Source of the DNA: Armatimonadota bacterium
GTDB lineage: Bacteria; Armatimonadota; UBA10988
Assembly (NCBI GenBank): GCA_016235455.1
Contig: JACRKZ010000119.1
Coordinates: forward strand, 1-55,605
DNA length: 55,605 nt
Reading direction: 5' to 3'
This document shows, piece by piece, positions 1 to 55,605 of this stretch. The notes under the pieces are model-generated. The model had not been told where the DNA came from and did not search any database. It worked only from the letters and a program-made list of their open reading frames with translations. Positions within the stretch are counted from its first letter, which is position 1, and every line of letters starts with the position of its first letter. The position numbers were made by a program, and so were the translations under genes.

Positions 1-1139
1 CGCTGGACCTGACACTGGCGGCAGCGTACCTGTACGCCGCCCGGCGGATGGAGCGGTCGTCGGCCACCGCGCTGGCGGTGCTGGCTCTGCTGCCGCTGGC
101 CCTGGTGCCGGTGGGCCTGGCCGGGCCCAGCGTGGACTGGGTGCATCAGCCGCTGCTAGGCGGCAGCTACCCGCTGGCGCTGGTGTTGCTCGGTGCCTGG
201 TGGCGACGGTCGGCCTGGCTGCCCGGCGCGCAGGCGGCGTTGGGGCTGGCCGCGGCCAGCGCGCTGCTGACCTTGTCCGCCTCGGTGCAATGGTCGCCGG
301 CCGACGACACCTTCGCGCTGCTCTGCGGGTACGCCGTGCTCGCGGCGCCATTTGCGCCGCTGGCCGGTCTGTGGCTGGGCCAGGCCGCGGCGCTGTGGGG
401 CTTGCTGGTCATGTGGCCGCCCGAGGAGCCGTGGCGACCGATGCTGGGCCTGCGGCTTGGCTTCATCGTCCTGGCCGACGCGGTCGTGGCCGCGGCCGGG
501 CGCGCCAAGCCCGAGTGGCGCCGGGCCTGGCTGACGCCCGCGGCGCTGCTGGCGCTGGTCAGCCTGCCGCTGCTGTTCCAGCCGCCGGCGCGACCGTCGG
601 TGCTGGGTCTGCTGGTGCTGGCCGTGGCAGCGGTCACCGCGGCCTGGCTGGTTGAGCGGCGTGAGTTGAACGACGCCGGCTTCGCCTGCGCCTGGCTGGC
701 CGGCATCATGGTGCTGTATGACACCGCCCGCCATGGCCAGGGCGAGTTGCTGCCCTATCGCAGCCTGGACCTCTATCTGGCGCCGATGGCCATCTACACG
801 CTGGCCATCAGCGAACGCCGCTCGGCGTCGCCGGCGGGTCTGCGGCTGATGGCGGTAGTCATGCTACTCGGCTCGCTGCTGGTCTCGGCCCTGGCTGGCG
901 CCAGCTGGCTGCACAGCGCGGCCCTGTTTGTGGCCGTGGCGGGCGCGGTGGCCTACGGCGTGCTGCGCGCCGATCTGGCCATCCGCTTCGCCGGCCTGGC
1001 CGCCTTCGCCGCCTGGTTCCTGGTTTTCCTCTGGCGGCAGCAGGAGAACAGCCGCTGGTTGCTGATACCTCTGCTGGTGTTGCTCGGCATGGGCGCGATG
1101 TGGCTCGCGGTCAATCAGGAGCGCCGGCAACGCCAGTGA
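1..1139 (+). CDS. Multi-pass membrane protein of unknown function, probably 5'-truncated by the window edge
   Basis: Many hydrophobic helices; frame is open upstream of the ATG at 48; stop lies 3 nt before the sulfatase start. Confidence 0.7.
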   Translation, partial: LDLTLAAAYLYAARRMERSSATALAVLALLPLALVPVGLAGPSVDWVHQPLLGGSYPLALVLLGAWWRRSAWLPGAQAALGLAAASALLTLSASVQWSPADDTFALLCGYAVLAAPFAPLAGLWLGQAAALWGLLVMWPPEEPWRPMLGLRLGFIVLADAVVAAAGRAKPEWRRAWLTPAALLALVSLPLLFQPPARPSVLGLLVLAVAAVTAAWLVERRELNDAGFACAWLAGIMVLYDTARHGQGELLPYRSLDLYLAPMAIYTLAISERRSASPAGLRLMAVVMLLGSLLVSALAGASWLHSAALFVAVAGAVAYGVLRADLAIRFAGLAAFAAWFLVFLWRQQENSRWLLIPLLVLLGMGAMWLAVNQERRQRQ

Positions 1140-1142
1140 GGC

Positions 1143-2729
1143 ATGACCGTGCAGCGACGCGAGTTCATCGGGACCATCGCCGCCGCCAGCCTGGCGCGGC
1201 GTGCCGGGAGTCAGCCTGTGGCCCACCGACCACCCAACGTCCTCTTTGCCATCGCCGACGACTGGTCGTATGGCCATGCCGGCGCCTATGGCTGCCGGTG
1301 GGCCAGGACGCCCGCCTTCGACCGCGTGGCCAACGAGGGCATCCTGTTCACCCACGCCTACACGCCCAACGCCAAGTGCGCGCCGTCTCGGGCCTGTATC
1401 CTCACCGGCCGCAACCCCTGGCAGCTCAAGGCCGCGGCCAACCACTGGTGCTTCTTCCCGCCCGAGTTCCGCACCTGGCCGGAGGCGCTCGGCGCGCACG
1501 ACTGGCATGTGGGCAAGACGGCCAAGGGCTGGGCGCCCGGCGTGGCTGTCGACGCGCAGGGCCAGCCACGCCAGATGACCGGCCGCGGCTATGACCGGCG
1601 CACGGCGGCCGCACCGACCAGCGCTGTCAACCGCTGCGACTACGCAGGCAACTTCGCGGACTTCTTGGACGCCGCGCCGGCGGAGCGGCCGTGGGCGTTC
1701 TGGTACGGCTGCACCGAGCCCCACCGCGGCTACGAGTACGGTTCGGGCGTGGCCAAGGGCGGCTGGCGGCTGAGCGATATCGACCGCGTGCCCGGCTGCT
1801 GGCCCGACAACGAACGCGTGCGCACGGACCTGCTGGACTACGCCTTTGAGGTGGAGCACTACGATCGGCATCTGGGCCGCATGCTGGACCTGCTGGCCGA
1901 GCGCGGCGAACTGGACAACACGCTGGTGGTGGTCACCTCGGACAACGGCATGCCCTTCCCGCATGACAAGGGCAACACCTACCACGACGCCAACCACTTG
2001 CCGCTGGCCGTCCGCTGGCCCCAGGGCATCGCCGGCCGAGGTCGCGTGGTGGACGACTACGTCAGCTTTGTCGACTTCGCCCCGACCTTTCTAGAGTTGG
2101 CCGGCTTGACCGCCGAGCAGGCCGGCATGGCGCCCACGACGGGCCGCAGCCTGAGCGATGTGTTCCGCACCGCCGGCACCGGCCGCATCAGCGCCGAGCG
2201 CGACCACGTGCTGCTGGGCCGCGAACGCACGGATGTCGGCCGGCCGGGCGATGTGGGCTATCCGATCCGCGGCATCGTGCGCGACGACGCCCTGTATCTG
2301 CGCAACTTCGAGCCGACGCGCTGGCCCGGCGGCAATCCCGAGACGGGCTATCTGGACTGCGACGGCAGCCCGACCAAGACCGAGGTGCTGCGCAGCCGAC
2401 TCAACCCGGCCACGAAGCATTACTGGGACGCTTGTTTCGGCAAGCGGCCGGCAGAGGAGTTGTTCGACGTCAAGGCCGACCCCGACTGCCTGCGCAACCT
2501 GATCGCCGAGCCCGGCCAGCAGGCCCGGCTGGCGCAGTTGCGCGACCAGCTGACCGCCGAACTGACCGCCCAGGCGGACCCGCGTACCCTCGGCCAGGGC
2601 GCGATTTTCGACACTTACCCCTATGCCGACGACGCCGGCCGCGGCTTCTACGAACGGCACCAGGCCGGTGAGAAGCTCAACGCAGGCTGGGTCAATCCCA
2701 GCGACTTCGAGACCGGTACCGTGGAGTAG
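1143..2729 (+). CDS. Sulfatase (S1 family, heparan N-sulfatase-like), Tat-exported
   Basis: RREF Tat motif, [15 protein letters not shown] formylglycine motif, GK, SDNG, GK motifs. Confidence 0.92.
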
Positions 2730-3590
2730 ATGATGACCCCGATGGCCCTGGCCCTGGCCGTTCTGTGTACGCTGGCTGGCGATCCGGCGCCCAAGCCGCC
2801 GCCCCAACCCGTCGGCGAGCCGCACGTCTACAAGACCGTGGGCGGCCGTGACTTGAGCCTGTGGGTGAACCTGCCGCCAGGCTGGCAGGCAGCCGACACA
2901 CGGCCGTGCCTGGTGCTGTTCCACGGGGGCGGCTGGGTCAATGGCGACCCGAGCTCGCTCAATCGCCAGGCGACCTACCTGGCCGGCCGGGGCATGGTCA
3001 CGGTGCTGGTGCAATACCGGCTGCTGAAAGCCAAGGAAGACCCGACCAAGTGCATCAACGACGCGCGCTCCGCCCTGCGCTGGGTGCGCAGCCACGCGGC
3101 CGAGCTGGGTGTCGACCCGAAGCGCATCGGCGCTGGCGGCGGGTCGGCGGGCGGGCATCTGGCGGCGCACTGCGGCATGGTCGCGGGTGTTGACGACCCC
3201 ACCGACGACCTGGCCGTCTCACCGCGGCCCGATGCCCTGGTGCTCTACAACCCGGTCATCGACAACGGCCCCGGCGGCTGGGGCGCGGCACGGGTGGGCG
3301 ACCGCTATCCCGAGTTCTCGCCGCGCCACAACCTCTCGGCCGACGATCCTCCGACGGTCATCTTCCTCGGCACCAAGGACGACCTCGTGCCAGTCAAGAC
3401 CATCGAGGACATGGCGGCCGAACTGGCCCGACTAGGTGTCCGCTGCGAAACGCACTTCTACGAGGGCGCCGCGCACGGCTTCTACCACCAGCCCAGATAC
3501 CAGACTTTGACGCTGATAGGGTCCGATCGATTCCTGGCCTCGCTGGGCTGGTTGAGCGGCGAGCCAACGCTTGCCGAACCCGCTCGCTGA
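2730..3590 (+). CDS. Secreted alpha/beta hydrolase (HSL/BD-FAE-like carbohydrate esterase)
   Basis: Signal peptide, HGGGW oxyanion hole, GGSAGG nucleophile, D and HGF triad residues. Confidence 0.9.
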   Translation: MMTPMALALAVLCTLAGDPAPKPPPQPVGEPHVYKTVGGRDLSLWVNLPPGWQAADTRPCLVLFHGGGWVNGDPSSLNRQATYLAGRGMVTVLVQYRLLKAKEDPTKCINDARSALRWVRSHAAELGVDPKRIGAGGGSAGGHLAAHCGMVAGVDDPTDDLAVSPRPDALVLYNPVIDNGPGGWGAARVGDRYPEFSPRHNLSADDPPTVIFLGTKDDLVPVKTIEDMAAELARLGVRCETHFYEGAAHGFYHQPRYQTLTLIGSDRFLASLGWLSGEPTLAEPAR

Positions 3591-3656
3591 GCCATCCGAC
3601 GCGAGTCGAGTCGGTGTAGCCAGCGCGATGAGTCCGGCTTGTGAACCGCACTCGGG

Positions 3657-3685
3657 TTGACGATCTAGCCAATGTGGGCTAACTT
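3657..3685 (+). promoter_or_regulatory. Putative sigma70 promoter of rlpA
   Basis: TTGACG-N17-TAACTT upstream of AAGGAG RBS and ATG 3752. Confidence 0.5.
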
Positions 3686-3751
3686 GAAGTTGCTTGGCGG
3701 TCCGTCCAGAGCTTGTTCTGGACCGGGTTGCGGGGCAAAGGAGACCGGCCT

Positions 3752-5275
3752 ATGGCCTCCTCATGCCGCACAACAACTGTCAGGCTGTGTCTGGGTTTGC
3801 TGTGCTGCCTGTCGAGTGCGCGAGCCCAGGAACCGAGCGGCGGACTGGCCATGCTCCTCGTGGAGCCGGCTGGTTCAACGGCCAACGCGGACGTTGTAGA
3901 ACGGTACCGTGGCTTGCTGAGCGAGGGTCTGACCTCGCTGGCGGGCACGCCGGTGGCGGTTGGCTTGGCGCCCTCGGGCGAACGCAGCCTGTTCGATGAT
4001 CTGCGTGGGTTGCCGACCCGGTTGGCGACGCGCGAAACCCTCGGTTTGTCCCTGCCGCGCTGGGTGCTGGTCGCTCGTTGCGACGAACTCACCAACGCCA
4101 GCCTGGCCGGCGAAATGGTCCTGGTCGACCGCTCCACCCGTGCCTTGCTGGGCTTCCGGTCGTTTGGCGCCCAGGGCGTCTCGGCCCTGACCGAGTCGGC
4201 CGCCGCCTTTGTCCGCGAGAGCCTGCCGCGCAACCCCAGCGCCAGCCAGGCCGCGGCCACCGTCTCTGCCTCGGCCGAGCGCACCCTGTCCGCCACGCGA
4301 CCCCAGCCACTGCCCGCGCCCGACCCCGGGCGCGACTCGCCTGGCGAGCGCTGGGCCACGGCCAGCACCAGCCGACCCACGACGGCGGGCATGATCGCCT
4401 CCGTGCCGCGAGTGAGGCCGGTGACGCCGGCGTTGTCAGCCAACACGGCCGCACTGGTCAACGCCTATCTGGGCACCAGCCTGGCGGCCGGTTCGGTCGG
4501 CCAGCCCGCGGCGCGTCCCCGGGTCTATGAGGCCTCCTGGCAGACGCTGCTGCTTCCAGCGGCAGGCACTAATGGCAAGATTGATCCCCACGCGGCCGTG
4601 ACCCGCGCGGTGATGACCGCCTACACCACCGAGACCACGGTCGAAGTGGACCTGCGCTTCAGCCGGCCAGTCAAGCCGCGCGTCAGCCAGGACGGCGGCT
4701 GGTCCATCTGCGATGTGAGTGGCGTTCAGGTCGAGACCGAGCAGACCGCCGACCTGGGGCCCGATGGGTTCCTGACCGTGCGCGCTCGGCCCGGCGACAC
4801 GCCCGGCGCCGTGCGCTTCGGCTGCGCGCTGCGCAACCCCGGCGGTCGCGGCAAGATCGAGACGCGCGACGGCGGCCGGCTGGTGGCCATGGTGCTGCCC
4901 AAGCCCGCGCCCGGCTTCGACCCCGACGGTCCCGGCGGTGCCGACCCGTTCAGCATCGATCCCGGCCATGTGGTCGACAGCTACACCGGCTCGGCGAGCT
5001 GGTACGGCTCCGAGGGCCACGGCGGCCCGACGGCCAGCGGCGAGCGGTTCAACATGTACGCCATGACCGCCGCGCACAAGACGCTCAAGCTGGGCACCTG
5101 GATCCTGGTCACCAACCTGCGCAACGGCAAGCAGGTCGTCGTGCGCATCAATGACCGCGGCCCGTATGCCGGCGGACGCATCCTGGACCTCAGCTACGCC
5201 GCGGCGTCGGCGCTCGACTTTGTGGGTTCGGGCGTCACCACCGTGCGCATCGACGTGCTCGACGGCAAGCGCTGA
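3752..5275 (+). CDS. rlpA: RlpA-family lytic transglycosylase (C-terminal DPBB domain) with a long N-terminal extension
   Basis: GxASWYG..TASGERFNMYAMTAAHKTL..VVRINDRGP..ILDLSYAAA; signal peptide; AAGGAG RBS. Confidence 0.85.
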   Translation: MASSCRTTTVRLCLGLLCCLSSARAQEPSGGLAMLLVEPAGSTANADVVERYRGLLSEGLTSLAGTPVAVGLAPSGERSLFDDLRGLPTRLATRETLGLSLPRWVLVARCDELTNASLAGEMVLVDRSTRALLGFRSFGAQGVSALTESAAAFVRESLPRNPSASQAAATVSASAERTLSATRPQPLPAPDPGRDSPGERWATASTSRPTTAGMIASVPRVRPVTPALSANTAALVNAYLGTSLAAGSVGQPAARPRVYEASWQTLLLPAAGTNGKIDPHAAVTRAVMTAYTTETTVEVDLRFSRPVKPRVSQDGGWSICDVSGVQVETEQTADLGPDGFLTVRARPGDTPGAVRFGCALRNPGGRGKIETRDGGRLVAMVLPKPAPGFDPDGPGGADPFSIDPGHVVDSYTGSASWYGSEGHGGPTASGERFNMYAMTAAHKTLKLGTWILVTNLRNGKQVVVRINDRGPYAGGRILDLSYAAASALDFVGSGVTTVRIDVLDGKR

Positions 5276-5279
5276 GCTG

Positions 5280-5322
5280 CGTGGCCGGCCGCATGGCCGG
5301 CCACGTGACCAGTCACGTGGCC
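5280..5322. terminator. Two overlapping inverted repeats between convergent rlpA and the VOC gene
   Basis: CGTGGCCGGCC-gcat-GGCCGGCCACG (5280-5305) and GGCCACGTGAC-ca-GTCACGTGGCC (5299-5322); no U-tract. Confidence 0.5.
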
Positions 5323-5714
5323 TGGTCGCCGGGCATGTAGCCCAGCTCCCAGACATGGCCGTCCGGGTCCTCGAACCCGTGGCCGTACATGGTGCCGTTC
5401 TCCTGCGGGTCGTTGTAGGTTCGGCCGCCGGCCTCCACGGCCAACCGCACCAGGTCATCCACCTGTTCGCGGCTGTCGCATGACAGGCAGAGCAGCACCT
5501 CGGTGCTGGCCCGGGCATCGCTGATCGGCTTGGGCGCGAAGCCGGCAAAGAACTCATGCGTCAGCAGCATCACGTAGATGGCGTCGCTGATCACCACGCA
5601 GGCCGCCACCTCATTGGTGTACTGCTCATGGAACGCGAAGCCCAGATGGGACCAGAACGCCTTGGCGCGCGGCAGGTCACCCACAGGCAGGTTCACGAAG
5701 ATCTTCCTGGACAC
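5313..5714 (-). CDS. VOC (glyoxalase/bleomycin resistance) family protein
   Basis: IFVNLPVxDL..AKAFW..LGF and MYGHGFEDPDGHVWE; GTG start with AAGGAG RBS. Confidence 0.92.
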   Translation of the reverse strand: MSRKIFVNLPVGDLPRAKAFWSHLGFAFHEQYTNEVAACVVISDAIYVMLLTHEFFAGFAPKPISDARASTEVLLCLSCDSREQVDDLVRLAVEAGGRTYNDPQENGTMYGHGFEDPDGHVWELGYMPGDQAT

Positions 5715-5751
5715 GATCGGCTCCTTGCATCGCGTCCAGTATGGTGCAGCC

Positions 5752-7614
5752 TCACCGCGCGTCTGGCCCCAGCACGCCCAACTCCGCCACATTGGCACAA
5801 CCGTCCACGGCGGCGGTGGCAGTAAAGCGCAGGTAGCGGGCTCGCGCCGGCTTGGCGAACAACACCTTCTGCTGGACCGGGTTGGCCTCGATGTTGCCAA
5901 ACTCGCCCCGCGCCACCGAGTCCCAGGTCTGACCATCAAGGCTGAGGTCGATCTGGTACGCGCTCACGTTGCCCACGGCGCAGCCATCCTGGCGGGGCAG
6001 GTAGAGGAACCCACCCAGGGCCTGCTCGGCGCCCAGGTCGATGACCAGCGACTGTGGCGGGGCCTGACGGCCGGCGGCGGTGTGGGTGTGCCAGAACGTG
6101 GCCGGGTCGCCGTCGATGGCCTGGCTGCCGGGCGTGCCCTCGCTGCTAGCCGAGACCACGCGCCAGGTGTGCTTCGGCAAGCCCTGCTCGATGCGGCGGA
6201 AGAGCGATGCATCCATCTCGCGGCGGCTGGCCTCCGGCTCCAGATAGACACCAAACTCGCTCAACACAGGACAGGCGGCCGCCTTGGTGATGCGCAGACG
6301 CAGCCGCTCGGTGATCGTCGGCTGACCTCGCCACAGCCGCCGCGCGCCGATCCCCCGGCCACTGTCCAGTTCGCGCCAGACGCCGTCCTGCCAGACATCC
6401 AGCGCCCAGTCGTCGACGCGCAGGCCCAGCGGCAGATGCTCGCGCAGGCTGACCACACTGAAGGTCGTCGGCCGGCCGAAGTCGAGCGTCACGGTCGGCG
6501 TCAACTGGTTGTCGTCGCTGGCCCACCAGGTGGCGCGGTCGCCGTCGGTCAGCGCGCCAACCAGCGCGCCGGCTCGTGTGTTGCTGGCCGTGACCTTGGC
6601 GCCGCGCGCCAGGTCGCCAGCGAAGATGGCTCGCAGCCGGTCGCCGAAGCCCTGCAGCGACGCCGCGTCCTCGGCGCAGATCAGCCCTCGCCGGTCGGGT
6701 GCGATGCCCAGATCCATGACCGCGCCGCGGCCGACCGTGGCGAAGTAGTGATTGAGCAGGTCGCCCGCCGTACGCGTCGTGCCGCCGGGATGCCAGAACC
6801 AGCCGTTGCGCTGCGGGAAATCTGCCTCCGCCGGCATCCACACCGCCCCGCCGCGCACGCCGCCGGTCAGCGAGCCGCCGCCGTCGGCGTTCATGGTGGC
6901 CCAGCAGGGGTCGCCAGCGACGCCACTCTCGTTGCCCACCCAGCGAATGTCCTCGCGGCCGAAGCAGACGGCATTGGGCTGCAGCTCGCGCACCAGGGCC
7001 ATGACCTTGTCCCACTGGTAGTAGTCGGCACCGATCTGGCGAGTGGTCTTGGCGCCGCCATACCAGCCGTCGCCGCCGTTGGCGCCGTCGAACCAGATCT
7101 CGTGGATGGTGCCGTAGTCGGTCAGCAACTCGCGCAACTGGTTGTGGTAGTAGGCGACGTACTCCGGCCGGCCGTAGTCCCGGTGATGGCGGTCCCAGGG
7201 CGAAAGATAGATGCCCACGCGCAGCCCCTCGGCGCGGCAGGCGTCGGCCAGTTCGCGGACCATGTCGCCCTTCCCTCGGCGCCAGGGGCTGTTGCGCACG
7301 GTGTAGTCGTCGTTGAAGCGGCTGGGCCACAGGCAGAATCCGCCGTGGTGCTTGGCATCGATGACCAGCAGTTGCAGCCCGCCGGCCTTCGCCGCCCGGA
7401 CGATCTGCGCAGCGTCGAACTCCGCCGGGTCGAACCGCGCCGGGTCCTCGTCGCCGTAGCCCCACTCGCGGCCGTAGTAGGTGATGGTCGAGTAGTTGAC
7501 CATGCCGATGATCTCAGACTCGTGCCACAGCAGTTGGCGCGGCGAGGGCACGGCGCCATACGGCGTCGGCGCGGCCAGCAGCGCATTCAACGTCAAGGCC
7601 AGCATCGTCGTCAT
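5752..7614 (-). CDS. GH29 alpha-L-fucosidase with F5/8 type C (CBM32-like) domains
   Basis: AKHHGGFCLWPS, YLSPWDRH, EIWFDGA, IRWVGNE, GWFWH; C-terminal discoidin motifs; ATG 7614 overlaps the upstream stop. Confidence 0.9.
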   Translation of the reverse strand: MTTMLALTLNALLAAPTPYGAVPSPRQLLWHESEIIGMVNYSTITYYGREWGYGDEDPARFDPAEFDAAQIVRAAKAGGLQLLVIDAKHHGGFCLWPSRFNDDYTVRNSPWRRGKGDMVRELADACRAEGLRVGIYLSPWDRHHRDYGRPEYVAYYHNQLRELLTDYGTIHEIWFDGANGGDGWYGGAKTTRQIGADYYQWDKVMALVRELQPNAVCFGREDIRWVGNESGVAGDPCWATMNADGGGSLTGGVRGGAVWMPAEADFPQRNGWFWHPGGTTRTAGDLLNHYFATVGRGAVMDLGIAPDRRGLICAEDAASLQGFGDRLRAIFAGDLARGAKVTASNTRAGALVGALTDGDRATWWASDDNQLTPTVTLDFGRPTTFSVVSLREHLPLGLRVDDWALDVWQDGVWRELDSGRGIGARRLWRGQPTITERLRLRITKAAACPVLSEFGVYLEPEASRREMDASLFRRIEQGLPKHTWRVVSASSEGTPGSQAIDGDPATFWHTHTAAGRQAPPQSLVIDLGAEQALGGFLYLPRQDGCAVGNVSAYQIDLSLDGQTWDSVARGEFGNIEANPVQQKVLFAKPARARYLRFTATAAVDGCANVAELGVLGPDAR

Positions 7615-7874
7615 GCGGCATCTCCCAGCGGCGGTCGAGCGCCTCGGCGCAAGCCGCGCAGACCAAACCACGCCACGCGCACGGCCAAGCCCGGCGCCAG
7701 AAGCACCAGCAGCGCGCGCACCACGATGAACGCCAGCGCCAGCAGGCCGACGCCCAGTGGCGGCACGCCGCCGCCGAGCACCTGCTCGACCAGCCGACCA
7801 TGGGCCGCCAGCCGCAGCAGCACGGCGTGCAGACCGACCAGGCCCAACAGCATCGTCAGTTCGGCGCGGACCAT
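7611..7874 (-). CDS. Small membrane protein (87 aa, about two TM helices)
   Basis: Hydrophobic ORF whose ATG overlaps the upstream stop (TGATG) and whose stop overlaps the fucosidase ATG (ATGA). Confidence 0.65.
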   Translation of the reverse strand: MVRAELTMLLGLVGLHAVLLRLAAHGRLVEQVLGGGVPPLGVGLLALAFIVVRALLVLLAPGLAVRVAWFGLRGLRRGARPPLGDAA

Positions 7875-9046
7875 CAGCGCGCCTCCCGGCCGAGCTCGGC
7901 ATCGGCGGTGAACATGGCCAGCAACAAGGCACTGCCAATGGCGCCTCCGGCCACGTACTCGCGCTGGCCGCGCCGGTTCAGCGGGCAGCCCGTCAGGTTC
8001 ATGGTCCGGTAGAGCGCGCGATAGCCGCTCTCGTCGCCCGCCAGGCGGGCACCGGCCAGGCCGAATCCGGTGGCTGTCAGCCCGAAGCCCAGCACCACCG
8101 GCCCGGAGTCCACATTGCCACCCAGCAGGACGAGGCGTGGGTACTCGCGCATGCCGCCCAGACCCAACGGCCGGCGCAGGCAGCGCCGCCGCAGGGCCGC
8201 GTAGCATTCGCGCGCGAAGCACAGGTCGGCAAACGAGACGAAGTACAGACCCAACGCCGTGCCCGAGGCCCGCGCCTCGTCCACGGGCGTGCCGTTTCGA
8301 GCGTTGACCTGCTGGTAGAACAGACCGCTGCGCGGGTCGATGTAGCGCGCGCGGCAGGTGGTCACCCAGGCGCGGATCAGCGTGCCGTGGTCGGCGCCGG
8401 TGACGCGGTCGTACAGGCCCAGTCCGCCGATGGCAGCGGCGTTGTCGACCGGGAACGACTGGCCCGGGTAGGTCTCGATGAGCCCCGTCGGCGCCGCTGC
8501 CAGCCGCCTGGCCAGCGCGGCGATGAGGCGGTCGTGCAGGGCATTGAACTCGTTGTCGGGCTCCAGTAAGCGGTACATGCCCAACGCCAGGCTGAGGTAG
8601 CCCAGGTAGCCCACCTGACCCGTGTCACCGTCGAGCGAGTCCAACGGGTCGACGCCCCAGGCCTGGGCATGAGAGCGCCGCAGGGCAGGCGAGGTAAGCG
8701 CCTCGAGGCAGCGCTTGATCGCGGGCAGCAGCGCGGCGCGCTGGTCGGGCCAACGCCAGGCCACCTGGCCCAGACCGAGCGCCGAGAGCTGGTAGGTGCC
8801 GAACTGCCACTCGCTCTCGTAGAGCGGGCTGGGCGTGTTGAAGACGCGCTCGGTCGGCCCCGACAGCGCCTCGGCGGCAACGTGGCGGGCCAAGGGCAGC
8901 CAGGCGTCGGGTTCGCCGCGATAGCAGGCGCGCGAACCGCGGTCGCACCAGACCGGCCAGAACAGCGCCGAGCAGAGCAACATAGCCGACCAGCGCGCCA
9001 GCCAGCGGCGTGTCACACCCGTTCGCGCTTGCGTCGCATCAGCCAT
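7874..9046 (-). CDS. Membrane-anchored hypothetical protein with a probable alpha/alpha barrel (linalool dehydratase/isomerase-like)
   Basis: N-terminal TM; YLGYL, ETYPGQSFPVDN, DPRSGL, REYP..NVDSGP motifs; fold assignment is from recollection. Confidence 0.55.
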   Translation of the reverse strand: MADATQARTGVTRRWLARWSAMLLCSALFWPVWCDRGSRACYRGEPDAWLPLARHVAAEALSGPTERVFNTPSPLYESEWQFGTYQLSALGLGQVAWRWPDQRAALLPAIKRCLEALTSPALRRSHAQAWGVDPLDSLDGDTGQVGYLGYLSLALGMYRLLEPDNEFNALHDRLIAALARRLAAAPTGLIETYPGQSFPVDNAAAIGGLGLYDRVTGADHGTLIRAWVTTCRARYIDPRSGLFYQQVNARNGTPVDEARASGTALGLYFVSFADLCFARECYAALRRRCLRRPLGLGGMREYPRLVLLGGNVDSGPVVLGFGLTATGFGLAGARLAGDESGYRALYRTMNLTGCPLNRRGQREYVAGGAIGSALLLAMFTADAELGREAR

Positions 9047-9095
9047 GCGGGTCGCCTGTGACCCTGGCAGTTCGCCTGCGCGGAGCGAGTTCCTG

Positions 9096-9953
9096 TTACT
9101 GGATGGGCGCGGTGGCCACGGGCAGCCCGGCGGCTGTCCAGTCGCCCATGCTGCCGTCATAGAGCCGGGCCTCGAAACCCAGATACCGCGCGATGAAGTA
9201 GCCCAGGGAGGCCTGCATGCCGCTGTTGCAGTAGTGGTAGAGCACGTCGCCCGCCTGCACACCGGCGGCGGCGTAGAGCTTGGCGAGCTCGGCCGGCGGC
9301 AGCAGCGTCGGTTGCTCGGGCGAACGCAGCGCACGCCCCCAGTAGAAGCTCAAGGCACCCGGCACATGGCCGGCGGCGAACTGCGTGCCCGGCCGCGCGT
9401 CGACCAGCCGCACACCCGCCGGCGCGCAGGCCGACAGGTCAGCCATCGCCTGGCGCGAGACCAGCAACTCGGGCCGCGGTCGCGCGGCGAAGGTGCCCGG
9501 CTCCACGCGCGGCACCTCGGCAGTCAGCGCGCGGCCGTCGGCCCGCCAGGTGCTCACGCCACCGTCGAGCAGGGCCGAGCGGTCACCGGCACCCAGGTAG
9601 TCGAGGGCCACAAAGGCGCGCGCCGCGGCGATGCCCGCGTCCTCGCCATACAGCACGATGCGGCCGGCGGTACCCACCCCGATGTCGCGCAGCGCCTTGA
9701 CCATGTCGGCCGCGGGCGGGAACTCGTTGTGCAGACCATCGCGCGGCGCCGCGACGGCGGCCAAGGGCAGGAACCGCGCGCCGGGCAGGTGGCCGCGCTG
9801 GTAGAACGCGGGGTCGGCGGCGACGTGGATGACGACCACCCCAGGATCCTTGCTCAGCTCGGCCAACTGGGCGCCGCTGACCAGCAGGTCGGGCCGCGGC
9901 GCGCCGAGCGCCACCGTCGTGGCCAGCGCGGCCAGCATCATTGCCATGCGCAT
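9096..9953 (-). CDS. Secreted two-domain rhodanese/sulfurtransferase
   Basis: Signal peptide, GHLPGA and GHVPGA, YCNSG active loop, LYDGSMGDW. Confidence 0.9.
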   Translation of the reverse strand: MRMAMMLAALATTVALGAPRPDLLVSGAQLAELSKDPGVVVIHVAADPAFYQRGHLPGARFLPLAAVAAPRDGLHNEFPPAADMVKALRDIGVGTAGRIVLYGEDAGIAAARAFVALDYLGAGDRSALLDGGVSTWRADGRALTAEVPRVEPGTFAARPRPELLVSRQAMADLSACAPAGVRLVDARPGTQFAAGHVPGALSFYWGRALRSPEQPTLLPPAELAKLYAAAGVQAGDVLYHYCNSGMQASLGYFIARYLGFEARLYDGSMGDWTAAGLPVATAPIQ

Positions 9954-9978
9954 GGACTGTCTCCCGCCTCGCAGTGTA

Positions 9979-10974
9979 TCAGTCGAGCCGCGTGTGCCGC
10001 TCCAGCTGCCCGAGGTAGGTGCGGTACTGCGCCAGTGACACGCCCGGCGGCGTCTGGTGATCCACGCTGGGGATGAACCCACCCCGGCGCATGAGCGGCG
10101 CCAGACGTTCGAACTCGGCTTCCATGGCGGTCTCGCCGTGGGGCATGACCATCTTGTTGTAGTGGCCGACCATGGCCAGATCCGGGAACTGCTCACGCAG
10201 CGCCAACCCGTCGACGCCGGCCTGGCGTTCGAGCGGCAGCACGCCGTCGATGCCTTCACGCCGCAGCCAGGGCACCATGCGCGTCACGTCGCCGTCGGTG
10301 TCGACGATGACCTTGGCGCCGAGTTCGGCCAGGCGCGGCACGATCTGGCGGTAATAGGGCGCGATGAACTCGTCGAAGTGCCGCTCGGAGATCATCGGGC
10401 CGTTGTTGTATGACATATCCTCGGCGAGGGTGACGAAGGTCGGTCGGCAGGTGCGGCCGACGGCCTCGATCAGCCGCAGGTTGAAGTCAGCCAGGTCCTG
10501 GTTCATGCGGTGCAGCAGTTCGGGCTGGTCGTAGAAGGCCAGGCTGACCTGGCTGAAGCCCATCAGTGTGCGCGGGAACCAGAAGAAGCCCTCCAGGGTG
10601 ATCCAGACCACGGCCTCGCCGTCCGCCTGCCGGGCCGCCCAGGGCGCCATGGCCTCGATGGCCCGGCGGTGGTCGGGGAAGAGGTGCGGCCGGACCCGCA
10701 TGTAGTCGTCCATGTCGGCCACGCCACCCTCGATATGGTGCTGAGTGGCCTCGATGGTGGCATCGGTGGTGGAGAACCAGAACTGCTGGTAGGGGTCGAG
10801 GCCGAAGTACTCGGCGATCTCGAAGACACCCGTCAGCTTGGCTGGCAGGCCCTCATCGTGCCAGCGGTTGAGGGTCAGGTCCCACCACATGGCCCATTCC
10901 CAGCGAGGCAGGCGGTCCACCGGCTGAAAGTCCATCACGGCTCGGAAACGCTCGACGTGGTTCATCTGCTCCAT
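9979..10974 (-). CDS. Uroporphyrinogen decarboxylase/methyltransferase-like (URO-D fold) protein
   Basis: ERFRAVMDFQPVDRLP, EDMSY..GPMIS..F, DTDGDV, GGFIPSVDHQTPP. Confidence 0.85.
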   Translation of the reverse strand: MEQMNHVERFRAVMDFQPVDRLPRWEWAMWWDLTLNRWHDEGLPAKLTGVFEIAEYFGLDPYQQFWFSTTDATIEATQHHIEGGVADMDDYMRVRPHLFPDHRRAIEAMAPWAARQADGEAVVWITLEGFFWFPRTLMGFSQVSLAFYDQPELLHRMNQDLADFNLRLIEAVGRTCRPTFVTLAEDMSYNNGPMISERHFDEFIAPYYRQIVPRLAELGAKVIVDTDGDVTRMVPWLRREGIDGVLPLERQAGVDGLALREQFPDLAMVGHYNKMVMPHGETAMEAEFERLAPLMRRGGFIPSVDHQTPPGVSLAQYRTYLGQLERHTRLD

Positions 10975-13900
10975 GGCTCGGCTCCACCGGTCAGCTTGAG
11001 GTAGCGCAATTCGGGCGTGGCGGAGCCATTCCTGGCCGCCGACAGCCGGAACCGCACGCGCGCGAAGCGCCAGGCGCGCGCGGCGACGGCCGAGGTCGAC
11101 CGTCCGTCCGCTGGCGAGAAGGCAACTCTCTGCCCCACGCTCCCAAACCCGTCATCGGAGAACTCGACTTCGGCCTCGAGGCGACCGCCGCGCAGCGCTG
11201 CCTCGACCACCGCCGACCGCACCGCCACGGGCTGACCCCAGTCGCAGACGCTGCTCAGGTAGCTGCCCGTGGTGGCCATGATCATCGGCGGCTCCGCAGC
11301 CGACCGCGCCCGCGGGTAGGCGAAGTCGGCCGGCGCCAAGGCACCAGCGTCGACGCGCGCGTCCGCCAAGGCGCCAACGAAGCGGAATCCTTGGCCCAGC
11401 CCGCCCAGGCATAGCGGCGCCGGGCTGCTGCTCAGGCCGATGGGCGTAATGTCCACGGGGTTGACTGCGGTCGGTTGAGTCTGCGCTGTGTCCAGTCGTC
11501 CATCGACGTAGAGACTGAGGCGCTGCGTTCCGCGATCGACGACGGCGGCGGCATGGTGCCAGGCGCCATCGGCCACCACGGCGCTGCCCAGGGCCTCGCG
11601 GTGGGCCAGGCCGTCCTGCATCACCCAGGCGGCCAGCCTGCCGTCCTTGACGTAGAGGCAGTAGGCCTCGGGACGCGCCAGCATCACGCGGATGTCGCGC
11701 GCCTCGGTGCGGAACCAGGTCTGCAGCGTGAAGCTCTGGCCGGGCGAGAAGCTGTACCAGCCCGGGTCGGACGCGACCAGGTGCGACTGGCCGGCGAACA
11801 CCGCGGCGGACCGATCCGCGGTCGGCCCTGCCTGGCCGAAGGCAACGGGTCCCTCGGCGCGCAGCGCGTGGGCAGCGTCCAGGCGCCAGGCACTGACCAG
11901 GCCGCGCTCAGGCCGCTGGCGGCGCAGCGCGACATGCCGGCCGCCGTCCAGCTCGATGGTGGGATCGGCCGTCGGCGGCACGGCGCCGTTGGCCCAGTGG
12001 CGCGAAACGGTCATCTGCCACTCGGCCGGCGCCGCCGGGCGCACCTCCCAGGTCAGCGCCGCGGGCGGCGTGAAGGCTCGGTCGAGCGGCGTGATGGTCA
12101 CCTGCCCGTCCCGAATAGCCACGCGCTGGCGCACGCCCTTCCACAGGACTTCGGCCGTGGCGCCGGTCCAGCCGCGCGGCAGGCGCGGTCGGACGATCAG
12201 GCGGTCCCAGGTCGGCTCGATGCCCAGGAACCCGCGCACCAACGCCGCGGGCAGCACCACCATGTCGGACAGGTAGGGCTCGTCGGCGCCCGCGGCCACC
12301 TCGCCCTTGACCGTGACCCAGTTGTTGCCCGCACCGCTGTGGCGGCCCAGGCCCTGGCTCAGCCGACGCATACGCGCCCAGGCGCCGTCGACATCGCCGG
12401 CCTCCAATCGAGCCATGACCTCGTAGTAGGTGATGCCCAGGAACGAGCCACAGTTCATGTAAATCGGGAAGGAGCGCTGCCAGGGCAGCGTGTTGATGTG
12501 GTCAGGCACTGGCCAGTAGGCCGAGAGCGAAGCCATGCCCGTGTAGCCATAGTCGCGCTCCAGTTCGCCGATGCGCCGGTCCAGCGTGGCCAGCAGCCGA
12601 CGTGACTGGTCACCGGTCAGCAGTCCAAAGGCCACCGCGGGGAACTGGCAGACGTCGGCGGCATAGGTCACCTGCTGGCCGTCGTGTGCGATCCAGTCGG
12701 TCAGCCGCGGCCCGCCAGGCGCGCGCTCGTTCCACAGCACGGCCGCGTAGGCCGCCTTCACCTGGTCGGCGAGTCGGGTGTGGCGCTCGGCCATGGCCCG
12801 GTTGCCGGCGGCCGCCGCCATCTCCGCGAGACAGCGGCAGGCACGGTAGAACAGCGCGTTGTGGTAGGCGGTGATGCCACTGGCCGGCATCGCGTCGTAG
12901 TACCAGTGGCCGACGGCACCCAGGTCGACCAGGCCCTGCCCATTGCGGCGCGCCGCGAACCAGCCCACGCCACGCTCCAGGTCTGGCAGGAGCTGGCGGA
13001 TGAAGGCCAGGTCGCCACTGTGCATGAGGTACTCGCGCGCGCCAATCGCGTTGTTGAGTCGCGCATCGGCGAAACTGCCACCCCAGTCGTAGCCGAAGTT
13101 GCCGACGCCGGCGGCGTTGACTGTGCCCACGATGGCCGCCAGGTGGCCACGGAAGGCCGTAGCGACGTCGTACGGCTTGCTGGCCAGGCCACCGGTCGCG
13201 GGCACACCCGCCGCGAGAGCCAGGCCCTGCATCCAGGTGGAGCCGTCGTAGTACCAGCCGTCGGTCTCGTTGCCGAAGTCAAAGTGCTTCTGATCGTTGA
13301 CCAGACCGCCGTTGAGCAGCGAGCCGTAGAAGCTGGCCATGGTGCGCTCGACCGGCTTGTCGGGCAGGCTGACGGCCAGTTGGTAGCCGGTGGCGTACTT
13401 GTCGCTCGGGGCCAGCCGCAGCGTGATGCGCTCGGTCTGGCCGGCGCGGAAGGAGCGCGGCCACTGAGCCGATGAGACGGCGCCCAGCTCCGCGCGCCAG
13501 CCGAAGAAGCCACGCCGGTAGAGGTGACCACCGTGCGCGGCGAGGCGCAGATCGACCTGCGCGTGCCACCCGGTCCAGAGCTTGGCGACCGCCCATGTGT
13601 CGGGATCGGCAACCACCACGGCGTTGTCCAGCGAGAGCTTGTAGTCAGCTGGCCAGGCGCGGTAGAGCGGCTCGAACGAAGCGCTGAGCTGGTCGGGCCG
13701 CACCCACAGCGTGTGGGTGACGGCGTTGGGCAGCAACTGCTCCTCGGTCTGGCGGCGAAACGAAGAGAACAGGCCCGGCGTACCGGCCAGCCTGACCTCG
13801 GAATCCACCAGCCACCGCCGTTCGATGGTCCACGATAGCGCGCTGCCCTCGCTGCGCAGCACCCACCGCTCCACCGCCACGGGCGGCTCGCCGCGGCCAG

Positions 13901-14228
13901 CGGCGAGCGTCACGCCGTCGAGCACCAGCCGATCGGCCTCGCGCCGGGCCGCGCCAGGCGGATTGGCGCGACTCTCGTAGCGTCGGCCGTCAGCATCGAC
14001 GACGTAGGTGTAGCCTTCCTCACCCCATGCCGCCACCCCGCGCGGCCACGGACTGCCGGCCGGCGCCAGCAGGGACTGCGGCTCGAGCGCGCCGCTCGGC
14101 TGCCGCAGCACAAGCGACGCCAACGCCGGCCGCAGCGGATCGACCTCGGCCCGGCCGAAAGCGCCGTCCAGCACCAGCGGCGCCGAGGTCACAAGCAGCA
14201 TGCTCAGGGTCAGCAGCGGCACGGTCAT
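10962..14228 (-). CDS. Large secreted six-hairpin glycosidase-like protein with a C-terminal LamG-like domain
   Basis: ATG 14228 overlaps the upstream stop; signal peptide; helical WYYD/YHNALFY core; LamG motifs DGAWHHAAAVVDR and LYVDGRL. Confidence 0.7.
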   Translation of the reverse strand: MTVPLLTLSMLLVTSAPLVLDGAFGRAEVDPLRPALASLVLRQPSGALEPQSLLAPAGSPWPRGVAAWGEEGYTYVVDADGRRYESRANPPGAARREADRLVLDGVTLAAGRGEPPVAVERWVLRSEGSALSWTIERRWLVDSEVRLAGTPGLFSSFRRQTEEQLLPNAVTHTLWVRPDQLSASFEPLYRAWPADYKLSLDNAVVVADPDTWAVAKLWTGWHAQVDLRLAAHGGHLYRRGFFGWRAELGAVSSAQWPRSFRAGQTERITLRLAPSDKYATGYQLAVSLPDKPVERTMASFYGSLLNGGLVNDQKHFDFGNETDGWYYDGSTWMQGLALAAGVPATGGLASKPYDVATAFRGHLAAIVGTVNAAGVGNFGYDWGGSFADARLNNAIGAREYLMHSGDLAFIRQLLPDLERGVGWFAARRNGQGLVDLGAVGHWYYDAMPASGITAYHNALFYRACRCLAEMAAAAGNRAMAERHTRLADQVKAAYAAVLWNERAPGGPRLTDWIAHDGQQVTYAADVCQFPAVAFGLLTGDQSRRLLATLDRRIGELERDYGYTGMASLSAYWPVPDHINTLPWQRSFPIYMNCGSFLGITYYEVMARLEAGDVDGAWARMRRLSQGLGRHSGAGNNWVTVKGEVAAGADEPYLSDMVVLPAALVRGFLGIEPTWDRLIVRPRLPRGWTGATAEVLWKGVRQRVAIRDGQVTITPLDRAFTPPAALTWEVRPAAPAEWQMTVSRHWANGAVPPTADPTIELDGGRHVALRRQRPERGLVSAWRLDAAHALRAEGPVAFGQAGPTADRSAAVFAGQSHLVASDPGWYSFSPGQSFTLQTWFRTEARDIRVMLARPEAYCLYVKDGRLAAWVMQDGLAHREALGSAVVADGAWHHAAAVVDRGTQRLSLYVDGRLDTAQTQPTAVNPVDITPIGLSSSPAPLCLGGLGQGFRFVGALADARVDAGALAPADFAYPRARSAAEPPMIMATTGSYLSSVCDWGQPVAVRSAVVEAALRGGRLEAEVEFSDDGFGSVGQRVAFSPADGRSTSAVAARAWRFARVRFRLSAARNGSATPELRYLKLTGGAEPWSR

Positions 14229-15013
14229 TGCCCTTTCGGTCCGGCGCTGTTGGCCAGAACGAAGTCCACCAGCTCCTGGCACTGGAAGAAGCCCTCCCAC
14301 AGATTGTGGCCCTGGCCCGGCGGCACGATGAGCTGCATCTTCCCGCCCAGAGCCTCGTAGCGCTTGGCCACCTCGCCCGAGTTGTCGGCCAGAGGCACCA
14401 CGGTGTCGACGTCGCCGTGGATGTGGAGGATGGGCACGCCGGCCTTGGCCAGCGGCGCCAGGCGGTCGATGGGGTTGTGTTGCGCCAACTGTGCCTCGAG
14501 CTCGGCGGCGGTCAGGCCATAGGCGCCGCACGCCTTGTCCAGTCCGGGGTAGCTGCGCAGATTGCAGACCGGGTAGATGCCCGCGATACAGGCTACGGCG
14601 TCGGCGTGTTCGGCGGCCCAGTTGTACAGCATCAGCCCGCCACGACTGCGCGCCAGCAGACAGGCTTTGAGCGCGAAGCCGCGCTGACCGGTCAGTTCGT
14701 CGTAGAGCTTCTGACAGACGGCGCGGCCCGCCGGGCTGCCGTGCGATTCGCCCACGTCGATGCCGGCAATGGCGATACCGCGCGCCAGCCAGCGGCCGAA
14801 CATCCAGTTCTCGCGTGGCTCGGGCAGGCCGGGGAGCGTGGGCGCATACCACACCCACGGCGTCGGCTTGGGCGCCTTCTCGGGCAGCATCACAAATGCG
14901 CGATGGCCGTCGACCTCGAAGGTCTGCCGAACCGGCTCGGGCGGCTCCTCGGCACGAGCGGCCTGGCCGGCACCCAGCGCGGCACACAACAACAACAGGT
15001 CGAGACGGATCAT
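14225..15013 (-). CDS. Secreted alpha/beta hydrolase (S9/esterase-like)
   Basis: Signal peptide, ARSRGG nucleophile elbow, HIHGDVDTVVP, GHN. Confidence 0.85.
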   Translation of the reverse strand: MIRLDLLLLCAALGAGQAARAEEPPEPVRQTFEVDGHRAFVMLPEKAPKPTPWVWYAPTLPGLPEPRENWMFGRWLARGIAIAGIDVGESHGSPAGRAVCQKLYDELTGQRGFALKACLLARSRGGLMLYNWAAEHADAVACIAGIYPVCNLRSYPGLDKACGAYGLTAAELEAQLAQHNPIDRLAPLAKAGVPILHIHGDVDTVVPLADNSGEVAKRYEALGGKMQLIVPPGQGHNLWEGFFQCQELVDFVLANSAGPKGQ

Positions 15014-15132
15014 GGCGGCCTCCCAGCGTCGTCGAGCTGTGTGCGCATTCTGGCCGCCGGCCTGTCGACCTTCCGGCAGGATTCACCTGGCCGCCGCACA
15101 AAAGGGCACACGACGGTGCGGAGGCCGTGACT

Positions 15133-16509
15133 ATGAGCAGCGATCGCCGTGACTTCCTGCGCCGTGCTGGCGTCGGCGCGCTGGCCGCCACATTGGCCCG
15201 CGGCGCAGCGGCAGCCCCCCGACCCAACGTGCTGTTCGTCCTGGCCGACGATATGCGTCCCGACTGCATCGGCGCCATGGGCAACGCGCACATCCGCACG
15301 CCGCACCTGGACGAACTGGTCGGCCGCGGCATGGCCTTCACTCGCGCCTACGTGCAGGGCGCCAACAGCGGCGCCGTCTGCACGCCCAGTCGCACCATGA
15401 TCCTAAGCGGGCGCAGCGTCTATCACCACACCAACGGCGGGTTCGCCAAAGGCAACACCGGCCCCGAGGCGCTGTGGGCCACCACCATGGCCGCCGCCGG
15501 CTACGAGACCTTCCATCTGGGCAAGCGCGGCAACTCCTATCTGCCAGGCATGAAAGCGTTCGAGACCTGCCTGTTCACCGAGCAGATCGGCGCCGACCAG
15601 CACGAGGTGGCCAGCGAGAGGTGCGCCGACCGCGTGATCGCCTTCCTGCGCGAACGCCGCTCCGACCGCCCGTTCTTCACCTACCTGGCGCCGCCGGTGC
15701 CACACGATCCGCGCGTGGCGCCCAAGGCGTTCATGGACCTCTACGACCCCGACCAGATCCCCCTGCCGGCGCGCTACCTGCCGGTCCACCCGTTCGACAA
15801 CGGCGAGATGACCGTGCGCGACGAGAAGCTCGCGCCCTGGCCGCGCAGCGAGGCGGTCATCCGCCGCCACCTGGCCGACGACTACGCCTGCATCACCTGC
15901 CTCGACCACCACCTCGGCCGCATCGTGGCGGAGCTGCGCACTCAGAAGCAGCTCGACAACACGCTCATCGTCTTCGCCGGCGACAACGGCCTGTCGCTGG
16001 GCGACCATGGGCTGATGGGCAAGCAGAACCTCTATGAGTTCGGCGGGATGCACGTGCCGCTGGTCTTCGCCGGGCCGGGCGTACCCCAGGGCCGCAGCGA
16101 TGCCTTCGCCTACCTGTTCGACGTCTACCCCACGGTCTGCGACCTGACGGGCGTGCCCATCCCGCGCGAAGTGGAGAGCACCAGCCTCAGACCTGTGCTC
16201 ACCGGCACGCGACAGGCCGTGCACGACGTCATGTTCACCGGCTACCGCGCCTGCCAACGCGCGGTGCGCGACGACCGATGGAAGATCATCCGCTACCCGC
16301 TCGTCGACCGCACCCAGCTCTTCGACCTGGCCACCGACCCTTGTGAACTACACGACCTGGCCGACCGGCCCGAGCACGCGGCCAAGCTGGTCGAGATGAT
16401 GACTCTGCTGGCCGCCCAACAGAAGCGCTATGACGACCCGGTGCCGCTGACCGTGGCCCACCCGCAGCCCGCGGCGTGGACGCCACCAGCCAAGGGCGGC
16501 GCCGGCTGA
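15133..16509 (+). CDS. Sulfatase (choline-sulfatase-like), Tat-exported
   Basis: RRDFL Tat motif, PNVLFVLADD, CTPSR, PHDP, GDNG, GKQNLYE; GGAGG RBS. Confidence 0.92.
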   Translation: MSSDRRDFLRRAGVGALAATLARGAAAAPRPNVLFVLADDMRPDCIGAMGNAHIRTPHLDELVGRGMAFTRAYVQGANSGAVCTPSRTMILSGRSVYHHTNGGFAKGNTGPEALWATTMAAAGYETFHLGKRGNSYLPGMKAFETCLFTEQIGADQHEVASERCADRVIAFLRERRSDRPFFTYLAPPVPHDPRVAPKAFMDLYDPDQIPLPARYLPVHPFDNGEMTVRDEKLAPWPRSEAVIRRHLADDYACITCLDHHLGRIVAELRTQKQLDNTLIVFAGDNGLSLGDHGLMGKQNLYEFGGMHVPLVFAGPGVPQGRSDAFAYLFDVYPTVCDLTGVPIPREVESTSLRPVLTGTRQAVHDVMFTGYRACQRAVRDDRWKIIRYPLVDRTQLFDLATDPCELHDLADRPEHAAKLVEMMTLLAAQQKRYDDPVPLTVAHPQPAAWTPPAKGGAG

Positions 16510-16522
16510 GAGGGACGCAACC

Positions 16523-18868
16523 ATGAACCGACTGACCGCTGGGATGATGGTCGGGCTGTGCGCATTGGGCGCCGCCGTCGCCGCAGCGCCGCCTGAGCGC
16601 GGGCTGGTGCTGCACCTCGACGCGAGCCGGAGCGGCGCCGCCGAGGGCAGTCGGCTGGCGCGCTGGCGCGATCTCTCGGCCGGCGGGCATCATATGGCCC
16701 AGGCCGACGCCAACCTGCAGCCGCTGCTCGTGGCCGGTGCGCTCGGCGGGCTGCCGGCGGTGCGGTTCGCCGCGCGTGAGTACCTCGATGGCCCGGCCGT
16801 GCTGCCCGAGGGTTGCGCCAGGCTGACCATCGCCGCGGTCTGGCGCCGCACCGACACCGGCGGCGGACAGGTCATCTGCGAGCAGGCCGACGACGGCATC
16901 GGCCGCCGCGTCAGCCTGCTGACCGTGGGCGACCGCTATGGCTTCAACGGGCAGAACAACGACCAGCACGACCTACTGGCGTTCCGCGCCGGCCAGGCCA
17001 CGCTGTCGGTCATGACGCTGGACGACAGCGGACTGGTGCGGCTCTGGCACAACGACGCCGCCGGCGGCAGCGGGGCCTGTGCCAGCGTCGTGCGCACCTT
17101 GCAGAACACCGGCGCCAAGGTCTTCCGCGTGGGCGCCAAGGTGATCGGCGATAACGAGCGACTGGCGGGCGATATCGGCGAGATCCTGGTCTGGGACCGC
17201 GTGCTCGACTTCGCCGAAGTCCAGGCGGTCAACAGCTACCTGGGCGCCAAGTGGCGGGTCAGCGAGAAGGTGGACACGATGAGCACACAGCGCATGGACG
17301 AGGGCCCGGACTACCACTCCAAGGTGCCGTTCTACAGCTTCGGCAAGACACTGGCCGAGCAGGAAGCGCAGTTGCGCGACAACCCGCTGCTGGCGCGATT
17401 CCGCGCCTCGCGCGCCAAGCTGGCGGCCGACCCGTACCGCCCGATCTACCACTTCACCAGCCCCGAGAGCAGCCTCAACGACCCCAATGGGCTGTGCTTC
17501 TGGCAGGGCCGCTGGCACCTGTTCTACCAGGGCTATCCGCCCGAGGACCCGCGCCAGCATTGGGGCCACGCCGTCAGTGACGACCTGATCCACTGGCGCG
17601 ACCTGCCCTATGCCATCTACCCGCATCCCGAGGAGTGCTGCTTCTCGGGTGCGACGCTGGTCGAGCCCGACCGCGTCATCGCGATGTACCACGGCACCAA
17701 GGTGGGCAACATGGTGGCCACCTCAACCGATCCGCTGCTGCTCAACTGGGACAAGCTGACCGGCAAGGCGGTCATCCCCCTGCGCCAGCCCAACGGCGCG
17801 CCGCAGCCGTTCGGCGTGTTCGATCCGTGCGTCTGGAAGCAGGGCGACTGGTACTACTCGCTCTCCGCCGGCACCGAGCCTGGGCCGGGCAACGGCCGCG
17901 TGCGCGCCGACTTCCTGCTGCGCTCGAAGGACCTGACCACCTGGGAGTACCTGCACCCGTTCGCCGAGGGCGACGCCTTCTCCCTGGTCGGCGACGACGG
18001 CGCCTGCCCGTACTTCTGGCCCATCGGCGACCGCCACATCCTGCTGCACTTCTCGCACATGAGCGGCGGCAAGTACATCCTCGGCCGCTACGACACCGAG
18101 CGCCAGAAGCTGGTGGTCACCGGCGGCGGCCCGTTCAACTTCGGCGCCTCCTGGCCGGCGGGGGTCCATGCCCCCTCCGCCGCGCCGGACGGCGTCGCGC
18201 CGGACGGCAAGGGCGGCGTGATGGCTATCTTCAACATGAACGCGGCCAAGCCAACGCCGGGCTGGGACCAGATCATGTCGCTGCCGCGCCACCTGACGCT
18301 CAGCCCTGAGGGCGAACTGCTCCAGGAGCCCGCCGGCGACTATGCTTCGTTGCGCGGCGAGCGCGTGGCCGTGGGTGAGACGCGGCTGCCGGCCAACCGC
18401 GACGTGGTGCTCGACGCGGTCAAGGGCAATGCGCTGGAGATCGAGGCCGAGATCGACCCGCGCGGCGCGCCGATGGTGGCGCTGGACGTGCTGCGCTCGC
18501 CGGGAGCCGAGGAGTTCACGCGCATCGCGATCTACGCGCAGCAGGGATTCCACTACTGGAACCGCGGCGGCCGCGCCGGCCGCGACACGGTCGTCTCGCT
18601 GGAGACGGCCATGGCGTCGGGCCTGGCCGATGTGCAGTCGCGCCCGCCGGAGAACGCGCCGATCTACATCCCCGAGGGCCAGCCCGTGCGGCTGCATGTG
18701 TTCATCGACAAGAGCGTGGTCGAGGTGTTCATCAACGGCCGGCAGTGCGTGGCGGCGCGGGTCTATCCGGGTCGCGCAGACAGCGTGGGCGTGGCCTTGC
18801 GGGCGCAGGGGCGTGAGGCGGCGCTGCGGTCGTTGCAGGCGTGGGCGATGAAGGGTAGTGGCGGCTAG
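16523..18868 (+). CDS. GH32-family glycosidase with an N-terminal LamG-like domain and an atypical active site
   Basis: NDPNG, WHLFYQ, WGHAVSDDLIHW, FSG, FDP, C-terminal FIDKSVVEVF. Confidence 0.85.
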   Translation: MNRLTAGMMVGLCALGAAVAAAPPERGLVLHLDASRSGAAEGSRLARWRDLSAGGHHMAQADANLQPLLVAGALGGLPAVRFAAREYLDGPAVLPEGCARLTIAAVWRRTDTGGGQVICEQADDGIGRRVSLLTVGDRYGFNGQNNDQHDLLAFRAGQATLSVMTLDDSGLVRLWHNDAAGGSGACASVVRTLQNTGAKVFRVGAKVIGDNERLAGDIGEILVWDRVLDFAEVQAVNSYLGAKWRVSEKVDTMSTQRMDEGPDYHSKVPFYSFGKTLAEQEAQLRDNPLLARFRASRAKLAADPYRPIYHFTSPESSLNDPNGLCFWQGRWHLFYQGYPPEDPRQHWGHAVSDDLIHWRDLPYAIYPHPEECCFSGATLVEPDRVIAMYHGTKVGNMVATSTDPLLLNWDKLTGKAVIPLRQPNGAPQPFGVFDPCVWKQGDWYYSLSAGTEPGPGNGRVRADFLLRSKDLTTWEYLHPFAEGDAFSLVGDDGACPYFWPIGDRHILLHFSHMSGGKYILGRYDTERQKLVVTGGGPFNFGASWPAGVHAPSAAPDGVAPDGKGGVMAIFNMNAAKPTPGWDQIMSLPRHLTLSPEGELLQEPAGDYASLRGERVAVGETRLPANRDVVLDAVKGNALEIEAEIDPRGAPMVALDVLRSPGAEEFTRIAIYAQQGFHYWNRGGRAGRDTVVSLETAMASGLADVQSRPPENAPIYIPEGQPVRLHVFIDKSVVEVFINGRQCVAARVYPGRADSVGVALRAQGREAALRSLQAWAMKGSGG

Positions 18869-18874
18869 GTCGAG

Positions 18875-20314
18875 CTACAACTGCAAGGCAGGCAGCAACG
18901 GGTCATCGAAATCGTTGTCGATCAGCAGGTCCACCTGCGACCGGCCTTGGGCGAAGAACGCGTCGAAGTAGCGCTCCTTGATCTGCCAGCCACCCAGGCC
19001 CAGCAACTCCGACAGCCGAACCCGTGCCGTTGTCGCCTGGTCCACCGTGCGTACCGTCACGGGCGCCGACCACGTGCCGGCCGCTTTGAGCCGCGCGATG
19101 ATCTGCTCCAAATCGCCGTTGCCGGGCGACACGCCAACGTAGGACACGCCGTTGCTGCCCTGCTGGAAGTGGCGGGTGATCTCGCCCACGCTGTCCTCGA
19201 CCACGTTGCGGCCAGGGTAGCGCGCCGGGTCGCGGTCATAGAAGTACTCGTTGAACGCCAGCTTGCCCAGCCGCCGCGCATTGGCCACCAGCAGCGAGCC
19301 CGTGTAGCGCTGGTCGTAGTCGTGTGCGTCGTTCTGCTTGATGCCCCACACAACCGGGTTGTCCGCGTGGAAGGTGAAGCTGACCGACCCGCGCCGCTGC
19401 GCCATCGGGTCACCCACGTTGCCGTAATCGAGCACCAGCCGGTAGGGCTGCGTCAGGTTCGGCAGACCGGCCAGCGCCGCGGCCGCCGAGTCGACGAACT
19501 GCCTGGTCTTCAGGTCGCGGAAGCGGTACCAGTCGCGCCCGGCGGTACCGGCGAAGTCGCGCGGCGCGGGCACTTGGTCGAAGCGCGGGTGCCGAGTGCC
19601 CCAGGCGGCATTGAGTTTATCGATGCTGCCCTCGTAGCGGCCGGCCAGCCAGGCCCGGAACTCCGCGACAAAGGCCGGATGATAGTCTTCGAGGGTGTCA
19701 TGGGCGTAGGCGATCTCGGCCTCGCGCGTGACCAGCGGCGCGATGGCCAGGATCTGGCCGGCGTTCTGCTGGCGCGTGTAGCGCTGGCCCACCGCACGCA
19801 GGAAGCGCAGGGCCTCGACGAACCGCGGGCTGGCGAACGAGCAGCGCGTCGTGCCGTCCCAACAGGTGTCAGGCTGGCCATCGAGGTTCAGCACGCGGTC
19901 TTCGGCGCCAAAGAACAGGCCATCGGCGGGCCGGCGCAGGCAGACGGTCAGGATGACCCGCAGCCCCTTGGCCGCCGCGCGGTCCACGCAGTGGTCCAGC
20001 GCGGCCCAGTTGCCGCCACGCTCGGCCGAGGCCCGATCAGGCACAATCTCGTGCCACCAGACATTGATGCGCAGTGCGTTGAAGCCCAGGTTGGCCGCGT
20101 AGTCGATACGCGCATCCCAGTCTGCCTCGTCGAACCGGCCCCAGTTGAGCAGGTAGAGGTGACTGGCGATCTGCCAGCGCGTGGTGGCCAAGTCGTCGGC
20201 CGGCGCGGCGCTGACCAGCAGCGCCAACGGCAGGAGCCGGGTCAACCAAACAGGCGGGCTCACAGCGTCACCTCGCGCGACCATTCCCGGCCGGCTCGCG
20301 CCCACCTTCGCCAC
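18875..20314 (-). CDS. GH42/beta-galactosidase-like TIM-barrel glycosidase
   Basis: LGFNALRINVWWHEI, FRAWL..RYEGSIDKLNAAWGT..F..VP.P, DWYRFR; start uncertain. Confidence 0.65.
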   Translation of the reverse strand: MAKVGASRPGMVARGDAVSPPVWLTRLLPLALLVSAAPADDLATTRWQIASHLYLLNWGRFDEADWDARIDYAANLGFNALRINVWWHEIVPDRASAERGGNWAALDHCVDRAAAKGLRVILTVCLRRPADGLFFGAEDRVLNLDGQPDTCWDGTTRCSFASPRFVEALRFLRAVGQRYTRQQNAGQILAIAPLVTREAEIAYAHDTLEDYHPAFVAEFRAWLAGRYEGSIDKLNAAWGTRHPRFDQVPAPRDFAGTAGRDWYRFRDLKTRQFVDSAAAALAGLPNLTQPYRLVLDYGNVGDPMAQRRGSVSFTFHADNPVVWGIKQNDAHDYDQRYTGSLLVANARRLGKLAFNEYFYDRDPARYPGRNVVEDSVGEITRHFQQGSNGVSYVGVSPGNGDLEQIIARLKAAGTWSAPVTVRTVDQATTARVRLSELLGLGGWQIKERYFDAFFAQGRSQVDLLIDNDFDDPLLPALQL

Positions 20315-20318
20315 CAGC

Positions 20319-22445
20319 CTACTTCGCGCCCATCACCGTCACCAACCCCTCACCCACCGCCCGGCCCGCCAGGTAGTACGTCTCGGCGTTGTTGAACTCG
20401 TGCGCCGGCCAGCCGCCGGGCGACTCGGACTCCTTGCGCACGAAATCGTGGGTCGGCACGAACAGGACGCGGCCCTTGAGCTCGGGGTGCCGGGCCAGAT
20501 CACACGCCGCCGCCTGAGCACGGCGCAGGTCGCCCCATTCGCCGCCGACCTCGACCCACGGGCCGGTCAGCTCGCCGACGACGATGGGCAGGTCGGGCAC
20601 GCCCAGGTCGCGCCGCACGTCGCCGATCAGGTTGACCAGGTTCTTCTCATACTCCGGCACGGCGTTCTTGGGGTCGACCCCGTCGTTCCAGCCCTGCCAC
20701 CAGACCAACCCGGCCAGCTCGGCGCGGCGGCTGGCCAGCGCGGGGAAGTCGATGGGCATGGCACCTATCGCGCGTTCCACGGTCTCCAGCAGCAGTTTGT
20801 AGTTCGGGCCGACCTCACCACCGGAGCTGGGCGGGCGGAAATCCTTGTACAGACTCTTGCCGCCCCAGGCCGCCTTGACGACCAGTACCGGATCGGTCCA
20901 AGCATCGGCCAGCACCTGCCCACAGCCCAGCTCCAGGCCGAACAGGTCCTTGTTTGCGCCGTAGCCGACGGACAGCCCGCCACGCCGTTCGCCAAAGGTG
21001 ACGAAGACGTCGTCGCGCACCTTCCAGCGCGAGCGCGCCAGACCGGCATCGGACAGCCGGCGCACGGCGCCGGTGACGTCGAGCTTGGTGCCGTCCGGCA
21101 AATCGCCGTAAGCCGCGGAATCGATGATCACCGTGCCCGGCGCAGCGGCGATGCTGATGGCGCCGTTCTCGTCCACCGTCTTCGATTCGTGGCGGCCGGC
21201 GACCGTGTAGTCCACACGCAGGCGCTTGGGCACGCCCGGCGCCGGGTCGGTGAAGTTGGTGTTGCTGGCCTCGATGCTGATGGTGGTCAGCGGCTGCGGC
21301 TTGCCGTCGTCGCGCCAGGCCTTGACCAGCGCCGCCTTGGCCGGGTCGGCCAGCAGCGCGGTCAGCGTACCCGGCCGCTCTTTCCCGTCCTTGTCCATGG
21401 CGGCGATCGCGCCGTAGCCTTCCATGTTGGACTGGCCGACCAGGACGACCACCTTGACCGGCGGCCGGCGCGTGCCCGCCAGCAGATCCCACATGCCCCG
21501 ACCCAGTGCGTCGCCGATGAGGAAGTAGGTCTCGCCGTTCTTGAACTCGTGATAGCCCTCGCCCGTGGGCGACTCGGCCTCGGTGCGCACGTAGTCGCGC
21601 GTGGGCACGAAGCTGACGCTGTCGCGGAACTCGGGCTTGGCGGCCACTGATGACTGCGCGCGCCGCACGGCCAGCGCCGCGGGCTCGCGGCAGTCGGCGC
21701 CCCAGGGGCCAGTGAACTCGCCGATGACCACCGGCAGCCGGGGCGCCTTGAGGTCGCGCCGCACATCACGGATCAGGTTGGCCAGGTTCTGCTCGTACTC
21801 GGGCACGGCGTTCTTGGGGTCACAGAAGTCGTTCCACCCGTGCCACCAGACGAACCCCGACAGCTCGTAGCCGCCGCCATCGTAGGGCGGGAACTCGGCC
21901 TTGAGATTGCCCAGTACGCGGTTGACGGTGTCGATCATGAGCCGGTAGTACGCGCCCGTGGTGCCGCCGGAACTGGGCGGGCGGAAGTCGGTGTACAGGG
22001 CACGACCACCCCAGGCCGTCTTGATGATCAGGATCCGGTCCGTGATGTGCTGCTTCAGGACATGACCCAGTTGCAGTTCCGGCCCGAACCACTCCTTGTT
22101 GCCCAGGTTCCAGCCGTAGCCGAAGCCCAGGTTGCCCTTGGTGTTGCCGAACTCGTTGATGTCCCACACCCACACGTCGTCGCGCTCGACCCACTTGCCG
22201 TCGGGCGTGCGCAGGTGCCTGATCAGCGGCGCCTTGGCGGGGTCGGCCAGCATGGCCGTGAGGGTGCCGGGCTTCTCGCGGCCAGCGGCATCTTTGGCCG
22301 TGACCAAGCCCTGGCCCTGCATGTTGGACTGGCCGGCGAGGAGGAAGACCTTCAGCGTGCCGGCTTGCACCAGGCCCGGCAGCAGCGCCGTCAGCACCCA
22401 ACCCAGCCAACGACCAGACAGCGTACGACGACGGCGGACAACCAT
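20319..22445 (-). CDS. Tandem-duplicated SASA/SGNH carbohydrate acetylesterase with a 91-aa insert
   Basis: Two copies each of GQSNM, KxAWGG, DFRPPSSG, WWxGWND, HEFxNxETY. Confidence 0.85.
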   Translation of the reverse strand: MVVRRRRTLSGRWLGWVLTALLPGLVQAGTLKVFLLAGQSNMQGQGLVTAKDAAGREKPGTLTAMLADPAKAPLIRHLRTPDGKWVERDDVWVWDINEFGNTKGNLGFGYGWNLGNKEWFGPELQLGHVLKQHITDRILIIKTAWGGRALYTDFRPPSSGGTTGAYYRLMIDTVNRVLGNLKAEFPPYDGGGYELSGFVWWHGWNDFCDPKNAVPEYEQNLANLIRDVRRDLKAPRLPVVIGEFTGPWGADCREPAALAVRRAQSSVAAKPEFRDSVSFVPTRDYVRTEAESPTGEGYHEFKNGETYFLIGDALGRGMWDLLAGTRRPPVKVVVLVGQSNMEGYGAIAAMDKDGKERPGTLTALLADPAKAALVKAWRDDGKPQPLTTISIEASNTNFTDPAPGVPKRLRVDYTVAGRHESKTVDENGAISIAAAPGTVIIDSAAYGDLPDGTKLDVTGAVRRLSDAGLARSRWKVRDDVFVTFGERRGGLSVGYGANKDLFGLELGCGQVLADAWTDPVLVVKAAWGGKSLYKDFRPPSSGGEVGPNYKLLLETVERAIGAMPIDFPALASRRAELAGLVWWQGWNDGVDPKNAVPEYEKNLVNLIGDVRRDLGVPDLPIVVGELTGPWVEVGGEWGDLRRAQAAACDLARHPELKGRVLFVPTHDFVRKESESPGGWPAHEFNNAETYYLAGRAVGEGLVTVMGAK

Positions 22446-22544
22446 GCGAGGCTCCCTTGGCGCACGCGTGGGCGCGCGGGTCCATCGATCACGCGGCCAA
22501 GGGATTCGCGCGCGGCGGGGAGCTTCCTCCGCGCGCCGCGATGC

Positions 22545-23126
22545 CTACGTCGCCGGCAGACCCAACCTGCCCAGCACTTCGACGATCTCCGCGGCGACCT
22601 GCTCGGCCGGCCGCTTGCGACCCTCGCGCGACCACTGGCGGGCCACGCCGAACATGCCCCAGCTCAGCACGCAAGCCGCCGTGTCGGTACTGGAGGCAGA
22701 AGCGCTGCGTGGGCAGACGCGAGCCGCCAGCCAACGGCGCAGGTAGTCGTGCAGGGTCTCGCGAATGCTGGACTCGATGAGCGGGTCGAACTGGCGGTCG
22801 GCACGGCGCGAACTGCGGAACGTGCCGGCCACGAACTCCAGCATCGTCGCCGCCAGCCGCGGCATATCCTCGACGCCGAAGCGCTCGGCAGGCGGCAACT
22901 GCTCGGCCAGCACCTGCTCGAACGAGCCGACCACCGCCGCCTCGAGCAGCGCGTATTTGTCCTCGAAATGGTCATAGAAGGTGGCCCGATTGACGCCCGC
23001 CGCCGCCGCCACCTCCTGCACGGTGATGTGGCGGAAGCTCTTCTCCGCCACCAACTGCTCAAACGCCGCCACGAGCAGGCGCCGCGTACGCTTCACCCGC
23101 GGGTCTTCCAGATTCACCAGCGCCAT
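22545..23126 (-). CDS. TetR/AcrR family regulator
   Basis: DPRVKRTRRLL..ITVQEVAAAAGVNRATFYDHFEDKYALL. Confidence 0.93.
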   Translation of the reverse strand: MALVNLEDPRVKRTRRLLVAAFEQLVAEKSFRHITVQEVAAAAGVNRATFYDHFEDKYALLEAAVVGSFEQVLAEQLPPAERFGVEDMPRLAATMLEFVAGTFRSSRRADRQFDPLIESSIRETLHDYLRRWLAARVCPRSASASSTDTAACVLSWGMFGVARQWSREGRKRPAEQVAAEIVEVLGRLGLPAT

Positions 23127-23145
23127 CACCGACTCCGCCGTTTGG

Positions 23146-23196
23146 GCGACATTCGTCGCTTAGTGTTGGCTAGACAACGGTCCACAACACCTGTCG
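23146..23196. promoter_or_regulatory. Two candidate TetR operators (consensus CGACA-N2-TGTCG)
   Basis: GCGACATTCGTCGC at 23146-23159 and CAACACCTGTCG at 23185-23196 between divergent tetR and doxX. Confidence 0.5.
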
Positions 23197-23279
23197 CCTA
23201 ACAACCACGCTGAGAATCAGCATGGTGCAGGTACGCGGAACGGGCAACGGCCGTCGTGGAGCAAACGAGGGAGACCAAG

Positions 23280-23681
23280 ATGCAGGTGATAGAACTGGTA
23301 GGGCGCGTGCTGTTCGCGCTGATCTTCGTCAAGTCGGTGCCGGGCCACTTCACGGCCGGCACGATTGCCTTTGCCGCGGGTGCCGGCGTGCCGTTGGCCT
23401 CGGTCCTGGTCCCGTTCTCCGGCGTGCTGGCCGGCGTGGGCGGGCTCAGCGTGGCGCTGGGCTACTACGCCAAGGTTGGCGCGGCGCTGCTGGTGATGTT
23501 CCTCGTGCCCGTGACACTGATGATGCACGCCTACTGGGCCGCGCCCGATGCGCAGCGGCAGATGCAGTCCATCCAGTTCGTCAAAAACATGGCGCTGGTC
23601 GGCGGCGCGCTGATGATCATGGCCCACGGCGCGGGGCCGCTCAGCTTCGATGCCCGACGGCGAGGCCCGGCCAGCGTGTAA
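23280..23681 (+). CDS. DoxX family membrane protein
   Basis: GRVLFALIF, GGLSVALG, HAYW, FVKNMALVGGAL, GAGPLSFD. Confidence 0.92.
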   Translation: MQVIELVGRVLFALIFVKSVPGHFTAGTIAFAAGAGVPLASVLVPFSGVLAGVGGLSVALGYYAKVGAALLVMFLVPVTLMMHAYWAAPDAQRQMQSIQFVKNMALVGGALMIMAHGAGPLSFDARRRGPASV

Positions 23682-23730
23682 CCCAACGCGATGGAGCTGT
23701 CTCTGGGACCAGCGAGACGGAGACGACAGC

Positions 23731-25290
23731 ATGGTCGTGGTCGTAATGCTGGTCGCGGCGATGCTGCGCTCCTGGCTGCACTGGAAGACGCCTTACGTGC
23801 CGGGCATGAACGGCGGCTACTACCTGATCCAGGCCCGTTCACTGCTGGAGAAGGGGCACCTGGGCATACCCGACCTGCCCCTGACGTTCATGCTGCAGGC
23901 AGGTGTGGCCAGCCTCTTCGGCCACCTGGGTGTGGCACCCGAGCGCGCCATCATCCTGGCGGTGAAGCTGTGCGACAGCTTCCTGCCCGTGCTGCTGGCG
24001 CTACCGGTGTGGTGGCTGGCGCGCGAGTGGCTCCGCCAGGCCGGCCGCGACGAGCGGCTGGCCCTGGTGCCCGCGCTGCTGGTCACCTGCACCGCGCCGC
24101 CCATGAGCGTGGTCGGTGACTTCCAGAAGAACGCGCTGGCGCTCGTCTGGCTGGGTCTGCTGTTTGTCACGCTGCGCGACCGGCACACCTCCACCAGCCA
24201 CTGGCGTGGGCTGACCTCGCTGGTCTGCCTGGCGCTGGTCGGGCTGACGCACATCGGGGTGTTCGGCGCGGCGCTGGCCTACACGGGGGCGGTGTTCGTC
24301 GCCGAGACGGCCGTGCTGGCCGACGGCCGCGCGGGCCGGCGCCTGCTGTTCGCCGTGGCCGCCGCGCTGGTCGCCGTGGCCGTGGGCTCGGTGGTGCTGG
24401 CTCGATTCGACCCGCAGCGCGTGCATCGGCTGGTCTCCGCGCTGACCAGGCCCGCGGCGTTCCTCAGCGATGGTGATCGCGGTGCGCCCGGTGGCGGCGG
24501 GCTGCTGTGGCAACTGCTCGACCCCGCCCACTGGCTGGCCTCGCTGGCCTTCCTCGGCGTGGCCTGGCCGGCGGCCCGCACAGCCTGGCGGCGGCGCGAG
24601 AGCCTGCCGGCGGCGGACGTGATCCTGGTCCTGGGCCTGGCGGCGGGCACGGTGGCCATCACCGGCCCGTGGATCGCCGGCGACAAGACGGGGCGACTGG
24701 CGCTGATCGCCTTCGTGCCGACCGTGCTGCTGGCCACCTTCGCGCTGGTGCATCTGGCCAGCGAAAGGCGCTTGCGCCAAGTGGCGCTATTGGCCGCTGG
24801 CATTGGCTCGCTGACGGCGCTGCCCATGCTGCTGTTCTCTCCGGGGCCTCGCGCCGGCGCCCAGGGCATCGCCGAGATGGCCCAGGTCAAGCCGCTGATC
24901 ACCGACCCGGCCAACACCTTGGTGGTCGCTGGGCACGGCACCGAATGGTGGGTGGCGTGGGTGCTGCATACGCAGATTGCCCAGCCGTCGGCCCTGACGC
25001 CGGAGGTCTGGCAGCGCCACCGGACGGTGCTCTTCCTGGAGAACCGCAACGGTGGCCCCGGTGGACCGGGCGGGCCTGGTGGCCCCGGCGGACCGGGCGG
25101 CCCGCCACCACCACCGCCGCCGGGCCGTGGCAGGCCGGGTGGCCCACCCGGCGGTCCACCTGGCGGTCCGCCCAACGATAGCCACATGAACCTGCCCGAC
25201 CTGCCGGCCTCAACGCCGGTCATCTATCGGGGCCAGTGGCTGACGGTCTGGCGCGTCGACACACCGGTCAGCGCGCAGACCAACGAGTGA
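23731..25290 (+). CDS. Multi-pass membrane protein, possibly GT-C fold, with a Gly/Pro-rich insert
   Basis: About 11-12 TM helices; GMNGGYYLIQARSLL..PDLPL loop after TM1; GGAG RBS. Confidence 0.6.
   Translation: MVVVVMLVAAMLRSWLHWKTPYVPGMNGGYYLIQARSLLEKGHLGIPDLPLTFMLQAGVASLFGHLGVAPERAIILAVKLCDSFLPVLLALPVWWLAREWLRQAGRDERLALVPALLVTCTAPPMSVVGDFQKNALALVWLGLLFVTLRDRHTSTSHWRGLTSLVCLALVGLTHIGVFGAALAYTGAVFVAETAVLADGRAGRRLLFAVAAALVAVAVGSVVLARFDPQRVHRLVSALTRPAAFLSDGDRGAPGGGGLLWQLLDPAHWLASLAFLGVAWPAARTAWRRRESLPAADVILVLGLAAGTVAITGPWIAGDKTGRLALIAFVPTVLLATFALVHLASERRLRQVALLAAGIGSLTALPMLLFSPGPRAGAQGIAEMAQVKPLITDPANTLVVAGHGTEWWVAWVLHTQIAQPSALTPEVWQRHRTVLFLENRNGGPGGPGGPGGPGGPGGPPPPPPPGRGRPGGPPGGPPGGPPNDSHMNLPDLPASTPVIYRGQWLTVWRVDTPVSAQTNE
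25051..25173 (+). repeat. Coding low-complexity repeat (GGP)6-polyP-(GGPP)3
   Basis: Degenerate 9-bp and 12-bp units with varied third codon positions. Confidence 0.85.
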
Positions 25291-25305
25291 GCAAGGGAGA
25301 CGGTC

Positions 25306-26094
25306 GTGGATGCAATGAGAATGCCCGTGCTGTTCATTGGCCATGGCTCGCCGATGAACGCCATCGCCGACAACACCTGGAGCCGTGCCTTCGCGCGCCT
25401 GGCAGCGGAGTTGCCCACGCCAAAGGCCATTCTAGCGGTCTCGGCGCACTGGTTCGTGGACGGTGTGCAGACTACCGGTGACCATCGCCCCGAGACCATC
25501 CACGATTTCGGCGGGTTCCCCCAGGCGCTGTTCGACATGCGCTACCCGGCGCCCGGCAGTCCCGAACTGGCCCGGCAGGTGGTCGATCTGCTCGGCGCCG
25601 AGCGAGCCTCGGTCAGCCTGGACTGGGGGCTCGACCACGGCACCTGGTCGGTGCTGCACTGGCTGCGGCCCCAGGCCGATCTGCCCGTGGTGCAACTCAG
25701 CCTTGATCGGCGTCTGGCGCCAGGCGAGCACGTGGCCCTGGGCCGCGCGCTGGCGCCATTGCGCGACGAGGGCGTGCTGATCCTGGCCAGCGGCAACGTC
25801 ACCCACAACCTGCGTGACGCCATGGCCCGCGCGCGCCAGCCCGAGCCCGAGACGCCGCCCTGGGCCGCGTCCTTCGACGCCGATGTGGCTGCCGCCCTGG
25901 TCCAGCGCGACGCCGACTGGCTGGCCGCCGCGCTCGAGACCGAGGCGGGCCGCCATTCGCACCCGAGCCCCGACCACTACCTGCCGGTGCTCTACGCCGC
26001 GGCGGCCGCCGATGGGGTGGACGCGGTCACCTTCCCTGTGGCAGGCTTCGACCTGGGCTCGCTGTCGATGCGCGCCGCACTGTATGCCCCGTAG
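25306..26094 (+). CDS. ygiD: 4,5-DOPA extradiol dioxygenase (LigB family)
   Basis: PVLFIGHGSPMNAI, SAHW, TIHDFGGFP, WGLDHGTW, SGNVTHNL, HPSPDHYLP. Confidence 0.93.
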   Translation: MDAMRMPVLFIGHGSPMNAIADNTWSRAFARLAAELPTPKAILAVSAHWFVDGVQTTGDHRPETIHDFGGFPQALFDMRYPAPGSPELARQVVDLLGAERASVSLDWGLDHGTWSVLHWLRPQADLPVVQLSLDRRLAPGEHVALGRALAPLRDEGVLILASGNVTHNLRDAMARARQPEPETPPWAASFDADVAAALVQRDADWLAAALETEAGRHSHPSPDHYLPVLYAAAAADGVDAVTFPVAGFDLGSLSMRAALYAP

Positions 26095-26147
26095 GCCCGG
26101 CAGGGCCACGGGCTCATATGACGCCGTCACCGCAGGAGGCAGGGAGC

Positions 26148-27569
26148 ATGGCCGAGTGCACTCGTCGTGATGTGTTGCGGTCGCTGGGGCTGGGCGGCTT
26201 GACGCTGGCACTCGCCGGTCGCGTCGGCGGCCAGGCCGCTGTCGGCGGCCGCAAGCCGAACATCGTCATCCTCCTGGCCGACGACCTGGGCTGGGGCGAT
26301 GTAGGCTGCTACGGCGGACGAGACATCCCCACCCCCAATCTGGATGCCTTGGCCGCCTCGGGCGCACGCTTCACCAATGCCTACAGCAGCGGGCCGGTCT
26401 GCAGCCCGACGCGCGCGGGGCTGATGACAGGGCGCTACCAGCAGCGCTTCGGCTTCGACGCCAACGCCGAAGGCCAGGCCGCGCCCACCGATCGTGGGCC
26501 ACGTGCGCTGGACATCGCGCAGACCACCATCGCGCAACGCCTGCGGCAAGCCGGCTACGCCACCGGGCTGGTAGGCAAATGGCACCTGGGGCCCGATCCT
26601 GGCTACCTGCCCAACGATCGCGGGTTCGACGAGTTCTACGGCTACCTGCCCTACGGTCTGGCCGCCAAGGGACCGGGCGGCGGGCCGCTGCCCATCTACC
26701 GTGACAAGCAGCAGGTGGAGACGCCGGCCAACCACATGGCGCAGTTCGGCCGCGAGGCGCAGGCGTTCATTGAGCGGCACCAGGCTGCGCCGTTCTTCCT
26801 CTACCTGGCCTTCTCGGCAGTCCATGGGCCAATGGTTGGTCCCGAACCTTACTTGTCCAAATTCAAGGACATCGCACTGGCGCCGCGCCGCAAGTACGCC
26901 GCCGACCTGAACCAGCTCGACGACATCGTCGGCCAGGTGCTGGCCAAGATTGCCGCCCTCGGCTTGGCGGAGGACACGCTCGTCTTCTTCCTGGGCGACA
27001 ACGGCGGACCTGGCCGGCCGGCCGACAACGGCCCCCTGCGCGGCACCAAGTGGACGCTGTGGGAAGGCGGGATCCGCGTGCCATTCGCCGTGCGCTGGAA
27101 GGGCCGCATCCCCGCCGGGCAGACGCTCGATCAGCCCATCATCCAACTCGACATCGTCAACACGGCGCTGGCCGCCGCGGGCGCGGAGGTCAAGACCACC
27201 GACCTGCTGGACGGCGCCGACCTGCTGCCGCTGGTGGCGGGTAAGTCGCCTGCCGCGCCGCATGATGCGCTCTACTGGCGGTTCGGCGTGCAGTATGCCG
27301 TGCGCCAGGGCGACTGGAAACTGGTCAAGCCACACATCGACCAGCAGCCACACCTGTTCAACCTGGCCCAGGATATCGGCGAGTCGATCGACCTGGCCGC
27401 CAAGGAGCCCGCACGTGTGAAGGCCATGCAGGCCGTGTGGGATAGCTGGAATGCCCTGAACGAGCCACCGCGCTGGATAGACCGGCGCTGGAACGGCGAC
27501 GGGCCTGGCCCGGCCAAGCCGCCGGCGCGCCGGCCCGTGGCGCCGGCCGAGCTGGACAACGACCGCTGA
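26148..27569 (+). CDS. Arylsulfatase-like sulfatase, Tat-exported
   Basis: RRDVL, PNIVILLADDLG, CSPTRAGLMTGRY, GKWHLG, GDNGG, EGGIRVP. Confidence 0.93.
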   Translation: MAECTRRDVLRSLGLGGLTLALAGRVGGQAAVGGRKPNIVILLADDLGWGDVGCYGGRDIPTPNLDALAASGARFTNAYSSGPVCSPTRAGLMTGRYQQRFGFDANAEGQAAPTDRGPRALDIAQTTIAQRLRQAGYATGLVGKWHLGPDPGYLPNDRGFDEFYGYLPYGLAAKGPGGGPLPIYRDKQQVETPANHMAQFGREAQAFIERHQAAPFFLYLAFSAVHGPMVGPEPYLSKFKDIALAPRRKYAADLNQLDDIVGQVLAKIAALGLAEDTLVFFLGDNGGPGRPADNGPLRGTKWTLWEGGIRVPFAVRWKGRIPAGQTLDQPIIQLDIVNTALAAAGAEVKTTDLLDGADLLPLVAGKSPAAPHDALYWRFGVQYAVRQGDWKLVKPHIDQQPHLFNLAQDIGESIDLAAKEPARVKAMQAVWDSWNALNEPPRWIDRRWNGDGPGPAKPPARRPVAPAELDNDR

Positions 27570-27672
27570 GCAGAGCATCGCCGCGCAGCCGTTGGGCGTC
27601 CGATCAGGGCTTGACGGCGGAGCGTTCGCCCCGCGCCAGAGCCAACGCGGTTGGCCACGCCCGACGCCGCCT

Positions 27673-27701
27673 TTGCGCGCCGGCCGGCGTCGGTGTATCC
27701 T
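27673..27701 (+). promoter_or_regulatory. Putative promoter of the RND operon
   Basis: TTGCGC-N17-TATCCT just upstream of GTG 27712. Confidence 0.4.
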
Positions 27702-27711
27702 GACACCGAGG

Positions 27712-29724
27712 GTGAGCGCCGAATTGACCTCTTTGAGCAAGGCAAAATGGATAGCCGGGCTGGTGCTGGCCGCCGGCGTGGTGGTCGGGCTGGCCCTGTG
27801 GCAGCGCCCGCGACCGCCTCAGGGCCTGACCAAGGCGCCGGCGGCCGTAGTGGCCGCGGCGGCGGTCACGCGCGGCCGGGTGGCCCAGAGCATCACGCTC
27901 AGCGGTACGTTGCAGCCGGTACAGCGCGTAGAGCTGTCGGCGCAGGTGCCGGCCAAGGTCAGCGCGGTCTACGTCAAGGAGGGCGACAGCGTGCCCGCGG
28001 GTGCCGTGCTGGCTCGGTTCGACGAGCGTGAGATGCGCGCCAACGTGGACAAGGCCGCCGCCGGCATACGCGCTGCCGCTGCCCAGGTGACCAAGGCGCG
28101 CGTGGGCGCCGAGATGACGCGCTCGCTGGCCGATGTGCGTGTCGATCGCGCCATGGACGGCATCAAGGCGGCCGACGCCCAGGTCAGCGGCGCGCGCGCG
28201 GGTGCCGAGGTCAGCGAGGCCAGCGCCAAGGCCCAGGTGAGCCAGGCGCTCAGCGGCATCGAAGCCGCCGAAGCCGCCGTGCTCCAGGCCGAGAAGGGCG
28301 CCGCGCTCAGTCGGCAACAGGCCGACAGCGACATTGCCACGGCCCAGGGCGGCCTGGCCGCCGCCGAGGCCGACCTCAAGCGCGCCACCAGCGGCGCCAG
28401 CGTCGGCTCCGATGCCGCCGCGGCCGATGTGGAGCGCGCCCGGGCCGGCGTGGCCACGGCCGAAGCCAATCTGGCCCGCGTCAAGGCCGGAGCACGCACC
28501 AGCGATGTCGAAGCCGCCGAGGCGCAGGTCAAGCAGGCCCGCATCGGTCGCGATGCCGCTAAGCGGGCCGTGGACGACCTGACCTATCTGCGCAAAAACG
28601 GCGGTGTCGCGGGCGCCGACCTGCAGCAGGCGCAGACCCAACTCGATATCTGCAACGCACAGGTGGACGCCGCCGAGGCGCAGTTGCGCGGCGCACGCGC
28701 CGGCGCCAGCGCCGAGGAAGTGGCCGCCGCCGAAGGCCAACTGCGCGAGGCCCGCGCCGGACTCAAGCAGGCCGAGGCCGGCCAGGGCCGGTCAAGCGTG
28801 TCGGCGGCCGAGATCGAGGCGGCGCGCGCCAATGTGGATCGCGCGCGCACGGGCCTGCAGTCGGCCGAGAAGGCCAAGGCCGAACGTTACGGTCTGGCCG
28901 AAGCGCAGGTGCGCGCGGCGCGCGCGGCGGTGGAGCAGGCGCGAGCTGGCCACGGCGCCGCGGTGTCGGGGCTCGGCGTGGGCAAAGTGCGGCAGGCGGA
29001 AGTGGCCGCGGCCCAGGGCAACCTGGCGCAAGCCGGCGGCGGGCTGCGTGAAGCGCAGGTGGGCCGGCGCGAGGCCGAGGTGCGCGCCGCCGACCTGGCC
29101 GCCGCGCAAGCCGGGCTGCTGGCCGCGCAGGCCGACTATCGACTGGCCGCCGAGCAGATCGCCAAGTGCCAACTCGTCTCGCCGGTGGCGGGCCAGGTGA
29201 CCAAGCTGGCGCTCCATGCCGGCGACGCCGTCATGCCCGGCATGCCGCTGGCCGCCGTGGAGACCAAGGCCGCCGCGGAGCTGGTCTGTCTGGTCTCGGG
29301 CGACCAGCGCGCGCAACTGCGGGCCGGCCAACCGGCGCGAGTCAAGGTGGACGGCAGCAAGCGCGAGTTCACGGCCACGGTGCGCGAGGTGGCCACCTCG
29401 GCCGAGGCCGATGGCCGCACTTTCCGGGTGCGCCTGCTGGTCGCCGGCGACGGCCTGCTGCCCGGTGCGCGCGCCACCTGCGAGGTCGACGTGGCGGTCG
29501 ACGACGCGGCGCTGTGCGTGCCGCTGCCCGCGGTCCAGGATGTCGACGGCGAGGCGCCACATGTGTTTGTCACCCAAGCCGGCCGAGCGGTGCGGCGGCC
29601 GGTGACACTGGGGTTGCGCTCAACGGCCACCGCGCAGGTGGTCGAGGGCTTGGCCGAAGGTGACCTGGTCGTCGTCTCGGGCGCCGAGAACCTGCACGAC
29701 GGGTCCGCGGTGGACACGCGTTAG
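27712..29724 (+). CDS. RND efflux periplasmic adaptor (MFP) with a very long alpha-helical hairpin
   Basis: N-terminal TM, lipoyl halves (VKEGDSVPAGAVL; SPVAGQV), beta-barrel and membrane-proximal motifs; start uncertain (27712 or 27733). Confidence 0.88.
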   Translation: MSAELTSLSKAKWIAGLVLAAGVVVGLALWQRPRPPQGLTKAPAAVVAAAAVTRGRVAQSITLSGTLQPVQRVELSAQVPAKVSAVYVKEGDSVPAGAVLARFDEREMRANVDKAAAGIRAAAAQVTKARVGAEMTRSLADVRVDRAMDGIKAADAQVSGARAGAEVSEASAKAQVSQALSGIEAAEAAVLQAEKGAALSRQQADSDIATAQGGLAAAEADLKRATSGASVGSDAAAADVERARAGVATAEANLARVKAGARTSDVEAAEAQVKQARIGRDAAKRAVDDLTYLRKNGGVAGADLQQAQTQLDICNAQVDAAEAQLRGARAGASAEEVAAAEGQLREARAGLKQAEAGQGRSSVSAAEIEAARANVDRARTGLQSAEKAKAERYGLAEAQVRAARAAVEQARAGHGAAVSGLGVGKVRQAEVAAAQGNLAQAGGGLREAQVGRREAEVRAADLAAAQAGLLAAQADYRLAAEQIAKCQLVSPVAGQVTKLALHAGDAVMPGMPLAAVETKAAAELVCLVSGDQRAQLRAGQPARVKVDGSKREFTATVREVATSAEADGRTFRVRLLVAGDGLLPGARATCEVDVAVDDAALCVPLPAVQDVDGEAPHVFVTQAGRAVRRPVTLGLRSTATAQVVEGLAEGDLVVVSGAENLHDGSAVDTR

Positions 29725-29743
29725 AAGGAACCCCGCAAGCACC

Positions 29744-32700
29744 ATGTGGTTGACCCGCCTGGCCATCGACCGACCGTTCATCACCGCGCTCATGTGCGCG
29801 GTGCTGCTCTTTGGCGGCCTGTTCAGCGGGCTCAACCTGCCGGTCGACCTCAACCCCAAGGCCGACCTGGCCACGCTGACCATCACCTGCATCTATCCGG
29901 GCGCATCGCCGGCCAATGTCGAGACGTCGGTGGCCAAGCCGCTGGAGGAGTGCCTCAAGTCGGTGGCGCGGCTGGACCACCTGATGACCATCAGCCAGGA
30001 CAGCGTCTGCTACTCGTTCGCCGAGTTCAGCGTGGGCACCGACTCCGGCGAGGCCCAGGATGCCTGCCGTGAGGCCATCAGCGCGGCCCGGTCGCGCTTC
30101 CCCGCGGGGATGCTGGATCCCGTGCTGGCCAAGCTGGACATCAATGCCCAGCCCGTGCTGTTCCTTGGCGTCAGCGGCCCGCGCAGCCCCGAGGAGCTGC
30201 GGTCGCTGGCCAAGGACGTGGTCGAGCCCAGACTGCGCTCGGTACGAGGCGTCACCGCGGTCGAAGTGCTCGGCGGCCGCGAGCGCGAGGTGCATGTCGA
30301 GATCGACCGCGAGAAGCTGCTGTCTTCGGGCCTGACCATCACGCGCGTGGCCCAAGTGGTCGAAGGTGCCAACGTTAATGTGCCAGGTGGCAATCTGGAG
30401 CGCGGCAACGAGGCGCGCGGCGTGCGCCTGGTCGGCCGGTTCGCCAACCTTGACGATGTCCGCGGCGTGCCGCTGCCACCGCCCGATGACCCCGGCCGGC
30501 TGATCGAGCAGGCCATGCGCCCCCAAGCCCCGCATCAGCCCAATCGCGCGCTGCGGCTGGGCGACATCGCCACGGTGGCCCTGCGCGCGGTGGAGCCCGA
30601 GGTGCGCGTACGGCTGCAGCAGGCCGAGGCGGTGGGCATCATCGTCACCAAGCGCGGCGACGGCAACACCATCCGCATCGCCCGCGAGGCCCTGGCCGCA
30701 GCCCAGAGCGCGCCACTGCCCGAAGGCGTCAAGATCATCGTCGCCCGCGACCAGGCGCGCACGGTGTCCGAGGCGCTGACGGATGTCAATGTCAGCCTGG
30801 CCCTTGCGGTGCTGCTCTGCGCGGCGGCCATCCTGCTGTTTCTGCGCAATGCGCGGGCCACGGCCATCGTCTGCACGACCATCCCGGTCTGCCTGCTCGG
30901 CGCGCTGGCGCCCATGGCCTGGGGCGGCCACACCATCAACCAGATGACGCTGCTCGGCCTGGCCATCAGCATCGGCATCCTGGTCGACGACAGCATCGTC
31001 TGCATCGAGGCCATCACCCATCGGCTGCAGCAGGGCGAACCTGCCGCCGAGGCGGCCTTCAACGGCCGGAACGACATCGCCCTGGCCGACACCTCGACCA
31101 CGCTGCTGGACGTCGCCGTCTACGGGCCGATCGCCTTCATGGCCGGCACCGTGGGCCAGTTCTTCCGCGACTTCGGCTTCGTCGTGGCGGTCACCGCCGG
31201 GCTGTCGCTGTTTGCCGCCTACACCATCGTGCCATCCATGGCCGCGCGCTTCTACCGCGACCGGCCGCCCAGCGGCCGCGAGCTGGAGCAGAGCCCCGCC
31301 CTGGAGCGGCTCACCGGACGCTACCACGTCGTGCTCGAATGGGCGCTGCGGCACCGCGGACGCACGTTGATCATCGGCTGGACGGGCCTGGCCCTGGCCG
31401 GCCTGCTCGCCTGGCAGTGCCTGGGCATCGACCTCATTCCCGCCGCCGACCTGAGCACCATCGCCGTCAACATCGAGCTGCCCGGCGCCGCCGGCGCCAA
31501 GGCCACCGAGCAGACCGTGGCCAGCGCCGAAAAGCTGATCGGCGCTATCCCGGAGGTGGATACGCTGTTCACCACGCTCGGCCGCATCGAGGTGGGCTTC
31601 GGCGTGGTCAGCCGCATGGGCCCGCGCTACGCGCAGATCAATGTCACACTGCGCGACAAGCGCGGCATGGTCGACCGGCTCACGTTCCGCGGGCGCGGAC
31701 TGCGGACGCGCAGCGACGACGCCGTGGCCGCAGAGGTCCGCACCAGGCTGCGGGCCATTCCCGCCGCCAACTTCCAGGTCATCGCCGTGCATGGGTGGGG
31801 TGGCGCCGGCGCACCGGTCGACTTCAGCCTGTACGGCAAGGACGCGGCGCTGCTGGCGGCGGCCGGCGTCGAGGCGCTCGAGGGCCTGCGCACCATGCCC
31901 GGCCTGCTCGACCCCGACGTCGCCTGGCGCCTGGGCGAGCCCGAGGTGCAGGTCGAGATGCAGCGCGACCGCGCGCGCGAGTTGTACATCTACCCCGGCG
32001 TGGTGGCCCAGGAACTGCGCGCCTCGGTGGCCGGCACCGACGCCGGCACGTTCGAGCAGGGCGATGACGTACTGCCGGTCAAGGTGCGCCTGCGGCCTGT
32101 CGACCGCCGCGGCGAGAGCGATCTGGCGCGCATCCCCGTGGGGCGTAGCGCCAGCCGCGAGCTGACCATCGGCGACGTGGCCTCGCTCCGGTCCGCGGCC
32201 GGCCCAACGCGTATCGACCGCCGCGACGGCGTGCGCGACCTCAACTTCAAGGCCTACCTGGCCGCCGGAGTCAGCCTGGGCGAGGCCCAGAAGGCCATCA
32301 CGGCCATGGTGACCCGCCTCGGCGTGGCCAGCGAGAAGGACCCCGCGAGCACGCCGTCCGCCAAATACGCCGGGCTGCGCTGGGGTTGGCGGGGCGACGC
32401 CGCCACCATGGCCGAGAGCACCAAGTACATGGTCGGCACTGGCCTGCTCGGACTCACCCTGGCCTACCTGGTCATGGCGGTGCTGTTCAACAGCGCACTC
32501 CATCCGCTGACCATCCTGCTGTCGGTACCCATGGCCGGCACGGGTGGCCTGCTGCTACTCGCGGTCACGGGCTCCAGCCTGTCCATCGTCAGCGGCATCG
32601 GCTTCATCCTGCTCATCGGCATCGTGGTGCGCAACGCCATTCTGCTGATCGACTACACGCTGCAGCTCCGCGCCCAAGGCGTCGAACGCCACCACGCTGT

Positions 32701-32920
32701 CGTTCAGGCCGGCCTGCGCCGCCTGCGGCCCATCCTCATGACCACCTTCACCACCACCGTGGGCATGCTGCCCGTGGCCCTCGGCCTGGGCAAGGGCGCC
32801 GAGATCCGCTCCCCGATGGCCGTCGCGGTCATCGGTGGCCTGCTGCTCTCCACCTTGCTCACGCTGGTCATCATCCCCGTTACCTACACGCTGCTGGACG
32901 ACTGGTTCGGCCGCCCCTGA
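29744..32920 (+). CDS. AcrB/AcrD/AcrF family RND transporter
   Basis: [41 protein letters not shown]. Confidence 0.95.
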
Positions 32921-33018
32921 CCCGCCGACTCGCCGACTCCCCCAGATAGCCGGAACCCCTCGGCCGCTGGCCGCCTCCCTTGTCCATGGGCGCGAACCTG
33001 CTCCTGGTGCACGTTTGC

Positions 33019-33113
33019 GTGGCTGTCAACAGCCACCAGGCCCGACTGTAGCCGGATTGTTACATGGCCGACAAGAAAGGCCTTGCATGTGAGGGGGGGC
33101 CGTGGGGTATAAT
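33019..33113 (+). promoter_or_regulatory. Upstream region of sigma factor 1: palindrome, TGT-N12-ACA site and promoter
   Basis: GTGGCTGT-ca-ACAGCCAC (33019-33036); TGTAGCCGGATTGTTACA (33047-33064); TTGCAT-N19-TATAAT (33083-33113, long spacer). Confidence 0.45.
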
Positions 33114-33225
33114 CCCGTAACCAGGTTAATGGTTTCGCCCCGCGGGGGCGAGGAGCGGATCGGGCAGAGGAGGCCAGGCCGAGCGAGGGAGCTGGGACTG
33201 GCGTGACGAGGAAGGGAGCAGGGCA

Positions 33226-34161
33226 GTGGAACCGACACAGGCCTTGGATTGGGATCCGACCTTGGAAGACGATGCCTACGGTGACGACGACGAGGTCGCC
33301 GAGCGCGATACGAACGAACCGATGCCCCGGGCCGAGGGCATGGGCGTGGCCAGTGCGCCGCGCAATATGAACCTGCTGACGCGGGAGGAAGAGATCAGCC
33401 TGGCCAAGCTGGTTGAGCGCGGTGATCAGGAAGCGCGGCAGCGGCTGATCGACGCCAATCACCGCCTGGTCTTCAGCGTGGTGAACAAGTACCGCTACAG
33501 CGGCGTGCCGCTGGAGGATCTGGTGCAGGAGGGTTTCCTGGGCCTGATCGCCGCGGCGGACAAGTTTGACTACCGGCGCAACTGCCGGTTCTCCACGGTG
33601 GCCACGATCTGGATCCGCGCGCACGTGCTGCAAGCCATCCAGAACCTGCGCCCGCTGGTGCACGTGCCGCAACGCGTGGCCAACGCGGCCAAGCGCATGT
33701 GGCGCGCCACCGAGGAGCTGACCCAGGAACTCGAGCGCAAGCCCACCGCCGACGAGCTGGCCACCAAGCTGAGCCTCGAGGCGGGGCGCGTGGACGAACT
33801 GAGCCGCATCTCGCAAGACTGGCTCAGCCTCGACGAGCCGCTGGGTGACGAAGGCGACACCTCCATGATGGAGATGGTGGCCGACGACGCGCAAGGCGCG
33901 CCGGCGCTGGCTGCGCAACGCAGCTGCCTGCGCGAACAGCTCAAGGTGGCCATGGGCCGGCTCACCGACCGCGAGCAGATCGTGCTGCGACTGCGCTTCG
34001 GGCTCGACGATGGCCAGGAGCGCACACTTGACGAGATTGGCCGCCAGTTCGACCTGACGCGCCAGCGCATCAAGGAGATCGAGACCGCGGCGCTGGCCAA
34101 GCTGCGCAACGGTGGGCCCGCCCGCCAGCGGCTGGAACCGGCCTGGGCGGCTGGCAGCTAG
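33226..34161 (+). CDS. RpoD/SigA-like sigma-70 factor lacking region 1.1, non-canonical
   Basis: LLTREEEISLA (r1.2), DLVQEG.LGL..A.DKFD (r2), SLDEPLG (r3.2), LRLRFGL..RTLDEIG (r4). Confidence 0.92.
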   Translation: MEPTQALDWDPTLEDDAYGDDDEVAERDTNEPMPRAEGMGVASAPRNMNLLTREEEISLAKLVERGDQEARQRLIDANHRLVFSVVNKYRYSGVPLEDLVQEGFLGLIAAADKFDYRRNCRFSTVATIWIRAHVLQAIQNLRPLVHVPQRVANAAKRMWRATEELTQELERKPTADELATKLSLEAGRVDELSRISQDWLSLDEPLGDEGDTSMMEMVADDAQGAPALAAQRSCLREQLKVAMGRLTDREQIVLRLRFGLDDGQERTLDEIGRQFDLTRQRIKEIETAALAKLRNGGPARQRLEPAWAAGS

Positions 34162-34184
34162 GCTCCGATAGCACTCCTCAGACG

Positions 34185-34222
34185 CGACAAGGGCCCGGAT
34201 CCTAGGATCCGGGCCCTTGTCG
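34185..34222. terminator. Perfect 38-bp palindrome, probable bidirectional terminator
   Basis: CGACAAGGGCCCGGATCCT/AGGATCCGGGCCCTTGTCG between two convergent stop codons; TTGGGTTT follows on the + strand. Confidence 0.8.
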
Positions 34223-34262
34223 TTGGGTTTCGGGGTTGGGAGGGAGTTCTCTGCGTACTAAT

Positions 34263-35195
34263 CTAGTCGCCGGCCAGAGCCAACGCCGCCGAGAATTGCG
34301 GCCGATGGCGCAAGCGCCGTAGCGCGCTCTGCTCCAACTCGCGGGCACGCTGCCGGCTGATGCTCAACTCGCGGCCGACCTCGGCCAGGCTGCGCGGTTC
34401 GTCGGCGTCCAGGCCGAAGCGCAGCCGCAAGACTTCTTCCTCGCGCGGGGTCAAGTGCTTGAGGCCCTCATTGACATCCTCGCGCAGTTCGGCGAGCACA
34501 ATCAGTTCCTGCGCCGAAGGGTCACTGCTGGGGACCAGCCACTCTTCGGGCGGACGCCCGTCGTCCTGGTCGTTGCCGTCCAGCGAACTCGGCGGCGGCA
34601 CGACACGACGCGCCTCCTCCACCTGCTCGACACTCAGCCCCACGCGTCCAGACAGCTCCTCGGACGAGGGCAGCCGCTGCAACTCCTGGGTCAGAAACTC
34701 CTCTTCGCGGCGGATGCGGGCCGCGGTCTGCGCCAGCCGCTCGGGCACCGGCATGACCGCGCGCAGCCGCGTCGCGGCGCGCAGCACGGCGCCGCGAATC
34801 CACAGCAGCGCATAGGTGTTGAACCGGCAACCGCGCGCCAGGTCGAAGCGGTCAGCCGCCTCGATCAGGCCCAGGTTGCCTTCCTGAATAAGGTCCTCGA
34901 CCGGCACACCTGTGTGGCGGAACTTGCTCACCACGTGGAAGACGAGCCGATGGTTGGCCTCGATCAGCTGCCGCCGGGCCTCATCATCGCCCTGCGCCAC
35001 GCGCCGTGCGAGCACTCGCTCTTCCACCGCGCTCAGCAACGAGCCGCTGGCTGTATCACCGCCCGGGTAATACGTGCGCCACGCCGCCGCTGCCGCCACC
35101 GCAAACTCGCCGGAACTCGCCGGCATTGTGCGTCCCGCCTCGAACGACAACCGATCCCCACCATGCGCCATCGCCCTTGCCCTCTTGCGTCCCAT
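34263..35195 (-). CDS. Second RpoD/SigA-like sigma-70 factor, non-canonical
   Basis: LLSAVEERVLA, ANHRLVF, DLIQEGNLGLIEAADRFD, LTPREEEVLRLRFGL, SLAEVG; start uncertain. Confidence 0.9.
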   Translation of the reverse strand: MGRKRARAMAHGGDRLSFEAGRTMPASSGEFAVAAAAAWRTYYPGGDTASGSLLSAVEERVLARRVAQGDDEARRQLIEANHRLVFHVVSKFRHTGVPVEDLIQEGNLGLIEAADRFDLARGCRFNTYALLWIRGAVLRAATRLRAVMPVPERLAQTAARIRREEEFLTQELQRLPSSEELSGRVGLSVEQVEEARRVVPPPSSLDGNDQDDGRPPEEWLVPSSDPSAQELIVLAELREDVNEGLKHLTPREEEVLRLRFGLDADEPRSLAEVGRELSISRQRARELEQSALRRLRHRPQFSAALALAGD

Positions 35196-35328
35196 TCTGT
35201 ATCGGCGCGGCCCGCAATGCAGGAGCCAATTTGAGGAATCTGACCAACATTATCCAGTTGCCCCCGCATACGCCCGGGCGTGCCGACTCTGGCGCCTGAC
35301 CCAGCGCCTGAGCAAACCGATGATCGTA

Positions 35329-35342
35329 CGAACGCCTGTTTG
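35329..35342. promoter_or_regulatory. LexA SOS box, Gram-positive (Cheo) type
   Basis: CGAAC-GCCT-GTTTG matches CGAAC-N4-GTTYG, ending 8 bp upstream of the recA -35. Confidence 0.75.
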
Positions 35343-35350
35343 AAAAGCCC

Positions 35351-35379
35351 TTGCGCTGGGCTGGCGAGGTGGCTATAAT
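35351..35379 (+). promoter_or_regulatory. recA promoter
   Basis: TTGCGC-N17-TATAAT. Confidence 0.7.
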
Positions 35380-35409
35380 CGGCCCATGCGATCAGGAAGG
35401 GCAGACAAG

Positions 35410-36495
35410 ATGGCCAAGGACAAGCCGATTGGCAATGGCAAGGGTAGCAAGACGGACGCCCTGGCGGAGGCCATGGCGCAGGTCGAGAAGCAGTTTGGCG
35501 CCGGCGCGCTGATGCGGCTGGGCGACAGGCCGCGGCAGAAGATCGAAGTCATTCCCTCGGGCTCGCTGTCGCTGGACATCGCGCTGGGTGTGGGCGGCAT
35601 CCCGCGCGGGCGCATCATCGAGCTGTTTGGCGGGGAGTCGTCGGGCAAGACGACGCTGGCGCTGCACATGCTGTGTGAGGCGCAGCGCGCCGGCGGCGTG
35701 GGCGCCATCATCGACGCCGAGCACGCCATGGACCCGCAGTATGCCGCCAAACTGGGGCTCAACACCGACGAACTGCTCATCTCCCAGCCGGAGACCGGTG
35801 AGCAGGCGCTCGAGATCGCCGATGTGCTGGTGCGCAGCAGTGCGGTGGACCTGGTGGTCATCGACTCGGTGGCGGCGTTGACGCCGAAGGCCGAGATCGA
35901 GGGCGAGATGGGCGACCAGTTCGTGGGCCTGCAGGCGCGCATGATGAGCCAGGCACTGCGCAAGCTCGCGGGCAACCTCAACCGCTCCAACACGGCCATG
36001 ATCTTCATCAACCAGATCCGCGAGAAGATCGGCGTGATGTTCGGCTCGCCCGAAACCACGCCGGGCGGCCGCGCGCTCAAGTTCTATGCCAGTGTCCGCA
36101 TCAAGACCCGTCGCGTGCAGCAGATCAAAGAGGGCGGCGACGCCATCGGCAACGAGCACGTGGCGCAGGTGGTCAAGAACAAGGTCGCGCCGCCGTTCCG
36201 CGAGGCCAACTTCGAGATCATCTACGGTCTTGGCGTCAGCCATGCCGGCGAGCTGATCCAGCTCGGCGTGGACATGGGGCTGATCAAGAAGAGCGGCGCC
36301 TGGTTCAGTTGCGGTGAAGAGCGCATTGGCAACGGCCGTGAGGCAGCGCGCCGCTACTTGCAGGAGAATCCCGCTCTGGCCCTGCGCATCGAGAACCAGA
36401 TCCGCACCGGCCAAGGCCTGGAGGCACTGCCCGTGCCGCCCGAACTGGCCGATGGCGCGGCGACCGCGCCGGCAGCCCCGGCGGCGGGGGCGTGA
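35410..36495 (+). CDS. recA: Recombinase A
   Basis: [53 protein letters not shown]; alternative in-frame ATG at 35386. Confidence 0.99.
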
Positions 36496-36983
36496 GCAGC
36501 GATCCGGTGTCGGCGGCCTATCTGGCGGCGCTCCGGCTGCTGGACCGGCGCCGCTACACCGACCACCAACTGCGGACCAAGCTGACCGAGCAGGAGCACG
36601 CGCCAGAGAGCATCGATGCCGTGCTGGCGCGGCTCACTGCCTCGGGGTTGGTCGATGACCGGGCCTATGCCGAGGCCTACGTGCGCGATGGACAGACGCT
36701 GCGCGGCCACGGACGCCAGCGTCTGGCACGCGATCTGCGCCGTCGCGGCATTGACCGCGATGTGGTCGAGCTGGTACTCGACGAGCAGTATCCGCGCGAG
36801 GATGAGGCCGCGGTGGCGCTTGACCTGGCGCGCCGCCGAGCCCCCCGGCTGGCGGGGCTGCCACCCGACCAGGCGCGCCGGCGGTTGGCCGGCTACCTGG
36901 AGCGGCGCGGCCTCAACGCCCGCGCGGTCTGGGCGGCGGTCGACGCCGCGCTCAGCGACGTCGAACCCAACGGTGACGAGTAG
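36492..36983 (+). CDS. recX: Regulatory protein RecX
   Basis: Overlaps the recA stop (GTGA); [26 protein letters not shown]. Confidence 0.92.
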
Positions 36984-37022
36984 CCTGCGCAGTCGCCTGC
37001 GCGGCGACCAGACAACTCCGGC

Positions 37023-39332
37023 CTACTTGACCTCCACCACCTCCACCGCCAGCGGCGCCAGCTTGCCCACCAGCCGGCCACCGCGCACCTCCAGCGTCGG
37101 CGCTTGCCCGGGCAGCAGCTCGGCCAGACCCGTGGCAGCCACCAACGGCAGGTCGACCGGCTGCTCGGCCGTCGTCGGGTTGGCCAGGCAGGCCACGCGC
37201 CGGCCACCTTGCGTCCAAACCGCCGCGCGCACCTTGGCGTCCGCGCTGCTCAGGTCGGTGCGCTGGCCTTCCAGCAACCAGGGCTGCAGCCGCCTGATCT
37301 CGGCGGGCAGCGCCTTCATGGCCGCCCATAGCGCGGGGTTGGCGCGCATGTCGAAGTCCTGATCGCGGTAGGTGTAGTAGACCAGCCCCTTGGCGCCGGC
37401 GATGAGCGCCAGGTAGGTCAGGGCACGTTCCTCATCGGGCTTTGGCACGCGCCAGGTGTTGGGCTTGGCGTACCCGAACGCCTGCGGGATGGCCCAAATG
37501 GGCCGGCCCAGCGGTGTGGCCGCGCGCACCGCCGCGGCGATCATCTCGTACTCCTGGTCTAGGTCGGCGCCGCCGGTGTGGATGGGATAGGGATCCGGCG
37601 CGATGACCTCAGCCATGGCCGCATACCGTGGGTAAGCGGTCGGCACGCAGAGCGTCATGTAGGTCGGCACCGTGGCGTCGGCGTCCTTGATGCGGTTGTG
37701 CCGGGCCAGCATCTCCTCGGGCGCCACGCCCTGGCCGTCCGGCTCATCGCCGGGGTTCCAGGCCAGCACGGCGCGGTGCCCGCGGTAGCGCTCGATGGAC
37801 TTGGTCATGTCCACGCCGAACTCGGTGATGACTTTCACGCCGAGCCGGTCTGCCTCGTCCAACAGCGGCTGCCATTCGTCGAGGCCCTTCTGGCTCGCGT
37901 GCAGCGTGTTGTAGCCCGCAGCCGCGATCTCGCGCAGGCAGGCCAGCCGGTCCTCGGCCGGGAACGGCCACGACACATGGTAGAAGCCCATGGGGAAGAA
38001 CGGCTTGCCGTCGACCAGGGTGACCAGGTCGCCGGGCCGGACATAGACGCGCGGCGTCGGGTGTACGGTGAACCGCCGCTCGACCGAGGCCAGCACGTCG
38101 GCACCATGACGCAGCGCCATGACCAGCGTGTGCGGCCCGAGCTCCAGCTTGCCCACCGTGGCAACGCCGGCGCCCGTCTCGGGCAGCGGCAGCGGCCGTT
38201 CGGCGCCACCGTCCACACGCAGGCCAAGCCGCGGCGCGTCGCCGGGCAGGTCGTTGGGCGGCGCGGCCGAGACGGTGTAAGCCACGCTGTCTTGCCAGGG
38301 GTAGAGGTGGCGCTCGCGCAGGTCGAAGTTCAGCATGGCCGGCACATGCTGCACGAATTCGTAGTCGACCGGGTCGCCAGCGCCGGCGCTGATGGACAGC
38401 GTGACGCGCGTGTCGCCCCGCTGGCTGACGCGGTACGGAAGCACCACGTCCAGCGTCGCGCCGGGCGCGATGGCCGCGTCCTTGGTCGAGGTGACCGGCG
38501 CTTTGGCCTCCGGCTCAAGCACCGACAGGCTGACGCGGTAGGTCAGCGCCTGGGTGGTGTCGTTGGCCAACACCGCGTGGGCGGCATGCTGCCCGGGCCG
38601 TGGACCGCCAACGCTGGCGTCGGACAGCGACACACCACGCCGCCGCGCCTGACAGTGCAGCCAGCTGTTGGCCACCAGCGGCGATGCGGCCGCCTGGCCG
38701 TCGGCGCCCTTGAGCGAGAAGTGGCTGGTGACGACCACGGAGCCGCGGCCCAGGTCCTGCATGGCCAGCACGACGCCCTTGTCGCGCTCGGTCATCAGCG
38801 GTCGCCAGGCCGGGGCCAGGCCGGTGAGGTGCGCCCAGATGGTGGCGCGGTCGCCCAGAATCTGGCCCAGGTTGACCGGCGCCGTGAGGACCGAGCCGGC
38901 ACCCGGCACGGGGATGCCACCCGGCGCGCGGTCCTTGGGGCAGGGCTCGCTGCGGAGAGCGAAGGTCGGTCCCAGCCGGCCGAGCCATTTGTCGAGTACG
39001 GAGTCATAGCTGGCATCCGTGATCAGCAGCAGCCCACCCCGCTCGACGAACCGTCGCCAGGCGTCCGCGTGCGGCGCCATGTCGACCGTGTGCTCGTAGT
39101 TGGCCACGCTGGCTGCGACGACGATGTCGAACTCGTCCAGCCGGGCCACGAGGTCGGCGGTCTTCGTGTTCTCGAAGCCCTCGAACCGCCAGCCGAGCGC
39201 CTTGAGCGGCGCGTCCCATTCCTCGCGGAAGGCGTAGTCGCCCCAGGAGGAGTAGACGACGGCGACTCTGCGGGGTGGCTCATTGCCCGCGCCGATGGTC
39301 AACAGCGCCAGCATGGTCAGGACAGCACCCAT
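37023..39332 (-). CDS. Secreted multidomain protein: GATase-like N-terminus, Ig-like domains and a GH-like TIM barrel
   Basis: Signal peptide; FVERGGLLL; [38 protein letters not shown]. Confidence 0.65.
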
Positions 39333-39406
39333 GGTCTCGATTCTCCCGCGCCCCAGCCGGATGCCAGGGCTGTTCGGCGCAGGTGGCGTTGGCCCTTCCG
39401 CTGCCG

Positions 39407-39435
39407 TTGACCGGCCCGGCCCGACGGGCTACAGT
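39407..39435 (+). promoter_or_regulatory. Putative promoter of a leaderless Uma2 transcript
   Basis: TTGACC-N17-TACAGT, 6 nt before ATG 39442, no SD. Confidence 0.55.
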
Positions 39436-39441
39436 CAAGTC

Positions 39442-40164
39442 ATGAGCGACCTGCTGAGCGCCGGAGCCTGGGTCACGCCAGAGGAGTACCTGGCCTTCGA
39501 GATGTCGGCCGAGACCAAGCACGAGTACGTCGCGGGTCGCATCTACGACCGGGCCGAGTGCGACGCCAACCACAACCGCATCGCGGGGAACCTTCTCGCC
39601 CTGCTCTGGGCGCATCTGCGCGGCACACCTTGTGACGTCCTCGGGTCCGACATGCGATTGCGCGCGCAGTCGACCGTCTACTACTACCCCGACGTCATGG
39701 TCTGCTGCGATCCCACGGACGACGCGCCGACCCACCGCTGCCGACCGCGCTACGTGTTCGAGATCGTCTCGGCCGACACCCGGCGTACCGACGAACGTGA
39801 GAAGGCCTTCGCCTACTACCTGATGGCCAGCGTCGAAGCCTACATCCTCATCGAGCAGGACCGCTGCCACGCGACCATCCAGCACCGGACCGCCGACGAT
39901 GAGTGGTGGCAGACCGAGTCGCTCGACGGACCCCAGGCCGTGCTCCGCCTCGACGGCTTCGGTTGGTCCGTGCCGCTGGCGCTGCTCTATGAGCGGACCG
40001 AAGTGGCCACCTGGCCCGCCGGCGTCTCGATCACCAGCCCCCAGCCCACCGCGCTCGGCCGCCGCGCCGGCAGGTCCACCACCGTCGCCCCGTCCACACG
40101 GCGCCAGGCCAACGGCCCTTCGTGGCCCAGGAGCCGCACGACCGAGCCGTCGGCCGGCTGCTGA
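39442..40164 (+). CDS. Uma2 family (DUF820) PD-(D/E)XK endonuclease-like protein
   Basis: TPEEYL..E...KHEYVAG, HNRI..NL, YYPDVMV, EIVS..T...D..EK..Y. Confidence 0.9.
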
Positions 40165-41393
40165 CCGCGTAGCGTCACCTGGGCCAGCGGCTGCTCGATG
40201 TCCATGACCAGCGCGTAGACCCGGCCGTCGCGCTGGGTATAGCAGGTCTGCTCCTCGCGATAAGGAGCGATGGGCCGCGAACTGTAGATGGCCTCGCCGT
40301 TGATCCCTAGCCAGGCGCCGATCTCGAGCAGGCGGCTGGTCGCCACGTCGTCGATGGTGCCTTCGGGCGTCGGCCCAACACCCAGCAGCAGGTTGCCGCC
40401 CTTGGCCACCACATCCACCAGCAGGCGGATGGTCTGGGCGGCGGGCGGGTAGACCATCCGGCCCGGGCAGTACTTCCAGTGGTCGCTGAGCGTGATGCAC
40501 GACTCCCAGGGGAAGTCGAGCGGCACGTCGGGCACCGTCTGCTCGGGGGTGATCAGGTTCTCGTGCTCGCCGCCGACAGTGCGGTCGGCGATGATCAGGC
40601 CGGGCTGTGCGGCGCGCGACTCCGCCGCCAGCCGGTCCATGTCGATGTCCTGCAACGGAGGCCGGACCTGGCCGCCATCAAGCCAGAGGATGTCGATGGG
40701 CCCGTAGCCGGTCATCAGTTCGCCCACCTGGGCGTGGACATACTCGACGAACTGCCGCCAGACCGCAGGCTCCGCCAGCGTGTCGTAGTTGGGATTGCGG
40801 TCGACCACCGGCCGGTCGGGCCGCCAGTAGGCCGGCTGATGCCAATCGGACTTGGAGAAGTAGCAGCTGATGGCCATCTGCCGCGCCCGGAACGCATCGA
40901 ACACCTCGCGGATGATGTCCGCGCGCGGGTGCGCCGCGAACGGACAACTCGGATGCGTGACGCGGTAGTCGGTGGTGCGCGTATCCCACAAGCAGAACCC
41001 GTCGTGGTGCTTGGTGGTCATGCACACGTAGCGGAAGCCAGCCGCGCTGGCCAGATCAGCCCACGCCGCGGCATCGAAGCCGACCGGGTTGAAGGTCCGG
41101 TTGAGGGCGCGATAGGCCTCGCTAAAGCGCGCCAGATCGCGACCATGCTCATTCCAGCAGCGCAGATCATCGGGCCGCGCCCAGCTATCCTCGGGCACCA
41201 ACGGCCAGGACTCGCAGCAGTCCCACTGGCTGTAGATGCCAAAGTGCAGGATCAGCCCGAACTTGAGATCCCCGAACCACTCCAGCCGGTCGCGCAACCA
41301 TTGGGGATAGGCGGCCAGCCGAGCGGCGGCGTCCGACGCCGCGGCCTCCGGGCTGCTGTGGGCGATGATGTCCTGGCGGTCGGCCGTGCTCAT
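39987..41393 (-). CDS. GH29 alpha-L-fucosidase (no obvious signal peptide)
   Basis: [53 protein letters not shown]. Confidence 0.92.
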
Positions 41394-41409
41394 ACGGGAC
41401 TCCAGACGC

Positions 41410-43371
41410 CTACTTCATCTGCGGCAGAATGATGCCGCGCATGATCACCTTCTGGCAGGTCAGGAAGATGATCAACACCGGGATCGAGTTGACAATGAAC
41501 GTGGCCATGACCAGCCACGGCGTGGCGGCCAGGGTCTGGCTGAACTGGTAGGTCCAGACCGCGATGGTCCACATGGCGCGGTTCTGGCAGACGATGATGG
41601 CCCACTCCCAGCCGTTGTAGGCGGCGATGAAGGCGTGCAACATGCTCAGCGCCAGGATCGGCTTGACCAAGGGGATGCTGATCTTCCAGAAGACCATCCA
41701 CTCCGGCGCGCCGTCGATGCTGGCCGCCTCATACAGCTCCTTGGGCAGCGAGTCGAAGAAGCCCTTGAGCATGAAGATGGTCATGCCGTTGGCCGCGCCG
41801 GGCAGGACCAGCGCCGCGAACGTGTTGAGCAGGCCCAGGTCGCGCAGCAGCAGGAAGCCGGGGATGGCCGCCACCGCCGCGGGGAAGGCCATGGTCGCCA
41901 GGCAGAAGACGATGACCTTCTCGCCCGAGCGCAGCCGGAACCGGCTCAGCGCATAACCGGCCAGGGGGTTCACGGTCAGCGCGATGACGATGGCCAGGAA
42001 CACCAGCAAGATGGTGTTGCTCACCGCGCGGCCGCGGTGCAGCAGGTAGTCCAGCACCGTGGCGTAGTTGCCGGTCATGCGGTCGCGGGTGAAGGCCCAC
42101 TCGCGGTTGGCGAACGTGGCCAGCAGTGCTTCGCCAAACGGCACGCCGAGCTGTTCGATGGCGGTCAGGCTCAGGCCATAGGCGGCATTCACGCCGGCGA
42201 GGTCGCCGTGCCTGGCCAGGGCCAGCTTCTGGAAGGCAAGTTCGGGGATGGTGTCGCGCAGGCGCCATTCGGCCGACGGGATGCCCGCGTGCAGGTAGTC
42301 CATCCAGACCTTGGCCAGCGGGCCGTCGGGCACAAGCGCCGTCAGCCTGGCATCCTCGAACCGAGCCACCGGCCGCCAGGTTGGGTCCTGCCCGCCCATG
42401 ACGTTGTTGAAGTAGGCGGCGGTGCGGAACCGGGCAGCGACAAAGCGCGTGAAGGCCGCTTGCCGCTCGGGCGTAACGGTGATGCTCACGTGGCGCAGCG
42501 GCAGGCCGTTCTCGACGAACTTGCGCCACGCGGCGCGCAGCTTGGCGTCGGCCGTCGCCGGCACAGGCATGGGCAGCGTGCGCCACACGTCGCGCTTGTC
42601 GATGCCCAGTTCCTTGCCGGCGAACTCCTCCCACAGGTAGCGCACCGAGGCGGGCCGCAGGTAGCCGCAGTAGACGCCGGCGCCCTTGAGGAACGGCGTG
42701 AACTCGTTGTTGCGGTAGGCCTCACGGAAGGCCAGCAAGTCGGTGTAGCGCGTGTCCACCAGCGGCACGTAGCCGGCCTGGTCGATGGGCTCGCCGCTCC
42801 ATTCCGCCGCCGAGACCAGCGAGAAGTCCTCGACCGAGATCTGCCAGGCCTTGTTCACGCCCTCGAGTGTCTTGTAGCGTTTGCGCAGGAAGGGCGACAC
42901 GAACCGCGTGTCGTAGGCCAGGATAGCCTCGCGCGAGTCCCACTTCGCGGCGAACTCGGCGTAGTCCTTGGCCTGCGCGTCGATCCCGCGTCGCTTGTTC
43001 GGGTCGGCGAGCCGGGCCAGTTGCACAGCCGCCCAGGCGTCGCTGCTCTTGGAGTCGTCGCCGATGGCGGTCCAGATGGACCAGTCGTCGGGCACGCTCG
43101 GGAAGTAGGAGCGCATCTGCCGCACGGAGCCCCGGTGTGCCGGCGGGAAGAACGAGCAGACCGCACTCATCAGCCGGTCCTCGCGGGAGACGAGGTAGCG
43201 CGGCACGGGCGCGCGCCGTTCGTAGTCGAACGCGTTGGAGACCGAGCCGGTGAGCATGACCAGGAAGGGATAGACCATGGTCAGCCCGCCGAGCATCAGG
43301 GCGGTGTAGATGAACAGCGTCAGCGCGCGGCCCTTGAAGCACTTGCGGTCGGTGTAGTTGATGATCGGCAT
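41410..43371 (-). CDS. Carbohydrate ABC permease (MalG-like) with an extracytoplasmic insert of about 400 aa
   Basis: YPFLVML TM1; AGYALSRF; [17 protein letters not shown] loop. Confidence 0.9.
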   Translation of the reverse strand: MPIINYTDRKCFKGRALTLFIYTALMLGGLTMVYPFLVMLTGSVSNAFDYERRAPVPRYLVSREDRLMSAVCSFFPPAHRGSVRQMRSYFPSVPDDWSIWTAIGDDSKSSDAWAAVQLARLADPNKRRGIDAQAKDYAEFAAKWDSREAILAYDTRFVSPFLRKRYKTLEGVNKAWQISVEDFSLVSAAEWSGEPIDQAGYVPLVDTRYTDLLAFREAYRNNEFTPFLKGAGVYCGYLRPASVRYLWEEFAGKELGIDKRDVWRTLPMPVPATADAKLRAAWRKFVENGLPLRHVSITVTPERQAAFTRFVAARFRTAAYFNNVMGGQDPTWRPVARFEDARLTALVPDGPLAKVWMDYLHAGIPSAEWRLRDTIPELAFQKLALARHGDLAGVNAAYGLSLTAIEQLGVPFGEALLATFANREWAFTRDRMTGNYATVLDYLLHRGRAVSNTILLVFLAIVIALTVNPLAGYALSRFRLRSGEKVIVFCLATMAFPAAVAAIPGFLLLRDLGLLNTFAALVLPGAANGMTIFMLKGFFDSLPKELYEAASIDGAPEWMVFWKISIPLVKPILALSMLHAFIAAYNGWEWAIIVCQNRAMWTIAVWTYQFSQTLAATPWLVMATFIVNSIPVLIIFLTCQKVIMRGIILPQMK

Positions 43372-43372
43372 G

Positions 43373-46084
43373 TCAGTCTCCCTTCGCCTGACGGAAGTCG
43401 ACCCGCCGCAAGATGCGCAACTGCAGGTACGTGAAGCTGATCAGGATGCTGCCCAGGATCCAGGCGTAGCTGGTAGCCAGACTGAAGCGCAGGTTGACAT
43501 AGGCCTCCTGCCAGATGGCCATGCCCATGACCATGGTGGCCTTGCCCGGCCCGCCGAAGGTCAGCAGGAAGATGGCGCCCATGGACTGGAACGTGCCGAT
43601 GAACGTGCCGACGAAGTTGATCAGCACCAGCGGCAGGATGGTGGGCATCGTGATGCTCCAGATGCGCCGCAGGATGCCCGCACCGTCGATGCTGGCCGCC
43701 TCGTACAGCTCATCGGGCACCGACTTGAGCGCCGCCAGGTAGATCAAGCTGCCGATGCCCGCGCCAGCCCACACGCCGGGGATGATCACGCAGGCCATGA
43801 CCACATCGGGGTTGCCCAGCCAGTCGATGGGCGCGAACTTGAAGTGCGCCGCCCAGGCCTCCCAGCCCAGGTTGGTGCAGGCCGCCTGCACCCAGCCCGC
43901 GAGCCCACCCACCAGGCGGTTGAGCGTGCCCGTGGCGCTGGGCGAGTACATCTCCTTCCACATCAGCGTGACCACCAGACCGCTCGTCATCTGGGGCAGG
44001 AAGAAGAGCGTGCGGAAGAAGATCTTGAACCGCGGCACCTCGCTCAGCAGCAGCGCCAGCAGGATGGGCGTGAAGAAGGCCAGACCCAGGTTCCAGACGA
44101 CGAACCGGAAGGTGGTCAGCAGGTAGCCTCGGAAGTTCGGGTCGAGCGCGATGCTGATGAAGTTGTCCAGCCCCACGAACAGCGAGCGGCCGACGATCTT
44201 GTAGTCCTGGAAGGCCATGACCAGGCCACGGGCCAACGGGTAGTAGCCCCACAGGCCGATCGAGCAGAGCGCCGGCGCCAGCATGAGCCAGGGCAGCCAG
44301 CCGCGATAGACGCCGGCCGTGCTCTGCCGGCGCTTGAGCTGGTCGCGCAGGATGAGCACGGTGAAGAACATCATGAAGGCCGCGATGCACAGCGCCAGCA
44401 CCCGCGCGCGCGGCCGGTAGACGGCCAGGGCCGAGGCCGGCCGCTCGAACATGATGCCCGTGTTGGCATCGCGCTCCAGGCGCGCCAGTTCCTTCTTGTA
44501 GTCGAAGTTCTTGCCGCTGGGCCGCACGTTCAGGTCGATGACCTCGCGCTCGTAGAAGTCGCGGAACTGCAGCCACTTGCCCATGAACGGCTCGACCACT
44601 TCGAGTATCTTGCCGCTCTCGATGTCGCGCCACATGGCCAGGTTCTCGGGCGGCATCTCGCGAATGTAGTCGTCGAAGCCCAGCCGGTGCAGATCGCGCG
44701 GGTTGAGGAACTTGGCCTGGCCGGCAGCCACCTTGCGCCGCGTCACCTCGTCCGAGCCCTCGGGTGAGCAGATGCGGGTCATCACCTCCCAGACGATGTC
44801 GCGGTACTTCTTGCGTGCTGCCTCGGTGTTGCCGCCGCGGTGCAGCACATCCTTGCCGATCATGAAGAACGAGTTGGAAGCCTGGAGCACCGGCCGCTGC
44901 GCCGCGGTGCGACCGGGGAAGGGCAACATGCCCATGTCGCTCGGGTCGAGGCCCAGGTTCTCGAACTCGGTCATGTCGCCCGACCACAGCGGGTACATGG
45001 CCAGGTCGCGGCCCAGGCGCTTGACCGTATCGAGCAGGTCGGTGGTGGTGACACTGATGGAACCCTCGACCACCTGCTCGGGCGAGAAACGCACCGTGCG
45101 GCCCTCGAACGACACCTGTCCGGCCTTGGCCTGCTCTGGGGTCAGGCTGATCGGCTCGCCGCTGGCCGGGTCCTTGATCCACGGCTCCCAACGTAGCCGA
45201 TGGTGGAACTCGATGGCCGAGGTGCATTCCTCGCTGGCCACGTTGCAGCGCCAGGTGGGCACCACGTTCTGCAGGTCCTCGCGCGTGTCGGGCGCATGGA
45301 AGTCCGTGGCCTGCTCATTGAAGGTGTAGGTACGGCCGGTGGTCGGGCTCTTGCGGTCCTGGACCACGATGCTGGAGCCGGTGGTGGCTACCCACGGCGC
45401 AAAGGCCCAGCTCCGCGGCGCCAACTCCAGGCCGAACGTCTTCTTCTGTGGGTTATACAGCAGGCGCACCCAGCGGATGAACTCCTCATACGACCGCGGC
45501 GGATGGTTCGGGTCCAAGCCGGCCGCGCGCAGCAGCGTCTTGCTGTACAGGATGCCCACGTAGGTGCCGCCGCGGTTGGGCAGCGAGTAGGCCTTGCCGT
45601 CCACGGTGACCACCTGCCGGTAGAGCGGCTTGATATCCTTCCAGCCGGGCCATTTGGCCTCGTCCAGGTCGATCTGGCCGTTCTTGTCGGGCTTGCCGTC
45701 GGCCGTCATTTTGGGCTTGCCGTCAGCCAGCACCCCGTCCTCGCCGATCCACTCGGTGAGCGGATAGGCCAGGCCCTGGCTGACCGCCTGGCGGATGTCG
45801 GTCTCAAAGATATCGGGTCCGATGTTGGCCGCCATGGCCATGGCCAGGCTGGCTCGCGAGGCCGCCGCCGGCATGGACACACCGTCCCACTGGGTCAGGT
45901 GAATGCTGGGATTGGCCGCGAAATAGTCACGCAGATTCTGCGGCAGCCGCTGCTGCGTGTTGAAGCGCGAGGTGACCGAAATGGTGAACTCGGGCGACTG
46001 GCACCAGCCCGCGACCGCACAGCACAGCAGCAACGTCAGTAGTCGGAAAGAACGTGGCGTCATGGCCTGGCCATTCGCCGGCAT
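43373..46084 (-). CDS. Fused extracellular solute-binding protein and MalF-like ABC permease
   Basis: Signal peptide, [21 protein letters not shown] motifs; FVGLDNF and [21 protein letters not shown]. Confidence 0.9.
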
Positions 46085-46182
46085 GGCATCGATACCTTCG
46101 CCGAACTCGGAAGGAGTTCGCGCGCGCGAGGAGTACGGTCCCAGCGACCCGTCGCGGTGAGCGGTCGGTGGGAGGCGAAGAG

Positions 46183-47103
46183 ATGAAACTGGGCTTTGTG
46201 AGCGCGATCCTAGCCGATCTGGCGCTCGACGATGTGCTGCGGGTAGCCGCCGATGAGGGCTACGACTGTGTCGAGGTCATGGCCTGGCCCAAGGGCAAGG
46301 CCGAGCGGCGCTATGCCGGCGTGACGCACATCGATGTGGCCACGTTGACCCCCAACGAAGCCGACCGCATCAACGATCTGTGCGACGACCTCGGGGTCTG
46401 CCTCAGCGGGCTAGGCTACTACGTCAATCCGCTCTCGCCCGACCCCGACGAGTCGGCCACCTGCGTCGAACACCTCGGCCGCGTCATCGACGGCGCCCAA
46501 ATGCTCGGTCTGAGTGTGGTCAACACCTTCATCGGCCGCGACCAGCACAAGAGTGTGGACGACAACTGGCCGCGCCTGCTGGAAGTCTGGAAACCCTTGG
46601 TGGCCCGCGCCGAGTCGAAGGGCGTTCGGCTGGCCATCGAGAACTGCCCGATGGCCTTCACCAACGACGAATGGCCCGGCGGCAAGAACATCGCCACCAC
46701 CCCGGCCATCTGGCGCCGGCTGTTCGCGAGCCTGCCCTCGGACTACCTCGGCCTCAACTTCGACCCGTCGCACTTCGTCTGGCAGCAGATGGACTATTTG
46801 AAACCGCTACGTGAGTTCAGCGCTAAACTGTTCCACGTTCACGCCAAGGACTGCCGCGTTGAGCGCCACCGGCTGGACGATGTGGGCATCATGGTCAACC
46901 CGTTGGCCTTCCACACGCCCAAGCTGCCCGGTCTGGGCGAAGTCGACTGGAGCCGCTTCTTCAGCGAACTGAGCGATAGCGGATTCGACGGCGCGGTCTG
47001 CGTGGAAGTCGAAGACCGAGCCTACGAAGGCACGCTGCAGACGCGCGTGCAAGCGCTACGGCAGTCGGCCGGCTACCTGCGCGGGTACCTGGCGCGAGCT
47101 TGA
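46183..47103 (+). CDS. Sugar phosphate isomerase/epimerase (xylose-isomerase-like TIM barrel)
   Basis: [37 protein letters not shown]. Confidence 0.9.
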
Positions 47104-47117
47104 TGGGAGACGACCTG

Positions 47118-47798
47118 ATGAACCCGACCGTGGGCGAACTGGCCAAGATGATTGACCATTCGCTGCTGAACCCCGTGATGACCGATGCCGAACTCGAGGC
47201 TGGTTGCCAAATCGCGCTGGACTACGACGTGGCCAGCGTCTGCATCAAGCCCTACTACCTGGCCCGCTGCGCCGAACTGCTGGCTGGCAGCACCGTGGCG
47301 CCCAGCACCACCATCGGCTTCCCGCATGGTGGTCACACCGTGGCCATCAAGGTGGCCGAAGCCAACCAGGCCCTGGCCGACGGCGGTACCGAACTGGATA
47401 TGGTCGTCAACATCGGCAAGGTGCTGTCGGGCGACTGGGGCTATGTGCAGGCCGACATCGCCGCGGTGACCGAGGTCGCCCACGCCGGTGGCGCCATCGT
47501 CAAGGTCATCTTCGAGAACTGCTACCTGACCGACCCGCAGAAGATCCGCCTGTGCGAGATCTGCGGCGAGGTGGGCGCCGACTTCGTCAAGACCTCCTCG
47601 GGCTATGGCACCGGCGGGGCCACAATCGCCGACCTCCAGCTCATGCGCGCCCACGCGCCGGCGCGGGTGCGGGTCAAGGCGGCCGGCGGCGTGCGCACGC
47701 TCGACGGCCTGCTGGAGGTGCGCGCCGCGGGCGCCACGCGCTGCGGCGCCACGCGCACGATCGAGATGCTGACCGAAGCCAAGGCCCGCTTCGGCTGA
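47118..47798 (+). CDS. deoC: Deoxyribose-phosphate aldolase
   Basis: IDHSLL, IGFPHG, ELDMVVN, KVIFE, FVKTSSG, VKAAGGVR; alternative ATG at 47103. Confidence 0.93.
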   Translation: MNPTVGELAKMIDHSLLNPVMTDAELEAGCQIALDYDVASVCIKPYYLARCAELLAGSTVAPSTTIGFPHGGHTVAIKVAEANQALADGGTELDMVVNIGKVLSGDWGYVQADIAAVTEVAHAGGAIVKVIFENCYLTDPQKIRLCEICGEVGADFVKTSSGYGTGGATIADLQLMRAHAPARVRVKAAGGVRTLDGLLEVRAAGATRCGATRTIEMLTEAKARFG

Positions 47799-47841
47799 GC
47801 GTCCTTAGGGTGCCAACTTCGTTGGGATAGAGGAGTACACC

Positions 47842-48732
47842 ATGGAACAAGCCATTCGCATCGGCACGCTGGTCAACGGCGGCGCCGGCACAGCCAACTA
47901 CATCAAGCAGATCCTGCCGTACGGCTTCGAGTCGTTCTCAATCACCTTCTGGCAGACGCTGGGCGAAACCGACCTGGAGCGCCTGGCCGGCGAGGTCGGC
48001 GACGTGCTGGCCGGCAGCGGCGCGGTCATCTCGTCGCTGGGCGTGTTCGGCAATCCGCTGGAGAACCGCGAGATCGACGACAAGACGCGCGACGGCTGGG
48101 CCAAGTTGATCGACGCCTGCTCGCTGTTTGGCTGCGACATCGTCGCGGGCTTCGCGGGCCGGCTGATCGACAAACCCATCTCGGACTCCATGGGCCGCTT
48201 CGCCGAAGTGTTTGGCGGCCTCACCAAGCATGCCGCTGACAAGGGCGTACGCATCGCCTTTGAGAACTGCGACATGGGCGGCACCTGGCAGAGGGGCGAC
48301 TGGAACATCGCGCACAACCCCACCGCCTGGGAGATGATGTTCAACGCCGTGCCGGCGGACAACATCGGCCTCGAGTGGGAGCCCTGCCACCAGATGGTCA
48401 GCCTGATCGACCCCATGCCGCAGTTGCGCGCCTGGGCCAAGAAGATCTTCCACGTCCACGGCAAGGACGCCACGGTTCTGTGGGATGTGGTCAAGCAGCA
48501 CGGCGTCGATGGTCCGCACCCCTTCGCCTTCCATCGCACGCCCGGCTTCGGCGACAGTAACTGGACCGACATCATCTCCGACCTGCGCCGCGCGGGATTC
48601 GTGGGCAGCATCGACATCGAAGGCTGGCACGACCCGGTCTACCGTGGCGACCTGGAGATGACCGGTCAGGTGGCCGGCCTGCAGTACCTCAAGCGCTGCC
48701 GCGGCGGCGATCTGGTGCCCAACCCCGCGTAG
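47842..48732 (+). CDS. Sugar phosphate isomerase/epimerase (TIM barrel), paralog of 46183-47103
   Basis: IAFENC, LEWEPCH, HVHGKD, PGFGDSNW, IDIE; GAGGAG RBS. Confidence 0.9.
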   Translation: MEQAIRIGTLVNGGAGTANYIKQILPYGFESFSITFWQTLGETDLERLAGEVGDVLAGSGAVISSLGVFGNPLENREIDDKTRDGWAKLIDACSLFGCDIVAGFAGRLIDKPISDSMGRFAEVFGGLTKHAADKGVRIAFENCDMGGTWQRGDWNIAHNPTAWEMMFNAVPADNIGLEWEPCHQMVSLIDPMPQLRAWAKKIFHVHGKDATVLWDVVKQHGVDGPHPFAFHRTPGFGDSNWTDIISDLRRAGFVGSIDIEGWHDPVYRGDLEMTGQVAGLQYLKRCRGGDLVPNPA

Positions 48733-48750
48733 GCGCCAAACCTCTCCTGA

Positions 48751-48801
48751 TATGCCACCGACCCGCCGATTCGCTTGACGACTCGGCGGGTCGGTGGCAT
48801 A
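48751..48801. terminator. 19-bp perfect inverted repeat, probable terminator overlapping a candidate shc promoter
   Basis: TATGCCACCGACCCGCCGA-N13-TCGGCGGGTCGGTGGCATA. Confidence 0.65.
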
Positions 48802-48954
48802 ACTGGAGCGCAACGGATGCGCTGCCTTATCGCAACAAGGCCGCTCGTGGGCATGGGCACGCCGCGGGGCAACCTGGGTCGCGCGCGTGTGTCCTTTCTA
48901 GTGTGGGCCAAGTCGTTTCGTACCCTGGGCGGCGCATAGGCAAGGAGCTGAGAC

Positions 48955-51015
48955 GTGGCCTTGACGGCACAGCAAGCGGTTCGCGCCGCGAGCCGGCCTG
49001 ATCACGCCTCCGCTTCATCGCTCGATGCCGCCATCGATGCCGCCATCGGCTGGGCCATCGAGGACCAGGATCCCAAGGGGTTCTGGGTGGGCATGTTGGA
49101 GTCCAACCCGTCCATGGAGGCGGAGTGGATCCTGTGCATGCACTTCCTGGGCATCCGGGACGACCCCAAGTACCCCGGCGTGGTGCGCGCGCTGCTGGCT
49201 AAGCAGCGAGCCGACGGCTCGTGGGAGAACTACCGCCACGCGCCCAAGGGCGACATCAGCACCACCGTGGAGTGCTACGCCGCACTGCGTGCCGCCGGTC
49301 ACGATCCCAACAGCGCCGAGCTGGTGCGCGCGCGCGACTGGATCCTCTCGCACGGTGGGCTGGCCAAGGTCCGGGTCTTCACCAAAATGTGGCTCGCGCT
49401 GATCGGCGAGTGGCCGTGGGACGGCACGCCGACCCTGCCGCCCGAACTGATCCTGCTGCCCACCTGGGTGCCGTTCAACATCTACCGATTCGCCAGCTGG
49501 GCGCGCGGCACCATGGTGCCGCTGTGTATCCTGTCGGCCAAGCGACCGGTGCGGCCGTTGCCGGCCGAATCGCGGCTCGACGAGCTGTTCCCCGGCGGCC
49601 GCGACCAGATGAATTACGCGCTGCCCCGCCGCGGCAAGCGCTTCTTCTCGTGGGAAACGCTGTTCCACGGCATCGACCGGCTGGCCAACTGGGTCGGCAA
49701 GCGCTCGGTCTATCCGCAGCGGCGCGAGGCCATCCGCCTGTGCGTCGAGTGGATCATCGAGCGGCAGGAGGCCGATGGCTGCTGGGGTGGTATTCAGCCG
49801 CCTTGGGTCTACTCGCTGATGGCCCTCAACGTGGCCGGCTACAGCATCCACCATCCCGTGCTGGCCAAGGGACTCGAGGCCTTCAATGCCCCGTGGGCCT
49901 ACGAACGCGACGGCGCCACCTTCATTCAGGCCTGCATGTCGCCGGTGTGGGACACCGTGCTCATGCTGCTGGCACTGGTCGACTGCGGCCACGACTACCT
50001 CAACAGCGAGCCCGTGCGCAAGGCCCTGCGCTGGGTGCTCGACGAGCAGGTCCACGCGCCGGGTGACTGGCAGGAACTGAACCCCGGTGTCGAGCCGGGC
50101 GGCTGGGCCTTCGAGTTCGAGAACGACTGCTACCCTGACGTCGACGACACCGCCGTGGCGCTGATCGTCCTGGCTCGGCTACGGCGCTCGGTGAACGGGC
50201 ATCTGCCGCTGGCCGACGCCATCGACCGCGCCGCCAACTGGGTGCGCGGCATGGTCTGCAAGAACGGCGCCTGGGCGGCATTCGACCGTGACAACACCGG
50301 CTACCTGGTGGCCAAGATCCCCTTCATGGACTTCGGCGAGGCGATCGACCCGCCCAGCGTCGATGTAACCGCGCATGTGCTGGAAGCCTTTGGCGCCCTC
50401 GGGCAGGACATGTCCGACCCGATGGTGGCCCGCGCGGTGGAGTACATCAAGGCCGAGCAGGAAGACGACGGCAGTTGGTTCGGCCGCTGGGGCGTCAACC
50501 ACATCTACGGCACGGGCGCGGTGCTGCCGGCGCTGGAGGCCGTGGGCGAGGACATGTCCTCGCTGTATGTGCGGCGCGCGGCCGACTGGATCGTTGAGCG
50601 CCAGAACGAGGATGGCGGCTGGGGTGAGACCTGCGCCTCGTACATGGACCTGAGCCAACGCGGCGTGGGTCCGAGCACCGCCTCACAGACCGGCTGGGCA
50701 CTGATGGCGCTGCTGGCGGTCGGCTACCACCACTACGACGAGGCCATCGGGCGCGGCTTGGCCTACCTGATGACCACCCAGCGGCCCGACGGCACCTGGG
50801 ACGAGGAAGAGTACACGGGCACCGGCTTCCCCGGCTACGGCCAGGGCCACCGCATCGACCTCTCGCAGCCCGACGCCGCGCTGCCTCAAGGCACCGAGCT
50901 GGGCCGCGGCTTCATGATCAACTACAACCTCTACCGCCACTACTTCCCGCTGATGGCCATGGGTCGCGCGCGCGAGCACCTGGGCCAGCCACGCCTGGCC
51001 GAAGCCGCCGATTAG
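48955..51015 (+). CDS. shc: Squalene-hopene cyclase
   Basis: YPDVDDTA catalytic motif, QxxDGxW repeats, WFGRWGVN, GTGFP; GTG start with AAGGAG RBS. Confidence 0.96.
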   Translation: MALTAQQAVRAASRPDHASASSLDAAIDAAIGWAIEDQDPKGFWVGMLESNPSMEAEWILCMHFLGIRDDPKYPGVVRALLAKQRADGSWENYRHAPKGDISTTVECYAALRAAGHDPNSAELVRARDWILSHGGLAKVRVFTKMWLALIGEWPWDGTPTLPPELILLPTWVPFNIYRFASWARGTMVPLCILSAKRPVRPLPAESRLDELFPGGRDQMNYALPRRGKRFFSWETLFHGIDRLANWVGKRSVYPQRREAIRLCVEWIIERQEADGCWGGIQPPWVYSLMALNVAGYSIHHPVLAKGLEAFNAPWAYERDGATFIQACMSPVWDTVLMLLALVDCGHDYLNSEPVRKALRWVLDEQVHAPGDWQELNPGVEPGGWAFEFENDCYPDVDDTAVALIVLARLRRSVNGHLPLADAIDRAANWVRGMVCKNGAWAAFDRDNTGYLVAKIPFMDFGEAIDPPSVDVTAHVLEAFGALGQDMSDPMVARAVEYIKAEQEDDGSWFGRWGVNHIYGTGAVLPALEAVGEDMSSLYVRRAADWIVERQNEDGGWGETCASYMDLSQRGVGPSTASQTGWALMALLAVGYHHYDEAIGRGLAYLMTTQRPDGTWDEEEYTGTGFPGYGQGHRIDLSQPDAALPQGTELGRGFMINYNLYRHYFPLMAMGRAREHLGQPRLAEAAD

Positions 51016-52163
51016 TCGGGGATGTAGCCGCCCACCACGAACGCCAGCCGCGCGCCGTCGGGCGTGCAGGCCACCTGGCGCGGTACGACCGGCAACCTGA
51101 GCAGGCGGTGGAACGTGTCCCAACCGGTACCCGTGAGGCCCTGCATCAGGTCGGTGGCGCAGTCGCCGGTGTCGGTGATGTGGCTGGTGGCCAGCAGCAG
51201 GTCGCGGCCCGAACTCGATGCCCAGATGAGGCGCGCCACGGGGCCGTCGCCCTCAGGCGGCTCGGGCGGCACCAGATCGCCGTCGGCGCCATAGAACGAC
51301 TGCCCCCAGGAGAAGATGCCGCACTTGGGCAGCCAGAACATCGGCGCATCACCCGCTCCGCCGTCGCGGACGGCGCGGGCCCGGACTTCCGTCTTCTGGC
51401 CATTGTTGCTCAGCTCGACCAGCGACACCGGCGGCGGCGCGTCATCGGGAGTGCGCGGCCGGCCGGGGGCGCCGCAGGTGACCATCAGCGACGGGCGCTC
51501 GGTGTGCCAGGTCAGTGACCAGGCTTCCTTGTCCAGATACCAGGTGCTCCAGCGACCCGCGGCGGCATCGTAGACCTTGACCGACTTGGAGCGTTTGGAC
51601 AGGCCTTCATACTCCATGGGCGCCCAGGCCAGCATGTCGGCGTGCGGGCTCCAGGCGCTGATCGCGCCAAGGTAGCGCGCGCCCGAGCCGTCGCGGCCAG
51701 GTCGCTCGGTGACAGCGTCGGGATAGAGCAGGTCGTCGAGCACCAGCGCCGCTTCGGTGACCACGCCCTTGGCCTCGGTCAGCCGCCAGACCCGCATCAG
51801 GCCCGCGCCGTCTCGGCGCACGGCCAGCGCCGAGGCGAAGCGGCCCGACGGCGCCACGGCCAAGCCAAGCATCATGACCGTGTCTTTGTCCTGCCAGATG
51901 GGGTTCTTGCCCGTGCCGTCGGCGCCGACGCGGTAGAGCGCGTTGTTGGACATGAGCAGTTGGCGGCCGTCGGGCAGCCAGGCGGGGATCGTCGGCCCGG
52001 CGACGCGCACCTCGTCGCCGCCGTCCAGCTTGCAGGTATAGGTGCCCGGCTCGCGTTTGGCGCCGCGATCGCCCACGGCCGCGGCCGTGGGCGCCTGTGC
52101 GCCGGCTCGGCTGAGCAGCGCGCAGACAGCTATCGCCACCGTGGACCACCTGGCTCGTATCAT
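51012..52163 (-). CDS. Secreted TolB-like/beta-propeller hypothetical protein
   Basis: Signal peptide; PAWLPDGRQL, APSGR, AWSP and TPDGARLAFV blade motifs. Confidence 0.6.
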   Translation of the reverse strand: MIRARWSTVAIAVCALLSRAGAQAPTAAAVGDRGAKREPGTYTCKLDGGDEVRVAGPTIPAWLPDGRQLLMSNNALYRVGADGTGKNPIWQDKDTVMMLGLAVAPSGRFASALAVRRDGAGLMRVWRLTEAKGVVTEAALVLDDLLYPDAVTERPGRDGSGARYLGAISAWSPHADMLAWAPMEYEGLSKRSKSVKVYDAAAGRWSTWYLDKEAWSLTWHTERPSLMVTCGAPGRPRTPDDAPPPVSLVELSNNGQKTEVRARAVRDGGAGDAPMFWLPKCGIFSWGQSFYGADGDLVPPEPPEGDGPVARLIWASSSGRDLLLATSHITDTGDCATDLMQGLTGTGWDTFHRLLRLPVVPRQVACTPDGARLAFVVGGYIPD

Positions 52164-52293
52164 TGTCGCACCACCATCCTGGTAGAAGGTTGGACGACAG
52201 GTTCGCCGTCGTTGTCACCGTTCTTCCTGTTGCCGTGTGATTACAGCAGGATCGGTGGTGTCCGGGGCGAATGGAGTCCAGGAGGCAGTGGCG

Positions 52294-53097
52294 ATGCGCA
52301 TCAGCTTCATGACGTTTGCCTGTCCGGCGTGGTCGCTGGACGAGGTGTTGCGAGTCGGCCGGCGGCTGGGCTACGACGGCGTGGAGCCGCGTCTGGACAG
52401 CGGCCACGCGCATGGCATTGAGGTTGGGCTGAGCCCTGATGGACGCGAGCGGGCCAAGGCCCAGTTCGCCGAGGCGGGAGTCGCCGTCTGCTGCCTGGCC
52501 ACGTCGCTCGGCTTCATCGCCACCGAGTCCGAACGGCGCACGGCGCTGCTCGAGGCGACGCGCGCGCGGCTGGAACTGGCCGCCGATCTGGGTTGCCCCG
52601 GTCTGCGTGTGTTCGCCGGTGGCGTGCCCCAGGGCGTCTCGCTGGATGAAGCGCTCGACGCGGCGGGCGACAATCTGCGCGCGGCGGGCGACATCGCAGC
52701 TGCGCTGGGTGTCGAACTCTGGTTGGAGACACACGACACGGTGAGCTGTGCCGAGCTGTGCGCGCGGGTGGTGCGCGCCGCCGACCATCCCAGTGTGTGG
52801 GTCAACTACGATGTGATGCACCCGCTGCGCTGCGGTGAGCCGCTGGACACCACGTTCGCCGCGCTCGACGGGCTGGTGCGTCATGCCCACTGGCATGATG
52901 CCATTCTGGACCCCAAGAACGTGGCCATCACCCGCTTTGGCGAGGGCGAGATGCCGCTGGGCACCATCGTCGAGTGGCTGCGCGGCCAGGGCTTCGAGGG
53001 CTATCTGAGCGGCGAGTGGTTCGAGCAGCAGCTCGGTGCCGACTCGGATGACTCGCTCGAGCACTACGCCGTGGCAACGCGGGATCTGCTGTCCTGA
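52294..53097 (+). CDS. Sugar phosphate isomerase/epimerase (TIM barrel)
   Basis: LGYDGVE, RVFAG, LETHD, NYDVMH, HWHD, GYLSGEW; AGGAGG RBS. Confidence 0.88.
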   Translation: MRISFMTFACPAWSLDEVLRVGRRLGYDGVEPRLDSGHAHGIEVGLSPDGRERAKAQFAEAGVAVCCLATSLGFIATESERRTALLEATRARLELAADLGCPGLRVFAGGVPQGVSLDEALDAAGDNLRAAGDIAAALGVELWLETHDTVSCAELCARVVRAADHPSVWVNYDVMHPLRCGEPLDTTFAALDGLVRHAHWHDAILDPKNVAITRFGEGEMPLGTIVEWLRGQGFEGYLSGEWFEQQLGADSDDSLEHYAVATRDLLS

Positions 53098-53117
53098 GAT
53101 AGGTTGAGGCAAGAGCT

Positions 53118-54251
53118 ATGGATATCAAGGTGACCGTGCAAGCGGGCATGAGGGCGCGCGCGCTGTGCCCGGTGGCGGTGGTGCTGACCGGCGAGGGCGT
53201 CAGCGCCCTGACCGCCGAGGGCAAGCCCGTGCCGTGCCAGAGCCGGCCCGCGGGCGCGGGCAAGTGCGAGCTGCGCTTCCTGGTCAACGACCTGGCCGCC
53301 GGCGCCAAGCGCGAATACGTGGCGACCATCGGCAAGCCCGTGGCGACCGACGGGCTCGCCCTGAAGGACACCGGTGCGGCCATCGAGGTGTCCGACGGCG
53401 CCGACCTGCTCACCGCCTACCACTACCTCGACCCGAAGGCCGCGCGGCCCTACTGGTTCCCGGTGCTCGACCCGCGCGGCAAGCGCGTGACACGGGCCTT
53501 CCCGATGGAGAACGTGCCCGGCGAGAACCAGGACCACAAGCACCACCGCAGTCTGTGGGTGGCCTATGGCGACCTCAACGGCTCGGACAACTGGAGCGAG
53601 GAAGAGAACTGCGCCACCCAGGCTCACCAGGGCTGGAACGAGCTGACCTCGGGCCCGGTGGCCGTGGTGCTGGACCAGAACGTGGTGTGGCGCAAGCATC
53701 TGGGCGAGCCGGTGCTCAACGAACGGCGCGTGTGGCGCTTCTACCGTCTGCCGCGCGCCGCGGGCAGCCTGTTCGACCTCGAAGTCGACCTGACCCCGGC
53801 CAAGGACGTGCCGGAAGTGGTCTTCGGCGACACCAAGGAGGGCGGGCTGTGCAGCGTGCGCGTGGCCACCTCGATGGACGCGCCCAAGGGCCGCATCCGC
53901 AACAGCGCCGGCGGCATCGACGAAGGCGAGTGCTGGGGCAAGCGCGCCCACTGGTGCGACTACTCCGGCCCCGTGGCGGGCGAGTGGTCGGGCATCACCA
54001 TCTTCGACCATCCGGCCAGCTTCCGCCACCCCACCTGGTGGCATGTGCGCAACTACGGCCTGATGACGGCCAACTGCTTCGGCCTGTCGTACTTCACCGA
54101 CAAGAAGGAGAATGGCACACACCGGCTGGCCGCCGGTGAGACGCTGCGCTTCCGCTACCGGGTGATGATCCACGCGGGCGACTGCGACCAGGCGCAGACG
54201 GACACCAAGTACCAGGACTATGCCAACCCGCCGGTCATCAAGGTCGGCTGA
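53118..54251 (+). CDS. DUF6807 ('PmoA family') sugar-associated protein
   Basis: [42 protein letters not shown]. Confidence 0.75.
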
Positions 54252-54267
54252 GCCCAAGGAGATAGAG

Positions 54268-55209
54268 ATGCGTTGTGTCGTTACCGGCGGTGCCGGATTC
54301 CTGGGCTCTCACCTGTGCGAGCGGCTTCTGGCCGAAGGTCATGATGTGGTGGCCATCGACAACCTGATCACCGGTGCGGTGGACAACATCGCGCACATCC
54401 GTGACCCGCGGTTCTCGTTCATCCACTACGACGTGACCAAGTTCCTCTACCTGGCCGGGCCGGTGGACATCGTCTTCCACCTGGCCAGCCCGGCCAGCCC
54501 GGTGGACTACCTCGAGTTCCCCATCCAGACGCTCAAGGTCGGCTCGTTGGGTACGCACAACGCGCTCGGTCTGGCCAAGGAGAAGGGCGCCAAGGTGCTG
54601 TTCGCCTCGACCAGCGAAGTCTATGGCGATCCGGCCATCAACCCACAACCGGAAACCTATCACGGCAACGTGAGCACCACGGGCATGCGCAGTTGCTACG
54701 ACGAGGCCAAGCGCTTCGGTGAGGCCATGGTCATGGCCTATCACCGGCAGCACGGCATCGACACGCGCATCATCCGCATCTTCAACACGTATGGCCCGCG
54801 CATGAGGCTGAACGACGGTCGGGTCGTGCCCAACTTCATCTGTCAGGCCCTGGCCGGTGAGCCGCTGACGGTCTATGGCAACGGCGGGCAGACGCGGTCG
54901 TTCACCTTCGTCGACGACACCATCGAAGGCATGTGGCGCCTGGCGGTATCCAACGAGGTGATGCCGGTGAACATCGGCAACCCCCAAGAGCGCACCATTC
55001 TCGACTTCGCCAAGGAGATCATCGCGCTGACCGACAGCGGATCGTCGATCGAGTACCGGCCGCTGCCGACCGACAACGACCCGCAGCAGCGCCGGCCGGA
55101 CATCACGCGAGCCCGCGAACTGCTGGGCTGGGAGCCGCAAGTACCGTTCGAGGTAGGAATGCCGCGGACCGTGGCGAACTTCCGCAGCCGCCTGGGCCTG
55201 CAGACCTAA
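54268..55209 (+). CDS. UDP-glucuronate decarboxylase (UDP-xylose synthase)-like extended SDR
   Basis: [48 protein letters not shown]. Confidence 0.92.
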
Positions 55210-55225
55210 CGGCCGAGCCGCGACG

Positions 55226-55495
55226 ATGCGCACCAGGCGCCCGGCGTTCGTCACGCATGAGCTGCTGCCGGCCATCGCGGCGGTCATCGTGTTCGTGGCT
55301 CTCCTGCTGCCGGTGATGGCGGCGGTGCGCGATGGCCGGCTGGCGCTGTGGACAGGCGCGGCGCTGGCGGTCGCGCTCGGTCTGGCTCTCTGGCTGCCGG
55401 AATGGTTGATGGACCGTAGCGGTCGTCGACGCTTCCGCGATCAGACAGGGGCCGACGCGGACTCCGAGACGCATGATGATGCAGAGGGCCCGTGA
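55226..55495 (+). CDS. Small membrane protein (two TM helices)
   Basis: Two hydrophobic helices and an acidic tail directly after the SDR gene. Confidence 0.55.
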   Translation: MRTRRPAFVTHELLPAIAAVIVFVALLLPVMAAVRDGRLALWTGAALAVALGLALWLPEWLMDRSGRRRFRDQTGADADSETHDDAEGP

Positions 55496-55549
55496 CGCGA
55501 GCAGGATGCCGTCACGGCAGGGCTAATGTCGGTTGAGGGAGGGCTGACC

Positions 55550-55605
55550 ATGAGTGCCGATGAACGACTGACCATTCTGTGGAACCAGATTGTGCGGCAG
55601 GTGAA
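55550..55605 (+). CDS. 5' fragment of the next gene (MSADERLTILWNQIVRQV...)
   Basis: GAGGGAGG RBS then ATG; open to the window end. Confidence 0.55.
   Translation, partial: MSADERLTILWNQIVRQV

Follow-up and report, generated by a model that had tools for sequence, protein, structure and literature searches.

Two paralogous alternative sigma factors with altered promoter-reading residues lie tail to tail in an Armatimonadota genome

Group 2 sigma factors (E. coli RpoS, mycobacterial SigB and cyanobacterial SigB-E) are the described proteins closest in layout to the two factors reported here, sigX1 and sigX2, with which they share a sigma1.2-2-3-4 architecture, a length of about 310 aa and the absence of both sigma1.1 and the non-conserved insert. 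Group 2 sigmas read near-canonical promoters, as stated in passages of PMC10216364. The residues that primary sigmas use for promoter reading and opening are close to invariant: twelve of them (Y394, R397, W433, W434, Q437, R441, R451, V454, H455, E458, R465 and R468, aligned and numbered on E. coli RpoD) are 99.4-100% conserved across 1002 primary sigmas in Table 3 of PMC4593229, whose Taq numbering we converted with an offset of 177. Sections of PMC4593229 and PMC10216364 describe weakened melting as a general property of alternative sigmas and lead to the expectation that group 3-style changes go with stringent, specialised promoter use. For Armatimonadota, passages of PMC4959169 describe disorganised genomes and propose abundant sigma factors as a means of regulation, and part of PMC4072686 credits F. 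ginsengisoli with 'three rpoD'. The literature covered on Armatimonadetes and Fimbriimonas sigma factors gives gene counts only and contains nothing on sigX1 or sigX2; supplementary tables, which lay outside this coverage, may list them.

The 55,605-nucleotide stretch of DNA analysed here (the window) encodes two real, conserved alternative sigma factors of one Armatimonadota family. An earlier note had reported two sigma factors of about 310 aa, and both open reading frames lie exactly where it had placed them. The first gene, sigX1 (33226..34161, + strand), starts with GTG and encodes an alternative sigma-70-family factor of 311 aa consisting of sigma1.2, 2, 3 and 4 with an acidic N-terminal tail. 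Its paralog sigX2 (34263..35195, − strand) encodes 310 aa counted from the first ATG, or 287 aa if translation starts at M24 (position 35126), as in one public record. The proteins are 47% identical across 247 aa. Pfam Sigma70 regions 2, 3 and 4 were found in order in both, as is characteristic of the sigma-70 family, with scores for sigX1/sigX2 of 57.9/67.7, 57.1/38.3 and 57.0/52.8 bits (cut-offs 24-25). For region 1.2 the cut-off is 22 bits, which sigX1 exceeds with 28.0 and sigX2 just misses with 20.1. Every departure from the RpoD consensus quoted in the earlier note is present, namely ANHRLVF and CRF in both proteins, STVATIWIRAH and TRQRIKEIE in sigX1, and NTYALLWIRGA and SRQRARELE in sigX2.

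Comparison with the known sigma groups shows that none of the characterised clades fits. Group 1 does not accommodate either protein: a Pfam search gave no match to PF03979 (region 1.1), the best RpoD model (NF006666) yields 249 and 187 bits vs 572, and each retains 3 of the 12 reader and opening residues compared with 11 in the primary sigma of the genome (contig C54), a 391-aa protein that has canonical motifs and extends further at its N-terminus. The architecture is that of group 2, spanning sigma1.2 to sigma4 without sigma1.1, with region 1.2 of sigX2 just sub-cut-off, and the best structure-sequence matches are SigA, RpoD, RpoS and SigB (7l7b_F at 1.5e-63, RpoS at about 1e-45). Group 2 factors, however, retain the primary-sigma readers, with 10 of 12 in E. 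coli RpoS; C68, a canonical group-2-like sigma of the same genome with ordinary motifs, keeps 7. Both proteins also remain far under every curated NCBIfam cut-off, including those for RpoS (208.7/171.2 vs 378.7 bits for sigX1/sigX2), SigB (210.3/166.1 vs 464) and Sig70-cyanoRpoD (217.3/187.1 vs 384.5). A likeness to group 3 lies in the W-dyad, which consists of a bulky hydrophobic residue and W (I-W in sigX1, L-W in sigX2; compare H-W in sigma32), and in the altered -12 and -35 readers. Unlike group 3, both possess a sigma1.2 segment. RpoD resembles their sequences far more closely than any group 3 model does (RpoH 121 vs 323 bits, FliA/WhiG 117 vs 190, SigBFG 123 vs 234), and in trees they group neither with the E. 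coli FliA and RpoH rows nor with the C28 and C110 sigmas of the genome. The MZA anti-phage sigma MzaA (NF041931) matches the C-terminal 270 residues with 214.5 and 181.4 bits, but membership was rejected given a cut-off of 800 bits and a long N-terminal part of the roughly 726-aa MzaA that is absent here.

The residue departures go beyond chance: they are fixed within each clade. In both proteins 9 of the 12 primary-sigma residues are gone, in line with the earlier claim that promoter-reading and melting residues are altered. Among the 29 rows of the sigX1 clade, Y430V, W433I, Q437A and R441Q each occur in 28, as do E458N and Q589E, while H455R, E585Q and R588K occur in all 29. In the sigX2 clade W433L, Q437G, H455R, E458Q, E585Q and Q589E are each found in 19 of 19 rows and Y430 is retained in all of them; substitutions are mostly present in 17-19 rows, and two of the 12 positions, 451 and 468, are variable. 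Both proteins look functional because W434, F419, N383, L386, R584, R586 and the QEG of region 2.2 are kept. At the -10 reader positions 430/433/437/441 sigX1 carries V/I/A/Q vs Y/L/G/R in sigX2, a difference that suggests different promoters. Since most residues used by housekeeping sigmas for reading and opening have been replaced, each factor would direct its own promoter class, and a new promoter specificity can be predicted for both. Melting may be slower or more stringent, and the regulons are probably independent. The weakened melting proposed earlier is no special trait of these proteins, being general to alternative sigmas in the sections of PMC4593229 and PMC10216364 mentioned above.

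The sigX1 and sigX2 clades are nearest relatives, together with the metagenome protein P0255. Support in our careful tree is 98/92 for sigX1, 100/99 for sigX2 and 95/80 for both with P0255, and the node that excludes P0255 is weak (74/40). A tree of 112 rows also groups sigX1 with sigX2 (SH-aLRT 99). Orthologs of sigX1 with 67-75% identity are present in all six genomes of the family, and a search of 201 phylum genomes returned matches of at least 70% identity from the five other family genomes only. Orthologs of sigX2 (64-70% identity) occur in four of seven genomes of the order; none was found in two of the six family genomes, G056 (completeness 80%) and G029 (completeness 93%). Both clades were met only in this one family of Fimbriimonadia-like MAGs, so the pair is lineage-specific and related, as had been claimed. 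A relative with 95% identity also exists (P0003 and P0123).

The upstream region of sigX1 contains a candidate control region. It extends over 33083..33128 (+ strand) and is made up of TTGCAT (33083-33088), 19 nt, TATAAT (33108-33113), 4 nt and, 108 nt ahead of the GTG, the palindrome TAACCAGGTTA (33118-33128). A TAACC-NN-GTTA element is found upstream of sigX1 in 6/6 family genomes; of TAACCNGGTTA the 6.5-Mb genome has a single copy vs about 1.2 expected by chance. In four sister genera a fixed two-block element, GGAAC-N20-TAACCNNGTTA, precedes sigX1. It resembles promoters of the ECF type, which have the form GGAAC-N17-sGTT. The related pattern GGAAC-N15-18-[CG]GT[TC] was present upstream of 0/25 sigma genes of the genome, with a genome-wide background of 652. 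As a regulon motif GGAAC-N20-TAACC was rejected: with 0-2 sites per genome in five genomes vs 1-11 for a reversed-pattern control it is not above background and is therefore specific to the upstream regions of sigX1, with no detectable promoter class. The only conserved open reading frame downstream of sigX1, found in four of the five other genomes, encodes 120-131 aa and looks by motif reading like an IscA/HesB-type iron-sulfur carrier, whose homolog in the window genome is on C77; it was discarded as an anti-sigma candidate in the four genera. No anti-sigma gene candidate adjoins sigX1 or sigX2 in the window; an unlinked one may exist.

Our preferred reading, to which we assign a probability of about 0.75, is that sigX1 and sigX2 are separate alternative sigmas with changed readers that became neighbours by rearrangement and do not constitute a conserved functional module. 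They would stem from one duplication inside the Fimbriimonadia-like family, each retaining a group-2-type architecture and core-binding surface and each having swapped most of the residues through which housekeeping sigmas recognise and open -10, extended -10 and -35 elements; the promoters to which each guides core RNA polymerase would then form a non-canonical class and a regulon of its own. The earlier note had proposed a paired switch, a cascade or mutual competitors for the two genes, and convergent transcription over a shared hairpin could couple their expression. Their nearest-paralog relationship, the tail-to-tail spacing of 101 bp with a single strong hairpin in between and the E585Q and Q589E changes common to their regions 4.2 point in this direction, but synteny argues against it. 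Among the four genomes that carry both genes only the window genome has them adjacent, and G015, G043 and G069 have them on separate contigs; sigX2 was not found in two family genomes. The convergent arrangement beside recA is likewise confined to the window genome, and same-genus G056 has the RND-sigX1 block with no sigX2 or recA downstream. Conservation across independent genomes, as expected of a two-gene module, was not seen in this sample of six family genomes, most of which are fragmented MAGs that leave adjacency elsewhere in the genus possible. Comparing 32 sigX1-like with 18 sigX2 clusters, no longest contigs match in size except those of the window itself (a weak test), and the unlike -10 readers also speak against joint action. 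We consider a functional pair quite unlikely. Two conserved blocks instead join in the window. Upstream of sigX1 lie genes on the + strand for a HlyD-family membrane-fusion protein (27592-29724) and an AcrB-family RND pump (29660-32920), both assigned by Pfam, in an order kept only within the genus (G056) and absent from four other genera; sigX2 is accompanied by recA (+ strand, reading frame from 35386, likely start ATG 35410) and recX (36492-36983, + strand). Gene order in general is poorly conserved among the compared genomes. The blocks meet at a perfect 38-bp palindrome (34185..34222) between both stop codons, present as a single copy in the genome, with fully complementary 19-nt arms and no spacer. 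Together with its flanks it folds at -53.6 and -45.1 kcal/mol, and it is likely the shared hairpin terminator of both genes even though it has no T-run. A consensus scan of 32800-35500 called neither a sigma-70-like promoter (0.2 expected) nor a terminator (1.6 expected), and missed the palindrome, which has no T-run, and TTGCAT-N19-TATAAT because both fall outside its rules. A junction at a perfect palindrome is a spot where assemblers can err. That the adjacency is an assembly chimera is nevertheless very improbable. The synteny breakpoint falls exactly on the palindrome and contigs from public runs break there and nowhere else at the junction, leaving a 38-letter contig identical to it, but canonical 31-mer graphs cannot run through such a palindrome without breaking. 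At the palindrome node no flanks other than the two sides seen in the window appear, reads longer than 38 bp span it, and depths on either side agree in three public runs (9.69/9.75, 31.2/28.6 and 5.25/6.6), which possibly include the source sample and thus do not give independent proof.

A link between sigX2 and DNA damage is somewhat more plausible than these two alternatives but still unlikely. The factor would be divergently expressed with recA-recX, perhaps from a shared LexA-type operator, and SOS induction would activate sigX2 and through it a secondary regulon. The divergent layout is present in three of the four sigX2-bearing genomes (G000, G069 and G015), the genome contains lexA (contig C159) and the spacer harbours a predicted recA control region at 35330..35380 (+ strand). 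This comprises GAACGCCTGTTT (35330-35341), which we take to be a LexA/Cheo-type box based on its consensus, TTGCGC (35352-35357), 17 nt and TATAAT (35375-35380); the blocks are kept in G069 and G015, where the box reads GAACATTTGTTC. However, recA appears to own this canonical TTGCGC-N17-TATAAT promoter and the LexA-type box adjoining it, the box is 135-200 nt from the sigX2 start, and no sigX2 promoter was spotted by eye in the spacer 35127-35329. G043 carries sigX2 with no recA beside it, and the other three genomes are close kin whose gene order may merely be inherited. The probability that sigX1 and sigX2 are decaying or neutral rpoD copies without a function of their own is close to negligible. 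Many residues invariant in primary sigmas are lost, but reading frames are intact in every genome with either gene, the replacements are fixed over 29 and 19 clusters, and core-binding as well as several DNA-contact residues are retained. Pairwise NG86 dN/dS is 0.23-0.52 for 15 sigX1 pairs and 0.25-0.48 for 6 sigX2 pairs, rough figures given a dS of 0.6-1.2 and a GC3 near 0.9; all 21 pairs are below 0.55 and thus far from the value near 1 that the earlier note had named as a sign of relaxed selection. Purifying selection holds the changed residues in place.

Alternative sigmas with changed promoter specificity are a known kind of factor, to which sigX1 and sigX2 would belong. The earlier suggestion of an undescribed regulatory system is not borne out: both resemble ordinary alternative sigmas that have yet to be characterised and reveal no new kind of system. 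A broader and rather doubtful proposal is that sigX1, sigX2, the C139 clade of the window genome and an Abditibacteriales-type 'WIE' group (P0262/P0271/P0273/P0291) form an undescribed Armatimonadota-wide radiation of RpoD-derived sigmas reading new promoter classes, with sigX1 one tier below an ECF factor in a cascade that was rewired to a TATAAT promoter in this genus. If so, these sigmas would organise regulons in genomes with notoriously scattered operons. The C139 and WIE proteins are derived Armatimonadota RpoD-like sigmas that share GVP-x-EDLIQEG, [C/T]RFST, loss of W433 and the S/T-RQR of region 4.2 with sigX1 and sigX2. Both form clades separate from these, and all being uncharacterised, they offer no functional assignment. 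C139 has 5 of the 12 reader and opening residues and keeps Q437 and R441, whereas in the WIE group WIR is replaced by WIE. A single family of this poorly studied phylum has, in addition to its primary sigma, three or more RpoD-like sigmas whose derived features are fixed and which provide targets for defining new promoter classes, and the public 'RpoD/SigA' annotation of the sigX2 clade is misleading. Every named member of the C139 and WIE set is from Armatimonadota.

The window (about 70% G+C) carries two convergent sigma-70-family genes, sigX1 (33226-34161, + strand) and sigX2 (34263-35195, - strand), at exactly the coordinates reported in an earlier note on this DNA. SigX1 comprises 311 amino acids and begins with a GTG start, and sigX2 comprises 310 amino acids, or 287 from the alternative start M24 used in one public record. 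In both proteins, Pfam models identify part of region 1.2 along with sigma-70 regions 2, 3 and 4; region 1.1 is absent. The two proteins are 47% identical over 247 residues. A sulfatase, an HlyD-type membrane-fusion protein and an AcrB-type RND pump are encoded 5' of sigX1, and recA and recX lie past sigX2 in divergent orientation relative to it. A 769-aa open reading frame with high GC3 (37023-39332, - strand) has no Pfam match at E <= 0.001.

The host genome (6.5 Mb, 185 contigs, 93% complete) contains 25 Sigma70_r2 matches. Its primary sigma is C54 (sigmas are named after their contigs), a 391-aa protein with a long N-terminal part and canonical ANLRLVV, STYATWWIRQAITR and TRERIRQIE motifs. 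Among the other sigmas, C68 is group-2-like and canonical, and C139 (at about 16357) is RpoD-like and partly derived, with STCATLWIKQA and SRQRIKQIE motifs. As C54, C68 and C139 are also RpoD-like, sigX1 and sigX2 represent two of five RpoD-like paralogs, neither of them housekeeping. The C139 type forms a third derived RpoD-like clade kept across the family (relatives at loci L070, L071, L076 and L077). The remaining sigmas are SigB/F-like, FliA-like and ECF-sized proteins and one sigma-GGDEF fusion. The fusion (C163:7512-8840; L017:1405-2730; 442 aa) joins sigma-70 regions 2, 3 and 4 to a GGDEF domain at its C terminus (96.7 bits in Pfam) whose signature appears degenerate by eye.

Both sigX clades were aligned with E. 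coli K-12 RpoD, whose residue numbering is used here. SigX1 carries L384H, I388F, N409F, Y425C, Y430V, W433I, Q437A, T440L, R441Q, R451H, V454Q, H455R, E458N, R468E, E585Q, R588K and Q589E. SigX2 carries L384H (H, Y or F within its clade), Y394F, Y425C, W433L, Q437G, T440L, R451P, V454E, H455R, E458Q, R468E, E585Q and Q589E; its Y430, R441 and R588 are unchanged. The departures from the RpoD consensus described in the earlier note are real and fixed across 29 sigX1-clade and 19 sigX2-clade clusters: every sigX1 replacement is found in 28-29 of 29 clusters and most sigX2 replacements in 17-19 of 19, with positions 384, 451 and 468 being more variable. Still present in both proteins are F419, N383 and L386, which we take to belong to the -11A pocket and the -7T pocket region, as well as W434, R584, R586 and the QEG core-binding motif. 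Twelve sigma-A residues are listed as 99.4-100% conserved among 1002 primary sigmas in Table 3 of Bae et al. (PMC4593229). By our own offset mapping of these twelve, sigX1 and sigX2 each retain three, compared to 11 in C54, 10 in E. coli RpoS, seven in C68 and five in C139. By the Nei-Gojobori method, dN/dS ranges from 0.23 to 0.52 across 15 sigX1 pairs and from 0.25 to 0.48 across six sigX2 pairs, ratios that are rough owing to dS values of 0.6-1.2 and GC3 near 0.9 and are probably overestimates. Relaxed selection is not seen; purifying selection holds the new residue set in both proteins, without decay.

Across a sample of 201 genomes from the phylum, matches to sigX1 at 70% identity or higher are confined to the five family members other than the window's own genome, the next-best matches (46-48%) being other sigmas. 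The window's order comprises seven species genomes, six in family f1 and one in family f2. SigX1 is present in all six f1 genomes and sigX2 in four (the window's own, G000, and G015, G043 and G069); no sigX2 was found in the single f2 genome or, within f1, in G056 (80% complete) and G029 (93% complete). Within the protein collection, 32 clusters share 53-95% identity with sigX1 and 18 share 59-95% with sigX2; beneath these, identity falls to at most 49%, mostly to primary sigmas. Homologs bearing names are from MAGs labelled Armatimonadetes or Fimbriimonadaceae. When a profile of both clades was run against 1.84 billion representatives, the two top matches (462 and 425 bits) were sigX-clade representatives; 120 of the 148 other representatives among the matches listed have the canonical STYATWWIRQ-type motif. 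The few named derived relatives are also Armatimonadota, for example C139-like proteins and an Abditibacteriales group, whose sigmas, from Abditibacteriales-type MAGs and related to the C139 type, have WIE instead of WIR.

In a rapid phylogeny built from 112 sigma sequences, the sigX1 (37 rows) and sigX2 (23 rows) clades are joined with an SH-aLRT of 99, separate from the primary, C68 and C139 clades. A careful IQ-TREE search (56 rows) supports sigX1 at 98/92, sigX2 at 100/99 and their union with one metagenome protein, P0255, at 95/80. The suggestion that the two are sister paralogs is borne out insofar as they are nearest relatives, with the node lacking P0255 being weak (74/40). Long branches are present, and the trees do not settle the branching order among deeper derived Armatimonadota clades.

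SigX1 and sigX2 are alternative sigmas of a kind already known. They share the architecture of group 2 sigmas and resemble group 3 sigmas in the behavior of their reader residues. No named subfamily among curated models fits them and a search of the main text of published papers found none that treats them; their placement outside already characterised clades thus holds. Each would bind core polymerase via surfaces of regions 2.2 and 4, which are retained, and the holoenzymes would recognize promoters unlike TTGACA/TATAAT, the -12 reader Q437, extended -10 readers H455/E458, wedge W433 and two -35 readers, E585 and Q589, being replaced. Region 2.4 replacements differ between the two proteins, positions 585 and 589 are alike and position 588 is different. 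Judged from sequence, these changes may confer a new promoter class and separate regulons. According to PMC4593229, alternative sigmas have no W-dyad, have bulky hydrophobic residues in its place and give up melting power in exchange for stringent specificity; the ranking measured in PMC10216364 is WW > HW > QR. On that view, the I-W pair of sigX1 and the L-W pair of sigX2 would have an ordinary alternative-sigma look.

The two-sigma regulatory system proposed in the earlier note finds no support in synteny, and the pair is no conserved module. The orthologs lie on separate contigs in G015 (127 kb and 50 kb), G043 and G069. In G056, of the same genus, sigX1 follows the same RND pump and nothing 3' matches sigX2 or recA. 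SigX2 is divergent from recA(-recX) in three of four genomes (G000, G069, G015). In four other genera a cysteine-rich 120-131-aa open reading frame lies 3' of sigX1 on the same strand (L056 7820-8182, L057 6344-6739, L058 4606-4989, L059 7797-8192); it looks like an IscA/HesB-type iron-sulfur carrier, as we presume from its motifs, and a homolog is found on contig C77 of the window's genome. Otherwise, the genes flanking the two sigma loci are arranged almost entirely differently from one genus of the family to the next (L056-L060 and L080-L082 vs the window's genome), in agreement with the description of Armatimonadetes genomes in PMC4959169. Neighbors of the sigma genes in other genera map to many different contigs of the window's genome.

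The sigX1 upstream region reads TTGCAT-N19-TATAAT-CCCG-TAACCAGGTTA (33083-33128, + strand), and the palindrome TAACC-NN-GTTA (33118-33128) is found upstream of sigX1 in six of six family genomes. It has one copy in the window's genome, about the chance expectation, so the case for its function rests on conservation. GGAAC is fixed 20 nt before the palindrome in four genera (G015, G029, G043 and G069), the spacer being variable; in the two genomes of the window's genus, G000 and G056, its place is taken by a -35 of the TTGC type and a TATAAT/TATACT -10. ECF-like promoters follow the consensus GGAAC-N17-sGTT, and GGAAC plus palindrome can be read as such a promoter, as a lead only. No ECF-like motif was found upstream of the 25 sigma genes of the window's genome, and across five genomes the two-block pattern is not over-represented. 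The recA control region in the sigX2-recA spacer (35330-35380, + strand) consists of a GAACGCCTGTTT box, 10 nt and TTGCGC-N17-TATAAT. This Cheo/LexA-type box reads GAACGCCTGTTT in the window vs GAACATTTGTTC in G015; conservation of the box and promoter blocks extends to two further genera, and contig C159 carries a lexA gene. Since recA has its own promoter, it does not visibly depend on sigX2.

Between sigX1 and sigX2, at 34185-34222, two 19-nt arms with no spacer form a perfect 38-bp palindrome that occurs nowhere else in the genome and marks the exact meeting point of two synteny blocks. It folds as a 17-18-bp stem and is plausible as a bidirectional terminator, albeit with only a weak U-tract on the + strand. 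Nested GGGCCC, GGATCC and CCTAGG sites are located inside it. Contigs of three public runs, which may include the source sample, end exactly at the palindrome because 31-mer graphs must break there. Its flanks in these runs have equal depth and show no alternative partner, indicating that the sigX1/sigX2 junction is probably real.
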